DNA of 64,000 nucleotides from Acidimicrobiales bacterium (GCA_033344915.1 JAWPML010000001.1:3241736-3305735); one strand, 5' to 3'. Counted from the first letter of the stretch, positions 1-64,000 are shown. Numbers and translations: made by a program. Notes: a model not told the origin generated them from the sequence alone.

Positions 1-765
1 TCGACCGTGGTGCCGTGCAGCGTCATCGTCAGCCTCGTCGACGCGACGCTGACGCCGATCCCGGACACGCAGATCGCCATCTCGGTCTTCCCGCCCGAGC
101 CGGACACCGACGGTGACGGCGTGGGCGACGGGACGGACAACTGCGTCGACACGCCCAACGCCGACCAGGCCGACGGCAACAGCGACGGCGAAGGCGACGC
201 CTGTGAGGCGGATGCCGACGGTGACGGCGTGTACGACGACATCGACAACTGCGTCAACACACCCAACGCCGACCAGGCGGACGTGGACAGCAACGGCACG
301 GGCGATGCCTGCGAAGGTGACAGCGACGGCGACGGCGAGGCCGACGACACCGACAACTGTGTCGACACGCCCAACGCCGATCAGACCGACACCGACACCG
401 ATGGTGCCGGCGACGCCTGCGACGAGGACGACGACGGCGACGGCGTGGACGACGGCGACGACAACTGTCCGCTGATCGCGAACGCCGACCAGGCCGATCT
501 CGACGGTGACGGCGCGGGCACGCCGTGCGATGAGGACGGCGATGTCGCGCCCACCACGACCATCGCGCCGACCTCGACCGTCGCGCCGACCACCACGATC
601 GAGCCGCCCGCCCAGGAGCAGCAGGACGACGACGACGAGCTGGCCTTCACCGGCCCGAACGACGGCCTGTGGATCCTCGCCCTCGCGCTCGTCGTGATCG
701 GTGGCGGCTTCCTGTTGCTCGGCCACTCGGTGCCCCGCCCGGCACGGACCCGCAACGACAGCTGA
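1..765 (+). CDS. Cell-wall-anchored thrombospondin type-3 repeat protein (5' end outside window)
   Basis: Frame 1 is open from nt 1. It contains four tandem Ca-binding TSP3-like repeats (DxDxDGxGDxxDNC..PNADQxD) followed by a Pro/Thr linker. The C-terminus is LAFTG, a hydrophobic helix (LWILALALVVIGGGFLLLG) and a basic tail, which is an LAxTG sortase sorting signal. Confidence 0.8.
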   Translation, partial: STVVPCSVIVSLVDATLTPIPDTQIAISVFPPEPDTDGDGVGDGTDNCVDTPNADQADGNSDGEGDACEADADGDGVYDDIDNCVNTPNADQADVDSNGTGDACEGDSDGDGEADDTDNCVDTPNADQTDTDTDGAGDACDEDDDGDGVDDGDDNCPLIANADQADLDGDGAGTPCDEDGDVAPTTTIAPTSTVAPTTTIEPPAQEQQDDDDELAFTGPNDGLWILALALVVIGGGFLLLGHSVPRPARTRNDS

Positions 766-842
766 ACCGGTTCATCTGAGGGATCGGGCCGTCGGGGCAG
801 TGCCCCGGCGGCCCGTTTCGCGTGTGGAGTTCGACGCCTGCG

Positions 843-2318
843 TCAGCCCGCCGCGTCCCAGCTCCGGTCGGCGGCGGTGGCGGCCAGCGACGAGCGCAAC
901 GCCGCGGCGCGGTTCGCGGGCAGGTCGGGGACGCGCACGTGGTGCGCCGGCCCGATCCCCGCCGTGGTCACGACGAGATCGGCCACGCCCAGCCGCCGTT
1001 GAAAGAAGGACGCGATCGTCTCGACCGCCTGCACGTTTCCGACAGGCAGCTGGGTGAGGTGGTGCTGGAACACGCCGCGTCGCACGACGAGGCGCCGGTC
1101 GTCGAGGCTGAAGCCGAGGCGGGCGTGCCGGGCGCGCGCGAACCAGATCGCCACCGACCACCAGAGGGCGACGAGCGCAACGGATCCGACCGGATGCACG
1201 AAGCCGACGCCCACCGCCGCAGGGATGCCGACGAGAACGAACGCGACCGCGGTCCGCACGAGCATCCGTCGAACCGTGACCGGGCTCACCGGCTCGAGTT
1301 CGACACCGAAGGCCGGGTCGACGTCGACCGACCGATGCACGACGCGCGCCACCTCGTCGGTCGAGGCCACGGGGGCGAGGTGGACGACCGACTGCTGTTT
1401 CCCGACCGCCTTGCCGGTCGCGGCGGAGAACCTCACCTCGTGAAGGCCGAGCCGGCGAGCGACGAGCCCGGAGGTCACGGTGACCGTCTGGATGCGGGCG
1501 GGCTGCAACTCGACCTGTCGTTTCGACAGCAGGCCCATGTCGGCGGTGAGGACGTCGCCGCGCCGTTCGAGCGTGAACGTGCCGAACGTGAACACCGCGC
1601 CGACCGCACTGAGGGCGGCCATCGTGACCATGATGCCGAGCGCGATGAGCGCGACGACTGCGGCCGGGGCCGGCCCCTCCCGCACGGCGACCGCGAGGGC
1701 GATGGCGAACCCGATCGCGGCCACGACAGCCAGGGCCGGCGCCGACGAGGCGAGGTGATAGCGGACGAGCGCCCCGACCGGGGCCACATGCAACTGGACG
1801 GCAGGTGGCGGTGGCGGAGGCGGCAGACGCGACACCGCGTTCCCGTCCGCGTCGGCGAGCGGCGCGTCGTCCGCCGGCGCGGCAGCCCGGCTCCGGGAGC
1901 GGAGGTCGGCGGTGAGGGTGTCGGCATCGGCGGACTGGAGGTAGCGGATCTCGATGTTGCCGTCGGCCGACGCCTCGGCGACCTGCACGACGGCGAGGCC
2001 CACCACACGAGCGAGGAACGGCCGGGCCACGGACACCTGCTGGATTCGACCGAGCGGCAGGGACTGAGCCTTGCGATCGAGAATGCCGCGGCGATGCTCG
2101 ATCGTCTCCTCGGTCACGGCGTAGCCCGTCATCCACCACGAGAGGACGCCGTACCCGACCGTCACCGTGCCGGCCAGCACGGCGATCGTGTCGAACCCGA
2201 GGGCGCCGCCGCCGAAACCGATCGCGAGGAGAAGTGGCCAGCCGCTCTGGGCCAGAAACATCGCGATCTGCACGAGAACGGTCAGCGGATGGGGCCGCCG
2301 CCAGTCGGGTTCGGTCAC
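843..2318 (-). CDS. YdbT-like membrane protein with three bacterial PH (bPH_2) domains
   Basis: The track ORF 843..2714 is trimmed to the GTG at 2318, giving a GTGA overlap with the upstream stop at 2315-2317. There are three repeats of the pattern lP..riQ.V.v...f..R.lGLa.v.v.tAg, each preceded by a TM hairpin. The N-terminus reads DWRRPHPLTVLV. Confidence 0.75.
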   Translation of the reverse strand: MTEPDWRRPHPLTVLVQIAMFLAQSGWPLLLAIGFGGGALGFDTIAVLAGTVTVGYGVLSWWMTGYAVTEETIEHRRGILDRKAQSLPLGRIQQVSVARPFLARVVGLAVVQVAEASADGNIEIRYLQSADADTLTADLRSRSRAAAPADDAPLADADGNAVSRLPPPPPPPAVQLHVAPVGALVRYHLASSAPALAVVAAIGFAIALAVAVREGPAPAAVVALIALGIMVTMAALSAVGAVFTFGTFTLERRGDVLTADMGLLSKRQVELQPARIQTVTVTSGLVARRLGLHEVRFSAATGKAVGKQQSVVHLAPVASTDEVARVVHRSVDVDPAFGVELEPVSPVTVRRMLVRTAVAFVLVGIPAAVGVGFVHPVGSVALVALWWSVAIWFARARHARLGFSLDDRRLVVRRGVFQHHLTQLPVGNVQAVETIASFFQRRLGVADLVVTTAGIGPAHHVRVPDLPANRAAALRSSLAATAADRSWDAAG

Positions 2319-2758
2319 CCGCCGAGCTCCGTGCGGAGCCGGTCGGCCGTCGTGCCGTCGAGATGGGGAATGGTGAGGTTGGGGGCGTGGGTCCCGGCGG
2401 TGTGGACCACGATCGAGCTCAAGCCGAGCCACCGATCGATCGGCCCGGTTCTCGTCGTCAACGTCTGAATACGGCTTCGGGGCACGACCTGCACGCGGCG
2501 AACGATCACGCCGCTTCGTTGCTCGACCCAACGCTCGTCCACGCCCCAGCGCCAGTTCGCGTACTGCCGATCGATCACCCACCAGCGCAGGGCGAACAGG
2601 AGGACGGCGCCGCTCGCGCCCCCGATCGTCAGCATCGGCAGGTCGGTCACCAGCCCGCCGACGACGGCACCGACCGCGACGACACCGAAGAACGCGGCGG
2701 CACCGATGCGCCACACGGTCCGGATGGTGGGCGGGAGTGGCTCCGTCGCGATCGTCAC
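2315..2758 (-). CDS. YdbS-like single bPH-domain membrane protein
   Basis: 147 aa with two N-terminal TM helices followed by VVPRSRIQTLTTRTGPIDRWLGLSSIVVHTAG. It is translationally coupled to the YdbT-like gene. Confidence 0.75.
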   Translation of the reverse strand: MTIATEPLPPTIRTVWRIGAAAFFGVVAVGAVVGGLVTDLPMLTIGGASGAVLLFALRWWVIDRQYANWRWGVDERWVEQRSGVIVRRVQVVPRSRIQTLTTRTGPIDRWLGLSSIVVHTAGTHAPNLTIPHLDGTTADRLRTELGG

Positions 2759-2794
2759 CGGTCCAGTATCGCCGAGGGCCGCGTCGCCTCGGCG

Positions 2795-3628
2795 TCAGCC
2801 GATCGGGTACCAGAAGCCGCCGGCGGTGCCCGGACCGGTGTGCGCCGCGATCGACGGGCCGACGTCGTAGTGGACGACGTCGACGGCGACCGCGCTGTCA
2901 CGCAGCCGTGCCTCGATGCCTTCGGTGAACACCAGCGTGGAGGGGTCGGCGAGCGAGACGCCGGCCCGGATCGGCGCGCCGTCTCGAAGCATCGGCTCGA
3001 CCATCGCGTCGCAGAGCTCGTCGACCGTCGTGCCCGTGCCGAGCACGTCCACCACTCCCCCGACGCCACCGAGCACCGTCACGCCGTCGTGGTCGTGGGG
3101 CAGGTGCGGCTCCAGACGCCCGCCCCGGCGGGCGAAGTCGAGGGCTTGGATGATGAAGGTCGTGCCGACCTCGGCGGCGACCTCCTTCGCCCGGGTCGCC
3201 GCGTCGCCCGCGGACCCGCCGTCCGCGAGAACGGTGGCCGCCTCCCATACGCAGCAGCTGACCCCGAACGAGGCCGTGCCCGAGTCGACGAGGTGCACGG
3301 GCGCGGCGACGAGGTCCGCCGCGAGTCGGGCCGCGTTGACCGTGCCGGAGTGTTCGGCGCCGATGTGGACCGACACGATCTCCGTCGCACCGGCGTCGAT
3401 CAGTCGCCGGTAGGCGTCGGCGAGTTCGCCGGGACTCGGCGGCGATGTCGTGACCTCGGGGACGGCCCCGTCGTCGAACCGGGCCCAGAACGCCGCGGGC
3501 GCGAGGTCGACGCCTTCCCGGAAGCACTCGCCGTCCACCGTGACGAGCACGGGGACCACCTCGACGCCGAGGCGTTCCGCCAACGCCGGTGGCATCTGCG
3601 ATGCCGAGTCGGTCACGAGCCCGATCAC
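2795..3628 (-). CDS. DegV family fatty-acid-binding protein (FakB-like)
   Basis: The track ORF 2795..4315 is trimmed to the GTG at 3628. The N-terminus is VIGLVTDSASQMP..VVPVLVTVDG..F.EGVDL and a SGT motif is present. The start overlaps the plsY stop in a GTGA. Confidence 0.85.
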   Translation of the reverse strand: MIGLVTDSASQMPPALAERLGVEVVPVLVTVDGECFREGVDLAPAAFWARFDDGAVPEVTTSPPSPGELADAYRRLIDAGATEIVSVHIGAEHSGTVNAARLAADLVAAPVHLVDSGTASFGVSCCVWEAATVLADGGSAGDAATRAKEVAAEVGTTFIIQALDFARRGGRLEPHLPHDHDGVTVLGGVGGVVDVLGTGTTVDELCDAMVEPMLRDGAPIRAGVSLADPSTLVFTEGIEARLRDSAVAVDVVHYDVGPSIAAHTGPGTAGGFWYPIG

Positions 3629-4266
3629 GCCGCGTCCTCCTCGCCGACGAGCGTGAGGTTGTAGGCCTCGACCTTCTCGGCTTCGGCTGCGAACCGGGCC
3701 GCGATCACGACGGTGCTGGCCAGGGCCCCGAGCGGTAGCGCGACCGACGCGGGCGAGCCGCCGGGTCCGCGCCATCCACGGCGCCAGGCCACGGTGGCCG
3801 CACCGATCCACATCGCGCTCGCGACGGAGGTCGCGGCGCGGGTGCGGTGCCGGCCGACGGGGAGCTTCGTGGTGAGGTAGCCGACGGTGACATCGACCGG
3901 CAGGTACGCGGGGAACGTGCCGAGAACCTGGCCGATCGAGGTGGCCACGCCCTTGCCTCCGGTCCGCCCCGGCGGGAAGCAATGGCCGGCGACGGCGGCC
4001 GACGCGGCCGCATTGGCGCCGGCGGATCCCGCGAGCGCGGCGCCGACACGGGCGGCGGCGACGCCCTTCCCCCCGTCGCCGACCGTGACGGCCACGCCCC
4101 ACGACGTGCCGAGTACATGGCTCGCGTTCATCGCGCCGGGGTTGCCCGTGCCCTCGGCCCGGAGGTCGACGCCGTTGAGCCGCGCCGCGATGTCGGCCGA
4201 CGGCAGCGTGCCGAGGGCGTAGCCGGCCAATCCGGCGAGCGCGACACGAACGGGGAACATGACCAT
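3625..4266 (-). CDS. plsY: Glycerol-3-phosphate acyltransferase PlsY (acyl-phosphate dependent)
   Basis: 213-aa polytopic membrane protein carrying the GTGNPGAMN and HCFPPGRTGGKGVATSIG signature motifs. Confidence 0.85.
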   Translation of the reverse strand: MVMFPVRVALAGLAGYALGTLPSADIAARLNGVDLRAEGTGNPGAMNASHVLGTSWGVAVTVGDGGKGVAAARVGAALAGSAGANAAASAAVAGHCFPPGRTGGKGVATSIGQVLGTFPAYLPVDVTVGYLTTKLPVGRHRTRAATSVASAMWIGAATVAWRRGWRGPGGSPASVALPLGALASTVVIAARFAAEAEKVEAYNLTLVGEEDAA

Positions 4267-4356
4267 GCGGGAACCAGAGCCGACGGATTGCTATTCCCGT
4301 GCCGAGTCTCGGCATCGATCCCCTATCCTGATGGCTCGGTCGGTTCGCCGGCCGGG

Positions 4357-4432
4357 GCCCCGTTCGTCCAGTGGCCTAGGACGCTGGCCTTTCACGCCGG
4401 TAACACGGGTTCGAATCCCGTACGGGGTACCA
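4357..4432 (+). tRNA. tRNA-Glu (anticodon UUC)
   Basis: Manual cloverleaf: GCCCCGT/ACGGGGT acceptor, CTGGC-CTTTCAC-GCCGG anticodon arm, ACGGG-TTCGAAT-CCCGT T arm, and an encoded CCA. Confidence 0.9.
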
Positions 4433-4462
4433 GCGCGACGCTTCGGCGCGGGCATCGGGCGG

Positions 4463-4491
4463 TTGACAATCGCAGGTCCCGTCCCTACTGT
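4463..4491 (+). promoter_or_regulatory. Candidate sigma-70-type promoter of the arsR-SRPBCC operon
   Basis: TTGACA (4463-4468), a 17-nt spacer, then TACTGT (4486-4491, fits TAnnnT). It lies 44 nt upstream of the ATG at 4535. Confidence 0.45.
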
Positions 4492-4493
4492 CG

Positions 4494-4515
4494 TTATTGG
4501 TTAATTAACCGATAA
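4494..4515. promoter_or_regulatory. AT-rich 22-bp palindrome, candidate ArsR-family operator
   Basis: TTATTGGTTAA|TTAACCGATAA, with 10 of 11 positions symmetric. It starts 3 nt after the putative -10 element and is strikingly AT-rich against the GC-rich background. Confidence 0.5.
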
Positions 4516-4534
4516 TGACACAAAGGGGACCCTG

Positions 4535-4915
4535 ATGCCGGCACCAAGCGCGACGCTCGACGACGAACGGCTCGACGAGACGTTCGCGGCGCTGGCCAAC
4601 CCGACGCGGCGGGCGATGCTGGCCCGCTTGGCGGAGGGCGAGGCGAGCGTCAACGAACTGGCGAAACCGTTCGATCTGACGCTTCCGGCGATCTCCAAGC
4701 ACATCAAGGTGCTCGAACGCGCCGGCCTGATCACCCGCGGCCGTCGTGCCCAATCCCGTCCGTGCACCATCGCGGCCGCGCCGCTCGCCGAGATCGCCAG
4801 TTGGACCGAACAGTACCGCCACATCTGGGACGACCGCTTCGACCGCATGGACGACTACGTCCGACAGCTCCAACACGGCACCCGAACACCAGACCAGAAA
4901 GCAGACCCGCAATGA
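4535..4915 (+). CDS. ArsR/SmtB family transcriptional regulator
   Basis: Winged-HTH signature LANPTRRAMLARLAEGEASVNELAKPFDLTLPAISKHIKVLERAGLI. An AGGGGA RBS sits 5 nt upstream. Confidence 0.85.
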   Translation: MPAPSATLDDERLDETFAALANPTRRAMLARLAEGEASVNELAKPFDLTLPAISKHIKVLERAGLITRGRRAQSRPCTIAAAPLAEIASWTEQYRHIWDDRFDRMDDYVRQLQHGTRTPDQKADPQ

Positions 4916-5391
4916 TGGACACCAAAGACGTTCGCATCGACCGCACGTTCGACGCACCGATCGAAGTCATCTGGTCGATGTGGACCGAGCCCGAGCACTT
5001 CGCCCAGTGGTACGGCCCGATGGGCGCCAGGATCCCGAACGCCGAGATGGACGTTCAGGTCGGGGGCCGCCGCCACATCGCCATGGAGGTGGACACCCCG
5101 AACGGGGCGATGGTGATGTACTTCGTCGGGGAATACCGCGAGGTCGACCCCATGACCCGCCTCGTGTACACCGAGAGCGTGGCCGACGCCGACGGGAACG
5201 CGCTGACCGCAGAACAGATGGGCATGCCCGCAGGAAAGCCGATGGAGACCTCGATCGTGGTCGAGCTCGAAGATCTCGGCGACCGCACGAGGATGACCAT
5301 GACCCACATCGGTGTCCCGGCCGACTCTCCCGGTGGCCAGGGTTGGGCGATGGCGATCGACAAGCTCGAAGCACGGGTGGCCGAAGGCTGA
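4912..5391 (+). CDS. SRPBCC / AHSA1 (Aha1-like) domain protein
   Basis: ATG at 4912 overlaps the arsR stop in an ATGA. The sequence IDRTFDAPIEVIWSMWTEPEHFAQWYGP is typical of the AHSA1/SRPBCC proteins that commonly pair with ArsR regulators. Confidence 0.8.
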   Translation: MMDTKDVRIDRTFDAPIEVIWSMWTEPEHFAQWYGPMGARIPNAEMDVQVGGRRHIAMEVDTPNGAMVMYFVGEYREVDPMTRLVYTESVADADGNALTAEQMGMPAGKPMETSIVVELEDLGDRTRMTMTHIGVPADSPGGQGWAMAIDKLEARVAEG

Positions 5392-5394
5392 TCC

Positions 5395-6110
5395 TCAGCG
5401 AGCGAGCTTCACGAGCGCCTCGTGTTCGATGGCGGCCACCGGTCGACCATCGACGCTGATGCGCACGTCGACCACCGCTCGTTCACCACTACGGCTCTCG
5501 AACCGATCGACCTCGAACGCCTCCGCGAGCACCGCGTCGCCCGGCCGGGCCAGGCCGAGATGACGGATCTCACTGCGGGTGTGCACCCACGCACCGTCGA
5601 CCAGCTGGGAGGCGAAGATCCGGTTGGCGAGGCTGGGCCACACGACCGGGTGCACGATCGATTCGGTGCGGTAGAGCTGGAGGTCCTCACCGGCCCGGGC
5701 GGCGTAGCCCACCCAACGGTCGTCCAGTTCGAGGGCGAGTGGGTCGAGGCGGATCCCGACGGGTTCGCCCGGCGGCTCGTGACCGGGAGCGACGGCGCAG
5801 GTCGCCGCGACGGTCTCCCCGAGCCGCGCCTCGACCATCACGCCGTCGTCACCGGAGACCGGTACGAGGTCGACGTGCTCGTCCGCGAGAACGGGGCCAC
5901 GGAACCGCACGGACGCGCTCCCCGACGCGACCCACGCCTCGCCCACGCCGCCGCGGCCGGGCGGGTGAGATACGCGTAGATCGTCGTGCCGGCCACGACG
6001 GCACCGTCGTAACCCGCGGCTCGACCGCCGGCCTCGGTGTGCACCGGATTGTCGGCGTGCTCCGCCAGGTTCACGGCGGCGATGGACCAGGGCTCCAGGG
6101 GGGCGGCCAT
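5395..6110 (-). pseudogene. MaoC-like (R)-hydratase, double hotdog fold, with an apparent frameshift near 5942-5946
   Basis: The N-terminal 56 aa (MAAPLEPW..NPVHTEAGGRAAGYDGAVVAGTTIYAYLTRPAAAAW, from ATG 6110) read in one frame. The rest of the same hotdog domain (GEAWVASGSASVRFRGPVLADEHVDL..) reads in the 5395..5946 frame. The junction is at a short G-run. Confidence 0.55.
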
Positions 6111-6239
6111 GGGCGCCGACGCTAGACGCAACGGGCGGTTACCGGGTTGTGATCGCGACCGTTGGGGCGTACGTTTTGACTCTCCATGAGGCGATCTCAC
6201 GTCGCCGAGTGGAATCTTCGTCCGGTTCGCCGGGCGGGG

Positions 6240-6317
6240 GGTCCTGTAGATCAGTTTGGAGTGATCGCCACCCTGTCAAGGTGGAGGCCGCGGGTTCAAA
6301 TCCCGTCAGGACCGCCA
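6240..6317 (+). tRNA. tRNA-Asp (anticodon GUC)
   Basis: GGTCCTG/CAGGACC acceptor, CCACC-CTGTCAA-GGTGG anticodon arm, TTCAAAT T-loop, and an encoded CCA. Confidence 0.9.
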
Positions 6318-6349
6318 CACGGCCACCCGATTCGGGTGGCCGTTCGTGG

Positions 6350-6425
6350 GGTCGGGTAGCTCAGTTGGCAGAGCGACCGCCTGAAAAGCGGTAGGTCACC
6401 GGATCGACGCCGGTCCCGACCACCA
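6350..6425 (+). tRNA. tRNA-Phe (anticodon GAA) with an atypical T-loop
   Basis: GGTCGGG/CCCGACC acceptor, GCTC-AGTTGGCA-GAGC D arm, ACCGC-CTGAAAA-GCGGT anticodon arm, and an encoded CCA. The T arm is ACCGG-ATCGACG-CCGGT, so position 54 reads A instead of T. Confidence 0.85.
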
Positions 6426-6431
6426 CACCGG

Positions 6432-6465
6432 CGGCCCGGCCCGAGCGCCGGGCCGTCACCGTTTT
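6432..6465 (+). terminator. Candidate intrinsic terminator after the tRNA-Asp/tRNA-Phe pair
   Basis: 9-bp GC stem CGGCCCGGC/GCCGGGCCG (6432-6440 / 6447-6455), followed by TCACCGTTTT. Confidence 0.45.
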
Positions 6466-6478
6466 GACGCCGATCGGT

Positions 6479-8638
6479 TCAGCCGAGGGCGTGGCCGGCG
6501 TGGAAACCGTCGGTCATGGCCCCCTCGAGATAGCCGACCCCGGTGCAGTCACCGATGACGACGGGCTCGATTCCCGCGGCGCGGAACCGGTTGGCGACCG
6601 TCTCGTCGCCCACGAGGCCCGTGGCGATGACCACGGAGTCGACGTCCACGGACGACGCCGCACCGTCCTCGTCGTCACCGATCATGTAGTGCACGACACC
6701 GTCGCCGATCCCGGTGACGGTTGCCTCCCCGATCAGCTCGGCCCCGTGGTCGCGCAGGTCGGTGAGCACCCGCCACCTCCGGGGATGCGCCATCTCGGTC
6801 GCCAGCACCGACTCCTCCTCGAGCACCGTGACCGTGCGACCCCGGTCGACGAGGAACTCGGCCAGCTCGATGCCCACCAGCCCGCCACCGATGACCGCGA
6901 CGCGCGTGCCGATCGGCATGTAGTGCTCGGTCAGCTTCGCGAGACGCTCGGGGTCGTTCAGCAGGCCGAGGCGACGCCCGACCGTCGCCGCGAGGCGGCC
7001 CATCCGGGGCAGCTTCTTCATGGCCGCCGCGACATCGCCGCTGCCGGTGAGCATGGCCCGCAGATCATCACCGTCGACGACGAAGTCCTGCGTCGCACCG
7101 GGGACCGACGACCGCAGCCGCGCCGCGCCGGTGGCCACGATCACGGCGTCGGGTGACAGGGCGGCGACCATGTCCGGCGTGGCCTCGGTGTCGACCCGGA
7201 CATCGATCGGCAGCGTCTCCATCTGCCGGGTGAGCCAGCGCAGGAGTCGCAGGTTCGGCTCATAGACGAGCGCCGCGAACCGCAACGCGCCGCCGAGCTG
7301 CGACGACGCCTCGAACAGCGTGACGTGGTGACCCCGCAGGGCCGCAACCCGCGCCGCTTCCATGCCCGCCGGCCCACCGCCGACGATCACGACCCGCTTG
7401 GCGACGGCCGCCGTCGACCGTTCGACGTCAGCGAGCTCGACCTCGTTCGCCAGCACGGGATTGACCGCGCAGCGCACCCGTTCGTCGAAGAAGGGACGAG
7501 CGACGCAGGTGTAGCAGTTGATGCAGGGCCGGATGTCCGCCTCCCGACCCTCGACGAGCTTCTTCGCCGTCTCCGGATCGGCGAGCATCTGGCGTCCCAT
7601 CGCGATGAGGTCCGCCTTGCCGAAGGCGACCATGTCGTCGCCCACCTCCGGCCGGATCCGGCCGACGCCGATCACCGGCACGTCCACGGCCTTCTTCAGC
7701 CGGGCACTCAGCGCGGCGTGCTTCGCCTCGGTGTGGGGCAGCGTCCCCTCGGTGAACGCGGACCCGTCGGTCATGTCGCCGTAGGCACTCAGATGGATCG
7801 CATCCGCGCCCGCCTCCACCGCGAGCCGCGCGGTGACCATCGTGTCCTCGAACTCGATGCCGTCGGGGGTGCGGTACTCCCGTGCGTCGAGGCGGCACCA
7901 CACCGGGAAGTCGGCGCCGCAGCGCTGCTTGGTCTCGGCGATGACCTCGCAGAGGAAGCGGGAGCGGTTCTCGACCGAGCCGCCGTACGCATCGTCGCGA
8001 TGGTTGAACGCCCGCGACAGGAAGCTCGACAGCAGGTAGCCGTGCGCCCCGTGGATCTCCACGCCGTCGAACCCGGCGGCCTGCGCCCGCACCGCCGCAC
8101 TCGCGAAATCGTCGGTGGTCCGCGCGATGTCGTCCGCGTCCATCTCCTTGTAGTCGGGTGCCTTCCCGCCGCTCGCCTTGGCCATCTTCATCATCTCGTC
8201 GAGCGTGAGGTCGTTGGCCATGGACATCGAGCCCTTGTACTGCTCGAGCGACGGCACGGGCACCGGCCGTCCCTCCATGGTGTCGACCCGCGAGATCTTC
8301 CCGTGGTGGACGAGCTGCAGGGCGATCTTCGCACCGTGCGCGTGCACCCGATCCGTGAGCCGGCGCAGGGCGGGGACGAACGCGTCGTCGGAGGCCCCGA
8401 GCTGGTGGATCGAGTTGGCGCCGCGGGGATACGCGATGGCCGTCACCTCGGTGATGATGAGACCGACGCCACCGCGGGCGCGCTCCTCGTAGTAGGCCGC
8501 GATCGCGTCGTTCGCCATGCCGTCGCTGTCGACGATCTCCACGCCCATCGGCGCCATCACGATGCGGTTGCGCAACTCCATGGTCCCGATCGCGATCGGT
8601 GACAGGAGATGGCGATAGACGGGCGCCGGCGCGTTCAT
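6479..8638 (-). CDS. 2,4-dienoyl-CoA reductase-like NADH:flavin oxidoreductase (OYE domain, Fe-S motif and FAD/NAD(P) domain)
   Basis: The track ORF 6479..10090 is trimmed to the ATG at 8638 (MNAPAPVYRHLLSPIAIG). It has an OYE-like TIM-barrel N-terminus (IVMAPMG, HGAHGYLL), the Cys motif CINCYTCV..VRCAVNP, then VVIVGGGPAGMEAA and VAVIGGGLVGIELAE dinucleotide folds. Confidence 0.85.
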   Translation of the reverse strand: MNAPAPVYRHLLSPIAIGTMELRNRIVMAPMGVEIVDSDGMANDAIAAYYEERARGGVGLIITEVTAIAYPRGANSIHQLGASDDAFVPALRRLTDRVHAHGAKIALQLVHHGKISRVDTMEGRPVPVPSLEQYKGSMSMANDLTLDEMMKMAKASGGKAPDYKEMDADDIARTTDDFASAAVRAQAAGFDGVEIHGAHGYLLSSFLSRAFNHRDDAYGGSVENRSRFLCEVIAETKQRCGADFPVWCRLDAREYRTPDGIEFEDTMVTARLAVEAGADAIHLSAYGDMTDGSAFTEGTLPHTEAKHAALSARLKKAVDVPVIGVGRIRPEVGDDMVAFGKADLIAMGRQMLADPETAKKLVEGREADIRPCINCYTCVARPFFDERVRCAVNPVLANEVELADVERSTAAVAKRVVIVGGGPAGMEAARVAALRGHHVTLFEASSQLGGALRFAALVYEPNLRLLRWLTRQMETLPIDVRVDTEATPDMVAALSPDAVIVATGAARLRSSVPGATQDFVVDGDDLRAMLTGSGDVAAAMKKLPRMGRLAATVGRRLGLLNDPERLAKLTEHYMPIGTRVAVIGGGLVGIELAEFLVDRGRTVTVLEEESVLATEMAHPRRWRVLTDLRDHGAELIGEATVTGIGDGVVHYMIGDDEDGAASSVDVDSVVIATGLVGDETVANRFRAAGIEPVVIGDCTGVGYLEGAMTDGFHAGHALG

Positions 8639-8679
8639 CGCGCCGACCCTAGGACTCGCCGGTGGCCGGCGCCGAACCG

Positions 8680-10083
8680 TCAGCCGCGGATGACGTCGTC
8701 GGCGACCGCCGCCACCGCGACGGCCGACGCGACCGCCGGAGCGACCGAACGATCGAACACGCTCGGCACCACGAAGGCCGGGTCGAGCTCGTCCTCCGAC
8801 ACACAGTCGGCGATCGCGGTGGCGGCCGCGACCTTCATGTTCTCGGTGACGCTGTGGGCGTTGGCGTCGAGCGCGCCGCGGAAGATCCCGGGGAAGGCCA
8901 GGACGTTGTTGATCTGGTTCGGGAAGTCCGAACGACCCGTCGCCATCACGGCGGCCAGACCGTCGGCCTGCTCCGGACGGATCTCGGGATCCGGGTTCGC
9001 CATGGCGAACACGATGGGATCCTTCGCCATCTTGCGCAGGTCCGAGGCGTCGATGAGGTTCGGCGCGCTCACGCCCATGAACACGTCTGCGCCGACGAGC
9101 ATCTCCTGGAGAGTGCCGGCCTTGCGGTCCTTGTTGGTGTTCTCGGCGAACCAGGTCTTGGCCTCGTTGAGCCGGTCGCGCCCGGAGTAGACGGCCCCCG
9201 TGCTGTCGACGCCGACGACCTCGCCGACACCGGCGTCGAGCAGGATCTTGCCGCACGCCACGCCGGCCGCGCCCATGCCGGAGATCACGACGCTGATGTC
9301 GCCCATCTTCTTGTCGACCAGCTTCAGCGAGTTGTTCAGCGCGGCCAGCGCGACCACCGCGGTGCCGTGCTGGTCGTCGTGGAACACGGGGATGTCGAGG
9401 GCCGCCTTGAGCCGCGCCTCGATCTCGAAGCAGGCCGGCGCCGCGATGTCCTCGAGGTTGATGCCACCGAAGGTCGGGGCGATCCGGATCACCGTCTCGA
9501 TGATCTCCTCGGTGTCCTGGGTGTCGAGGCAGATGGGGAACCCATCCACGCCCGCGAACTCCTTGAACAGGAGCGCCTTGCCCTCCATGACCGGCATGGC
9601 CGCCTTCGCGCCGATGTTGCCGAGCCCGAGCACCGCACTGCCGTCGCTGACGATCGCGACCGTGTTCTTCTTGATCGTGTACTGGTGGGCGAGCGACTCG
9701 TCGTCGTGGATGCTCATGCAGACGCGAGCCACGCCGGGTGTGTAGGCCATCGCAAGATCGTCCGCGTCGCCGACCGAGCAGAGCGGCAGCACCTCGATCT
9801 TGCCGCCCTCGTGGAGCTTGTAGGTACGGTCGTACCACTCGAGCACGCTGACCCCGTCGAGCGCGTCGACCGCGGCAGCGACCTGCTCGGCGTGTTCCTC
9901 CGACCGGCAGTGCACGTCGATCGCCCGCACCACCGTGGGCCCCTTCGCCTCGAACCCGGGAATGGCGGCGATGTTGCCCCCGGCCTCGCCGATCGCGGCG
10001 GCGAAGCGCCCGAGCGTGCCCGGCACGTTGTCGAGCGAGATCTTGAGCGTGATCGAATAGGCGGCGGTCGGAGCGTTCTGCAC
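8680..10083 (-). CDS. NAD(P)-dependent malic enzyme with an N-terminal ACT domain
   Basis: GTG start. The ACT-like N-terminus is SITLKISLDNVPGTLGRFAAAIGEAGGNI. Malic-enzyme motifs follow: AYTPGVARVC, VSDGSAVLGLGNIG and VISGMGAAGVA. Confidence 0.9.
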   Translation of the reverse strand: MQNAPTAAYSITLKISLDNVPGTLGRFAAAIGEAGGNIAAIPGFEAKGPTVVRAIDVHCRSEEHAEQVAAAVDALDGVSVLEWYDRTYKLHEGGKIEVLPLCSVGDADDLAMAYTPGVARVCMSIHDDESLAHQYTIKKNTVAIVSDGSAVLGLGNIGAKAAMPVMEGKALLFKEFAGVDGFPICLDTQDTEEIIETVIRIAPTFGGINLEDIAAPACFEIEARLKAALDIPVFHDDQHGTAVVALAALNNSLKLVDKKMGDISVVISGMGAAGVACGKILLDAGVGEVVGVDSTGAVYSGRDRLNEAKTWFAENTNKDRKAGTLQEMLVGADVFMGVSAPNLIDASDLRKMAKDPIVFAMANPDPEIRPEQADGLAAVMATGRSDFPNQINNVLAFPGIFRGALDANAHSVTENMKVAAATAIADCVSEDELDPAFVVPSVFDRSVAPAVASAVAVAAVADDVIRG

Positions 10084-10106
10084 AGATCAAACGCTATCGG
10101 CGGCCC

Positions 10107-10148
10107 CCCTGTCTCGGGATCCCTGTCTCGGTATCTCTGTCTCGGGAT
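10107..10148. repeat. 3 x 14-nt tandem repeat abutting palindromic element copy 1
   Basis: The units are CCCTGTCTCGGGAT, CCCTGTCTCGGTAT and CTCTGTCTCGGGAT. The last unit runs into the left arm of the element (GGGATCTCTGG...). Confidence 0.7.
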
Positions 10149-10220
10149 CTCTGGTCACGAAAGTGTCGTACGAACCCGGTTCAGAGCCGGCGAAGCGACA
10201 CTTTCGTGACCAGAGATCCC
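10144..10220. repeat. 77-bp palindromic intergenic element, copy 1
   Basis: Left arm GGGATCTCTGGTCACGAAAGTGTCG (10144-10168) is the perfect reverse complement of 10196-10220. The loop is 27 nt. The element lies between the pyrE stop and the malic-enzyme start. Confidence 0.9.
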
Positions 10221-10240
10221 CCTCTCGGGGAGGTGGACGG

Positions 10241-10786
10241 TCAGTCGTCGTAGGTGAAGCCGAGGTCCATGGCGGTCACGAGGGGGGAGAAGGGGATCCC
10301 GGCCTCGGCGGCCATGGCCGCGCAGGTGCCGCCCCGGTCGACGATGGCGAGGATCAGGATCGGGTCGGCACCCAGTTGGCGGACGACGTCGGCGGCTTCG
10401 AGCAGGGAGACACCGCGGCTGACGGTGTCCTCGGTGATGACGACCTTGTCCCCCTCCTGCAGGGCACCGGCGAGCCGGCCGGTGACGCCGTGGTCCTTCG
10501 CCTCCTTGCGGATCGAGAACGACCGCAGATCCCGGCCGCGCGTCGCCGCGACCGCGGCGATCCCGAACGCCACGGGGTCGGCGCCCATCGTGAGCCCGCC
10601 GATCGCCGTCGCCTCCGGCGGGATGACCATCAATGCGGCATCGGCCACCGCGAGGATTCCGTCCGGTCGACACGCGGTCTGCTTCGAGTCGATGAACCAG
10701 CGGCTCTTCCGGCCGGACTTCAGGGTGAAGTCACCCTCGCGGACCGAGTGTTGCCGGAGGTGGGCGACGAGTGCGTCAGATGCCAT
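10241..10786 (-). CDS. pyrE: Orotate phosphoribosyltransferase
   Basis: The track ORF is trimmed to the ATG at 10786, giving 181 aa. Motifs: GDFTLKSGRKSRWFID and the PRPP-binding site KVVITEDTVSRGVS. Confidence 0.85.
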   Translation of the reverse strand: MASDALVAHLRQHSVREGDFTLKSGRKSRWFIDSKQTACRPDGILAVADAALMVIPPEATAIGGLTMGADPVAFGIAAVAATRGRDLRSFSIRKEAKDHGVTGRLAGALQEGDKVVITEDTVSRGVSLLEAADVVRQLGADPILILAIVDRGGTCAAMAAEAGIPFSPLVTAMDLGFTYDD

Positions 10787-10964
10787 GCGGCCGACCCTAG
10801 CCGCCGGCATCGACGGCGGTTTTCGCCCTCCTCGGCAAATGACAAGCGGTCCGAATCGCACAAATGTCTCCGCTCGATTGGCGCGATATACATCGACCGG
10901 TTTTGCCGATATGGTCTCCCCAGTACCGGCGGAAGACCTCTGACCACTCCGACAAGGACATCCG

Positions 10965-11369
10965 ATGGCGTCCCGCAGGGAAATGACCGATGAGCACAAG
11001 GCCGCGCTGGCCGAGGGGCGGGCCCAGGGTCGAGCCGTTCGCGCCTATCTCGAAGCCCTCGAGGCCCACAAGCCGAAGCGGGGCCGCAAGCGCACGCCCG
11101 AGTCCATGCGGGCCCGGCTGGCCGCGATCGAGACGACGCTCGCCGAAGCCGACCCGATGACCCGGCTCCGGCTGGTCCAGGAGCGACTCGATCTCGAGTC
11201 GGCGATCGAAGCGGCCGAGACGACCGTCGACCTGTCCGCACTCGAGGACGGGTTCGTCGCCGCGGCCGCCGGCTACGGGCAGCGCAAAGGCATCTCCTAC
11301 GCCGCGTGGCGCGAGGTCGGCGTGCCGGCATCGGTTCTGAAGCGGGCCGGGGTCAGCCGGGGCGCCTGA
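10965..11369 (+). CDS. Conserved-looking hypothetical protein (helical, Lys/Arg patch)
   Basis: 134 aa with an AAGGA RBS 6 nt upstream and protein-like composition (EHKAALAEGRAQGRAVRAYLEAL..RGRKRT..ISYAAWREVGV). I do not recognise the family. Confidence 0.6.
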   Translation: MASRREMTDEHKAALAEGRAQGRAVRAYLEALEAHKPKRGRKRTPESMRARLAAIETTLAEADPMTRLRLVQERLDLESAIEAAETTVDLSALEDGFVAAAAGYGQRKGISYAAWREVGVPASVLKRAGVSRGA

Positions 11370-11372
11370 GCG

Positions 11373-12794
11373 TCAGACCCGCACCTCGGAGCCGGCGGCG
11401 GCCGCCTCGGGGTGCTGCGCCACGATCTTGTCGACCCGGGCCACCACCCGGCGCACCTGGTCGATGGCCGTGCCGGTGAACGACGCCGGATCGGCGAGCA
11501 GCGCATCGATGGCGGCCCGATCGAGCGGAATCCGTTCGTCGTCGGCCAACCGATCGACCAGCGACGCCGCGTCGCCGGCCTCGCGGCGGGCGAGGGCCGC
11601 GGCGACCGCGTGCTCCTTCACCAGCTCGTGGGCTTCCTCCCGTCCGAGGCCGGCGTCCACCGCGGCGGTCAGGACCCGGGTGGTCGCGAGGAACGGCAGG
11701 TCCCGGGCGAGCTCGGCATCGATCACCGCGGGGAACACACCGAGCTCCTCGAAGACCACCATCGCGGTCTGGAGGAGGCCGTCCGTCGCGAGGAAGGCAT
11801 CGGGCAGCATGATCCGGCGTACGGCCGAGCAGCTGACGTCACCCTCGTTCCACTGCCGGCCGGCGAGGCTCGAGGCCATGGTGAGGTGACCATCGAGCAC
11901 GGTCCGCAGAGCGCCGACGCGTTCCGCGCTGCGGGCGTTCATCTTGTGGGGCATGGCCGTCGACCCGACCTGGCCGGGCCGGAACCCTTCGGTGGCGAGC
12001 TCCTGACCGGCCATCAGTCGGAGCGTGATGGTGGCACTCGACGGACCGGAGACGGCCTGCACGAGGGCGGACACGACGTCGAGATCGAGCGACCGTGGGT
12101 AGACCTGGCCGACACTGTCGACCACCCGGCTGAACCCGAGATGGTCGGCGACGGCCTGCTCCAGCGCATCCACCTTCGACGAGTCGCCGAGCAGATCGAG
12201 CTGGTCGAGGCGGGTCCCCACCGGGCCCTTGATCCCGCGGAGCGGATAACGCTCGAGGAGCCCCTCCACTCGTTCGAGGCCGATCATCATCTCCTCGGCC
12301 ACGTCGGCGAACCGCTTCCCCACCGTCGTCGCCTGGGCCGACACATTGTGGGTGCGGGCGACGATCACGCGATCGGCGTGGGTCGCGGCGAGGCCGCCGA
12401 CCCGGGCCAGAACGGCGACGAGCCGGTCCCGGATCAACTCGAGCGCCTCGCGCACCTGGAGCTGCTCGACGTTCTCCGTGAGATCGCGCGAGGTCATCCC
12501 CCGGTGGATGTGCTCGTGGCCGGCCAGCGCACAGAACTCCTCGATGCGGGCTTTCACGTCGTGGCGGGTGATCGCCTCCCGTTCGGCGATCGAGGCGAGA
12601 TCGACCTGATCGATGACCCGCTCGTAGTCGTCGATGACCCCGTCCGGCACGTCGACGCCCAGTTGGGCCTGCGCCCGCAACACCGCCAACCACAGGCGCC
12701 GCTCCTGCACGATCTTGCGATCCGGCGACCAGATCGCGTTCATCGCCGCGCTCGCGTAGCGCTCCGAGAGGAGGTTGGGCATGGGATCGCTCAC
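11373..12794 (-). CDS. purB: Adenylosuccinate lyase
   Basis: 473 aa fumarate-lyase superfamily protein: N-terminus LSERYAS..M..IWS and signature GSTAMPHKMN. An alternative ATG start is at 12782. Confidence 0.9.
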   Translation of the reverse strand: MSDPMPNLLSERYASAAMNAIWSPDRKIVQERRLWLAVLRAQAQLGVDVPDGVIDDYERVIDQVDLASIAEREAITRHDVKARIEEFCALAGHEHIHRGMTSRDLTENVEQLQVREALELIRDRLVAVLARVGGLAATHADRVIVARTHNVSAQATTVGKRFADVAEEMMIGLERVEGLLERYPLRGIKGPVGTRLDQLDLLGDSSKVDALEQAVADHLGFSRVVDSVGQVYPRSLDLDVVSALVQAVSGPSSATITLRLMAGQELATEGFRPGQVGSTAMPHKMNARSAERVGALRTVLDGHLTMASSLAGRQWNEGDVSCSAVRRIMLPDAFLATDGLLQTAMVVFEELGVFPAVIDAELARDLPFLATTRVLTAAVDAGLGREEAHELVKEHAVAAALARREAGDAASLVDRLADDERIPLDRAAIDALLADPASFTGTAIDQVRRVVARVDKIVAQHPEAAAAGSEVRV

Positions 12795-12881
12795 GGATTG
12801 ACCCTTTCACTGGCCGATCGACTCATCAAGAAAGCCGGGGTCCGTGCCGACGGGAGGAGTTGGAACGGAGGAACTGCGATC

Positions 12882-13373
12882 GTGACCGTCGAGATCACCG
12901 GCCTCTGCCGGGACCATACATTCGAGTCCGCGGAGGACGTGTGCCGCCGCTGCGGCATGGAATTCTGCGAAATGTGCCTGCTCTTCCCGACCGGCCAGCC
13001 GCTTTGCAAGGAGTGCGCCATGGTGGCCGGCGGGGTGCGAAACCATGCGTCGCGCGCCGAGATGCCCAAGCGCGAGATGAAGCGCATCGTCAAGGCCTTC
13101 GAGGCTCGGCGAGCGACTCCCGCGAACGCTGCCGTTGCCGTCGCCGAGGCCGTCGAGATCACCGATCCGGTGCTCCAGGACCCGCTGGCACCGACCGAGG
13201 AGGACCTCGAGCGTGTGCCGGCCGCGGTGCCGGACGACGGCGCCGCGGTGGCGAGCGAACTGGCGGACGTGTTCAACGATCCGCCGCCACCACCTCCGCC
13301 CCCGCCGCCGAGCGGGAACGAACCGGCCGACGGTGTGGCACCGCCCATCGACTGGAGCCAGCCTTTCGGCTGA
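12882..13373 (+). CDS. Cys-rich zinc-ribbon-like protein with a poly-Pro tail
   Basis: GTG at 12882 with a GGAGG RBS at about 12867. It contains CRDH..CRRCGMEFCEMC...CKEC and PPPPPPPPPP near the C-terminus. It is in frame with the tail of track ORF 11412..13373. Confidence 0.6.
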   Translation: MTVEITGLCRDHTFESAEDVCRRCGMEFCEMCLLFPTGQPLCKECAMVAGGVRNHASRAEMPKREMKRIVKAFEARRATPANAAVAVAEAVEITDPVLQDPLAPTEEDLERVPAAVPDDGAAVASELADVFNDPPPPPPPPPPSGNEPADGVAPPIDWSQPFG

Positions 13374-13395
13374 CGGCGACAGCCGGTGGAGAGGA

Positions 13396-14805
<1,410 letters not shown>

Positions 14806-14837
14806 TCACGGCCCTCGACGTGGTGCCGACGACGAGA

Positions 14838-15680
14838 TCAACCGGTGAAGGTGGGATCCCCGTCGACCGGATCCTCCGGATCCATCGGCTGCGGCGGTGT
14901 GGGCGGCAGGATCGTGGTGGTCGTGGTGGGCGGTGCCGTCGTCGTGGTCGTCGGAGCGATCGTGGTGCTGCTCGGCGGCTCGATCGTCGTCGTGCTGACC
15001 GGCGGCTCCGTCGTGGTGCTGACCGGCGGCTCCGTGGTGGTGCTGACCGGCGGCTCCGTCGTCGTGGTCGTCGAGGTCGTGGTCGTCGACGTGGTGGTCG
15101 TCGTGGTCGTCGACGTGGTGGTGGTCGTCGTCGTCGGCGGCGGCACCAGCGAGAAGCCGACGCAGACCGGCTGCACCGAGTTGGCGCCACCCTCGGCGTT
15201 GACGGCGGCGTCGTTGGCGAACGCGTGCCGGGCCCGGATCGCGACGGCCGGGCGGTTGAGCACGACCGTGCCGACCGAGCCGGACCACTGGGCCTCGCTC
15301 ACCCCGTCGACGAGATCGGCGGTCATGCCGGTGCCGGCGATGACGATGCCGGCGTCGTCGATGAACTGCAGGACGTACTGCTCGTACATCTGCGGGACCG
15401 TGTTGACGCGATCGTCGTACCCGTCGTACGCGACGGTGTTGATGATGTACTCGCCGGCCGGGACGTCGGCCGCGACGGTCTTCGACCGGTTGTAGTACGA
15501 GTTGCCGGAAACGATCGTCGCCGCGACACCGGCGTTGAAGCCGACGTTCGGGAAGTTCACCGGGGTCAGGGTGTCGCCCCCGCACGTGGCCGGGCCGGAC
15601 TGGGCGTTGACCGCAGTCGGCACCAGGAAGGGGGCGAGGATCGCAACGGCGATGAGTGCTGTCCTCGTACGGGTGAACAT
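14838..15680 (-). CDS. Exported protein: unnamed about 150-aa N-terminal domain plus Thr/Pro-rich tail ending in TFTG
   Basis: ATG at 15680 with a GAGAGG RBS. The signal peptide is MFTRTRTALIAVAILAPFLVPTAVNA. The domain is bounded by Cys residues (ATCGGD...CVGFSLV) and is followed by poly-Thr and 3 x EPPVSTTT. The domain is paralogous to the N-terminus of the next gene. Confidence 0.7.
   Translation of the reverse strand: MFTRTRTALIAVAILAPFLVPTAVNAQSGPATCGGDTLTPVNFPNVGFNAGVAATIVSGNSYYNRSKTVAADVPAGEYIINTVAYDGYDDRVNTVPQMYEQYVLQFIDDAGIVIAGTGMTADLVDGVSEAQWSGSVGTVVLNRPAVAIRARHAFANDAAVNAEGGANSVQPVCVGFSLVPPPTTTTTTTSTTTTTTTSTTTTSTTTTTEPPVSTTTEPPVSTTTEPPVSTTTIEPPSSTTIAPTTTTTAPPTTTTTILPPTPPQPMDPEDPVDGDPTFTG
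14995..15066. repeat. 3 x 24-nt coding tandem repeat (EPPVSTTT)
   Basis: CTGACCGGCGGCTCCGT(C/G)GT(G/C)GTG occurs three times, lying inside the CDS above. Confidence 0.8.
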
Positions 15681-15884
15681 GGAAACCGACCTCTCAAGGT
15701 GAGACGCTTGGGTGGGGTCGGTTTCGCTCTGGCTCACCGTCGGACGAAGCGACCAATTGCAGTCCGACGGGTCGTTGCCTCCCCGTGAAGACCAGCGTAC
15801 GGGCCGCCGATCCGGGTGAACAATAGGCCGGGATACCCAAGTCTCATCAGGCGACCACGAAGCGTGATCGAACCGGCGTTTTGC

Positions 15885-17777
15885 CTACAACGACGCCAAT
15901 CTGAGCGGCCACGGCAAGGCGCCGGCAGCGCTGGCGATCACCGCGAGCACGACCAGCGATGCGGCAATGGGTCCTGCGACCCCGTCATCGACGGTGCAGG
16001 AGATGCTGCCGACGACGATCGGGGCGGCCGCCATCGAGCGGGAAACGGTGAGTTCGGCACGGGTGTCGCCGAGCGCGACCGGGACGCGACCGGTGCCGGT
16101 GCCCTCGAGCGCGAGCACACCCGCGACGGCGCCGTCGACGAGCACGACGAAGCGCTCACGGCCGACACCGGTACGGCGGATACTGACCGCGGCGGAGTCG
16201 GACGGACAGTCGGGCTCGACGATCACCTGGACGTCGGCGCATCCGGACGGATCGGGTTCGACCACCTGATCGGGCGAGCGTGCCTTGGGCTCGCTGACGA
16301 TCACACGCGTCGGGGCACCGGGGAGTACGGGGATCTCGGTGTCGCCGACGGCGCTTCCCTCCAGCACGACCGTGCCGTCCAGCTCGACGACGACCTCGAA
16401 CCGGTCGGTACCGGTGACCGCCACGGAGTCACAGTCGGTACGCACGACCCGGGGGCCGAGTGGGACGTCGCCCGGCTCGCCGGCCGGCGGGTCATCGCCC
16501 GGATCGGGCGGCTCCGGGGCGGGGCACACGTTCTCGATCTCGGTGCGCAGGACGTCGGCGCCCGCGGCGTCCACGACGCGTACCGGCACCGTCGCCGCTC
16601 CGGCCAAGGGGATCTCGACCTCGATCGCCTCACCGGCCGCGACCGTGACCTCGGCGACGAGGGCGACCCGCTCGTGGAGCACGGTGAGCGAGGCGGGGTC
16701 GCCGGCGTCGTTGCCGAGCCGCACGACGAGGACATCGGCCGTGCAGTCGAGGATCGTGGTGGCCGTCGGTCGGGCCGGATCGGCACAGTCGACCGACAGG
16801 TCGGCCCGGGCGAGGGTCTCGCCGGTGATGCTGTCGGAGACGCGGATCTCGCTGGTACCGGCGAGGTCGCCGATCGCCAGTGTGGAGGTGGTGATGGCGC
16901 CCGCTTCGACCGTGAGTCCGGAGGTGACGCCGGCGCGGGGCACCGCGACGTCGACGGTGGCGCCGGTGTCGCCCTGGTTGCCGAGCAGGACGATGACCTC
17001 GTCGGCCGCGCAGTCCACGACGGCCGACGCGGCGAGGATGACGCCGATCTTCTCGGGGATGGTCGTCGGTGGCGGTGCGGTCGTGGGCGGCGCCGTGGTG
17101 GGCGGCGCCGTGGTGGGCGGCGCCGTGGTGGGCGGCGCCGTGGTGGGCGGCACCGTGGTGGGCGGCACCGTCGTCGGCGGCACCGTGGTGGGCGGCACCG
17201 TCGTGGACGGCACCGTGCTGGGCGGCACCGTGCTGGGCGGCACCGTCGTGGGCGGCACCGTCGTGGACGGAACCGTCGTGGTGGTGGTCGTCGGCGGGTC
17301 GACGAGGCTGAAGGCGACGCACTGGGCGGTGACGGAGTTGGTGCCCTTCGGCGTGGACGGCGCGGCATGACGGACGGTGAAGTGGGAGACGCCGCTCTCG
17401 CTCACGAACGTGCCCAGCTGGTCGACGGCGGCCGCGGCGTCGACGCCGTCGGCGAGATCGCTGGTCGGGCCGAGCACCACGTGTCCGGTGATGTCGAGCA
17501 GCCACTGCTCCTGATCCTGCGACGTCTCGCTACGGCCCGGGTAGACGTCGAACGAGCTCGCCTGCACCGACCACTCCCCCGCGGGCAGCGGTTCGCTGAG
17601 CGTGAACCCGTAGGTGTCGTGTCCCGAACGGGACCAGACCGCGACGTCGAGCGCGACGACATAGTCGCCGGCGCACCCGCCCGTCGTGGCTGCCGCCGGC
17701 GACGAGGCGCCGACGAGCAGACCGATGACGAGCAAGGCGGCGCCGGACAGCAGTTTCCACAGCTGTCGCAACGTCAC
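15885..17777 (-). CDS. Membrane-anchored surface protein: same N-terminal domain, PPTT(V/A) linker, four Cys-marked beta-rich repeats, C-terminal TM helix
   Basis: The track ORF 15885..17849 is trimmed to the GTG at 17777 (GGGAGAG RBS). The signal peptide is [25 protein letters not shown] and the domain runs CAGD...CVAFSLV. About 14 pentapeptide repeats follow, then repeats starting VDCAAD / LDCTAD / TDCDS / PDCPSD, and a C-terminal helix [18 protein letters not shown]. Confidence 0.7.
17071..17280. repeat. 14 x 15-nt coding tandem repeat ([10 protein letters not shown] pentapeptides)
   Basis: The unit GGCGGC(G/A)CCGT(G/C)GTG is repeated head to tail from 17071 to 17280. Four consecutive units (17086-17145) are identical. 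Confidence 0.85.
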
Positions 17778-17868
17778 ATCGCTCTCCCGTACTCCTGGCC
17801 GCGAACGTAGTGGTCGCCGTGCCCACGGAGGGTGATACCCCGGCCGCATCGGGCGCCGACCTCACGGA

Positions 17869-20361
<2,493 letters not shown>

Positions 20362-20399
20362 GCGGGGGAACCTCCGGTCGATGATTGTAGCGCAGAAAA

Positions 20400-20423
20400 C
20401 CTGAGTGCAATACACTCAACTTT
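20400..20423 (-). promoter_or_regulatory. HAIR-like HspR operator upstream of clpB
   Basis: CTGAGT-GCAATAC-ACTCAA compared with the consensus CTTGAGT-N7-ACTCAAG. It lies 40-60 nt upstream of the clpB ATG. Confidence 0.6.
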
Positions 20424-20461
20424 GGCCGCGGTCGATCTATTCCCCCGCCCTCCCCTTCCCT

Positions 20462-20538
20462 GGGATCTCTGGTCACGAAAGGGTCGCATCGACCGCTGAT
20501 TTCGCCGGTGGGCCGACCCTTTCGTGACCAGAGATCCC
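20462..20538. repeat. 77-bp palindromic intergenic element, copy 2
   Basis: Arms GGGATCTCTGGTCACGAAAGGGTCG (20462-20486) and the perfect complement at 20514-20538, with a 27-nt loop. It sits in the divergent region between clpB and the HD-GYP gene. Confidence 0.9.
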
Positions 20539-20596
20539 TTCGGGTCGGTGGCGTCCTGAAGATTCGCGTTTCGCTGTCGACAGGGAACCGGAACGT

Positions 20597-23500
20597 ATGT
20601 CGTCCGAGACCACCACCCGCGCCTGGGCGAGACGCCCACTGATCGCCGGCTTCTTGAAAGTCGTCGTCTTCGTGGTGCCCATCATCTTGTCGATGGCGTT
20701 CATCACGGTCGCCACACGCGTCGTCGCCCGACCGGACACGTGGGTCGCGACGGCCGCCTGGTTCCTCGTCCTGACCGCCGGGGCCACACTCGTGATCGTC
20801 CGAGCCGCGAAGGTCATGCGGCGGGTCCTGCCAGTCGCGACGCTGTTCAACATCTCGCTCGTGTTCCCCGACCAGGCACCGTCACGGTTCTCCGTCGCGA
20901 TGCGGCGCAACACGGTGCGACAACTCCAACGGTCCGTCGATGACGGGACGCTCGACGAACAGACCCCACAGGAGGCCGCCGAGCACCTCCTGCGCCTCGC
21001 CGCCGCGCTCAACGATCACGACCGGCTGACCCGCGGCCACACCGAACGGGTGCGGGCCTACTCACTCATGATCGGCGAGGAGCTCGGGTTGCCCGAGGAC
21101 GAGCTGGCCAAGCTGCACTGGGCGGGGCTCATCCATGACGTCGGCAAGCTCGAGGTGCCGGCCGAGATCCTGACGAAGGACGGCAAGCCGACGGATGAGG
21201 AATGGCGGATCCTCCGCTCGCACCCGGCGCGCGGTGGCGAGTTGGTCGACCCGCTCCGGCCCTGGCTCGGCCAGTGGGCCGACGCCGCGAGCCAACATCA
21301 CGAATGGTTCGACGGCACGGGCTATCCGAACGGTCTCGCCGGAAACGAGATCTCGCTGTCCGGTCGCATCGTCTCCGTTGCCGACGCATTCGACGTCATC
21401 ACCTCCGCCCGGTCGTACAAGCCTCCACACTCCCCGGAGTTCGGCCGCGAGGAACTCACCAAGGGTGCAGGGACCCAGTTCGATCCCGAGATCGTGCGCG
21501 CCTTTCTCAACATCGGCATCGGGAAACTGCGCTTCGTGATGGGTCCGCTTTCCTGGCTCGGCAACCTCGGCGCACTCGGCCAGAGCACGGCGGTGCCCGC
21601 CGTGACCAGCGCCGCCACCGCAGCGGCCACCGTCGTCGCCTCCACCGCACTCGGCCTCATCCCGGCGACCGCCGTTCTCGAACCGGAGCTCGCGGCCCCC
21701 CGGCCGATCGAGCGCGCCGTCGACGAGCCGACGACCACCACGACAACCACGACCACCATCGTCGAGACCACCACGACAACCACGACGACCGTGCCGTTCG
21801 AGGGCGTCGACCTGGTCCTCGAAGCGGTGGCCGGCGCGCCCGCCACCGTGGACGTCGCCGGTGCGTACCCCGGCGAAGAGGTGGTCGTGACGATCCTCGA
21901 GCCGCCGACCGAGGGCATCCTGGTGATCGACGAGAACGGCGTGGCGATCTTCCTGGCGCCGCCCGAGTTCGCCGGCACCGTCAACGCCGAGGTGCGCGTC
22001 TGTCGCGCCGACGGCGACTGTGTCGACGCCACCATCGAGATCATCGTGAGTCCCTGGGACGGCTCGCCCGTTCCGATGGACGACACCGCGGCCACCGTCG
22101 AGGACGTGTCCGTCACCGTCGATGTCACCGCGAACGACGCGTCGCTCGACGGGTCGCCGCTCACCGTGACGGCCATCGAACGGGTCGGCGGGTGGAGTGG
22201 CGACTCGGCGTCGATCGTCGCCAACCGGGTCGTCTACGTGCCCGCGCCGAACGCATCCGGCGCGGTGGAACTCGCGTACACCGTGGAGAACGACACCGAG
22301 CGCACGGCCGACGGCACGATCTCGATCGACGTCGCCGCGGTGAACGACGCGCCGACGTTCGCAGGCGCCGGCGACGTCATCGTGAATGAGGACAGCGGCC
22401 CCTACTCGGCAATCTGGGCCTCGGCCATCAGCGCAGGCCCGACGAACGAGTCGTCCCAGTCCGTCTCGTTCACGGTGTCGGTCGACGACCCCTCGCTCTT
22501 CTCCGGCGCGGTCGCCCTCGACGGCAACGGGCGACTGACCTTCACCCCTCGCGCGGAGACGGTGGGATCGAGTCTCGTGCGGGTGACGCTGCGCGACAAC
22601 GGTGGCACCGCCGACGGCGGCGACGACAGCTCCGCGGAAGTCCGGTTCCGCATCAAGATCGGCGACGTCAACGATCCGCCGGATCCCGGCGACGACCAGA
22701 TCGAAACGCCCGAGGACACGCAGATCACGTTCGACGTGCTCACCAACGACACCGACATCGACGGCGACCCGATCACGTTCGTGTCGTACTCCGGCGACGG
22801 CGGGAGTCTCGGGGTGCTCGCGTCCCTCGGTGGCGGTGACTTCACGTTCAAGCCGGCGCTGAACGCGACCGGCAGCACCACGTTCACCTACGAGGTGTCG
22901 GATGGTGCCGGCGGGTCCGGGTCGGCCACGGTGACGCTGACGGTGACGCCGGTGAACGATGCGCCGGTCGCGTCGGACGACGGCTACTCGGGGGACGAGG
23001 ACGATTCGATCGTCGTCGCCGCCCCGGGCCTGCTCGGCAACGACACCGACGTCGACAGCGCGACCCTGACGGTGCAGACCTCGCCGGTGAGTGGACCGTC
23101 GAACGGGACGCTCTCGCTCTCGAGCAACGGCTCGTTCACCTACACCCCTGATCCCGGGTGGGACGGCACGGACAGCTTCGTCTACCGGACGGTCGACGAC
23201 GGCGGCTTGACCGACACGGCCACGGTCACGCTGCAGATCGACCCGGTCATCACCTCCCTGCAGCTCTACTTCGGTGACGCCGGCTCGTCGGCGAGCGACT
23301 ACGACCTGGTCTCGTCTCCGCCCGCGGCCGCCAACCCCGAACCCGACGTGGACGGGGACGGCGACGACGGCCTGCGGATCGACAAGACCGACAAGGGCCT
23401 GCTCGAGGCCGACGGGGACAAGTACCAGACCTGGAGCTACACGGTTCCCTCCGGCGGCCTCGATCTGCAGGGAACCGCGACCGTGCAACTCTGGTCGGCG

Positions 23501-23779
23501 CTGAAGGACTTCGACGACGAGAAGGACGTCCACGCCTACGTCTGGCTGCTGGACTGCGCAGGCTCGAGCTGCACGACCATCGCCTCGGCCGACCGCTTCG
23601 AGGCCGAGTGGGTCCCCGAGGGCGGCACCTGGGTCTACGACGAACTCACCTTCGCGTCCATCGACTACACGATCGCGGCCGGCCGCGAGCTCCGGCTCCG
23701 CCTCCAGTTCGACCACGAGGACATGTGGGTCGCGATGTCGGGCGGACGCCCGAGCGGCCTCTTCCTCAATCTCGGCTGA
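20597..23779 (+). CDS. Membrane HD-GYP domain protein fused to a Thr-rich linker and cadherin-like/VCBS-type repeats
   Basis: 1060 aa. Two N-terminal TM helices are followed by HD-GYP motifs (HTERV, HDVGK, HHEWFDGTGYPNGL, DAFDVITSARSY). A hydrophobic segment around aa 310-360 and a poly-Thr stretch come next. Repeats with VNDAP / VNDPP / TNDTDIDGDPITF / LLGNDTDVDSATL follow, and a beta-rich domain closes the protein. Confidence 0.8.
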   Translation: MSSETTTRAWARRPLIAGFLKVVVFVVPIILSMAFITVATRVVARPDTWVATAAWFLVLTAGATLVIVRAAKVMRRVLPVATLFNISLVFPDQAPSRFSVAMRRNTVRQLQRSVDDGTLDEQTPQEAAEHLLRLAAALNDHDRLTRGHTERVRAYSLMIGEELGLPEDELAKLHWAGLIHDVGKLEVPAEILTKDGKPTDEEWRILRSHPARGGELVDPLRPWLGQWADAASQHHEWFDGTGYPNGLAGNEISLSGRIVSVADAFDVITSARSYKPPHSPEFGREELTKGAGTQFDPEIVRAFLNIGIGKLRFVMGPLSWLGNLGALGQSTAVPAVTSAATAAATVVASTALGLIPATAVLEPELAAPRPIERAVDEPTTTTTTTTTIVETTTTTTTTVPFEGVDLVLEAVAGAPATVDVAGAYPGEEVVVTILEPPTEGILVIDENGVAIFLAPPEFAGTVNAEVRVCRADGDCVDATIEIIVSPWDGSPVPMDDTAATVEDVSVTVDVTANDASLDGSPLTVTAIERVGGWSGDSASIVANRVVYVPAPNASGAVELAYTVENDTERTADGTISIDVAAVNDAPTFAGAGDVIVNEDSGPYSAIWASAISAGPTNESSQSVSFTVSVDDPSLFSGAVALDGNGRLTFTPRAETVGSSLVRVTLRDNGGTADGGDDSSAEVRFRIKIGDVNDPPDPGDDQIETPEDTQITFDVLTNDTDIDGDPITFVSYSGDGGSLGVLASLGGGDFTFKPALNATGSTTFTYEVSDGAGGSGSATVTLTVTPVNDAPVASDDGYSGDEDDSIVVAAPGLLGNDTDVDSATLTVQTSPVSGPSNGTLSLSSNGSFTYTPDPGWDGTDSFVYRTVDDGGLTDTATVTLQIDPVITSLQLYFGDAGSSASDYDLVSSPPAAANPEPDVDGDGDDGLRIDKTDKGLLEADGDKYQTWSYTVPSGGLDLQGTATVQLWSALKDFDDEKDVHAYVWLLDCAGSSCTTIASADRFEAEWVPEGGTWVYDELTFASIDYTIAAGRELRLRLQFDHEDMWVAMSGGRPSGLFLNLG

Positions 23780-23797
23780 CCTCTCCCGTCCCAAGAA

Positions 23798-23872
23798 GGA
23801 TCTCTGGTCACGAAAGGGTCGAAGGCGGGCGCTCGTTCCCCGATGTGGCGACCCCTTCGTGACCAGAGATCC
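23798..23872. repeat. 77-bp-class palindromic intergenic element, copy 3
   Basis: Left arm GGATCTCTGGTCACGAAAGGGTCG (23798-23821) pairs with 23849-23872 with a single A.C mismatch. The loop is 27 nt. It lies between the convergent HD-GYP and hspR stops. Confidence 0.9.
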
Positions 23873-23894
23873 CCCGCAGGGCAGGGCAGGGGGG

Positions 23895-24281
23895 TCAGCT
23901 GCGGCGCTGACGCTTGTAGAGGGTGACGCTGCGGTTCGGGACGGGGACCAGATCGCGGCGGTACTGCCGGTGGACCTGGTCGGCCGCGGTGTCGGCCTGC
24001 CGGCGGGCAGCCGAGAGCTGACCCTCGAGTTCGGCGACGCGCGCCTCGAGCGCGAGCACGCGCTTCACCCCGGCCAGGTTGAGTCCGTCGTTCGTGAGCT
24101 CCTGGATGCGCTGGAGCAGGGCGATGTCGGCGTCGCTGTAGCGGCGGCTGCCACCACCGGTGCGGGCCGGATCGACCAGTCCCTTGCGTTCGTAGATACG
24201 CAGCGTCTGGGGGTGCACGCCGGCGAGCTCCGCGGCGACGGAGATCACGTAGACGGCTCGATGGAAGCGTTCGTTGTCCAT
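23895..24281 (-). CDS. hspR: MerR-family heat-shock repressor HspR
   Basis: The track ORF is trimmed to the ATG at 24281, giving 128 aa. The MerR HTH is YVISVAAELAGVHPQTLRIYERKGLV. It is the last gene of the dnaK operon. Confidence 0.85.
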   Translation of the reverse strand: MDNERFHRAVYVISVAAELAGVHPQTLRIYERKGLVDPARTGGGSRRYSDADIALLQRIQELTNDGLNLAGVKRVLALEARVAELEGQLSAARRQADTAADQVHRQYRRDLVPVPNRSVTLYKRQRRS

Positions 24282-24283
24282 GG

Positions 24284-25405
24284 TCAGACTCCCAGATGGG
24301 CTCGGGGCGATTCTCGCGTGGCTTCGGCCAGCGCCTCGACTGCCGCTCGTTGTTCGCTGGTCAGGTTGGACGGGACGGCGACGACGACGGTGGCCAGCAG
24401 GTCGCCGTCGCCACCCTTGCCTCGCAGCCGGAAGGTCTTGCCGGTGGCGGTGCCGGGCGGGATCTTGATCGTGACCGGGTCGCCGCCGAGGGTCGGCACC
24501 TTCACCTTCGCACCGAGGGCAGCCTCGCTGAAGGTGATGGGGACATCGATGGTGAGGTCCTTGCCGCTGCGGCCGAAGAGCGGATGATCGGCGACGGTCA
24601 CGTGCACGAAGAGGTCGCCGGGCGGACCGCCGAGACGACCGGGCCCGCCGCGCCCCTTCAGTCGGATCTTCTGGCCGGACTTCACCCCCGCGGGGATGCG
24701 GACCTTGACGTCGCGGGGACGTACCTCGACCCCGATGCCCTGACACGTGCGGCACGGATCGGTGATGATCGCGCCGCGCCCACCGCAGGCGGTACAGGGC
24801 CGGCTGAAGCTGAACAGACCCTGGTTCTCGTCCTGCACGCCCTTCCCGTTGCAGACGGCACAGGTCTCGGGCGTGGACCCGGGATTCGAACCACTGCCCG
24901 AGCAGGTCGAACAGGTCGCCTCACTGGTCAGTGTGATGGTGGTCTCGAGCCCGTTCACGGCATCGTCGAAGTCAAGGGTGAGGTCGGCCTCGAGGTCGAC
25001 CCCCCGCTCGCCCCTGGTCTGCTGCTGGGCACCGCGACCGCCGCGACCGCCGCGGCCGAAGAGGCCGCCGAGCAGATCGCCGATGTCGTCGAAGCCGACG
25101 TTGAAGCCGGGACCTCCGGGGCCGCCGGGCCCGCCGGGGCCCCCGAACCCGCCGGCCATCGGACCCATGCGCCGCACCTCGTCGTAGCGCTTGCGCTTCT
25201 CCTCGTCGCCGATGACGTCGTAGGCGGAGGAGACCTCCTTGAAGCGGGTCTCGGCCTTCGCGTCGCCGGGGTTCGCGTCGGGGTGCAGTTCGCGGGCGAG
25301 CTTGCGGTACGCCTTGGTGATGTCCTTCGCGGACGCCTTCTCGGAGACACCCAACGTCTTGTAGTAGTCCTTCTCGAACCACTCCTTCTGCGGTTCAGCT
25401 GACAT
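24284..25405 (-). CDS. dnaJ: Chaperone DnaJ
   Basis: J domain (DYYKTLGV..HPD), a G/F-rich region, and a Zn-finger with four CxxCxGxG-type repeats. Confidence 0.95.
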   Translation of the reverse strand: MSAEPQKEWFEKDYYKTLGVSEKASAKDITKAYRKLARELHPDANPGDAKAETRFKEVSSAYDVIGDEEKRKRYDEVRRMGPMAGGFGGPGGPGGPGGPGFNVGFDDIGDLLGGLFGRGGRGGRGAQQQTRGERGVDLEADLTLDFDDAVNGLETTITLTSEATCSTCSGSGSNPGSTPETCAVCNGKGVQDENQGLFSFSRPCTACGGRGAIITDPCRTCQGIGVEVRPRDVKVRIPAGVKSGQKIRLKGRGGPGRLGGPPGDLFVHVTVADHPLFGRSGKDLTIDVPITFSEAALGAKVKVPTLGGDPVTIKIPPGTATGKTFRLRGKGGDGDLLATVVVAVPSNLTSEQRAAVEALAEATRESPRAHLGV

Positions 25406-25458
25406 GGGTCACCTCCTCTCGGGAGAACGTACGCAGGGGGTCAGACCCCCGTACTTTC

Positions 25459-26000
25459 TCAGCCCTTCACCTTGACCATGGCGGCCCGAAGCACCCGGCC
25501 GTTCCACGCGTAGCCGGTGCGGAGGACCTCCTCGACCACGGCCACGTCCTGACCCTCGTCACCCGGCTCGCTCATCGCGGCCTCGTGGCGATTCGGATCG
25601 AAGGGCTCGCCCTCGTCCTCGATCACCTCGAGCCCCGATGTCTGGAGCACGTTCTTCAGCTGCGCCGCGATCGGCTCGACGCCCTCGACGCCCTGTTGGG
25701 CCGCCGCGTCACACGCGTCGAGCACCGGCAGGAGTGCCTCCGCCACGCGTGACCCGGCCTGGGCGGCCATGTCGGCGCGGCGCTTCTCGGTCTGCTTGCG
25801 GAAGTTCGCGAAGTCGGCACCGGTGCGCTGGAGATCCGCGAGGTGCTGGTCGCGCTCGGCCGTGACGGTCTCGAGCGTGGCGAGCAGACCCTCGACCGAC
25901 ACCTCATCGAAGGACTCGCCGACCGGGGAGGGCGGGGGGGACGCACGCTCCCCGGTCGACTCGTCCAGATCCGGGTCCTCGACGGAGCGACCCTCGTCGG

Positions 26001-26004
<4 letters not shown>
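25459..26004 (-). CDS. grpE: Nucleotide exchange factor GrpE
   Basis: 181 aa. The GTG start overlaps the dnaK stop in a GTGA. GrpE signatures are [11 protein letters not shown] and [14 protein letters not shown]. Confidence 0.9.
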
Positions 26005-27836
<1,832 letters not shown>

Positions 27837-27921
27837 GCGAGAGGTGTCCTTCGTGAGGTTTCCGGGGGATGTTCAGGTGTCTGAACCGCACCATAGCGGG
27901 GGAAATTCCCATCGACACCGA

Positions 27922-27948
27922 AAAGTTGAGTGTGAGTGTATCAACTTT
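27922..27948 (-). promoter_or_regulatory. HAIR-like inverted repeat upstream of dnaK
   Basis: AAAGTTGAGTGTGAGTGTATCAACTTT has perfect outer 8-bp arms AAAGTTGA/TCAACTTT. It shares AAAGTTGAGTGT with the clpB site. It lies 86-112 nt upstream of the dnaK ATG. Confidence 0.55.
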
Positions 27949-27963
27949 CGGCCTTGGGCCGAT

Positions 27964-29340
27964 TCAGCCCCGCATCTCGCGATAGTCGCGAGCACCGCCC
28001 TCTTCGGGCTCGATCTCGAGGAAGAGACCCTCGATCGCCACGACCCGGACCGGATCGCCGGCCAGGATCGGCGTGGTGCGGTTCACCATCGCCCGCCAGG
28101 GGGCGCCGTCGATCATCACGACGCCGTCCTTCTTCACCTCGGTGACGGCCTCGCCCATCATGCCGACCATCCACTCGCGGCCGATCGTGGGCGTGCCGAA
28201 GCGTGTCCGAACCATCGACGGCATGCCGTTCACCATCGAGAGGGCGACGCCGATGATGCCGACCAGCAGCGTGATCCACGAGATGGCGAAGCCGTCGTAG
28301 AGGAACAGCGAGCCGACGATCAGACAGCCCGTGGCGATCACGGACCACGCCCGCGGGACCCCCGATTGCACGTCGATCGCGTAGCCGAGCATCGCGATCA
28401 CGAGCAGCGCCAGCGCCCATCCGCGCGTCGGCAGCACCTCGAGGCCGTAGCAGCCGAGGATGAAACAGACGGCGCCGACGACACCGGCCACACCGATCCC
28501 GGCCGTGTAGAACTCGAACACCAGCAGGCTGGCTCCGATCAGGAAGAGCAGGTAGGCCATCGCCGGGCTGGCGACGCTGTGCATCCAGCCCTTGAACAGC
28601 GACAGCTTGCGGAGACGCACCGGCGACGCGATCTCGCGGACCGGCTCCTCGCCGGACGTGGTGTCCACGATGCTCTCGAACCCGGGCAGTTCGTCGCCCA
28701 CCGCGGGACCGAGCGCGAACAGGGCGAGCGTGGGCGACTCGTGGTCGATGAGCCCGAGGTCGATCGCGTCGAGATCGGAGATGGTCGTGTCCTCCAGCCC
28801 TTCGAGCAGCTCGGCGCGGCCCGCCGGGAGGTAGTCGGTGACCACCAACTCGCCGGTGTTGCCGAACGACGCGAACGAGGCGATGCCGATCTGGTCCGTG
28901 ACGGCCATCAGCTGGGCCATCCCGCCCTGCGCGGTCGCATGGCTGGGACCGGCCCATCCGTAGACCGGCACGTCCGCGTCGTGGATGCGCATCGCGAGCT
29001 CGACGAGCCGGGCGTCGCTGATCACCGAGGCGGAGCTGTTGACCTGGAGGATGACGCCGCCGGAACCGAGCGACTCCGCGTCGGCGATCGACTGCTCGAT
29101 GAAGTCGGCGTTGATCTCGTCGAGGAACCCGGACACCTGGACGATGTCGAACACGGCCGCATCGGAGCCGGTGGTCTGGGCGTTGGCCGGGGGCGAGAGC
29201 GCGAGAATGCCGAACGCCAGGCCGATGAACGTGAGCGCTAGCGTGATGCGGCGGCGCACACTGCGTGCCCCGACGCGGTGCCGCCGAGCAACGTGCCCAT
29301 GCTTCGAGGAGGGGAATGGATCCCGGTCAGTTCTTCGCAT
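27964..29340 (-). CDS. NfeD-family membrane serine protease (ClpP-like N-domain, TM core, C-terminal OB domain)
   Basis: The signal/TM segment is ITLALTFIGLAFGILAL and the ClpP-class domain reads VSGFLDEINADF..GGVILQVNS. Several TM helices follow, then the NfeD OB tail GMMGEAVTEV..G.VMIDGAPWRA. The start is uncertain: the ATG at 29340 has a GAGGA RBS but overlaps the divergent gene by 25 nt, and the GTG at 29259 is the alternative. Confidence 0.75.
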   Translation of the reverse strand: MRRTDRDPFPSSKHGHVARRHRVGARSVRRRITLALTFIGLAFGILALSPPANAQTTGSDAAVFDIVQVSGFLDEINADFIEQSIADAESLGSGGVILQVNSSASVISDARLVELAMRIHDADVPVYGWAGPSHATAQGGMAQLMAVTDQIGIASFASFGNTGELVVTDYLPAGRAELLEGLEDTTISDLDAIDLGLIDHESPTLALFALGPAVGDELPGFESIVDTTSGEEPVREIASPVRLRKLSLFKGWMHSVASPAMAYLLFLIGASLLVFEFYTAGIGVAGVVGAVCFILGCYGLEVLPTRGWALALLVIAMLGYAIDVQSGVPRAWSVIATGCLIVGSLFLYDGFAISWITLLVGIIGVALSMVNGMPSMVRTRFGTPTIGREWMVGMMGEAVTEVKKDGVVMIDGAPWRAMVNRTTPILAGDPVRVVAIEGLFLEIEPEEGGARDYREMRG

Positions 29341-30254
29341 CGTCGCGGGTCCTCATCGTGGCGGGGAAGGGCGGAGTCGGGAAGAGCACAGCCTCGGCGA
29401 CCCTCGCCCTGGCTGCGGCACGAACCGGTCTGTCGGTCCTCCTCGTGGAGGTGGCGGGCCGATCCGCGGCGGCACCGATGTTCGGTACCGACGCACAAGG
29501 CTACGACGCGACGACCATTTACAACGAGGCGGACGGCGGTTCCGTCGCCACCCGTTCGATCACCCCTGATCGGGCCCTCGTCGAATGGCTGGCGACGCAC
29601 GGTTTCAAGGCCATCGCGAAGCGCATGGCGAAGAGCGGGATCCTCGAGATCGTCGCCACCGCGACACCGGGCATCAAGGATCTGCTCGTCCTCGGCCGCA
29701 TCAAGGCGCTCGAGCAGCAGAGCGACGCCGATCTGATCATCGTCGACGCGCCCGCGGCCGGGCACGCGGTGCAGTTCCTCCAAGCGCCCGCCGGGGTGCG
29801 CGACGCGGCGCGCACCGGCGTGCTCAACCGGCAGGCGGTCGAGGTACTCGAGATGCTGCAGTATCCGGCCCGGTGCCGGGCGATGCTCGTGAGCATCCCC
29901 GAGGAGACGCCGATGAACGAGTTGATCGAGACGTCGTTCGCGATCGAGGAGGACGTCGGTGTCGCCCTGGGCCCAGTCGTGATCAACGGGATCCTGCCCG
30001 CCGTCGACGGACTCGACGCGACCCCGCCGGCCTCACTCGGCCCCGCCGAGCAGGACGACCTCCGACGTGCCGCCGACTTCCGGCGTGACCGGATCGCGCT
30101 CCAGACCGAACAACTCGACCGGGTCGCGGCCCGGCTTCCGCTCGCCCAGATCCGTCTCCCCCAGCTGTTCGCCGCCTCCCTCGGGCCGGACGAGATCGCC
30201 CGGCTGGCGGACGCGGCCGTCGACTCGCTCACCGCACTGGAGGACTGGGCGTGA
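29316..30254 (+). CDS. ArsA/Get3-like P-loop ATPase, subunit 1
   Basis: ATG at 29316 with a GAGGAGGGG RBS. The deviant Walker A is VAGKGGVGKST. Confidence 0.8.
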   Translation: MDPGQFFASSRVLIVAGKGGVGKSTASATLALAAARTGLSVLLVEVAGRSAAAPMFGTDAQGYDATTIYNEADGGSVATRSITPDRALVEWLATHGFKAIAKRMAKSGILEIVATATPGIKDLLVLGRIKALEQQSDADLIIVDAPAAGHAVQFLQAPAGVRDAARTGVLNRQAVEVLEMLQYPARCRAMLVSIPEETPMNELIETSFAIEEDVGVALGPVVINGILPAVDGLDATPPASLGPAEQDDLRRAADFRRDRIALQTEQLDRVAARLPLAQIRLPQLFAASLGPDEIARLADAAVDSLTALEDWA

Positions 30255-31333
30255 GCTACCGGGACCTCGTCGAGCAACGCGACGTCATCGTCTGCTGCGG
30301 CACCGGTGGCGTCGGCAAGACCACCACCGCGGCCGCGACCGCGATGGCCGCGGCGCAGATGGGGCGGCGGGCGGCCGTCGTCACCATCGACCCGGCCAAG
30401 CGGCTCGCCGACGCCCTCGGGATCGGCGCGTTGACGAACGACCCGACCGTGATCGACGGCCCCTGGCCCGGCACCCTCGCCGCGCTGATGCTCGACACGA
30501 AGGCCACGTTCGACGACGTCGTCCGCCGTCACGCGGCCGACGACACGCAGGTCGATCGCATCCTCGACAACCGCTTCTACGTCAACGTCTCCACGAGCCT
30601 GTCCGGCACGCAGGACTACATGGCGGTGGAGAAGCTCGCCGAGCTGCACGCGTCGGGCGACTGGGACCTCGTGGTCGTCGACACGCCGCCGACCCGCGAC
30701 GCGCTCGCGTTCCTCGAGGCGCCGAAGCTGCTCACCCGGCTGCTGGACAACGCCATCTACAAGCTGGTGATCAGCCCCCAGCGGGGCGTCCTGCGAGCGG
30801 TGAACCGGGCGGCCAGCAGCGTGGTCCGCCAGCTCTCGCGGGTGGTCGGCGCCGATGTCGTGGACGACGCCATCGAGTTCTTCCAGGCGTTCCAGGGGAT
30901 GGAGGAGGGGTTCAAGGAACGGGCCGACGCGACGCTCTCGTTGCTCGGTGCCGATGCGACCGCCTTCGTCCTCGTGGCGTCACCGCGGGCCGACACGCTG
31001 AGCGAGGCCAAGTACTTCCTCGATCGACTCGGCGCGGCGGACATGCGGGCCGCCGCGATCGTGGTGAACCGGATGCTGCCGGCGCTCTCGGTCGACGTCG
31101 ACCGCGCCGCCGAACTCCGTTCGACGCTGGCCGACACCGACGCGGCCGGGCTCGGCGTCGCCCTCGCCGATCATGCCGCGGCGGCCGCCGGAGACGAGGA
31201 TCGTGTGGGTGAGCTCCTCGCCACCGCGCCGGACGCCATGCTCGCGCGGGTGCCCCTGCTCCCGAGCGACGTCCACGACGTGGAAACCCTCACCCAGATC
31301 GCCGCCATCCTCACCGCTTCAACTGGGGTCTGA
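30251..31333 (+). CDS. ArsA/Get3-like P-loop ATPase, subunit 2
   Basis: The GTG start overlaps the upstream stop in a GTGA. Motifs are CCGTGGVGKTT and IDPAKRLADALG. Confidence 0.8.
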   Translation: MSYRDLVEQRDVIVCCGTGGVGKTTTAAATAMAAAQMGRRAAVVTIDPAKRLADALGIGALTNDPTVIDGPWPGTLAALMLDTKATFDDVVRRHAADDTQVDRILDNRFYVNVSTSLSGTQDYMAVEKLAELHASGDWDLVVVDTPPTRDALAFLEAPKLLTRLLDNAIYKLVISPQRGVLRAVNRAASSVVRQLSRVVGADVVDDAIEFFQAFQGMEEGFKERADATLSLLGADATAFVLVASPRADTLSEAKYFLDRLGAADMRAAAIVVNRMLPALSVDVDRAAELRSTLADTDAAGLGVALADHAAAAAGDEDRVGELLATAPDAMLARVPLLPSDVHDVETLTQIAAILTASTGV

Positions 31334-31349
31334 CCCCAGCTGAAGCGCG

Positions 31350-31730
31350 TCAGGCGTCGGGGTCTTCGTCGAGGGCGGCCACGGCGTCGGCGTAGACGTC
31401 CTTGACGGGGACGATGCGGTCGAAGCCGGTGGTGTGCAGCAGCTTCGTGATGGCCTCGCGGTCACTGAATATGACGACGCGGCCCTCGGCCTCACGGATC
31501 CGGCGGATGCCGCCGATCAGGGCGCCGAGGCCGGCCGAGTCCATGAACTGGACGCCGGACAGGTTGACGACCACGCGCTTTTCGTCCGCAAGCTCGGCGA
31601 ACGCCTCCCGGAACTGGGCCACGGAGTACGCATCGAGCTCGCCCACGGGGGCGAGATCGACCTGGACACCGTCGTCGGAGCGGGAGGCGTTGATCTCGAG
31701 CACCGGCGCATCGTAACCCCTTCCGCTCAT
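31350..31730 (-). CDS. STAS-domain anti-sigma-factor antagonist
   Basis: The track ORF is trimmed to the ATG at 31730, giving 126 aa. The sequence GELDAYSVAQFREAF..VVVNLSGVQFMDSAGLGALIG contains the phosphorylatable DSAGLG context. Confidence 0.8.
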   Translation of the reverse strand: MSGRGYDAPVLEINASRSDDGVQVDLAPVGELDAYSVAQFREAFAELADEKRVVVNLSGVQFMDSAGLGALIGGIRRIREAEGRVVIFSDREAITKLLHTTGFDRIVPVKDVYADAVAALDEDPDA

Positions 31731-31793
31731 GGCCCACACGCGGCACCGCCCGGACAGGGGGGCCGTGGCGGCGGCGGTGTACGATTCGCACCC

Positions 31794-32183
31794 GTGACGG
31801 ACATTCTTCTCGCCACCGACGCCGACTGGCTCGTCGACGACGTGGAAGCCGCGCTCGGCGGTGTCCACCTGATCCATCGGGTCCGCGCCGGCGTGGACGT
31901 CGTCCCCGCCATCGAAGAGGTCGACCCGGCCCTCGTGCTGCTGGATCTCCAGATCGGCAACATGGGCGGCGTCGCCGCGTGCCTCGATGTGAAACAGCGC
32001 GTCGAGATGGGCGACTTCGACGACCGGCCCGTCATGTTGCTGCTCGACCGCGAGGTCGACGTCTTCCTCGCGCGCGAAGGCCGAGCCGACGGCTGGCTGA
32101 TCAAGCCGCTCGATGCGTTCCGCACGCTGCGGGCCGTCGAGGCCGCGCTCGCCGGCCACCCGGTGGCCGAAGCCAGCAGCTGA
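31794..32183 (+). CDS. Stand-alone response-regulator receiver domain protein
   Basis: GTG at 31794, 129 aa. It has ILLATDAD, the LVLLDLQ acceptor-Asp context and the LIKPLD (KP) motif. No output domain is present. Confidence 0.65.
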   Translation: MTDILLATDADWLVDDVEAALGGVHLIHRVRAGVDVVPAIEEVDPALVLLDLQIGNMGGVAACLDVKQRVEMGDFDDRPVMLLLDREVDVFLAREGRADGWLIKPLDAFRTLRAVEAALAGHPVAEASS

Positions 32184-32232
32184 TTTCTCGACCGATCGCC
32201 GAACGCGCCCGGTAACCTCGTGGGTCTGCACA

Positions 32233-32309
32233 CGGGCAGTGGCGCAGGTTGGTAGCGCGCCTCGTTCGGGACGAGGAGGTCGTGGGTTCAAATCCCGCCT
32301 GCCCGACCA
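32233..32309 (+). tRNA. tRNA-Pro (anticodon CGG)
   Basis: CGGGCAG/CTGCCCG acceptor, CCTCG-TTCGGGA-CGAGG anticodon arm, GTGGG-TTCAAAT-CCCGC T arm, and an encoded CCA. Confidence 0.9.
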
Positions 32310-32457
32310 AAATCCGGCCGACCCGGACCGAGCAGAGCAACGGGTCACGGCAACATCTCATCGATCGCGTCGACCCCGAACACCGTTCCGGTTACCAATG
32401 CGGCGGCCTTGTTCGAGAACCTTCGTGGAGAGCCCTCTCCGGCGCCTTCGCTGGCCG

Positions 32458-32898
32458 TCACATGGGCTCCAGGAACCTGAGGGCCAAGTCGACCGACACC
32501 TCGACGGACGTGTGCTCGATGCACCAGAGCCCGACTGCAGCCTGCGCACGACGGGCTTCAAGCACCACCGACGCCCACTCGCGGGAGTCACTCGCGTCTC
32601 CTTCTGCCCTTGCGGCGGACGCCGCCACAGAGAGTTGCAACAGGGTGGACAACTCGGTGCCCTCCACCGCCTCGACAACCGATCGCAGCGACTCCAAACC
32701 CTCCGCCCCGGCGGCCGAATCAAGCAGGTTCCGGGACCTCGCGATGTGCTCGTAAGCGTCGGCGACGAGTCCGCACTGGACATCCGCAGTCTCCATCGAC
32801 ATCGCAGCCGGGTCGTTGCCGCTACTGCATCCGAGTGTGAATAGCGCAACGACAATCGCGATCCCGCAGGTCCGAATCGCACCGACGCGTCCAGACAT
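32458..32898 (-). CDS. Hypothetical lipoprotein
   Basis: ATG at 32898, 146 aa. The signal peptide carries the lipobox ALFTLGC|SS. The mature part looks helical with two Cys residues. I do not recognise the family. Confidence 0.55.
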   Translation of the reverse strand: MSGRVGAIRTCGIAIVVALFTLGCSSGNDPAAMSMETADVQCGLVADAYEHIARSRNLLDSAAGAEGLESLRSVVEAVEGTELSTLLQLSVAASAARAEGDASDSREWASVVLEARRAQAAVGLWCIEHTSVEVSVDLALRFLEPM

Positions 32899-33262
32899 GT
32901 CGTCTTCAGGGGACGGATCGCAGCCGGATGCCCGCTCCCCCGGCGGCGCGGCCTCGAACCCGGTCACGCTGGGTACCAACCGACGACTGCCATGTCTCCA
33001 TGTCAGAAGTCCCATGTCCGAACGACCTCCCCGAGACCGGCGTCAGAGCCTACGACCCCGAGGGCTCCAGTACACGATCAGCGAAGCGTCCCGCGTGCGC
33101 GGACGGTCATAGTGTTCGATGTCGGCGCTGCCAAAGTCGAGAAGATCGGGTTCGTCGAACGACGGAACATGAGGGCTGGCTGGTGCGACCCGGCGTGGGG
33201 ATCGACCCGCTCGAGCGCGGAGCGGCGAACACAACTGAGCGGCGTCCACTACGGTCGGCGCG

Positions 33263-34210
33263 GTGACTGCGATGCAGCGTCGGCTCGGTGTGATCGCGAC
33301 GGTGGTCGCACTGCTCGCCGCAGGCTGTTGGAAGCCCGAACTCACCGTCACCTATCCCCACACCGTGCAGTCCGACATCGTCTACGGGCAAGGCGAGGTG
33401 GACGACGGCGGCACGTTCGAGGACCTGCTCCTCGACCTCTACGTCCCCACTGTGCCGGGTCAGACCATCTTCCCCCTCGCCGTCGTGATCCACGGCGGGA
33501 GTTTCACCTCCAACAACAAGACGCAACCGCGGGTCGTCAAGTGGGCCGAGGAGCTGGCCGGGCGCGGCTACATCGTGGCGTCGATCGACTATCGGCTGGC
33601 CGGCGACAAGCCCGTGCCGTCGGCGCGGGTCCAACCGCTGTTCGACGCGGTGGGTGGCGCCGCGGCCTCGAACCAGACGACGGCGGCGATCGCCGCCATC
33701 GACGACCTCATCATGGCGATCGAGTTCCTCCAGGCGCGCCCCGATGTCAGCGAGCACAACACCGCGCTCGTCGGCAACTCCGCCGGGTCGATCGCCGCGC
33801 TCTACGTCGGCTACACCCTCGACGACTACGGCATCGCTCGACCGCGCGTACACGCGGTGATCGACAACTGGGGTGGGTTCGAGTGGGCGAACACGCCGCC
33901 CGACGCGGCGACGTTCATCGACCGCATCGGCGAGGACGGCTACTACGAGCCGGCGCTGTTCATCGCCCACGGCACCGCCGACACCGTCGTGCCCTACTGG
34001 CACACCGAGGAGATCGTCGACCAGGCCGACATCGTCGGGCTTCGCTACGTGCTGTTCGAGAATGTCGGCGTCGGCCACGGCTTCGACCTGTTCACCACCG
34101 AGTTCAGCCCGGGCGTGTCCGTCTTCCAGGCCCAGGTGAACTGGCTCGACTCGGTGCTCATCGGCGTTGAGGACACGTCGACGACCACCACTCCCCCGAC
34201 CGTGCCCTGA
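33263..34210 (+). CDS. Lipoprotein carboxylesterase (alpha/beta hydrolase)
   Basis: Lipobox LLAAGC; HGG oxyanion motif (VVIHGGSF); nucleophile elbow GNSAGS; and the HGTADTVVP region. The tail is Thr/Pro-rich. An alternative ATG start is at 33272. Confidence 0.75.
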   Translation: MTAMQRRLGVIATVVALLAAGCWKPELTVTYPHTVQSDIVYGQGEVDDGGTFEDLLLDLYVPTVPGQTIFPLAVVIHGGSFTSNNKTQPRVVKWAEELAGRGYIVASIDYRLAGDKPVPSARVQPLFDAVGGAAASNQTTAAIAAIDDLIMAIEFLQARPDVSEHNTALVGNSAGSIAALYVGYTLDDYGIARPRVHAVIDNWGGFEWANTPPDAATFIDRIGEDGYYEPALFIAHGTADTVVPYWHTEEIVDQADIVGLRYVLFENVGVGHGFDLFTTEFSPGVSVFQAQVNWLDSVLIGVEDTSTTTTPPTVP

Positions 34211-34656
34211 TGATCCGGCGGATCGACCCCGCAGACGACCAGCTGACCGACCGCATCGTCGAGATCCAGCGAGCCGCCTACACGGTCGAAGCCGAGCTCA
34301 TCGGGTTCGACCGGATTCCCGTCCTCCAGGAGACGGCAGCGGACGTGCGGCACCAGCGTGGGTTGACCTGGCTCGGCGCGTTCGTGGACGACGCGCTTGC
34401 CGGCGTCATCGCCTGGACCCAGGACGGCGACACCGTCGACATCGACCGGCTCGCGATCGACCCGGCGTTCGCCCGTCGCGGGCTCGGTCGCGGCCTCGTC
34501 CGCGCGGTACCGGCGGCCCGTGAGACCACGGTGTCGACCGGCGCGGCCAACGCACCCGCCGTCGCCCTCTATGTCGGCGAGGGGTTCACCCGCGGCGAAG
34601 ACACCGAACTCGCGCCGGGCGTTTTCATGGCGCACTTCCGCCGTCGGCGGACGTAG
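34210..34656 (+). CDS. GNAT family N-acetyltransferase
   Basis: 148 aa. The acetyl-CoA motif is IDRLAIDPAFARRGLGRGLV. The start overlaps the upstream stop by 1 nt (TGATG). Confidence 0.8.
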   Translation: MIRRIDPADDQLTDRIVEIQRAAYTVEAELIGFDRIPVLQETAADVRHQRGLTWLGAFVDDALAGVIAWTQDGDTVDIDRLAIDPAFARRGLGRGLVRAVPAARETTVSTGAANAPAVALYVGEGFTRGEDTELAPGVFMAHFRRRRT

Positions 34657-34662
34657 CGCGGT

Positions 34663-34968
34663 CTAGACGTCGAGGCCGATGGCCTTGACCGGCCGGGCGG
34701 GGGTCATGTTCGGCGGCGCCGCCATCAGCGGCATGAACGCCTGCATGGCCGCCTGCATCGCCTCGCTCTGCCCGTGGCCCTGCATGGAGGACTCGTCGGT
34801 CATGATCGCGAAGAAGTGGAACGTGTCATCCGGCGCGCGGAAGTAGGCGTAGACCTCCGTCCCCGGTTCCTCGGTCGCCGCGTCGACCATGGTCGCGAGC
34901 ACGGCCTCCATCTCGTCGGCCTTGCCGTCCTGCGCGGTCAGCGTGCCGATCATCGCGGTCTTGCTCAT
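34663..34968 (-). CDS. ABM-domain (antibiotic biosynthesis monooxygenase-like) protein
   Basis: 101 aa ferredoxin-like protein: GTLTAQDGKADEMEAVLATMVDAATEEPGTEVYAYF. Confidence 0.7.
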   Translation of the reverse strand: MSKTAMIGTLTAQDGKADEMEAVLATMVDAATEEPGTEVYAYFRAPDDTFHFFAIMTDESSMQGHGQSEAMQAAMQAFMPLMAAPPNMTPARPVKAIGLDV

Positions 34969-35124
34969 GGGCTGTCTCCGATTTTCGCGGCGAGGCCGCG
35001 TTCCGATTCGCCGGGGGTGGCGCCGACATCACTAGCACGAACCGCGTCCGCCGATCGTCGCCAGAGATGCGGCATCGACCGATTGCTGCCACTCTGGGTG
35101 GGCAATGGCAACCGAGGGGGACCT

Positions 35125-36327
35125 GTGGATCAGTCAATCGTGAGACGCGACGTGAGCCGGCGCGGGTTCCTGCGGGCGAGCTCGCTCGGGTCGGCCGCCG
35201 TGGTGTTCGGTGGCGCCGCGGTGCTCTCGGCGTGCGATCCGGTCGGGCTGCTCGCCGCGAACGCCCACGGACTGAAGCTGCACCCGTTCTTCACCAGCCG
35301 GAGCGTGGCCACCACCGGCACGACGGTCGCCGGCACGGCCTACGAGTGGCACATCTGGCCCGATGGGGGCGCCTGCTTCGCGCTCCCGGACGGCGGCTGG
35401 TCCTATGTCTCCAACAGCGAACTCAACGGGGGCGTCGGCTTCATCCGCTTCGACGCGGCCGGCAACATCACCGACGCCGGGAACTGCCTGACCGGCACGT
35501 TCATCAACTGTGCGGGTGGCAAGACACCGTGGGAGACCTGGCTCAGCTGCGAGGAACACGACAACGGGTTCGTGTGGGAATGCGACCCGCTGGGCGCGGT
35601 ACCGGGCGTCAAGCGCGAACTGATGGGGCGCTTCCCCCACGAGGCCGCGGCCTGCGATCCGGTCGGCCAGGCGGTCTACATGACCGAGGACCGTTCCGAC
35701 GGTGGCTTCTACCGATTCATCCCCACGACCTGGGGCGATCTCTCCGCCGGCGTGCTCGAGATCATGACCGAACCGACGGCGGGCACCCTCGTATGGGCGC
35801 CCGTCCCCGACCCGCTGGCCGCCACCACGAAGTGTCGTGAGCAGGTGGCCGACACCAAGACCTTCGCGGGCGGCGAGGGCATCGATCTCGCCCACGGAAA
35901 GATCGTCTTCACCACCAAGGGCGACAACAAGGTGTGGGAGTACGACCCCGTCGCGAACACGCTCGCGGTCATCCACGACCCGACCATCCACGTCAACAGC
36001 ATCCTGTCGGGCGTCGACAACCTCGAGGTGTCCGACGACGGCGTGATCTATGTGGCCGAGGACGGTGGCGACATGCAGATCGTGCTCGTGCGGCCCGACG
36101 GCACCACCTTTCCGGTGGTGCAGGTCGAGGGTGTCGAGAACTCCGAGATCTGCGGCCCGGCCTTCGACCCGTCCGGCACCCGCCTCTACTTCAGCTCGCA
36201 GCGCAATCCGGGCGAGACCTTCGAGGTGACCGGGCCGTGGGCGGCGTTCACCGACCCCGGGCCCTTCGAGTGGCCGCCCGACTCCGGCCGGTCGATCACG
36301 CTGGCCGATCTCGAACCCTTCACCTGA
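35125..36327 (+). CDS. Tat-exported DUF839 / PhoX-like beta-propeller protein
   Basis: GTG at 35125 with a GAGGGGG RBS. The twin-arginine signal is SRRGFLRASSLG. FINCAGGKTPWETWLSCEEH is typical of the PhoX/DUF839 family. Confidence 0.75.
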   Translation: MDQSIVRRDVSRRGFLRASSLGSAAVVFGGAAVLSACDPVGLLAANAHGLKLHPFFTSRSVATTGTTVAGTAYEWHIWPDGGACFALPDGGWSYVSNSELNGGVGFIRFDAAGNITDAGNCLTGTFINCAGGKTPWETWLSCEEHDNGFVWECDPLGAVPGVKRELMGRFPHEAAACDPVGQAVYMTEDRSDGGFYRFIPTTWGDLSAGVLEIMTEPTAGTLVWAPVPDPLAATTKCREQVADTKTFAGGEGIDLAHGKIVFTTKGDNKVWEYDPVANTLAVIHDPTIHVNSILSGVDNLEVSDDGVIYVAEDGGDMQIVLVRPDGTTFPVVQVEGVENSEICGPAFDPSGTRLYFSSQRNPGETFEVTGPWAAFTDPGPFEWPPDSGRSITLADLEPFT

Positions 36328-37950
<1,623 letters not shown>

Positions 37951-37969
37951 GCCGGTCGGCGCCGGCGGC

Positions 37970-41047
<3,078 letters not shown>

Positions 41048-41126
41048 CTAGGAGGCTTCGGATCCCGGCGAAGTTTTTCCTGTTCAGGGGTTGCGAAGGC
41101 GAACGTGTGTTCGCTATGGTGATCGT

Positions 41127-42359
41127 ATGTTCACCGCGACGATCACGGCGATGCGACAGGACCGACTCGACGGTCTCCCGCGCGCCGAGCTCGTCGACCG
41201 GGTCGAGGAGCTGCGGCGATTCCGCGGCGCGGTCGCCGACTACGAAGCGCGGCTGGTACGGGCGATCGACTCGCTGGACGACAACGGTCTCGACGGGCGC
41301 GGTGTGCTGCGCTCCCACGGGCGCGTCTCCGGCAAGACCGCGCATCGGGCGGCGCGGACCGCGCACGGGTTGGCCGACATGCCGCGTGCGGCAGCCGCGC
41401 TACGCGACGGGCGCATCACGGTCGAGCACGCCCATTCGCTCACCAAGGCCGGCCGCGAGATCGACCCCGAACTGGCTGACGCCGAGCTCGTGGAGATCGC
41501 GGAGGCGTCGCCGGCGGACCTGTTCGCCAAGCGCACCACCGAATGGATCGCGAAGCGGACCCGCAAAGACCCGAAGCCTGATCACGACGCCCAACGACGC
41601 GCCCGCACCCTGAAGCGCTGGGACGACAAGGCGACCGGGCTGCGCATGTTCCTCCTCGGCGTCGATCAAACCACCGGGGCACTCCTCGACGCCGACATCA
41701 ACCGACTCGAACAAACACTCTGGAACGACGACGGCGGCCGCAACGCCGACCCCGCAACCGCCCGCACCCTCGACCAGCGCCTCGCCGACGCCGTCACCCA
41801 ACTCATCACCGGCGCGCGCCGCGAAGGCGACCGGCCACCGCATCCGAAGTCCAACGTCACTGTCCTCATCGACATCGCCGCCATGACTTCAGACGACGGC
41901 AGCCCGCTCGCCTCGTTGGTCCAGGACGGACAACCACTCCCCGCATCGGTCCTCGACCGGCTCCTGTGCGTCTCCACCATCACGCCGATCCTGTTCAACG
42001 GGCCCGCCAACCCCATCTGGGTCGGACGCGACCACCGCCACGCCACCCTCACCCAATGGCGCGCCCTCATCGCCCGCGACCGCGGCTGCATCGGCTGCGG
42101 CGCCACCCCCGACCGCTGCGAAGCCCACCACATCGAACACTGGGAACACCACGGCGACACCGACATCGACAACCTCGTCCTCGTCTGCACCCGCTGCCAC
42201 CACAACATCCACGACCGCGGCCACACCCTCCACCGGACAAACGGCCGCTGGACCATCCGACCACCCGGCGCCCCACCCGCCGACAAACAACCGCACTTCC
42301 CCACCCACGACTTCCCCACGACACCAGAACCCGCCCACATCACGCCCCACGCGGCATGA
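41127..42359 (+). CDS. DUF222 plus HNH endonuclease domain protein (REP13E12-like family)
   Basis: ATG at 41127. The N-terminus is DUF222-like (ELVDRVEELRRFRGAVADYEARLV..GRITVEHA). The HNH motif is CIGCG..CEAHHIEHWEHHGDTDIDNLVLVCTRCHHNIH. Confidence 0.85.
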   Translation: MFTATITAMRQDRLDGLPRAELVDRVEELRRFRGAVADYEARLVRAIDSLDDNGLDGRGVLRSHGRVSGKTAHRAARTAHGLADMPRAAAALRDGRITVEHAHSLTKAGREIDPELADAELVEIAEASPADLFAKRTTEWIAKRTRKDPKPDHDAQRRARTLKRWDDKATGLRMFLLGVDQTTGALLDADINRLEQTLWNDDGGRNADPATARTLDQRLADAVTQLITGARREGDRPPHPKSNVTVLIDIAAMTSDDGSPLASLVQDGQPLPASVLDRLLCVSTITPILFNGPANPIWVGRDHRHATLTQWRALIARDRGCIGCGATPDRCEAHHIEHWEHHGDTDIDNLVLVCTRCHHNIHDRGHTLHRTNGRWTIRPPGAPPADKQPHFPTHDFPTTPEPAHITPHAA

Positions 42360-42463
42360 CCACGGCACGGAACTGACCGTCGTCTCGCACCTTGACAACT
42401 GAAGACCCCACGCCGGGGCGAGTGCCTTCGCCCGGAGCGGGTGCGGCCGCGTAGTCTCCGGCC

Positions 42464-43375
42464 ATGGCTGAACCCGTTCTCCTGTCGACGTTGGACATGG
42501 CGAGATTCGTCGCCGACGGTTTCCTCCGCTTCGACGGTCTCGTCCCGCCCGAGCTCAACGATGCGGCGATGCTCGAACTCGAGCAGCTGAAGGACTTCGC
42601 TCCCTTCGAGGGCAACCCGCTGCGGCCCCGCTCCGGCACACCGCTCGCCGATTGTTGGCCGAACGACAGCGCGATCAGGCAGATCTACGACCTGCCGGTC
42701 CTCGCCGGCGCGATCCGGTCACTCGTGGGTGACGATCCGATCTACGACCACCAGTTCTGCCACTACATCCCGTCCGGGTCGCAGGGCTTCCAGGACCTCC
42801 ACTGTGATGCGGCGATCGACAGCTTCGACCCGACCTTCGACATCCAGGTGTTCTACTTCCCCCGGGCGCTCGCCCCCGGCGCCGGCGGCACCCGATTCGT
42901 GCCGGGGAGCCATCTGCGGATGGTCCACGAGAACAGCGTGGCCCGCTATCAGCACATCGTCGGCGAGCAGTTCTACGCCGGTGAAGCCGGCACGGTGCTG
43001 ATCTTCCATCACGGCCTCTGGCACGCGGGCCAGGCGAACCCGTCCGACGACGACCGCTGGATGTTCAAGGTGCGCATCAACCCGAGCGAGCGTCAGGTCC
43101 GCAAGTGGGACACCAGCGACTACGACGCGGCGACGTCGGGCAACTGGGATCACATGTTCGCCACGATGGCGCAGGAGGAGACGGTGGCGAGCCACCTGCG
43201 GCGGGCCCACCCGTGGACCGTCGCCGGCCAGGATCGGCTCGACACCATCCAGCGGGTGAGCCTCTGGCGCTATCTGTCGGGCGACGACGAGTTCGATGTC
43301 GACTGGTACCACACCCGTACCGAACGCCGCGCCGCACTGCTCGAGGATGCACTGCTCGAGGACGGCAGCCGATGA
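42464..43375 (+). CDS. Phytanoyl-CoA dioxygenase (PhyH) family Fe(II)/2OG oxygenase
   Basis: 303 aa with the HCD facial-triad context (DLHCDAAID) and the distal His in LIFHHGLWHAG. Confidence 0.75.
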   Translation: MAEPVLLSTLDMARFVADGFLRFDGLVPPELNDAAMLELEQLKDFAPFEGNPLRPRSGTPLADCWPNDSAIRQIYDLPVLAGAIRSLVGDDPIYDHQFCHYIPSGSQGFQDLHCDAAIDSFDPTFDIQVFYFPRALAPGAGGTRFVPGSHLRMVHENSVARYQHIVGEQFYAGEAGTVLIFHHGLWHAGQANPSDDDRWMFKVRINPSERQVRKWDTSDYDAATSGNWDHMFATMAQEETVASHLRRAHPWTVAGQDRLDTIQRVSLWRYLSGDDEFDVDWYHTRTERRAALLEDALLEDGSR

Positions 43376-43653
43376 CGGCCCGCCAGCAGCTGCTGCACCT
43401 CTACACGAGCAACTCGGCGATCACGAGCCCGGTGATCGCGTGGGCATTCCACGACGGCACGTTGGGCGCCGGGCCCGGCCTGTCCGAGGAGGAGGGCGCG
43501 CCGCCGTATCGCACCGGGGTGAAGGCGATCGAGGACGGCTGGCGTCTCATCCAGATGTCCGCCCTGGCCGACCCCGTCGAGGGATCCGAACGCCAGTCCA
43601 GCTATCTGCGCTACGAGTGCCTCTTCGAGCGGATGATCGAACTCGACTCGTGA
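43372..43653 (+). CDS. Hypothetical small protein (93 aa)
   Basis: The ATG overlaps the PhyH stop in an ATGA and third-position GC is high. I do not recognise the family. Confidence 0.6.
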   Translation: MTARQQLLHLYTSNSAITSPVIAWAFHDGTLGAGPGLSEEEGAPPYRTGVKAIEDGWRLIQMSALADPVEGSERQSSYLRYECLFERMIELDS

Positions 43654-44570
43654 CCGGCACGAGGCACCGCATCCTCGATGGCGACACGCCGGGCATGGAG
43701 CACTGCCACGGGATGGTCAACATCAACGGGCCGTCGGTGATCCGCCGCCCCGACTGGGTGGATCTTCCCGGTCGCTACCTCCTCTACTTCGCCCACCACT
43801 GCGGCAGCCACATTCGCCTCGCCCACGCCGATCACCTCGCCGGGCCGTGGACCCTGCACGAGGGCGGCGTGCTCCACATCGACGACACGCCGGCGGCCGG
43901 GCCGATTCCGCATGTCGCGTCACCCGACGTGCACGAGGTCGACGGGCGACTGCGGATGTACTTCCACTGTCTGTTCGACGACGACGCGAACACGGGGCAG
44001 CCCTTCTGGGGGAACGCGCGGGGCTACCTCCAGGGAACCCTGATCGCCGAGTCGACCGACGGCGTACGCTTCACCCTCCGCGACGACACGGTGATCACCT
44101 CGCCGTATCTGCGCATGATCCGCCGGCCGGATGCCTGGTACGGGATCTCGATGCAGGACTGGCTCTGGCGCTCACCCGACGGACTCACCGGCTGGGAGCA
44201 CCGACGGGTGCTCAGCGACGACATCGCCCGCCATGTCGGCCTCGACCTGGTTCTCGGTGGCGGGGTCGGGGATCGGCTCGACGTCTACTTCACCTCGTTC
44301 GTCGATCCACCGGAGCGGATCAAACGACGATCGATCGAGCTGACCGACGACTGGACGACCTGGACACCGGGCCAGGTGGAGGAGGTGCTCCGTCCCGTCG
44401 AGGCGTGGGAGGGCGCCGACCTCGAGGTGACGGACTCGTTCCCCGGCCCCACCCCGGAGCCGCAGCATGCGCTCCGTGACCCCTTCGTGTTCCGGGACGA
44501 CGACGGGTCGGCCCATCTCTTCTACGCTGCCGCGGGAGAGTTCGCGATGGGGGTGACGGCGCTGTCATGA
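43650..44570 (+). CDS. Glycoside-hydrolase-like five-bladed beta-propeller protein (GH43/GH32 clan-like)
   Basis: The GTG overlaps the upstream stop in a GTGA. It has blade-like repeats and a LRDPFVFRDDDG (RDP) motif. The assignment is tentative. Confidence 0.55.
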   Translation: MTGTRHRILDGDTPGMEHCHGMVNINGPSVIRRPDWVDLPGRYLLYFAHHCGSHIRLAHADHLAGPWTLHEGGVLHIDDTPAAGPIPHVASPDVHEVDGRLRMYFHCLFDDDANTGQPFWGNARGYLQGTLIAESTDGVRFTLRDDTVITSPYLRMIRRPDAWYGISMQDWLWRSPDGLTGWEHRRVLSDDIARHVGLDLVLGGGVGDRLDVYFTSFVDPPERIKRRSIELTDDWTTWTPGQVEEVLRPVEAWEGADLEVTDSFPGPTPEPQHALRDPFVFRDDDGSAHLFYAAAGEFAMGVTALS

Positions 44571-46183
44571 GTCGACCGAACATCCTGAGCATCTCGTTCG
44601 AGGACTGCACCCCCTGGTTCGGCTGCTACGGCCATCCGGTGCGCACGCCCAACGTCGACCGGCTCGCCGCCGAGGGCGGGATGTGGCCCAACGCGTTCAC
44701 CCCGGCCCCGGTGTGCTCGCCGACCCGCAGCGCGGTGATGACCGGCATGCATCCGGTGAGCCTCGGCACCCACCACATGCGCACGATCACCTACCGCGAT
44801 CAGGGGATGAACGGCTACGAGGCGGTCATCCCCCACTATGTGCGCTGCTATCCCGAGTATCTGCGGGCGGCCGGCTACTGGTGCACCAACGACGGCAAGC
44901 ACGACTACCAGTTCACCGCGCCGGTGACGGTCTGGGACGAGACCAGCAACCCCTGGATGGAGGACGGCACCGCCCACTGGCGCCATCGTCCGGACGCCGA
45001 TCAGCCGTTCCTCGCCCAGTTCAACCTCGGGGCCACCCACGAGAGTCAGAGCTGGGAAGGCACCCAGTTCGACGAGAACGACATCGACCTCGACACGGTC
45101 ATCGTGCCGCCCTACTTCCCCGACACGGGCAAGGTCCGGGAGTCACTGGCCCGGGTCTACGCGTCGATCGAGCACAACGACCGGATCGTCGGCGAGCTCC
45201 TCGACCAGCTCGAGGAGGACGGACTGACCGACTCCACGGCGGTCTTCATCTGGACCGACCACGGCCCGCTCCCCCGCGGCAAGCGCTGGCCCTACGACAG
45301 CGGGATCCACAGTCCGATGATCGTCCGCTGGCCGGGCGAGATCGAGCCGGGAACGCGCCACGACGAGCTCCTGAGCGTGATGGACCTGGGGCCGACGTTC
45401 CTGTCGATGGCCGGCGTGACGGTGCCGCCCCACCTGCACGGCAAGCCGTTCCTCGGCGCCGCCGCGGACGGGGGCGGCGGGCACGACTATGTGTTCGCCA
45501 CCCGGGACCGGTTCGACCAGCACTACGACATGGTGCGCGCCAGCCGCGACACCCGCTGGAAGTACATCCGCCACAGCTTCCCGAACGACCCCTACGTCGG
45601 GTGGGTCAGCTATCGCAACCACCACCCGATCATGGAGGAGCTGTGGCGGCTCCACGTGGCCGACGAACTCGACGACACCCAGGCCCGGTTCATGGCCTCC
45701 ACCCGGCCGGCCGAGGAGCTGTACGACACCGAGGCCGACCCCTACGAGATCGACAATCTCGCCGCGGATCCCGCCCACCGCGACGTGCTCGAGCGTCATC
45801 GCGCCGCCCTCGACGCGTGGCAGACCGAGGTCGGTGATCTCGGCTTCGTCACCGAGAACGTGATGATCGACATGATGTGGCCCGGCCGCGTGCAACCCAT
45901 CACCGGCGGGCCGAAGTTCGTCGTCCACAACGAGACCGAGAGCGGGCGCACCGACTCGCCGGACGGCGGCGAGTTCGCCGGTCCGGTGCTGCTCCAACTC
46001 CACTGCGACACGCAGGGTGCGTCGATCGGCTGGACCACCGAGTCCGGCGACGAACCCCGCTGGCTCGTGTACCACGAACCGATCCGGCTCGACGCGGGGC
46101 AGACGGTCACCGTGCGGTCGCTCGCCCACCGCATCGGCTACGCCCCGAGCGGCGAGTCATCGGCCACGTTCACGATCACATGA
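44567..46183 (+). CDS. Type I sulfatase (Cys-type)
   Basis: 538 aa. The canonical formylglycine motif is PVCSPTRSAVMTGM (Cys codon at 44714-44716). The start overlaps the upstream stop in an ATGA. Confidence 0.9.
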   Translation: MSRPNILSISFEDCTPWFGCYGHPVRTPNVDRLAAEGGMWPNAFTPAPVCSPTRSAVMTGMHPVSLGTHHMRTITYRDQGMNGYEAVIPHYVRCYPEYLRAAGYWCTNDGKHDYQFTAPVTVWDETSNPWMEDGTAHWRHRPDADQPFLAQFNLGATHESQSWEGTQFDENDIDLDTVIVPPYFPDTGKVRESLARVYASIEHNDRIVGELLDQLEEDGLTDSTAVFIWTDHGPLPRGKRWPYDSGIHSPMIVRWPGEIEPGTRHDELLSVMDLGPTFLSMAGVTVPPHLHGKPFLGAAADGGGGHDYVFATRDRFDQHYDMVRASRDTRWKYIRHSFPNDPYVGWVSYRNHHPIMEELWRLHVADELDDTQARFMASTRPAEELYDTEADPYEIDNLAADPAHRDVLERHRAALDAWQTEVGDLGFVTENVMIDMMWPGRVQPITGGPKFVVHNETESGRTDSPDGGEFAGPVLLQLHCDTQGASIGWTTESGDEPRWLVYHEPIRLDAGQTVTVRSLAHRIGYAPSGESSATFTIT

Positions 46184-47514
46184 GCGGCATGGCCGGAGAC
46201 CGAGCGGCGCGGCGCAACGTCCTGTTCATCCTGGCGGACCAGCTCCAGGCGTGGGCGCTCGGGTGCACGGGCCACCCCGACATCGCCACACCGAACCTCG
46301 ACGCCCTGGCCGCGGCGGGCACGATGTTCACCGACGCCTATGTCGAGTTCCCGGTCTGCACCCAGTACCGCGGCGTGCTCAACACGGGCCGCTACGCCTC
46401 CGACTCCGGCGTGACCAACTTCGGTATGGGCCCCGCGCCGGGCACCCGCTGCCTGGCCGACGCCCTCGGCGACGCCGGTCTGTGGACGAGCTATGTCGGC
46501 AAGTGGCACCTGTACGAGTTCTTCGACATGGCCGTGCTCGCCGAGCAACGCTGCGGCTTCGAGCGCTTCATCGGCTACCAGAGCTACAACAGCTATCGCG
46601 AGGGCATCCGGTTCTGGGACGAGAACGGCGGTTGCCGCGAGTTCGTCGGCGGACATCGCACCGTCGCCACCGCGGACCTCGCGATCGAACGGCTCCGGGA
46701 GATCCCGACCGACCGGGACTTCGCCATGTTCGTCAGCTTTCTCAATCCCCACTACCCGCTCGAGCCGTTGCCCGAGTACGAGGCGATGTACGCCGGGGTC
46801 GACATCTCGCTGCGGCCCAACGTGACTCAACCGGACCAGGTCTTCACACCGACCTACAGCCCGGCGAGTCCGCAGCCCGTCACCGAGGATCCGAACTATC
46901 TGCGCTACGGCCGATCGATCGAGGACTTCTGGCGCTTCTACGCCGCGATGGTCACCCAGCTCGACCACGAGGTCGGTCGGCTCCTCGACGAGCTCCGCAC
47001 CCTCGGCCGCGACGAGGACACCCTCGTGATTTTCACCAGCGACCACGGCGAGATGGGCGGCAGCCACGGCCTGATGAACAAGTACGTGTGGCACGAGGAG
47101 TCCGTGCGGGTGCCGTTCCTCGTCCGCAGCCCCGGCTCCCCGGCCGGCACCCGGATCGCGACACCCGTCGCGGCCGGCGTCGACATCTGGCCGACGGTGC
47201 TGGACTGGATCGGAGCGGGCGCCGAGCCCGGGCTCCCGGGCGCCTCGATCGTCCCGATGCTCGATGCCGGGGCCGACGGCGCCCACCATCCGGCGTTCGC
47301 CGAGGCCGCCGATCCCGAACGCGGCTACGTGATGGTCCGCGACGGCGACTGGAAGTACGTGGCGGCGTACGGGTCCGACGCCACGATCGCCCTGCACCAT
47401 CTCGGCGACGATCCCTACGAGCAGACGGACGTCGCCGCCGATCATCCCGACGAGGTCGCCCGCCTCGGCGAACTCGTCCGGGCCTGGAAGGCCGAGACGG
47501 TTACCGGTACCTGA
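46180..47514 (+). CDS. Type I sulfatase paralogue with a non-canonical active-site motif
   Basis: The ATG overlaps the upstream stop in an ATGA, giving 444 aa. It has LFILADQL, then the motif PVCTQYRGVLNTGR (C-T-Q-Y-R at 46357-46371), then SDHGEMGG. Confidence 0.8.
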   Translation: MSGMAGDRAARRNVLFILADQLQAWALGCTGHPDIATPNLDALAAAGTMFTDAYVEFPVCTQYRGVLNTGRYASDSGVTNFGMGPAPGTRCLADALGDAGLWTSYVGKWHLYEFFDMAVLAEQRCGFERFIGYQSYNSYREGIRFWDENGGCREFVGGHRTVATADLAIERLREIPTDRDFAMFVSFLNPHYPLEPLPEYEAMYAGVDISLRPNVTQPDQVFTPTYSPASPQPVTEDPNYLRYGRSIEDFWRFYAAMVTQLDHEVGRLLDELRTLGRDEDTLVIFTSDHGEMGGSHGLMNKYVWHEESVRVPFLVRSPGSPAGTRIATPVAAGVDIWPTVLDWIGAGAEPGLPGASIVPMLDAGADGAHHPAFAEAADPERGYVMVRDGDWKYVAAYGSDATIALHHLGDDPYEQTDVAADHPDEVARLGELVRAWKAETVTGT

Positions 47515-47516
47515 GC

Positions 47517-48716
47517 TCAGAGATGCAGGGTGACCGACTTGTAGCCCCGCACGGTGGAGGTGTGGACCCACTCGAGGGCGTCGTGGTCCACGTCCCAGGC
47601 GCCGAACCGTCGCACCATCTGCTCGAGGCCGACGCGGCCCTCCAGGCGGGCGAGCGCGCCGCCGATACAGAAGTGGGCGCCGTAGCCGAACGACAGGTGG
47701 CGGTCGATGTCACGGGTGATGTCGAACCGGTCGGCGTCGGCGAAGTGGCGCTCGTCGCGGTTGCCGCTGCCGTTGACGAGCAGCAGGTTCGAGCCCGCGG
47801 GCACGGTCTCGCCGTGGAACTCGACATCGCGCATGGTCCGCCGCCCCTGCACCGGTGACGGGGCCTCGTAGCGGAGGATCTCCTCCACCGCGTTCGGGAT
47901 GCGGGCCTCGTCCTCGCCCAGCATCGCGAGCTGCTCCGGGTGATCGGCGAGCAGCACGACGGCCCACCCGAGCATCCGGGCCACCGTCTCGCTGCCCGCG
48001 CCGGCGATGAGGGCGACGTAGCCCATGATCTCCTCGTCGGTGAGCGGCCGGGTGGTGCCGTCCAGCAGCTCGCGCTCGTGAGTGGCGAGCACCGTGATGA
48101 GGTCGTCCTGGGGCTCCGCCCGCCGCTGCCGGCAGAGGTCGGGGATGAGCTCGTAGACGACGCTGCCGATGTTCTCGCCCTCGATCACCGCCCGGCTCCC
48201 GGTCGACACGTTCTCGTCGATCGCCATCGTGTTGTCGACCGACGCCCGCATCTCGGTCTCCAGCCCCTCCGGGAACCCGAGGAGGGCGAGGATCACCGTC
48301 GGCGGCACGAGCGAGGAGAACGTCTGGACGAAGTCGAAGGTGGACAGACCCTCCAGTGGGTCCAACAGCCGGGCGCACACCCGCTCGATGCGGGCCTCCA
48401 GACCGTCGATCTTGCGCGGCGTGAACGCCCGGCTCACGAGCTTGCGCAGCAGGGTGTGCTCCGGCGGGTCCCGGAAGATGAACATCGGCATCGGGAACAC
48501 CTGGTCGCTCATCAGGTCGAGGGTCGTGCCGAAGCGGGACACGTAGGTGTCGGCGTCGAGGAGGCACGTCAGCACGTCGTCGTAGCGGGTGAGCGCGTAG
48601 AAGTCGTGCTTCTCGTTGCGGTACAGCGGCGCCTCGTCCCGCATGCGGCGCCACACGTCGTGGGCCCGCCGATCGACGTCGAAGTCGAACGGGTCGTAGT
48701 ACAAGGGCTCGGCCAT
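47517..48716 (-). CDS. Cytochrome P450
   Basis: Heme-ligand loop FGYGAHFCIGGALARLE, I-helix AGSETV, and the EEILRYEAP (ExxR) motif. Confidence 0.9.
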   Translation of the reverse strand: MAEPLYYDPFDFDVDRRAHDVWRRMRDEAPLYRNEKHDFYALTRYDDVLTCLLDADTYVSRFGTTLDLMSDQVFPMPMFIFRDPPEHTLLRKLVSRAFTPRKIDGLEARIERVCARLLDPLEGLSTFDFVQTFSSLVPPTVILALLGFPEGLETEMRASVDNTMAIDENVSTGSRAVIEGENIGSVVYELIPDLCRQRRAEPQDDLITVLATHERELLDGTTRPLTDEEIMGYVALIAGAGSETVARMLGWAVVLLADHPEQLAMLGEDEARIPNAVEEILRYEAPSPVQGRRTMRDVEFHGETVPAGSNLLLVNGSGNRDERHFADADRFDITRDIDRHLSFGYGAHFCIGGALARLEGRVGLEQMVRRFGAWDVDHDALEWVHTSTVRGYKSVTLHL

Positions 48717-49708
48717 CAGGTGCCTCCGACGTGAATGATGGCCTTGCCGGTCGCCGACCGGCCAGCCAGCGACGACAGCGCCTCGGGAACGGCGTCGAAG
48801 GAATGGGGCCGCACCGGGATCGAACCGAGCGAGCCGTCACGCCGTCGGTCCAGCAGCCGGTCGTAGATCGCCTCCACGTGGGGTCGGTCGTACGCCCCCG
48901 CGTAGACGCCCATCGTCGAGAAGTTGCCCGTGACCATCCGCGCCGGATCGATCACCGGCCAGCGCCCCGAGGCGAAGCCGACGAGCAGGAGCCGTCCGTG
49001 GTTGGCCATCGCCTTGGCCATCCGTTCGCCGGTCTCCCCGCCGACCGGGTCGAAGACGACGGCCGCGCCCGAGCCATCGGTGACCTCCCGGATGGTGGTC
49101 GCCAGATCGTCGATCGTGTGGTGGTCGATCACCTCGTCGGCTCCGAGGCCGGCGCAGAACGATGCCTTGTCGACACCTCCGGCCACGGCGACCACGCGGG
49201 CACCGAGGCTCTTCCCGAGCAGTACCGCGGCGGAGCCACTCCCGCCGGCGGCGCCGAGGACGACGAGGTTCTCACCGGGCTGGATCGCGGCCCGGTCGAC
49301 CAGCGCGTTCCACGCCGTCACGAACGGGATGTGGAATCCCGCCGCAGTCTCGTCGTCGAGGTCGGGCGGCGCCGGGAAGATGGTGTTCGCGGCAGCAAGA
49401 CACTGCTCGGCGAGTCCGCCGGCACCGAGGTAGAACGCGGTCACGCCCATCTGACGGGTGCCGGTGAGCGCGTCGTCCACGCCCTCCCCGACGGCGTCCA
49501 CCACGCCGACGACCTCCTGACCCGGCGTGAAGGGCCGGGCCGGCGTGAAGAGATAGGTACCGGCACACATCAGCACGTCGGGGAACCCGACGGCGGCGGC
49601 GTCGACGCGCAAGCGGACCATTCCCGGACCGGGCACCGGCGGCTCGATGTCGACGCGGGCGAGCACGTCGTGCGGCTCGCCGGTCGCGGTCACCTGCCAT
49701 GCGTCCAT
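48716..49708 (-). CDS. NADPH:quinone oxidoreductase-like MDR family protein
   Basis: 330 aa with a GroES-like N-domain (PGQEVVGVV), the GAAGGSGSAAV dinucleotide fold, and a 1-nt overlap with the P450 start. Confidence 0.85.
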   Translation of the reverse strand: MDAWQVTATGEPHDVLARVDIEPPVPGPGMVRLRVDAAAVGFPDVLMCAGTYLFTPARPFTPGQEVVGVVDAVGEGVDDALTGTRQMGVTAFYLGAGGLAEQCLAAANTIFPAPPDLDDETAAGFHIPFVTAWNALVDRAAIQPGENLVVLGAAGGSGSAAVLLGKSLGARVVAVAGGVDKASFCAGLGADEVIDHHTIDDLATTIREVTDGSGAAVVFDPVGGETGERMAKAMANHGRLLLVGFASGRWPVIDPARMVTGNFSTMGVYAGAYDRPHVEAIYDRLLDRRRDGSLGSIPVRPHSFDAVPEALSSLAGRSATGKAIIHVGGT

Positions 49709-49761
49709 GACCGAGTCTCGCCGGGAATCGGCCGGCGGTCACGTTGACCTACGCTCCGTCC

Positions 49762-50520
49762 ATGGTCGATCTCTCGGGCAAGGTCTTCGTCATCACCGGC
49801 GGCAACGGCGGCATCGGTCTCGGTATGGCCGAGGGCATCGTCGACGCGGGCGGTGCGGTGGCGATCTGGGGCCGCAAACAGGACAAGAACGCCGACGCCG
49901 TCGCCGCGCTCGAGGCGCGTGGCGGCACCGCCCGCGCCTATGTGGTCGACGTCGCCGACGAGGAGGAGGTCGTCGACGCGATGAACCGCAGCCGGGAGGA
50001 CTTCGGCCGGCTCGACGGCTGCTTCGCCAACGCCGGCCACGGCGGCATCGGCGGGTCCATCCTCGACCTCTCCCTCGAGAGCTGGCGCACGGTCATGCGG
50101 GTGAACCTGGACGGTGTCTTCCTCACGTTCCGCGAAGCCGCCCGCCATCTCGTCGACCAGGGCGAGGGCGGCAGCCTCGTCGGCGTCTCGTCCACCTCCT
50201 CCATCCACGGCGCGGCCAACAACCAGGCCTACGGCACGGCGAAGACGGCGGTGAACGGGCTGGTGCGGGCGCTGGCCGTCGAGCTGGCCCGCCACCAGAT
50301 CCGGGTGAACTCGCTACTCCCCGGCTGGACGATCACCGAGCTCGCCGCGGCTCCGTACGCGAACGATCGCTTCCGCGAGGTCACCACGCGGCGCACGCCG
50401 GTGCGCCGCTGGGCCGAGCCGAGCGAGTTCCGCGAAGTGGGCGCGTGGCTGGCGGACCCGAGCCAGACGTTCCACACCGGCCAGGAGGTCTGTGTGGACG
50501 GCGGCTACACGGTTTTCTGA
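49762..50520 (+). CDS. Short-chain dehydrogenase/reductase
   Basis: ATG at 49762. It has TGGNGGIG, NAG and the catalytic YGTAK. The upstream TTG at 49744 is a possible alternative start. Confidence 0.85.
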   Translation: MVDLSGKVFVITGGNGGIGLGMAEGIVDAGGAVAIWGRKQDKNADAVAALEARGGTARAYVVDVADEEEVVDAMNRSREDFGRLDGCFANAGHGGIGGSILDLSLESWRTVMRVNLDGVFLTFREAARHLVDQGEGGSLVGVSSTSSIHGAANNQAYGTAKTAVNGLVRALAVELARHQIRVNSLLPGWTITELAAAPYANDRFREVTTRRTPVRRWAEPSEFREVGAWLADPSQTFHTGQEVCVDGGYTVF

Positions 50521-50552
50521 ACCGTTCCCGGCGGGGTAGTACCGTCCGCCGC

Positions 50553-51401
50553 ATGGAGATCGTTCCCGTCGCCGGCGCGCTCGGTGCCGAGATTCGTGGC
50601 GTCGACCTCGTCGATCCCGACCTCGACATCGAGCCGGTTCGCGCCGCCCTCCTCGAGCACCAGGTCGTGTTCTTCCGGAATGCGTCACTGACGGAGGCGG
50701 AGCAACTCGCCCTCGGCCGCAAACTCGGCACGCCGAGCGTGTTTCCCGTCGCCCGGCTCCTCGGTGCCACCGAGCCGACGATGACGGTCATCGAGGACGG
50801 CCCCGACAGCCCGAACAAGGCCGACCTGTGGCACACCGACGTCACCTGGACGCCGACACCGCCGGCGTTCGCGATCCTGCACATGGAGGTGAGGCCGGAG
50901 CGGGGCGGCGACACCCTGTGGTGCTCGGCGACCGCCGCCTACGAGGCCTTCTCGCCCGTCATGCAGGCGTTCCTGTGCGGCCTCACGGTGACCCACGACA
51001 ACACGGGATTCGTCCGCCGGATGATCGAGAAGACCGGCGACCCGGACCACCACCTCGTCCACGACCTCCGCCGGGAGTACCCGCCGGTCGTGCATCCGAT
51101 GGTGCGGACCCACCCGGAGACCGGGAAGCGGGCGCTCGTCTGGGCCCGGAACTTCATCTCCCACATCAACGAACTCTCCGCCGAGGAAGGCCGCACCGTG
51201 CTGGACCTGATCGACCACCACGTGACCGACCCTGCGCTGCACTGCCGCTGGTCGTGGACCGAGGGTGACCTGGCGATCTGGGACGAGCGGTCGACGCTGC
51301 ACCGCGCCGCGGCGGATCACTGGCCCCATCGCCGCGTCATCCGGCGGCTCGAGATCGACGGCGACGCCCCGTTCTTCGATCCCGAGCGCGTTCCGGCATG
51401 A
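50553..51401 (+). CDS. TauD/TfdA family Fe(II)/2-oxoglutarate dioxygenase
   Basis: ATG at 50553, 282 aa. It has the WHTDVTW (HxD) motif and a distal His/Arg in STLHRAA..RR. Confidence 0.85.
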   Translation: MEIVPVAGALGAEIRGVDLVDPDLDIEPVRAALLEHQVVFFRNASLTEAEQLALGRKLGTPSVFPVARLLGATEPTMTVIEDGPDSPNKADLWHTDVTWTPTPPAFAILHMEVRPERGGDTLWCSATAAYEAFSPVMQAFLCGLTVTHDNTGFVRRMIEKTGDPDHHLVHDLRREYPPVVHPMVRTHPETGKRALVWARNFISHINELSAEEGRTVLDLIDHHVTDPALHCRWSWTEGDLAIWDERSTLHRAAADHWPHRRVIRRLEIDGDAPFFDPERVPA

Positions 51402-52288
51402 CCGAGGTCCGCCAGGCCGTCACCGGCGACACGCTGCTCGGCGAGTGCCCGATCTGGAGCGAGGCCGAACAGGTCCTCTACTGGGTCGACATCGACGGGA
51501 AGGCGGTGCATCGCTACGACCCGGCGACCGGCGTGGACGAGCAGCGCGACGTCGGCGCCCGTCCGGGCGCGGTGGCGCTGACCGCGGACTCGGGACGGTT
51601 GCTCCTCGCGATCGAGCATCGGATCACCTGGCTCGACTGGCCGAGCGGCGAGGTCACCCCGTGGCTCGACGTGGAGGAGCCGGGCCACAACCGGTTCAAC
51701 GACGGCCGCACCGATCCGGCCGGCCGTCTGGTGATCGGCACGATGTGGCCGAACACCCGGGATCGCCGCCGCACCGGCACCCTCTATTCCATCGAGGGCG
51801 ACGGCACCGTCACGCCGCTGCTGTCCGAGATCGGCGTACCGAACGGGACGGCGTTCGATCCCGATCGCGGCGTGATGTACTTCGCCGACACGGCCAACCG
51901 GATCGTGGTGGTCGCCGACTACGACGTCGAGACGGGCCGCCGGTCGAACGCCCGGGAGTTCCTCGACTACCGCGACCTGCCGGGCAAGCCCGACGGCGCC
52001 TGTCTCGACGCCGACGGCTGCTACTGGTCGGCCTCGGTCCACGGTTCGGCCGTGATCCGGGTCACGCCGGACGGCGTCGTCGACCGGCGCATCGAGCTGC
52101 CGGTCGCCAAGCCGTCCATGCCGGCGTTCGGCGGACCGGATCTGTCGACGCTCTACATCACGACGATCGGCGATGCGGGCTCGGCGCCGGCGGGTCCGGG
52201 GCGCGACGGCTTCACACCCGGAGATCTTCTGGCGGTCGACGTCGACGTGCAGGGACGCCCCGACCCCCTGTTCGCCACGAAGGACTAG
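51398..52288 (+). CDS. SMP-30/gluconolactonase/LRE-like protein
   Basis: ATGA overlap at the start. Motifs are GECPIW, RFNDGRTDPAGR, PNGTAFD and KPDGACLD. Confidence 0.85.
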   Translation: MTEVRQAVTGDTLLGECPIWSEAEQVLYWVDIDGKAVHRYDPATGVDEQRDVGARPGAVALTADSGRLLLAIEHRITWLDWPSGEVTPWLDVEEPGHNRFNDGRTDPAGRLVIGTMWPNTRDRRRTGTLYSIEGDGTVTPLLSEIGVPNGTAFDPDRGVMYFADTANRIVVVADYDVETGRRSNAREFLDYRDLPGKPDGACLDADGCYWSASVHGSAVIRVTPDGVVDRRIELPVAKPSMPAFGGPDLSTLYITTIGDAGSAPAGPGRDGFTPGDLLAVDVDVQGRPDPLFATKD

Positions 52289-52322
52289 CGGCCGGATCGT
52301 CGCAGGGCGTACCTTCGGGCGA

Positions 52323-52862
52323 ATGGATCTGCGGTGGCAGGAGGAGCAGCGGGCCTTCCAGGCGCGCGTCCTGATCGACGACGATCCCGATCTCGCGCTG
52401 CGCCCCTACCGCACGTTCGTCGGCGCGGCCCGCGTGATCGACGACCGCCACTCGAGCCGCACCGAACGGATCCTGCTCACCGTCATCCTCGGCGCCGTCG
52501 TCGTGTCACTGCTGCTGGCGTTCGGCTTCGCTCGGGAGTTCGCCGCGCTGACGGCGAGCGTCACCGGCGGCATCGCCTTGATGATGGCCGTCTCACCCAC
52601 TCCCCCGGCCCGACGCTCGTCGGGCTGGACACCGCTGCTCGCCGTCTACCGCAGCAGCGTCCTGCGGGGCGAGGCGCCGATCTGTGTGACCCAGATCAGC
52701 GTGGACGAGTTCGAACGACTCGGCACCGAAGGGTTCGGCACGGTGGTCGGCCGGCCCCGACCCGGCGCGACGTTCGGCCTGTTCGTCGACGACCATCTCG
52801 TGTGGCCCCGCACGCCGCCGCGGGCCGCCATCCCGACCGACCCGGGCTTCGGCACGAACTGA
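52323..52862 (+). CDS. Hypothetical membrane protein
   Basis: ATG at 52323, 179 aa. It has two predicted TM helices (ILLTVILGAVVVSLLLAFGF and LTASVTGGIALMMAV) and high third-position GC. I do not recognise the family. Confidence 0.55.
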   Translation: MDLRWQEEQRAFQARVLIDDDPDLALRPYRTFVGAARVIDDRHSSRTERILLTVILGAVVVSLLLAFGFAREFAALTASVTGGIALMMAVSPTPPARRSSGWTPLLAVYRSSVLRGEAPICVTQISVDEFERLGTEGFGTVVGRPRPGATFGLFVDDHLVWPRTPPRAAIPTDPGFGTN

Positions 52863-52868
52863 CGCGGC

Positions 52869-53366
52869 TCAGTGGCGCTTGACGCCGCCGTACTTCATCC
52901 GCGTGTCGCTCATCGCCGCGGCACGCGTCTCGTCGTCGTTGATCGCCGCGTCCACGAGCTCGCCGATGAACAGCGTGTGGGTGCCGAGGTCGACCGCCTG
53001 CCGGACCTCGCAGTCCATCCACGCGATCGCCTCGTCGAAGACCGGTGCGCCCGTCGTGGCCGCCCGGACCGCCCGGCCGTTGAGCGTGTCGCCCTCGTCC
53101 ACCGCCGGCTTCGAGAACTTCACGAACACCCGGGTGTCGTCGCTGTCCCAGAGGTTGACGGTGAAGCACCCACCGTCGCTGATGAGCCGGTGCGTGACTG
53201 CCGTGTTGTCGACGCCGATCCCGATGAGCACGGGCTCCATCGACAGCTGCGTGATCCAGCTGGTGGTCATCGCGTTGCGTTCGTCGCCGGCCCGCGAGCC
53301 GACCAACGCCAGCGCGTTGGGGATCTTCCACGTGATGCGGTTGGTCAGTTCGTCGTCGAGCGCCAT
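52869..53366 (-). CDS. Flavin reductase-like FMN-binding protein
   Basis: 165 aa split-barrel protein: NALALVGSRAG...NAMTTSWITQLS..P.LIGIGV. Confidence 0.8.
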   Translation of the reverse strand: MALDDELTNRITWKIPNALALVGSRAGDERNAMTTSWITQLSMEPVLIGIGVDNTAVTHRLISDGGCFTVNLWDSDDTRVFVKFSKPAVDEGDTLNGRAVRAATTGAPVFDEAIAWMDCEVRQAVDLGTHTLFIGELVDAAINDDETRAAAMSDTRMKYGGVKRH

Positions 53367-53381
53367 GGGCGGGACCGTAGC

Positions 53382-54194
53382 TCAGCGGTGGCGAGGCTCA
53401 CGGCAGAGGAACACGCCGACGTCCTTCGTGATCTCCACGACGCCACCTCCCGAGACGAACGCGGCGTCGACCAGCGACCGGAGCTCGGCGATCTGGCCGT
53501 CGTCACCGTCCTCGACCGGCGGGTAGGAGCACATGTAGGCCATGAGGTCGTCCGCCTCGGTCACCCGGAGCGTGTCGGGGAACCGGATCAGCTCGACGTC
53601 GGCGAACGCCGCCTCCAGCATCGGCAGGCCGGAGGCCAGCCCGAACGCCTCCGTGGTGCGATCCACGACCCGACTCGAGAACACCGCGTGCTCGAGCAGC
53701 TTGGTCTCACGGAAGTGGCGCTCGCCGTTCGTCGCGACGATCGCGATCCCGTCGGGACGCAGGACCCGGGCGATCTCGGCCACCGCGTCGGGCGGGTGGG
53801 GCACGTGGTAGAGCATGTGGTTGGCGATCACGTGCACCGCCGATGCGTCGGTGACGTCGAGCCGTTCGGCCGGCGCGACGTGTCCGTTCACCGTGTAGCC
53901 CGCAGCCGATGCCCGGGCGACCGCGGCCTCGACCATGCCCGCGCTCAGGTCGGTGAGCGTGATCGACCCCCGCACCGGCGGCCGGCCTTCCTCCCAGAGA
54001 TGTCCGGGACCGCAGCCGACCTCCACGACCGGCCCGTCCGCCCACGGCACCTGAGCGACCAGCCACGGGAACCACTTCTGCGGTGCCGTCGAATAGAGGG
54101 TGTGCAGCCGCTGGCGATCGGCGAGCTTGTCGGGCGTGCGGTACTGGCTGCCGCGGAGGTACGCCTGGTCGCCCGTGAATCGATCGTCGGTCAT
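53382..54194 (-). CDS. Class I SAM-dependent methyltransferase
   Basis: Motif I is VVEVGCGPG, followed by the DLSAGMV and RVLRPDG motifs. Confidence 0.8.
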   Translation of the reverse strand: MTDDRFTGDQAYLRGSQYRTPDKLADRQRLHTLYSTAPQKWFPWLVAQVPWADGPVVEVGCGPGHLWEEGRPPVRGSITLTDLSAGMVEAAVARASAAGYTVNGHVAPAERLDVTDASAVHVIANHMLYHVPHPPDAVAEIARVLRPDGIAIVATNGERHFRETKLLEHAVFSSRVVDRTTEAFGLASGLPMLEAAFADVELIRFPDTLRVTEADDLMAYMCSYPPVEDGDDGQIAELRSLVDAAFVSGGGVVEITKDVGVFLCREPRHR

Positions 54195-54215
54195 GGACGG
54201 ACGGTACCCGCCTGG

Positions 54216-56219
54216 TCAGTCGAGCTTCGGTCGACCGCTCCCGATCACGGTCGCCGCGCCCTCGACGAACATCGGCCGACCGTCGATGTCGGCGGACTTC
54301 TCCGTCCAGTGGGTCTCCACCTCGAAGTCCGGCGCGCCGGCTGCCGCCATCTCGGCCCGCACGATCTCCTCCCCGACCGCGGTGGCCCGATCCCGCGCCG
54401 CCTCCAGGTCGTAGAGCGTCTCGATGTCGCCGCGGCCGTGCACCCGGAAGATGCCGCGGCGAGGAGCGGTGACGGTGATCCGGCGCCGGATGCGCACCTT
54501 GCCGACGACCGCGCCGATGGCGTTGGCGACGTCCGCGTGTTCGGGCACGGTGACCGCGGCGCCGAGCAGCGCCCCGATCGCCGGGTAGTAGGTGGCCGCC
54601 GGTGCGCCGAGGCCGATGAGCGGGACGGCGAGCCCGACGTCCAGGCGTGCGGTCGACGCGGCACCGTCGAACGCGGCGGCGACGAGCGCGGAGCCGACCG
54701 CGTCGGTCGACAGGCCATCGCGGACGAGCGCCGCCTGGAGGAGCGCTTCGGCGGACTGCCGGGTGAGGGCATCGACGACCGCGACCGAGAGCGCCTCCGC
54801 CCCCGCGGCGACCGGGTTGCCGTAGCGGTCGCGGCGCTGCGCGAAGAGGTCGGCTGCCATCACCGCGAGCTCCGGAGCGTGGGTCGTCTGGGTGCCCAAC
54901 GCATGACTCGCATCCGTCGGCGTGAACCCGCTGAGGCGCACGAGCCCGCGCGTGACGAGGCGACGCAGGGCGCGGGCCTGCAGCCTCGTGTCGACCAGCG
55001 CGTCGGCGGGTGCCGGACCGTCCTCGATCGCGTCGGCGACGGCCTGCTCGGTGCGGTCGAGCCGCGCCGTCGGCAGCCGGCCGGCGGCGGCGACGAACAT
55101 GCCGGACCACTCGGTGGGTGGCGTGTCCGCGTTGCGCTGGCGCACCAGGGTGCGCTCGACCAGGTCGGCATCCACCATCGCGGTGTGCACGATCGGGACG
55201 AGCCGGCGGGGCCCGATCGTGAGCTCGGCGCCGACGGCGCGCTCGGCGAGTCCGACCTCGCTGTCGCCCCCGATGCCGTGGGTGTGCATGAGCACGGCCT
55301 CGACCATCGTCTGGTGACCGCCCACGATCGCCCCCTGCGATCCGAACTCGGGGAGGCCATCGCGCAGGACGGCGATGTCGGTGGTGGTGCCCCCGATGTC
55401 GGCGATGATCGCGTCCGGCGTCGCGGCGAGATGGGCGGCGCCGACGAGGCTCGCCGCCGGCCCCGAGAGGATCGTCTCGACCGGCCGGTCCCGCACGAAG
55501 GCGCTGGAGACGAGCGAGCCGTTGCCCCGCACGACCATGATCGGCGCGTCGATCGAGCGTTCGGTGAGGATCGCCGTCGTCGTCGACACCAATTCGTCGA
55601 TCATGGCGATCAGCCTGGCGTTGAGCAGGGCGGTGACGGACCGCTTCGGCCCGTTGAGGCCGTCGCTGAGCTCGTGGCTGCACGTCACCGGCAGCCCGGT
55701 GCGTTCCCGGATGATCTCGCGGGCGGCGAGCTCGTGTTCGGGATTGCGCACACCGAACTGGCCCGTGACCGCGAACCCCTCGACGTCGTCGGGGAGCGCG
55801 TCGAGACCGGCGACGAGGGCGTCGACATCGAGGTCGGCGACCGCCGTGCCGTGGGGACCGTGGCCCCCGGCGACGGAGATCACCGCGTCGGAACCGATCA
55901 CGTCGCGCAGGCCGCCCCGATCGAGCGCCTCCTCCTCGAAGCCGATCATGACGAGGCAGGCAGGCCGACCGACGCCTTCGACGAGGGCGTTGGTGGCGAG
56001 GGTCGTGGAGAGCGAGACGAGCCCGATGGTGTCCGGCGCGACGGCAGCGGCGGCGAGCGCGCCGTCGAGCGCCTCCCGGATGCCGACGGCGAGATCGTCA
56101 TGGGTCGTCGGCGCCTTCGCCTTCGCCAGGACGACCCCGGCCCGATCGTCGTAGACCACGGCGTCGGTGTAGGTGCCGCCGGTGTCGACGCCCACGAACA
56201 CGGTGCGACCCTCGGACAT
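54216..56219 (-). CDS. Hydantoinase/oxoprolinase A-family protein
   Basis: 667 aa with ASKHA-type phosphate motifs GVDTGGTYTDAV and IADIGGTTTD. Confidence 0.85.
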   Translation of the reverse strand: MSEGRTVFVGVDTGGTYTDAVVYDDRAGVVLAKAKAPTTHDDLAVGIREALDGALAAAAVAPDTIGLVSLSTTLATNALVEGVGRPACLVMIGFEEEALDRGGLRDVIGSDAVISVAGGHGPHGTAVADLDVDALVAGLDALPDDVEGFAVTGQFGVRNPEHELAAREIIRERTGLPVTCSHELSDGLNGPKRSVTALLNARLIAMIDELVSTTTAILTERSIDAPIMVVRGNGSLVSSAFVRDRPVETILSGPAASLVGAAHLAATPDAIIADIGGTTTDIAVLRDGLPEFGSQGAIVGGHQTMVEAVLMHTHGIGGDSEVGLAERAVGAELTIGPRRLVPIVHTAMVDADLVERTLVRQRNADTPPTEWSGMFVAAAGRLPTARLDRTEQAVADAIEDGPAPADALVDTRLQARALRRLVTRGLVRLSGFTPTDASHALGTQTTHAPELAVMAADLFAQRRDRYGNPVAAGAEALSVAVVDALTRQSAEALLQAALVRDGLSTDAVGSALVAAAFDGAASTARLDVGLAVPLIGLGAPAATYYPAIGALLGAAVTVPEHADVANAIGAVVGKVRIRRRITVTAPRRGIFRVHGRGDIETLYDLEAARDRATAVGEEIVRAEMAAAGAPDFEVETHWTEKSADIDGRPMFVEGAATVIGSGRPKLD

Positions 56220-56247
56220 CGGCCCAGTCTGCCCCTACGATCCCTCC

Positions 56248-56757
56248 ATGCCTCGCATCTCCCGCCCCGACATGGCCGACTACGGCGTCCCGACCGAGCT
56301 CGACGGCACCCTGCCCTGGTCCTGGGCGGAGGACCGGCTGGCCGCATCGCGCAACTTCTGGCTCGTCACCGTGAGCGCCGCGGGGCGTCCCCATTCGATG
56401 CCGGTCTGGGGGGTCTGGATCCCGGAACGGGACCGTTTCGCCTTCAGCTGTTCACCGAACGCCCGCAAGGTCCGCAACCTCGAGGCGAACGACCGGGTCG
56501 TCATCACGAACGACGACGCGGTCAACGTCGTGTCGCTCGAGGGCCGGGCCGAGCGGATCACCGGCGCCGCCGTCGACGCCATGTGCGTGCCCTACCAGGC
56601 CAAGTACGCGGCGGAGCAGTTCTTCGAAGACGTCGACGTCGTGATCGGGTTCATGCACCAGAACGCCGCCTACGAGGTCGTGCCGGACCGCGCCTTCGGG
56701 ATCATCGAGACCGCCGAGGACTTCGGCCCCCGCGCCACGCGGTGGGACTGGGACTGA
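56248..56757 (+). CDS. Pyridoxamine 5'-phosphate oxidase-like (split-barrel flavin/F420) protein
   Basis: ATG at 56248, 169 aa. Sequence: NFWLVTVSAAGRPHSMPVWGVW. Confidence 0.7.
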   Translation: MPRISRPDMADYGVPTELDGTLPWSWAEDRLAASRNFWLVTVSAAGRPHSMPVWGVWIPERDRFAFSCSPNARKVRNLEANDRVVITNDDAVNVVSLEGRAERITGAAVDAMCVPYQAKYAAEQFFEDVDVVIGFMHQNAAYEVVPDRAFGIIETAEDFGPRATRWDWD

Positions 56758-56761
56758 ACGC

Positions 56762-57409
56762 TCAGGGCCAGAGCGGCTCGGGGATGGGATCGATCGCGTT
56801 GCCCCACGTGTTCTTGTAGGACACCTCGTGGGCCGGGCTCCGCTTGGCGACGCCCCAGTTGCCGAGCGGGTACCCGAACGGCACGCAGCACGCCATGCGC
56901 CAGCCCTCCTCCTTCGGCACGCCGAGCACGTCGAGGGTCTCGTCGTTCTTGAACATGAGCACGCTCGTGAGCGACGAACCCACCCCGTCGGCGCGGGCCT
57001 GGAGCATCGCGTTCCAGACCGCCGGGAAGATGGAACCACCGGTGGTGTCGAACTGGTCGAACGCGAACAGCAGCATCGGATACGACCCGAAGTTCTCCTG
57101 CGCCCAGGTGACCGAGTTCATGATCGCCCGGAACTGGCGGGCCTCGGCGTCGTCGGACGACTGGGCGTGGGCGACCTTGTCCTTGTAGACGGTGTCCCAC
57201 AGCATGTCGATGCACTCCGCGTAGATCGCCCCGACCTCGGCGATCCTGTCCGGATCGTCCATCAACAGGAACCGCCAGCCCTGGGCGTTGCCCCCACTGG
57301 GAGCGCGGATCGCGGCATCGAGGATGCGGGCCTGCACGTCGGCGGGGATCGGGTCGGGCTTCACCCGCCGCATCGCCCGGGTCGTGTACAGCGCTTCTCT
57401 CACATCCAT
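56762..57409 (-). CDS. Nitroreductase family protein
   Basis: ATG at 57409, 215 aa. Sequence: TTRAMRRVKPDPIP..ILDAAIRAPSGGNAQGWRF. Confidence 0.8.
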   Translation of the reverse strand: MDVREALYTTRAMRRVKPDPIPADVQARILDAAIRAPSGGNAQGWRFLLMDDPDRIAEVGAIYAECIDMLWDTVYKDKVAHAQSSDDAEARQFRAIMNSVTWAQENFGSYPMLLFAFDQFDTTGGSIFPAVWNAMLQARADGVGSSLTSVLMFKNDETLDVLGVPKEEGWRMACCVPFGYPLGNWGVAKRSPAHEVSYKNTWGNAIDPIPEPLWP

Positions 57410-57513
57410 GCTCGACTCCTCATCGCTCGTGCCTGCGGACCACCGACGCAGAGTCGACCACACCCTCCCGCAGATTGCGAGACCGTCGACCCCCGGCTCT
57501 AGAGTTCCGGCCC

Positions 57514-58692
57514 ATGCGCCGCCTCCTCGTCATCGGTCTCGCCCTCAGCACCTTCGCGATCGCCTGCGGCGACGCGACGGAGGAGGGCGACGCGCCGACC
57601 ACGACCACGTCGACGACGAGCACGACTTCGCCATCGACCACGACCACATCGACCACGACGACGACCACGACGACGACCACGACGACCGAGGCTCCGCCCG
57701 AGCTCGTCGGCGCCGACCTCGCGGCCACGGGGCCGTATCCGGTGGGCGTCACCACCCGCACGCTCCCGACCGGCAACGAGGTGGAGATCTGGTACCCGGC
57801 CGGGCCGGATGCGGAGGGCCAGACCGACACCTACTCGGTGCGCACGTTCACCCCGGAGGCCATGCGGGTGCTCGTCCCCGAGGAGATCAACGATCGGGTG
57901 ACGGTGGCCGCGGGTCGCGACGCGTCGGTGGCCGAGGACGGACCGTTCCCGCTCGTGATGTTCAGCCACGGCTCGACGAGCTTCCGCTTCCAGTCGACCA
58001 ACCTCACCCATCACCTGGCGTCGTGGGGCATGGTCGTCGCGTCGACCGACCACCCGACCCGGGCCCTCACCACGATGCTGGCCCGGCCGGAGGACGCGCC
58101 GAGCTCGGTGGACGACGTCCTCGCCATGCGCGAGCTGGTGCTCGCCGACGAGATCCTCGGCGCCCATGTCGACGGTGAGCGCGTCGGCATGAGCGGCCAC
58201 AGTGCCGGCGGCGGCACGACGCTCGCCGTCACCGCCCTCGGCGACATCGACGGCTACGTGAGCTATGCGTCCGGCGGGTTCTCGGACGAGCCGATGCCGG
58301 ACGTGCCGTCGCTCTTCATGGCCGGCGAGATCGACATGATCGTCGCGCCCGACCGCACCCGGGACGCATTCGAGGCCGCCCCCGCACCGAGCTGGTACAT
58401 GGAGTTCGCCGAAAGCGGGCACCTCGCCTTCAGCGACCTCTGCGCGGTCGGCGACGGCAACGCGACGTTGATCGACCTCGCCCTCGCCGCCGGGCTGGAG
58501 GCCTTCCTCACCGACGGCCTGGTACGCCTCGCCACGGACGGTTGTGAGGAACCGAACCGCCCGGTCACCGAGGTCTGGCCGGCGATCCACCAGGCGACCA
58601 CCGGCTTCTTCCGGTGGGTCTTCGGCATCGACGAGGACCCGATCGGGCTCGACGAGTTCACCGTCGACGGTGTGACGGTCGACGCTTCCTGA
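57514..58692 (+). CDS. Lipoprotein alpha/beta hydrolase (PAF-acetylhydrolase / dienelactone-hydrolase-like)
   Basis: ATG at 57514. It has the lipobox LSTFAIAC|G and an about 30-residue poly-Thr/Ser linker. The catalytic domain carries the GMSGHSAGGG nucleophile elbow and SGHLAFSD. Confidence 0.75.
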   Translation: MRRLLVIGLALSTFAIACGDATEEGDAPTTTTSTTSTTSPSTTTTSTTTTTTTTTTTTEAPPELVGADLAATGPYPVGVTTRTLPTGNEVEIWYPAGPDAEGQTDTYSVRTFTPEAMRVLVPEEINDRVTVAAGRDASVAEDGPFPLVMFSHGSTSFRFQSTNLTHHLASWGMVVASTDHPTRALTTMLARPEDAPSSVDDVLAMRELVLADEILGAHVDGERVGMSGHSAGGGTTLAVTALGDIDGYVSYASGGFSDEPMPDVPSLFMAGEIDMIVAPDRTRDAFEAAPAPSWYMEFAESGHLAFSDLCAVGDGNATLIDLALAAGLEAFLTDGLVRLATDGCEEPNRPVTEVWPAIHQATTGFFRWVFGIDEDPIGLDEFTVDGVTVDAS

Positions 58693-58728
58693 GCCTCACA
58701 TCGTCCGGGAGGACGCCGATGGAATCGG

Positions 58729-58929
58729 GTGTCCAGTTTCATCGACGCCCTCTTCGAACCCGAGCGGCACTGCTCGTGCGGCCATCACGAGGGTTCGCAC
58801 TGCCACGGTTTCAGCAACCAGGCCTGCATGTGGTGTGACTGTCGGGTGTTCGTGGATCCCGACCGCGAGCCGACGAACGTGGGCCGCAACGAGCCCTCGC
58901 CCATCCGGCACTTCTTCGCCGGGCGCTGA
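58729..58929 (+). CDS. Small Cys/His-rich protein (66 aa)
   Basis: GTG start. The sequence HCSCGHHEGSHCHGFSNQACMWCDC has 6 Cys and 5 His within 25 residues. Third-position GC is about 85-90%, against about 50% in the overlapping ATG-58719 frame. The SD (GGAGGA) is 15 nt upstream, which is far. Confidence 0.45.
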   Translation: MSSFIDALFEPERHCSCGHHEGSHCHGFSNQACMWCDCRVFVDPDREPTNVGRNEPSPIRHFFAGR

Positions 58930-59035
58930 GCCAACCGGCGAACCCGCGTTAATTCGTTCGACGGACCCGCGCTCGTTTCGTACGGTGCTCGCACGGAGCG
59001 GTGATCGACCGCTCGTCACGGGAAGGAGCACCACG

Positions 59036-59092
59036 ATGAAGAACCTGACGTTCGTCAATTGCCTCATCGCCGGCGTGCTCCGCCTGCGCTGA
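59036..59092 (+). CDS. Candidate 18-aa hydrophobic micro-ORF (MKNLTFVNCLIAGVLRLR)
   Basis: A strong SD (GGAAGGAG) lies 7 nt upstream of the ATG, and 17 of 18 codons end in G or C. There is no other support. Confidence 0.3.
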   Translation: MKNLTFVNCLIAGVLRLR

Positions 59093-59211
59093 CCCGCAGC
59101 CCCTCCCGCGACGACGCCACCCCGCATCCACCCGTGACCGCGCGGTCACACCGGATCGGGCCCGCCCGTTCGTCTGTCCCCGAACCCGGACACGCACGAA
59201 GGAACCTCACC

Positions 59212-59352
59212 ATGCATGGACTCATCATCCTCGCGCTGTTGCAGGACCGGCGGTCGAACCCGCACGCCCGCCCCCCGGAGCGTCGCGGTCGCCCGACCCA
59301 CCCGGCTCCCAAGCGACAGCCGCAGCGCTGGACCCGTCCCGGCCGGCGCTGA
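59212..59352 (+). CDS. Candidate 46-aa ORF (hydrophobic N-terminus, Arg/Pro-rich tail)
   Basis: The SD-like GAAGGAAC context is similar to that of the 18-aa ORF (13 of 17 nt identical from GAAGGA to ATG). The Arg/Pro-rich tail could be a GC artefact. Confidence 0.2.
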   Translation: MHGLIILALLQDRRSNPHARPPERRGRPTHPAPKRQPQRWTRPGRR

Positions 59353-59356
59353 CCGA

Positions 59357-59410
59357 CCCCGGCCCCCGTTCTCACCCGCACCCGTGTGGGAGAGCACGCG
59401 GGGGCCGGGG
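59357..59410 (+). other. Extended GC-rich hairpin between the small ORFs and the mazG-like gene
   Basis: A perfect 12-bp outer stem CCCCGGCCCCCG/CGGGGGCCGGGG encloses an inner CTCaCCC/GGGaGAG stem. No T-tract follows. Confidence 0.6.
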
Positions 59411-59431
59411 CGCAGGGCCTACGGTCTCGGG

Positions 59432-59683
59432 ATGGATCTCGCCGAGGTACAGCGGTTGATGGACGAGCTCTACGGGGCGGCGGACACCGAGCGGGGCATA
59501 CCGTCCACGGTCGCCTGGCTCTGCGAGGAGCTGGGCGAACTGGCCCAGGCGGTGCGCAAGGGCACCCGCGAAGAGCAGGTCCACGAGTTCGCCGATGTGT
59601 TGGCGTGGCTGGCGTCGCTCGCCAACCAGATGGACATCAGCCTCGACGACGCCATGCAGCGCTTCGTCGAGAACCCGCCCTGA
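59432..59683 (+). CDS. Small MazG-like nucleotide pyrophosphohydrolase
   Basis: ATG at 59432, 83 aa. It has the EEL(G)ELA...E..D.LAW pattern (WLCEELGELAQAV..EFADVLAWLASLAN). Confidence 0.75.
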   Translation: MDLAEVQRLMDELYGAADTERGIPSTVAWLCEELGELAQAVRKGTREEQVHEFADVLAWLASLANQMDISLDDAMQRFVENPP

Positions 59684-61563
<1,880 letters not shown>

Positions 61564-61590
61564 AGCGGGGAAAGTCTACGGTCGCGCCCC

Positions 61591-62379
61591 ATGGGACTGG
61601 ACCAATTCCGACTCGATGGCAAGGTTGCGGTGGTCACGGGGGCCGGCCGCGGTATCGGCGCGGCGACCGCGACACTGATGGCGGAGGCCGGCGCGGACGT
61701 CGTGATCGGGGCGCGAACGGAGGCCCAGCTCGCCGAGGTCGCCGCCACGATCGAGGGCCACGGCCGCGGCGCGGCGGTCGTGGCGGGCGACCTGTCGACC
61801 CGGGAGGGGCTCGCCGCGCTCGTCGACACCGCGGTCGACACCTTCGGTGGGATCGACATCGTCGTCAACAATGTGGGCGGCTCGATGCCCACCGCGTTCA
61901 TGGACACCACGGAGAAGGCGTTCGACGGCGCGATGCGGTGGAACGTGACCACCGCGTTCAACCTCACGCAGCTCGCCGTACCCCACATGATCGAGCGACC
62001 GGGCGCGAGTGTCGTCAACATCGCCTCGACCGCCGGACTGTTCGCGAGCCGCGGGTTCGCCGCCTACGGCACGGCGAAGGCCGCGCTCATCCACCTCACT
62101 CGCGCCCTCGCCCAGGACCTCGCCCCGAAGATCCGCGTCAACGCCGTCTGCCCCGGCTCCATCGCGACCTCCGCCCTCGAGATCGTGCTCCAGACCCCCG
62201 AGCTCGAAGAGGCGATGAACGACGCAACGCCACTCGGCCGGCTCGGCGAGCCCGAGGAGATCGCGGCGGCGGCCGTGTTCCTCGCGAGTCCGGCGTCGGC
62301 CTACACCACCGGCCAGTTCCTCGGCGTCGACGGCGGCATCACCGGGTCGAACCTCGACATGGGGATACCCGACGTCTGA
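61591..62379 (+). CDS. Short-chain dehydrogenase/reductase
   Basis: ATG at 61591. It has TGAGRGIG, NNVG, the catalytic YGTAK and PGSIAT. Confidence 0.85.
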   Translation: MGLDQFRLDGKVAVVTGAGRGIGAATATLMAEAGADVVIGARTEAQLAEVAATIEGHGRGAAVVAGDLSTREGLAALVDTAVDTFGGIDIVVNNVGGSMPTAFMDTTEKAFDGAMRWNVTTAFNLTQLAVPHMIERPGASVVNIASTAGLFASRGFAAYGTAKAALIHLTRALAQDLAPKIRVNAVCPGSIATSALEIVLQTPELEEAMNDATPLGRLGEPEEIAAAAVFLASPASAYTTGQFLGVDGGITGSNLDMGIPDV

Positions 62380-62399
62380 TCGTTCCCTAGGCTGCCCCG

Positions 62400-63137
62400 A
62401 TGGCGCTCGCGGACCTGATCCACACCGATGACGACTTCGTCCCCACCAAGGCCCTCCTGGTCGTGGCCCACCCCGATGACGTCGACTTCGGCGCGGCCGG
62501 CACCGTTGCCACCCTGACGGACAACGGCGTCGAGGTCGTCTACGGGTTGGTCACCAGCGGGCAGGCCGGCGAACCGGCCCACCTGACGCCCGACGAGCTC
62601 CGCGAGATCCGCCAGAAGGAACAGACCGAGGCGGCGGCCGTCGTCGGCGTCACCGAACTCCACTGGCTGGACTTCCCCGACGGGCATCTCGTCGCCGACC
62701 TCGAGCTCCGCAAGGCGATCGCCCGGCTGATCCGGATCGTGAAGCCGGACCTGGTGATCACCCAGACGCCCGTGCGCAATCTCGACCGGGTCTACGCCGC
62801 CCACCCCGACCATCTGGCGGCGGGCGAGGCGACGGTGTGCGCCGTCTATCCCGACGCCCGCAACGGCCATTCGTTCCCCGAGTTGCTCGCCGAGGGCCAC
62901 GAGCCCCACGCCGTGCCCCGCCTGTGGCTGATGGCCGGCACCGATCAGAACCTCCATGTGGACATCACCGACGCGATCGACCGCAAGATCGAGGCGCTGC
63001 TCGCCCACCACTCCCAGAACGACGACCGGGCCGAGGTGCTCCCGGGCATGATCCGCGAATGGGCCGAGGCCAACGCCGCGCTCGTCGGGCACGAAGGGCG
63101 CGCCATCGAGTCGTTCCGGCTGGTCCACACGGAGTAG
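62400..63137 (+). CDS. PIG-L / LmbE family deacetylase
   Basis: The AHPDDVDFG zinc-binding signature is near the N-terminus, and HPDH appears later. Confidence 0.85.
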   Translation: MALADLIHTDDDFVPTKALLVVAHPDDVDFGAAGTVATLTDNGVEVVYGLVTSGQAGEPAHLTPDELREIRQKEQTEAAAVVGVTELHWLDFPDGHLVADLELRKAIARLIRIVKPDLVITQTPVRNLDRVYAAHPDHLAAGEATVCAVYPDARNGHSFPELLAEGHEPHAVPRLWLMAGTDQNLHVDITDAIDRKIEALLAHHSQNDDRAEVLPGMIREWAEANAALVGHEGRAIESFRLVHTE

Positions 63138-63163
63138 CGCGCCGGCGACCCGACCGACGGGCG

Positions 63164-63790
63164 TCAGCGCGGGAAGTAGCGGGCTTCGAGCCCGGCCAGC
63201 ACGACCTCGAGCCCCTCGTCGAACTTCTCCTCCGACGAGAGGACGTCGGCGGCGCGCTGGATCTCGCGCTGGTCGTCCTCCCGGTCGGCGGGGTCCGTGG
63301 GCGGCCCGGGCACCAGGCCGTGTTCGTTCACGATCGTGCCGATGACCCAGCTGGCCACGGTGACGAACGCGAGCGTGCCGACCCGATCGTCGTCCGTCAT
63401 CAACTGGGCGGCCTCGACGATGCGGCGATCGAACTGCCGGGCCGCCTCGGAATTGGCGGCCGGGTGGATGAGGAGGTGCACGGCGCGGGGATGGGCGGCG
63501 GCGACGTCGACGTAGGCGTGCGACAACGCCCGGGCGTGGACCTTCCAGTCCCCGGTCGGTTCGCCGTAGGCGTCCAGCACGTCCGCGTAGAGGCGGTCCG
63601 ACACGGCGTCGAGAAGATCGGCCTTGTTCGCCACATGGTTGTAGAGCGACATCGCCTCGACACCGAGTTCGGCGCCGAGCTTGCGCATCGAGAGCGCGTC
63701 GAGCCCGTGCGCGTCGATGAACGCCACCGCGGCTGCGGCGACACGTTCACGACTGAGCGGTGGGCGATCCGTCACGGTCACAGGAGCCAC
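63164..63790 (-). CDS. TetR family transcriptional regulator
   Basis: GTG start. The HTH is LSMRKLGAELGVEAMSLYNHVANKADLL. Confidence 0.85.
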   Translation of the reverse strand: MAPVTVTDRPPLSRERVAAAAVAFIDAHGLDALSMRKLGAELGVEAMSLYNHVANKADLLDAVSDRLYADVLDAYGEPTGDWKVHARALSHAYVDVAAAHPRAVHLLIHPAANSEAARQFDRRIVEAAQLMTDDDRVGTLAFVTVASWVIGTIVNEHGLVPGPPTDPADREDDQREIQRAADVLSSEEKFDEGLEVVLAGLEARYFPR

Positions 63791-63816
63791 ACTACGCGCC
63801 GGGCCCGCGGTCGTGG

Positions 63817-64000
63817 TCAGCCGGCCTGGAGGGCGGCGAGCCGGCGAGCGACGTAGGCGCCATCCGCACCCGTGGCGGCGGCGAGCGCCCCGAGGTCACC
63901 GGCCGGCGCCGTGATCAGCGCCACGGGTCCTCTCCGGAGGAGTCGCAGCAGGTCGAGATAGCGGCGGTAGACGTCATCGGCCGTGCAGCTCGTGGGCAGA
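63817..64000 (-). CDS. 3' end of an unidentified CDS (5' part outside window)
   Basis: The minus-strand frame is open from the window edge to the TGA at 63817-63819 (..TADDVYRRYLDLLRLLRRGPVALITAPAGDLGALAAATGADGAYVARRLAALQAG). The product is not recognisable. Confidence 0.4.
   Translation of the reverse strand, partial: LPTSCTADDVYRRYLDLLRLLRRGPVALITAPAGDLGALAAATGADGAYVARRLAALQAG

Follow-up and report, generated by a model that had tools for sequence, protein, structure and literature searches.

A family of 77-bp hairpins with conserved stems and drifting loops in an Acidimicrobiales bacterium

The DNA that we analyzed (here called the window, a 64,000-nucleotide stretch of the genome of an Acidimicrobiales bacterium) contains three copies of a 77-bp palindrome, each made of two 25-bp arms around a 27-nt loop. 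The copies, W1 to W3, are listed with their neighbors in Table 1. W1 lies 21 nt past the stop codon of a gene for a 252-aa protein and 61 nt before the start of the malic enzyme gene (10083), both genes being on the minus strand. W2 occupies the divergent gap between clpB and a gene for an HD-GYP protein, 59 nt before the start codon of the latter, and W3 is centered in the convergent gap on the other side of the same gene, 18 nt past the HD-GYP stop codon and 22 nt past that of hspR. W2 and W3 therefore bracket the HD-GYP gene, which stands between heat-shock units. A preliminary description of this DNA, made from the sequence alone, had assigned the same gene context, and its malic enzyme, its divergent clpB/HD-GYP pair and its convergent HD-GYP/hspR pair all stood, but the name pyrE for the 252-aa gene proved weak, the match being sub-threshold.

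Table 1. Positions of the hairpins and neighboring features in the window, and stem pairs that change on both sides among the six known copies
Feature	Position	Strand	Details
Malic enzyme gene	8680-10083	-	
14-bp tandem array	10107-10153		3.4 units, consensus CCCTGTCTCGGGAT; runs into the first 10 bases of the W1 left arm
Copy W1	10144-10220		arms 10144-10168 and 10196-10220, 25 bp, perfect; loop 10169-10195, 27 nt
252-aa ORF	stop at 10241	-	upstream neighbor of W1; sub-threshold phosphoribosyltransferase match only
clpB	17869-20361	-	
C-rich tract CCCCCGCCCTCCCCTTCCCT	20442-20461		abuts W2; on the minus strand, a G-run motif next to the clpB -35
Copy W2	20462-20538		arms 20462-20486 and 20514-20538, 25 bp, perfect; loop 20487-20513
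HD-GYP protein gene	20597-23779	+	1060 aa, with cadherin/Ig repeats
Imperfect extension of the W3 hairpin	23775-23900		C-rich left flank and G-rich right flank
Copy W3	23797-23873		in register with W1 and W2; arms 23797-23821 and 23849-23873; loop 23822-23848
hspR	23895-24281	-	last gene of the dnaK operon
Covarying pair	stem position 2		G-C to C-G in M1 and M3
Covarying pair	stem position 20		G-C to U-G in M1
Covarying pair	stem position 21		G-C to T-A in W1

The surroundings of W2 are themselves well defined. The clpB promoter (~20393-20445, minus strand) is conserved across all of the relatives considered here (L002, L029, L031, L035); it is of the ECF/SigH type, GGAAT-N(17-18)-GTTG, and lies over an HspR-type inverted repeat, TTGAGTG-N5-CACTCAA. 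W2 and its counterpart in a second genome (M2, see below) are found 12 to 25 nt upstream of this conserved GGAAT...GTTG promoter, which overlaps the HspR operator, and two of the relatives (L029 and L030) have an 18-nt insertion just downstream of the promoter motif. The HD-GYP protein consists of an N-terminal HD-GYP domain (HD_5) fused to three cadherin-like/Big_9 repeats, and homologues of this fusion, 1200 to 1600 aa in length, are widespread in Acidimicrobiia and Gaiellales. Among close relatives, the interval between hspR and clpB that holds the gene varies in gene content. There is no GC-skew switch in the window, and a replication origin or terminus was discarded as an explanation.

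When the window was searched with the 20-nt arm start GGGATCTCTGGTCACGAAAG at up to one mismatch, six matches were returned, forming three inverted pairs, where none was expected from 100 shuffles. W1, W2 and W3 are the three longest and strongest local inverted repeats within the 64 kb, with no other comparable to them, and their folding z-scores against shuffled sequence range from -7 to -12, whether they are folded as RNA or as DNA. The arms of W1 are the T-A variant at stem position 21. The W3 stem has one internal A.C mismatch on the plus strand (G.U on the minus strand), and its outermost pair is an A opposite a C. The repeat family first described from the sequence, with its three copies, arms of about 25 bp and 27-nt loops, was thus genuine, copy 3 being placed in register here; of the single A.C mismatch ascribed to that copy, the internal one is there, but the outermost pair is mismatched as well. 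A chance palindrome or an assembly artifact is already refuted as a source of these repeats, and we give it practically no credence: besides the shuffling result, contigs 100% identical to the window occur in independent Logan assemblies of two sequencing runs (SRR23274246 and SRR23274247; L033, L034, L038, L039), and the same element stands at the syntenic site in a separate metagenome-assembled genome (MAG). The Logan contigs include both elements, which indicates that the same strain was present in those samples.

That MAG came from a scan of one genome per species across 185,579 species, a collection that does not contain the window's own genome, for two 12-nt arm cores lying 26 to 56 nt apart. 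Only three sites were returned, all of them in Acidimicrobiales bacterium DHS20C19 (L001-L003; copies M1 to M3). Six copies are known in consequence, three in 64 kb of a 4.48-Mb source genome and at least three in the MAG, where the count depends on exact cores and is a lower bound. One MAG locus (L002) is syntenic with window positions 17388-21397, with ClpB 98% identical in protein and 92% in DNA, and its copy M2 (L002 861-937) is the orthologue of W2, in the same place upstream of clpB. The other two are not syntenic with the window, so that at least five distinct loci are occupied. The further copies and the conservation in a relative on which the preliminary description had staked the family are both supplied by this MAG.

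Broader searches added no members. A looser scan of JGI metagenomes with shortened arms gave 25 loci, all without the ATCT extension or the 41-nt gap and hence unrelated hairpins; a scan of viral contigs for the arm gave no match, and BLAST against plasmids and phages gave none save one chance 28-nt hit. A covariance model (R1) built from the six copies detected no additional members, diverged ones included, in 310 kb of the window and related sequence, and no solo arms occur there. Rfam 15 placed nothing on the copies at gathering thresholds, and at relaxed thresholds only eukaryotic microRNA-precursor models appeared, with 14 to 45 bits against thresholds of 52 to 200, as generic matches to a long hairpin. 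The earlier failure to match the element to any repeat family that could be named is borne out as far as described RNA families go.

The relatives with 90 to 92% ClpB identity (L029, L030, L031/L032, L035/L036) have the wider gene order in common (dnaK-grpE-dnaJ-hspR ... clpB ... purA ... purB ... malic enzyme), and in all of them the element is absent from all three orthologous sites. The clpB site is thus occupied in the MAG and empty in the relatives. On a clock of fourfold sites in clpB, the distance from the window to the relatives is ~2.2 times that from the window to the MAG (identity of 0.555 versus 0.726, with saturation at ~0.44 to 0.47). Together with the absence from the relatives, this places the origin or the spread of the family on the branch leading to the source genome and DHS20C19. 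The family looks low-copy and restricted to one narrow lineage, its low-copy nature being suggested by the MAG count, a lower bound.

The orthologous pair W2 and M2 allowed us to ask how the element evolves at a single site. Their arms are identical at 50 of 50 positions, whereas the neutral yardsticks at the clpB locus have changed considerably: identity is 72.6% at fourfold sites and 39 of 58 positions (67%) in the flanking intergenic DNA, which also has a 10-nt indel. The difference between arms and flank is significant (Fisher P = 1.5e-6), and the neutral expectation for 50 of 50 is 1.5e-7. With no change in the arms where neutral sites are 27 to 33% diverged, the stem is under strong purifying selection.

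What is selected is the hairpin. Across the six copies, 96.7% of stem cells form standard pairs, three stem pairs change on both sides (Table 1), and the covariation score exceeds those of all 500 shuffles and all slid controls. The compensatory change first noticed in copy 1, at stem position 21, was confirmed, and the selection on a hairpin that had been read from it is strengthened by the additional compensated pairs in the MAG copies and by the unchanged arms at the orthologous locus. All of the arm variation sits in the outer 3 and the inner 7 pairs and is compensated or wobble. The central 15-bp core, ATCTCTGGTCACGAA, has 0 changes in 180 positions against 15 in 120 for the rest of the arms. 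Part of this contrast comes from the search pattern that recovered the MAG copies, which fixed 12 of the core bases in each arm; with only the window copies counted, the figures are 0 of 90 against 4 of 60. Selection for pairing accounts for the compensated changes, and the additional constraint on the core suggests that its sequence is itself recognized. The invariant core thus points to a candidate sequence-specific factor that would read the duplex stem. The 77-bp hairpins are a real, selected and previously undescribed small repeat family, of a broadly familiar type.

The loops behave quite differently from the stem. In the given orientation, the three window loops have 10 of 27 positions in common, which is chance level, and loops at different loci are not detectably related; the conserved patch SCCGRYG proposed earlier did not survive, residual homology among separate loci having a P value of 0.10. 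The loops are also no more structured than shuffles. Comparison of W2 with M2 gave only 9 of 27 identical positions in flank register but 15 of 27 (56%) once one loop was reverse-complemented, a match with P = 0.004 when both orientations are allowed for. At this locus, then, change in the spacer has been neutral, at a rate close to that of intergenic DNA, with one inversion between perfect arms. Small loop inversions between short inverted repeats are well known in plastid noncoding DNA. The likeness is close, in that a spacer between perfect inverted repeats has opposite orientations in two closely related genomes and the arms and flanks remain collinear; the plastid case, however, is a mutational process and not a family, and it accounts only for the loop inversion found upstream of clpB.

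On the loop's own clock, with 56% identity between W2 and M2 and splits up to 2.2 times earlier, loops at other loci are expected to be near random, so their lack of relationship needs no special mechanism. We had considered loop hypermutation and dropped it when the flipped alignment (56%) was set against the divergence of the flank (67% identity). The length of the spacer, 27 nt in every copy but M1, where it is 22 nt, can be read in the same manner: the flank indel rate predicts about one indel over five loops, which would make a constant 27 nt compatible with common descent, and a special constraint on loop length was rejected for that reason. The variable loop of fixed length, the most striking trait of the family, fits neutral drift, one inversion and common descent with few indels.

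These results bear directly on whether the loop could be a programmed variable module, such as a captured spacer, a guide for an RNA- or DNA-guided system or the object of targeted diversification, with the arms as its scaffold. Loops of fixed length and unrelated sequence would be in keeping with that, as would an orthologous loop (15 of 27) that is flipped and more diverged than fourfold sites (73%). We nevertheless hold it to be very improbable. The orthologous divergence (56%) is near that of the flanking intergenic DNA (67%) and calls for no hypermutation, and near-random loops at different loci are what the loop's own clock predicts. No loop target was found in the window and related loci at up to six mismatches, and the three loop 20-mers matched no viral contig, which leaves the idea of spacer capture unsupported. 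The repeats are inverted rather than direct, no nuclease, integrase or reverse transcriptase is encoded nearby, and the loops are identical, with no polymorphism, in two sequencing runs of the same strain. Conserved arms with a variable loop of fixed length do not by themselves signal a programmable element.

The positions of the copies are biased toward gene ends. At four of the five loci (W1, W3, M1 and M3) the element starts 18 to 33 nt past a stop codon, in three cases within a convergent gap, and a U-tract is present at none of the loci. No T-run follows W1, W2 or W3 on either strand, and a scan with a terminator consensus called no copy. A canonical Rho-independent terminator was accordingly rejected, the G+C-rich hairpin being present but the U-tract missing, and the early judgment that a plain intrinsic terminator does not explain the copies was correct.

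In most copies the stem is loosely prolonged by its flanks, C-rich on the 5' side and G-rich on the 3' side, and in the predicted fold of W3 the two stop-codon regions (CTGACC and GGTCAG) would pair with each other. The C-rich tract beside W2 is 10 nt shorter in the MAG orthologue. The tandem array that enters the left arm of W1 has a comparable counterpart in M1, where 4.7 units of 12 bp lie over the end of the right arm (L001 1048-1103); such arrays could have arisen by replication slippage at a DNA hairpin, though they do not prove it. In the relative L029, the site orthologous to that of W1 is occupied by an unrelated hairpin with a 13-bp stem (GAGAATGGACAGG / CCTGTCCATTCTC; L029 17814-17848) at the stop codon of a 181-aa gene. 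The appearance of an unrelated hairpin by the same stop codon suggests that a hairpin is functionally wanted at this site.

How does the family relate to known systems? REPINs are REP doublets that form hairpins and are mobilized by RAYT tyrosine transposases. In REP dimers and REPINs, conserved inverted arms enclose same-length spacers of unrelated sequence (PMC3337134, PMC3733652), and the hairpins described here resemble them in having two conserved inverted repeats of ~25 bp, a spacer of characteristic length and nonconserved sequence, an intergenic location mostly downstream of genes, and vertical inheritance within a lineage. The differences are several. A REP unit is itself an imperfect palindrome, whereas a single 25-nt arm of the family folds no better than shuffled sequence (-1.4 and -0.6 kcal/mol; z = -0.6 and 0.0) and contains no palindrome of its own. 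REP units carry a GTAG or CGTC tetranucleotide at one end, outside the stem (PMC3733652), whereas the family arms, GGGATCTC...GGGTCG, are fully paired and have no such unpaired tag. The spacer is not self-structured and the stem is perfect rather than bulged; the copies appear to number a handful (3 in 64 kb and at least 3 in the MAG) rather than tens to hundreds; and, where a REP system has a cognate single-copy RAYT (Y1 transposase) gene with repeats on either side, no such transposase is encoded among the ~45 ORFs scanned in the 64-kb window. For Actinobacteria, PMC3733652 gives no GTAG/CGTC REP family, the word itself occurring 0 times.

The Tuberculosis Rho-independent terminator motif (TRIT) of Mycobacterium is a sequence-conserved palindrome (Gardner et al. 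2011, PMC3152330). Like the family, it is a lineage-restricted hairpin of a high-G+C actinobacterial group that is palindromic, and hence bidirectional, is conserved in both sequence and structure and stands at gene ends, and PMC3152330 also infers a factor that reads the double-stranded motif. TRIT differs in having 147 copies, typically over the stop codon (~-8), whereas the family has few, 18 to 33 nt past the stop, and occupies a divergent promoter gap at one locus. TRIT did not appear in the Rfam results for the copies. By analogy, the REP dimer or REPIN is closest to the family in architecture and TRIT in function, TRIT being likened to it by description rather than by sequence comparison and termination activity being putative for both.

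MITEs such as the Correia elements and the Tn3-derived TIMEs are likewise short and dispersed in intergenic DNA, with terminal inverted repeats of ~25 bp and presence or absence among relatives. Of the two signs of a MITE proposed for examination at the outset, presence and absence among relatives was indeed found but a target-site duplication was not: none of the six copies has a direct repeat adjoining its ends, and the bases just outside the core are complementary rather than direct, the empty sites of the relatives upstream of the clpB -35 being too diverged for base-level alignment. Unlike a MITE, the family does not share its interior among copies, its terminal bases are the least conserved, and its arms are under purifying selection at an orthologous site. 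No parent insertion sequence was seen in the collection scans, which required both arms within 56 bp and are blind to a full-length parent. Integron attC sites were rejected because the stems are perfect and without bulges, the copies lie 3 to 10 kb apart among housekeeping genes, and the scanned ORFs contain no integrase domain; integron core sites, judged by eye only, are absent, as in the preliminary description. A CRISPR array was rejected too, since the repeats are inverted single units and the loop 20-mers have no viral match. The family thus belongs to none of the REP, MITE, attC, CRISPR or intrinsic-terminator classes, and no clean match to a described REP, MITE or Rfam family emerged that would contradict the preliminary description.

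The reading that we favor, tentatively and at a little under an even chance, is that a small palindromic repeat became dispersed within one lineage, where its copies now persist as bidirectional hairpins at gene boundaries. As judged from the distribution, the 77-bp unit would have reached several intergenic positions in the ancestor shared by the source genome and DHS20C19, after the split from the relatives with 90 to 92% ClpB identity; with no target-site duplication and no parent element seen, it is the distribution that speaks for a mobile origin. Each copy has since been retained in place by purifying selection on the stem, and the spacer has drifted neutrally and, at the clpB locus, flipped between the arms; the duplex core would probably be recognized by a candidate trans-acting factor. 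On the assumption that the hairpins are transcribed, their most likely job would be to form a boundary in putative transcripts 18 to 33 nt past stop codons, where they could block 3'-exonuclease trimming or read-through after factor-dependent termination; alternatively, they could be processing sites for a double-strand RNase. Factor-dependent termination or an RNase role is invoked because the missing U-tract excludes a canonical intrinsic terminator. The effect would be to insulate the clpB and dnaK-hspR transcription units from the HD-GYP gene between them. Three features count against such a boundary: W2 and M2 are found between divergent promoters rather than at a 3' end, the 27-nt loop is unusually large for a terminator or stabilizer hairpin, and there is no U-tract. 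One report on mycobacterial RNA polymerase (PMC3993855) describes a U-tract as required for intrinsic termination.

Two other readings dispense with a hairpin that serves the host, and both seem to us unlikely. The element could be a selfish, nonautonomous transposon, MITE- or REPIN-like and without host function, whose arms are the sites of a transposase encoded elsewhere and are conserved for that enzyme. Terminal inverted repeats around a short core, dispersal in intergenic DNA, presence and absence among relatives, and spacers that are all different, as they are in REPINs (PMC3337134), would suit such an element; the tandem arrays that reuse arm ends hint at activity at the DNA level, and W3 sits where genes found in the relative L035 are missing. 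Yet variation is greatest in the three outermost base pairs, where active transposon ends are usually most conserved; none of the six copies has a target-site duplication; the unrelated loops at different loci argue against recent copying; and two sequencing runs of the same strain show no polymorphism. Selection at the level of the element leaves unexplained why an old copy has arms identical at 50 of 50 positions in two genomes. The single arm, moreover, has neither an internal palindrome nor a GTAG/CGTC tag, there is no transposase or integrase among the ~45 window ORFs, and 310 kb holds no solo arms or diverged copies. If the family were a decaying mobile relic, it would have little import beyond annotation.

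In the other reading, equally doubtful, a host protein recognizes the element as double-stranded DNA, through two inverted 15-bp boxes at fixed spacing, and the hairpin is incidental; the protein could be a regulator, one that acts on the nucleoid or on DNA topology, or a gyrase-type binder as at REP/BIME. This would explain well why the 15-bp core is invariant when the rest of the arm varies, why the boxes are 41 bp apart in five copies and why W2 and M2 stand immediately before the clpB -35, where regulators typically bind, and two copies bracketing a gene between two heat-shock units would fit it too. It is harder to square with the three compensated pairs outside the core, which are not expected for a duplex operator, with M1, whose boxes are kept at a 32-bp spacing out of helical phase with 41 bp, with the position of four of the five loci at gene 3' ends and not at promoters, and with 25-bp arms that are much longer than usual half-sites. 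A bolder reading, which we consider improbable and less credible than either of these, is that this Acidimicrobiales lineage has an undescribed factor that reads hairpins and recognizes the core, and that the fixed-length spacer is actively inverted or turned over, making the element host-maintained and distinct from the REP/RAYT system. Such a factor might be a domesticated transposase, or else a protein that binds double-stranded RNA and acts in termination or processing.

Proteobacteria commonly carry short palindromic repeats, which have been charted only poorly in Acidimicrobiia. Perfect stems and a small number of copies make this an unusually clean family, and its orthologous pair allows selection to be measured directly. 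With the stem frozen and the loop free and flipped, it offers a tractable case for asking what maintains the sequence of such hairpins beyond their pairing, the same question that the mycobacterial TRIT motif has left, and it bears on how high-G+C actinobacteria mark transcript ends without U-tracts.

The searches also turned up features unrelated to the family. A second hairpin, CTGGTCACGAAC-(~28 nt, often GGTTCC...GG)-GTTCGTGACCAG, recurs in contigs of soil and desert metagenomes (L009, L013, L018, L019, L006/L015, L008, L022/L026, L025); it shares an 11-nt stem start with the window family and differs in the rest, and its recurrence suggests a structured RNA or a repeat in its own right. 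The sole gene in the window of a kind associated with selfish elements encodes DUF222 and an HNH endonuclease (41091-42359, plus strand) and has no arms nearby. At 15707-15791 (minus strand) lies a c-di-GMP-II (GAG variant) riboswitch aptamer, scoring 45.9 bits against a threshold of 40, directly upstream of a repetitive 299-aa ORF without a Pfam match (14838-15737, minus strand); the HD-GYP gene, of the c-di-GMP phosphodiesterase type, is 5 kb away. Long in-frame arrays with periods of 9 to 24 bp, rich in His, Asp and Gly on the coding strand, occur at 14890-15170 and 17019-17320, inside this ORF and a neighboring one that also lacks a Pfam match (15885-17849, minus strand), and a related array is found as the reverse complement at 57590-57700. 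Finally, three to four 108-bp repeats at 103-467, within the ORF at 7-765, encode thrombospondin type-3 (TSP_3) calcium-binding repeats.
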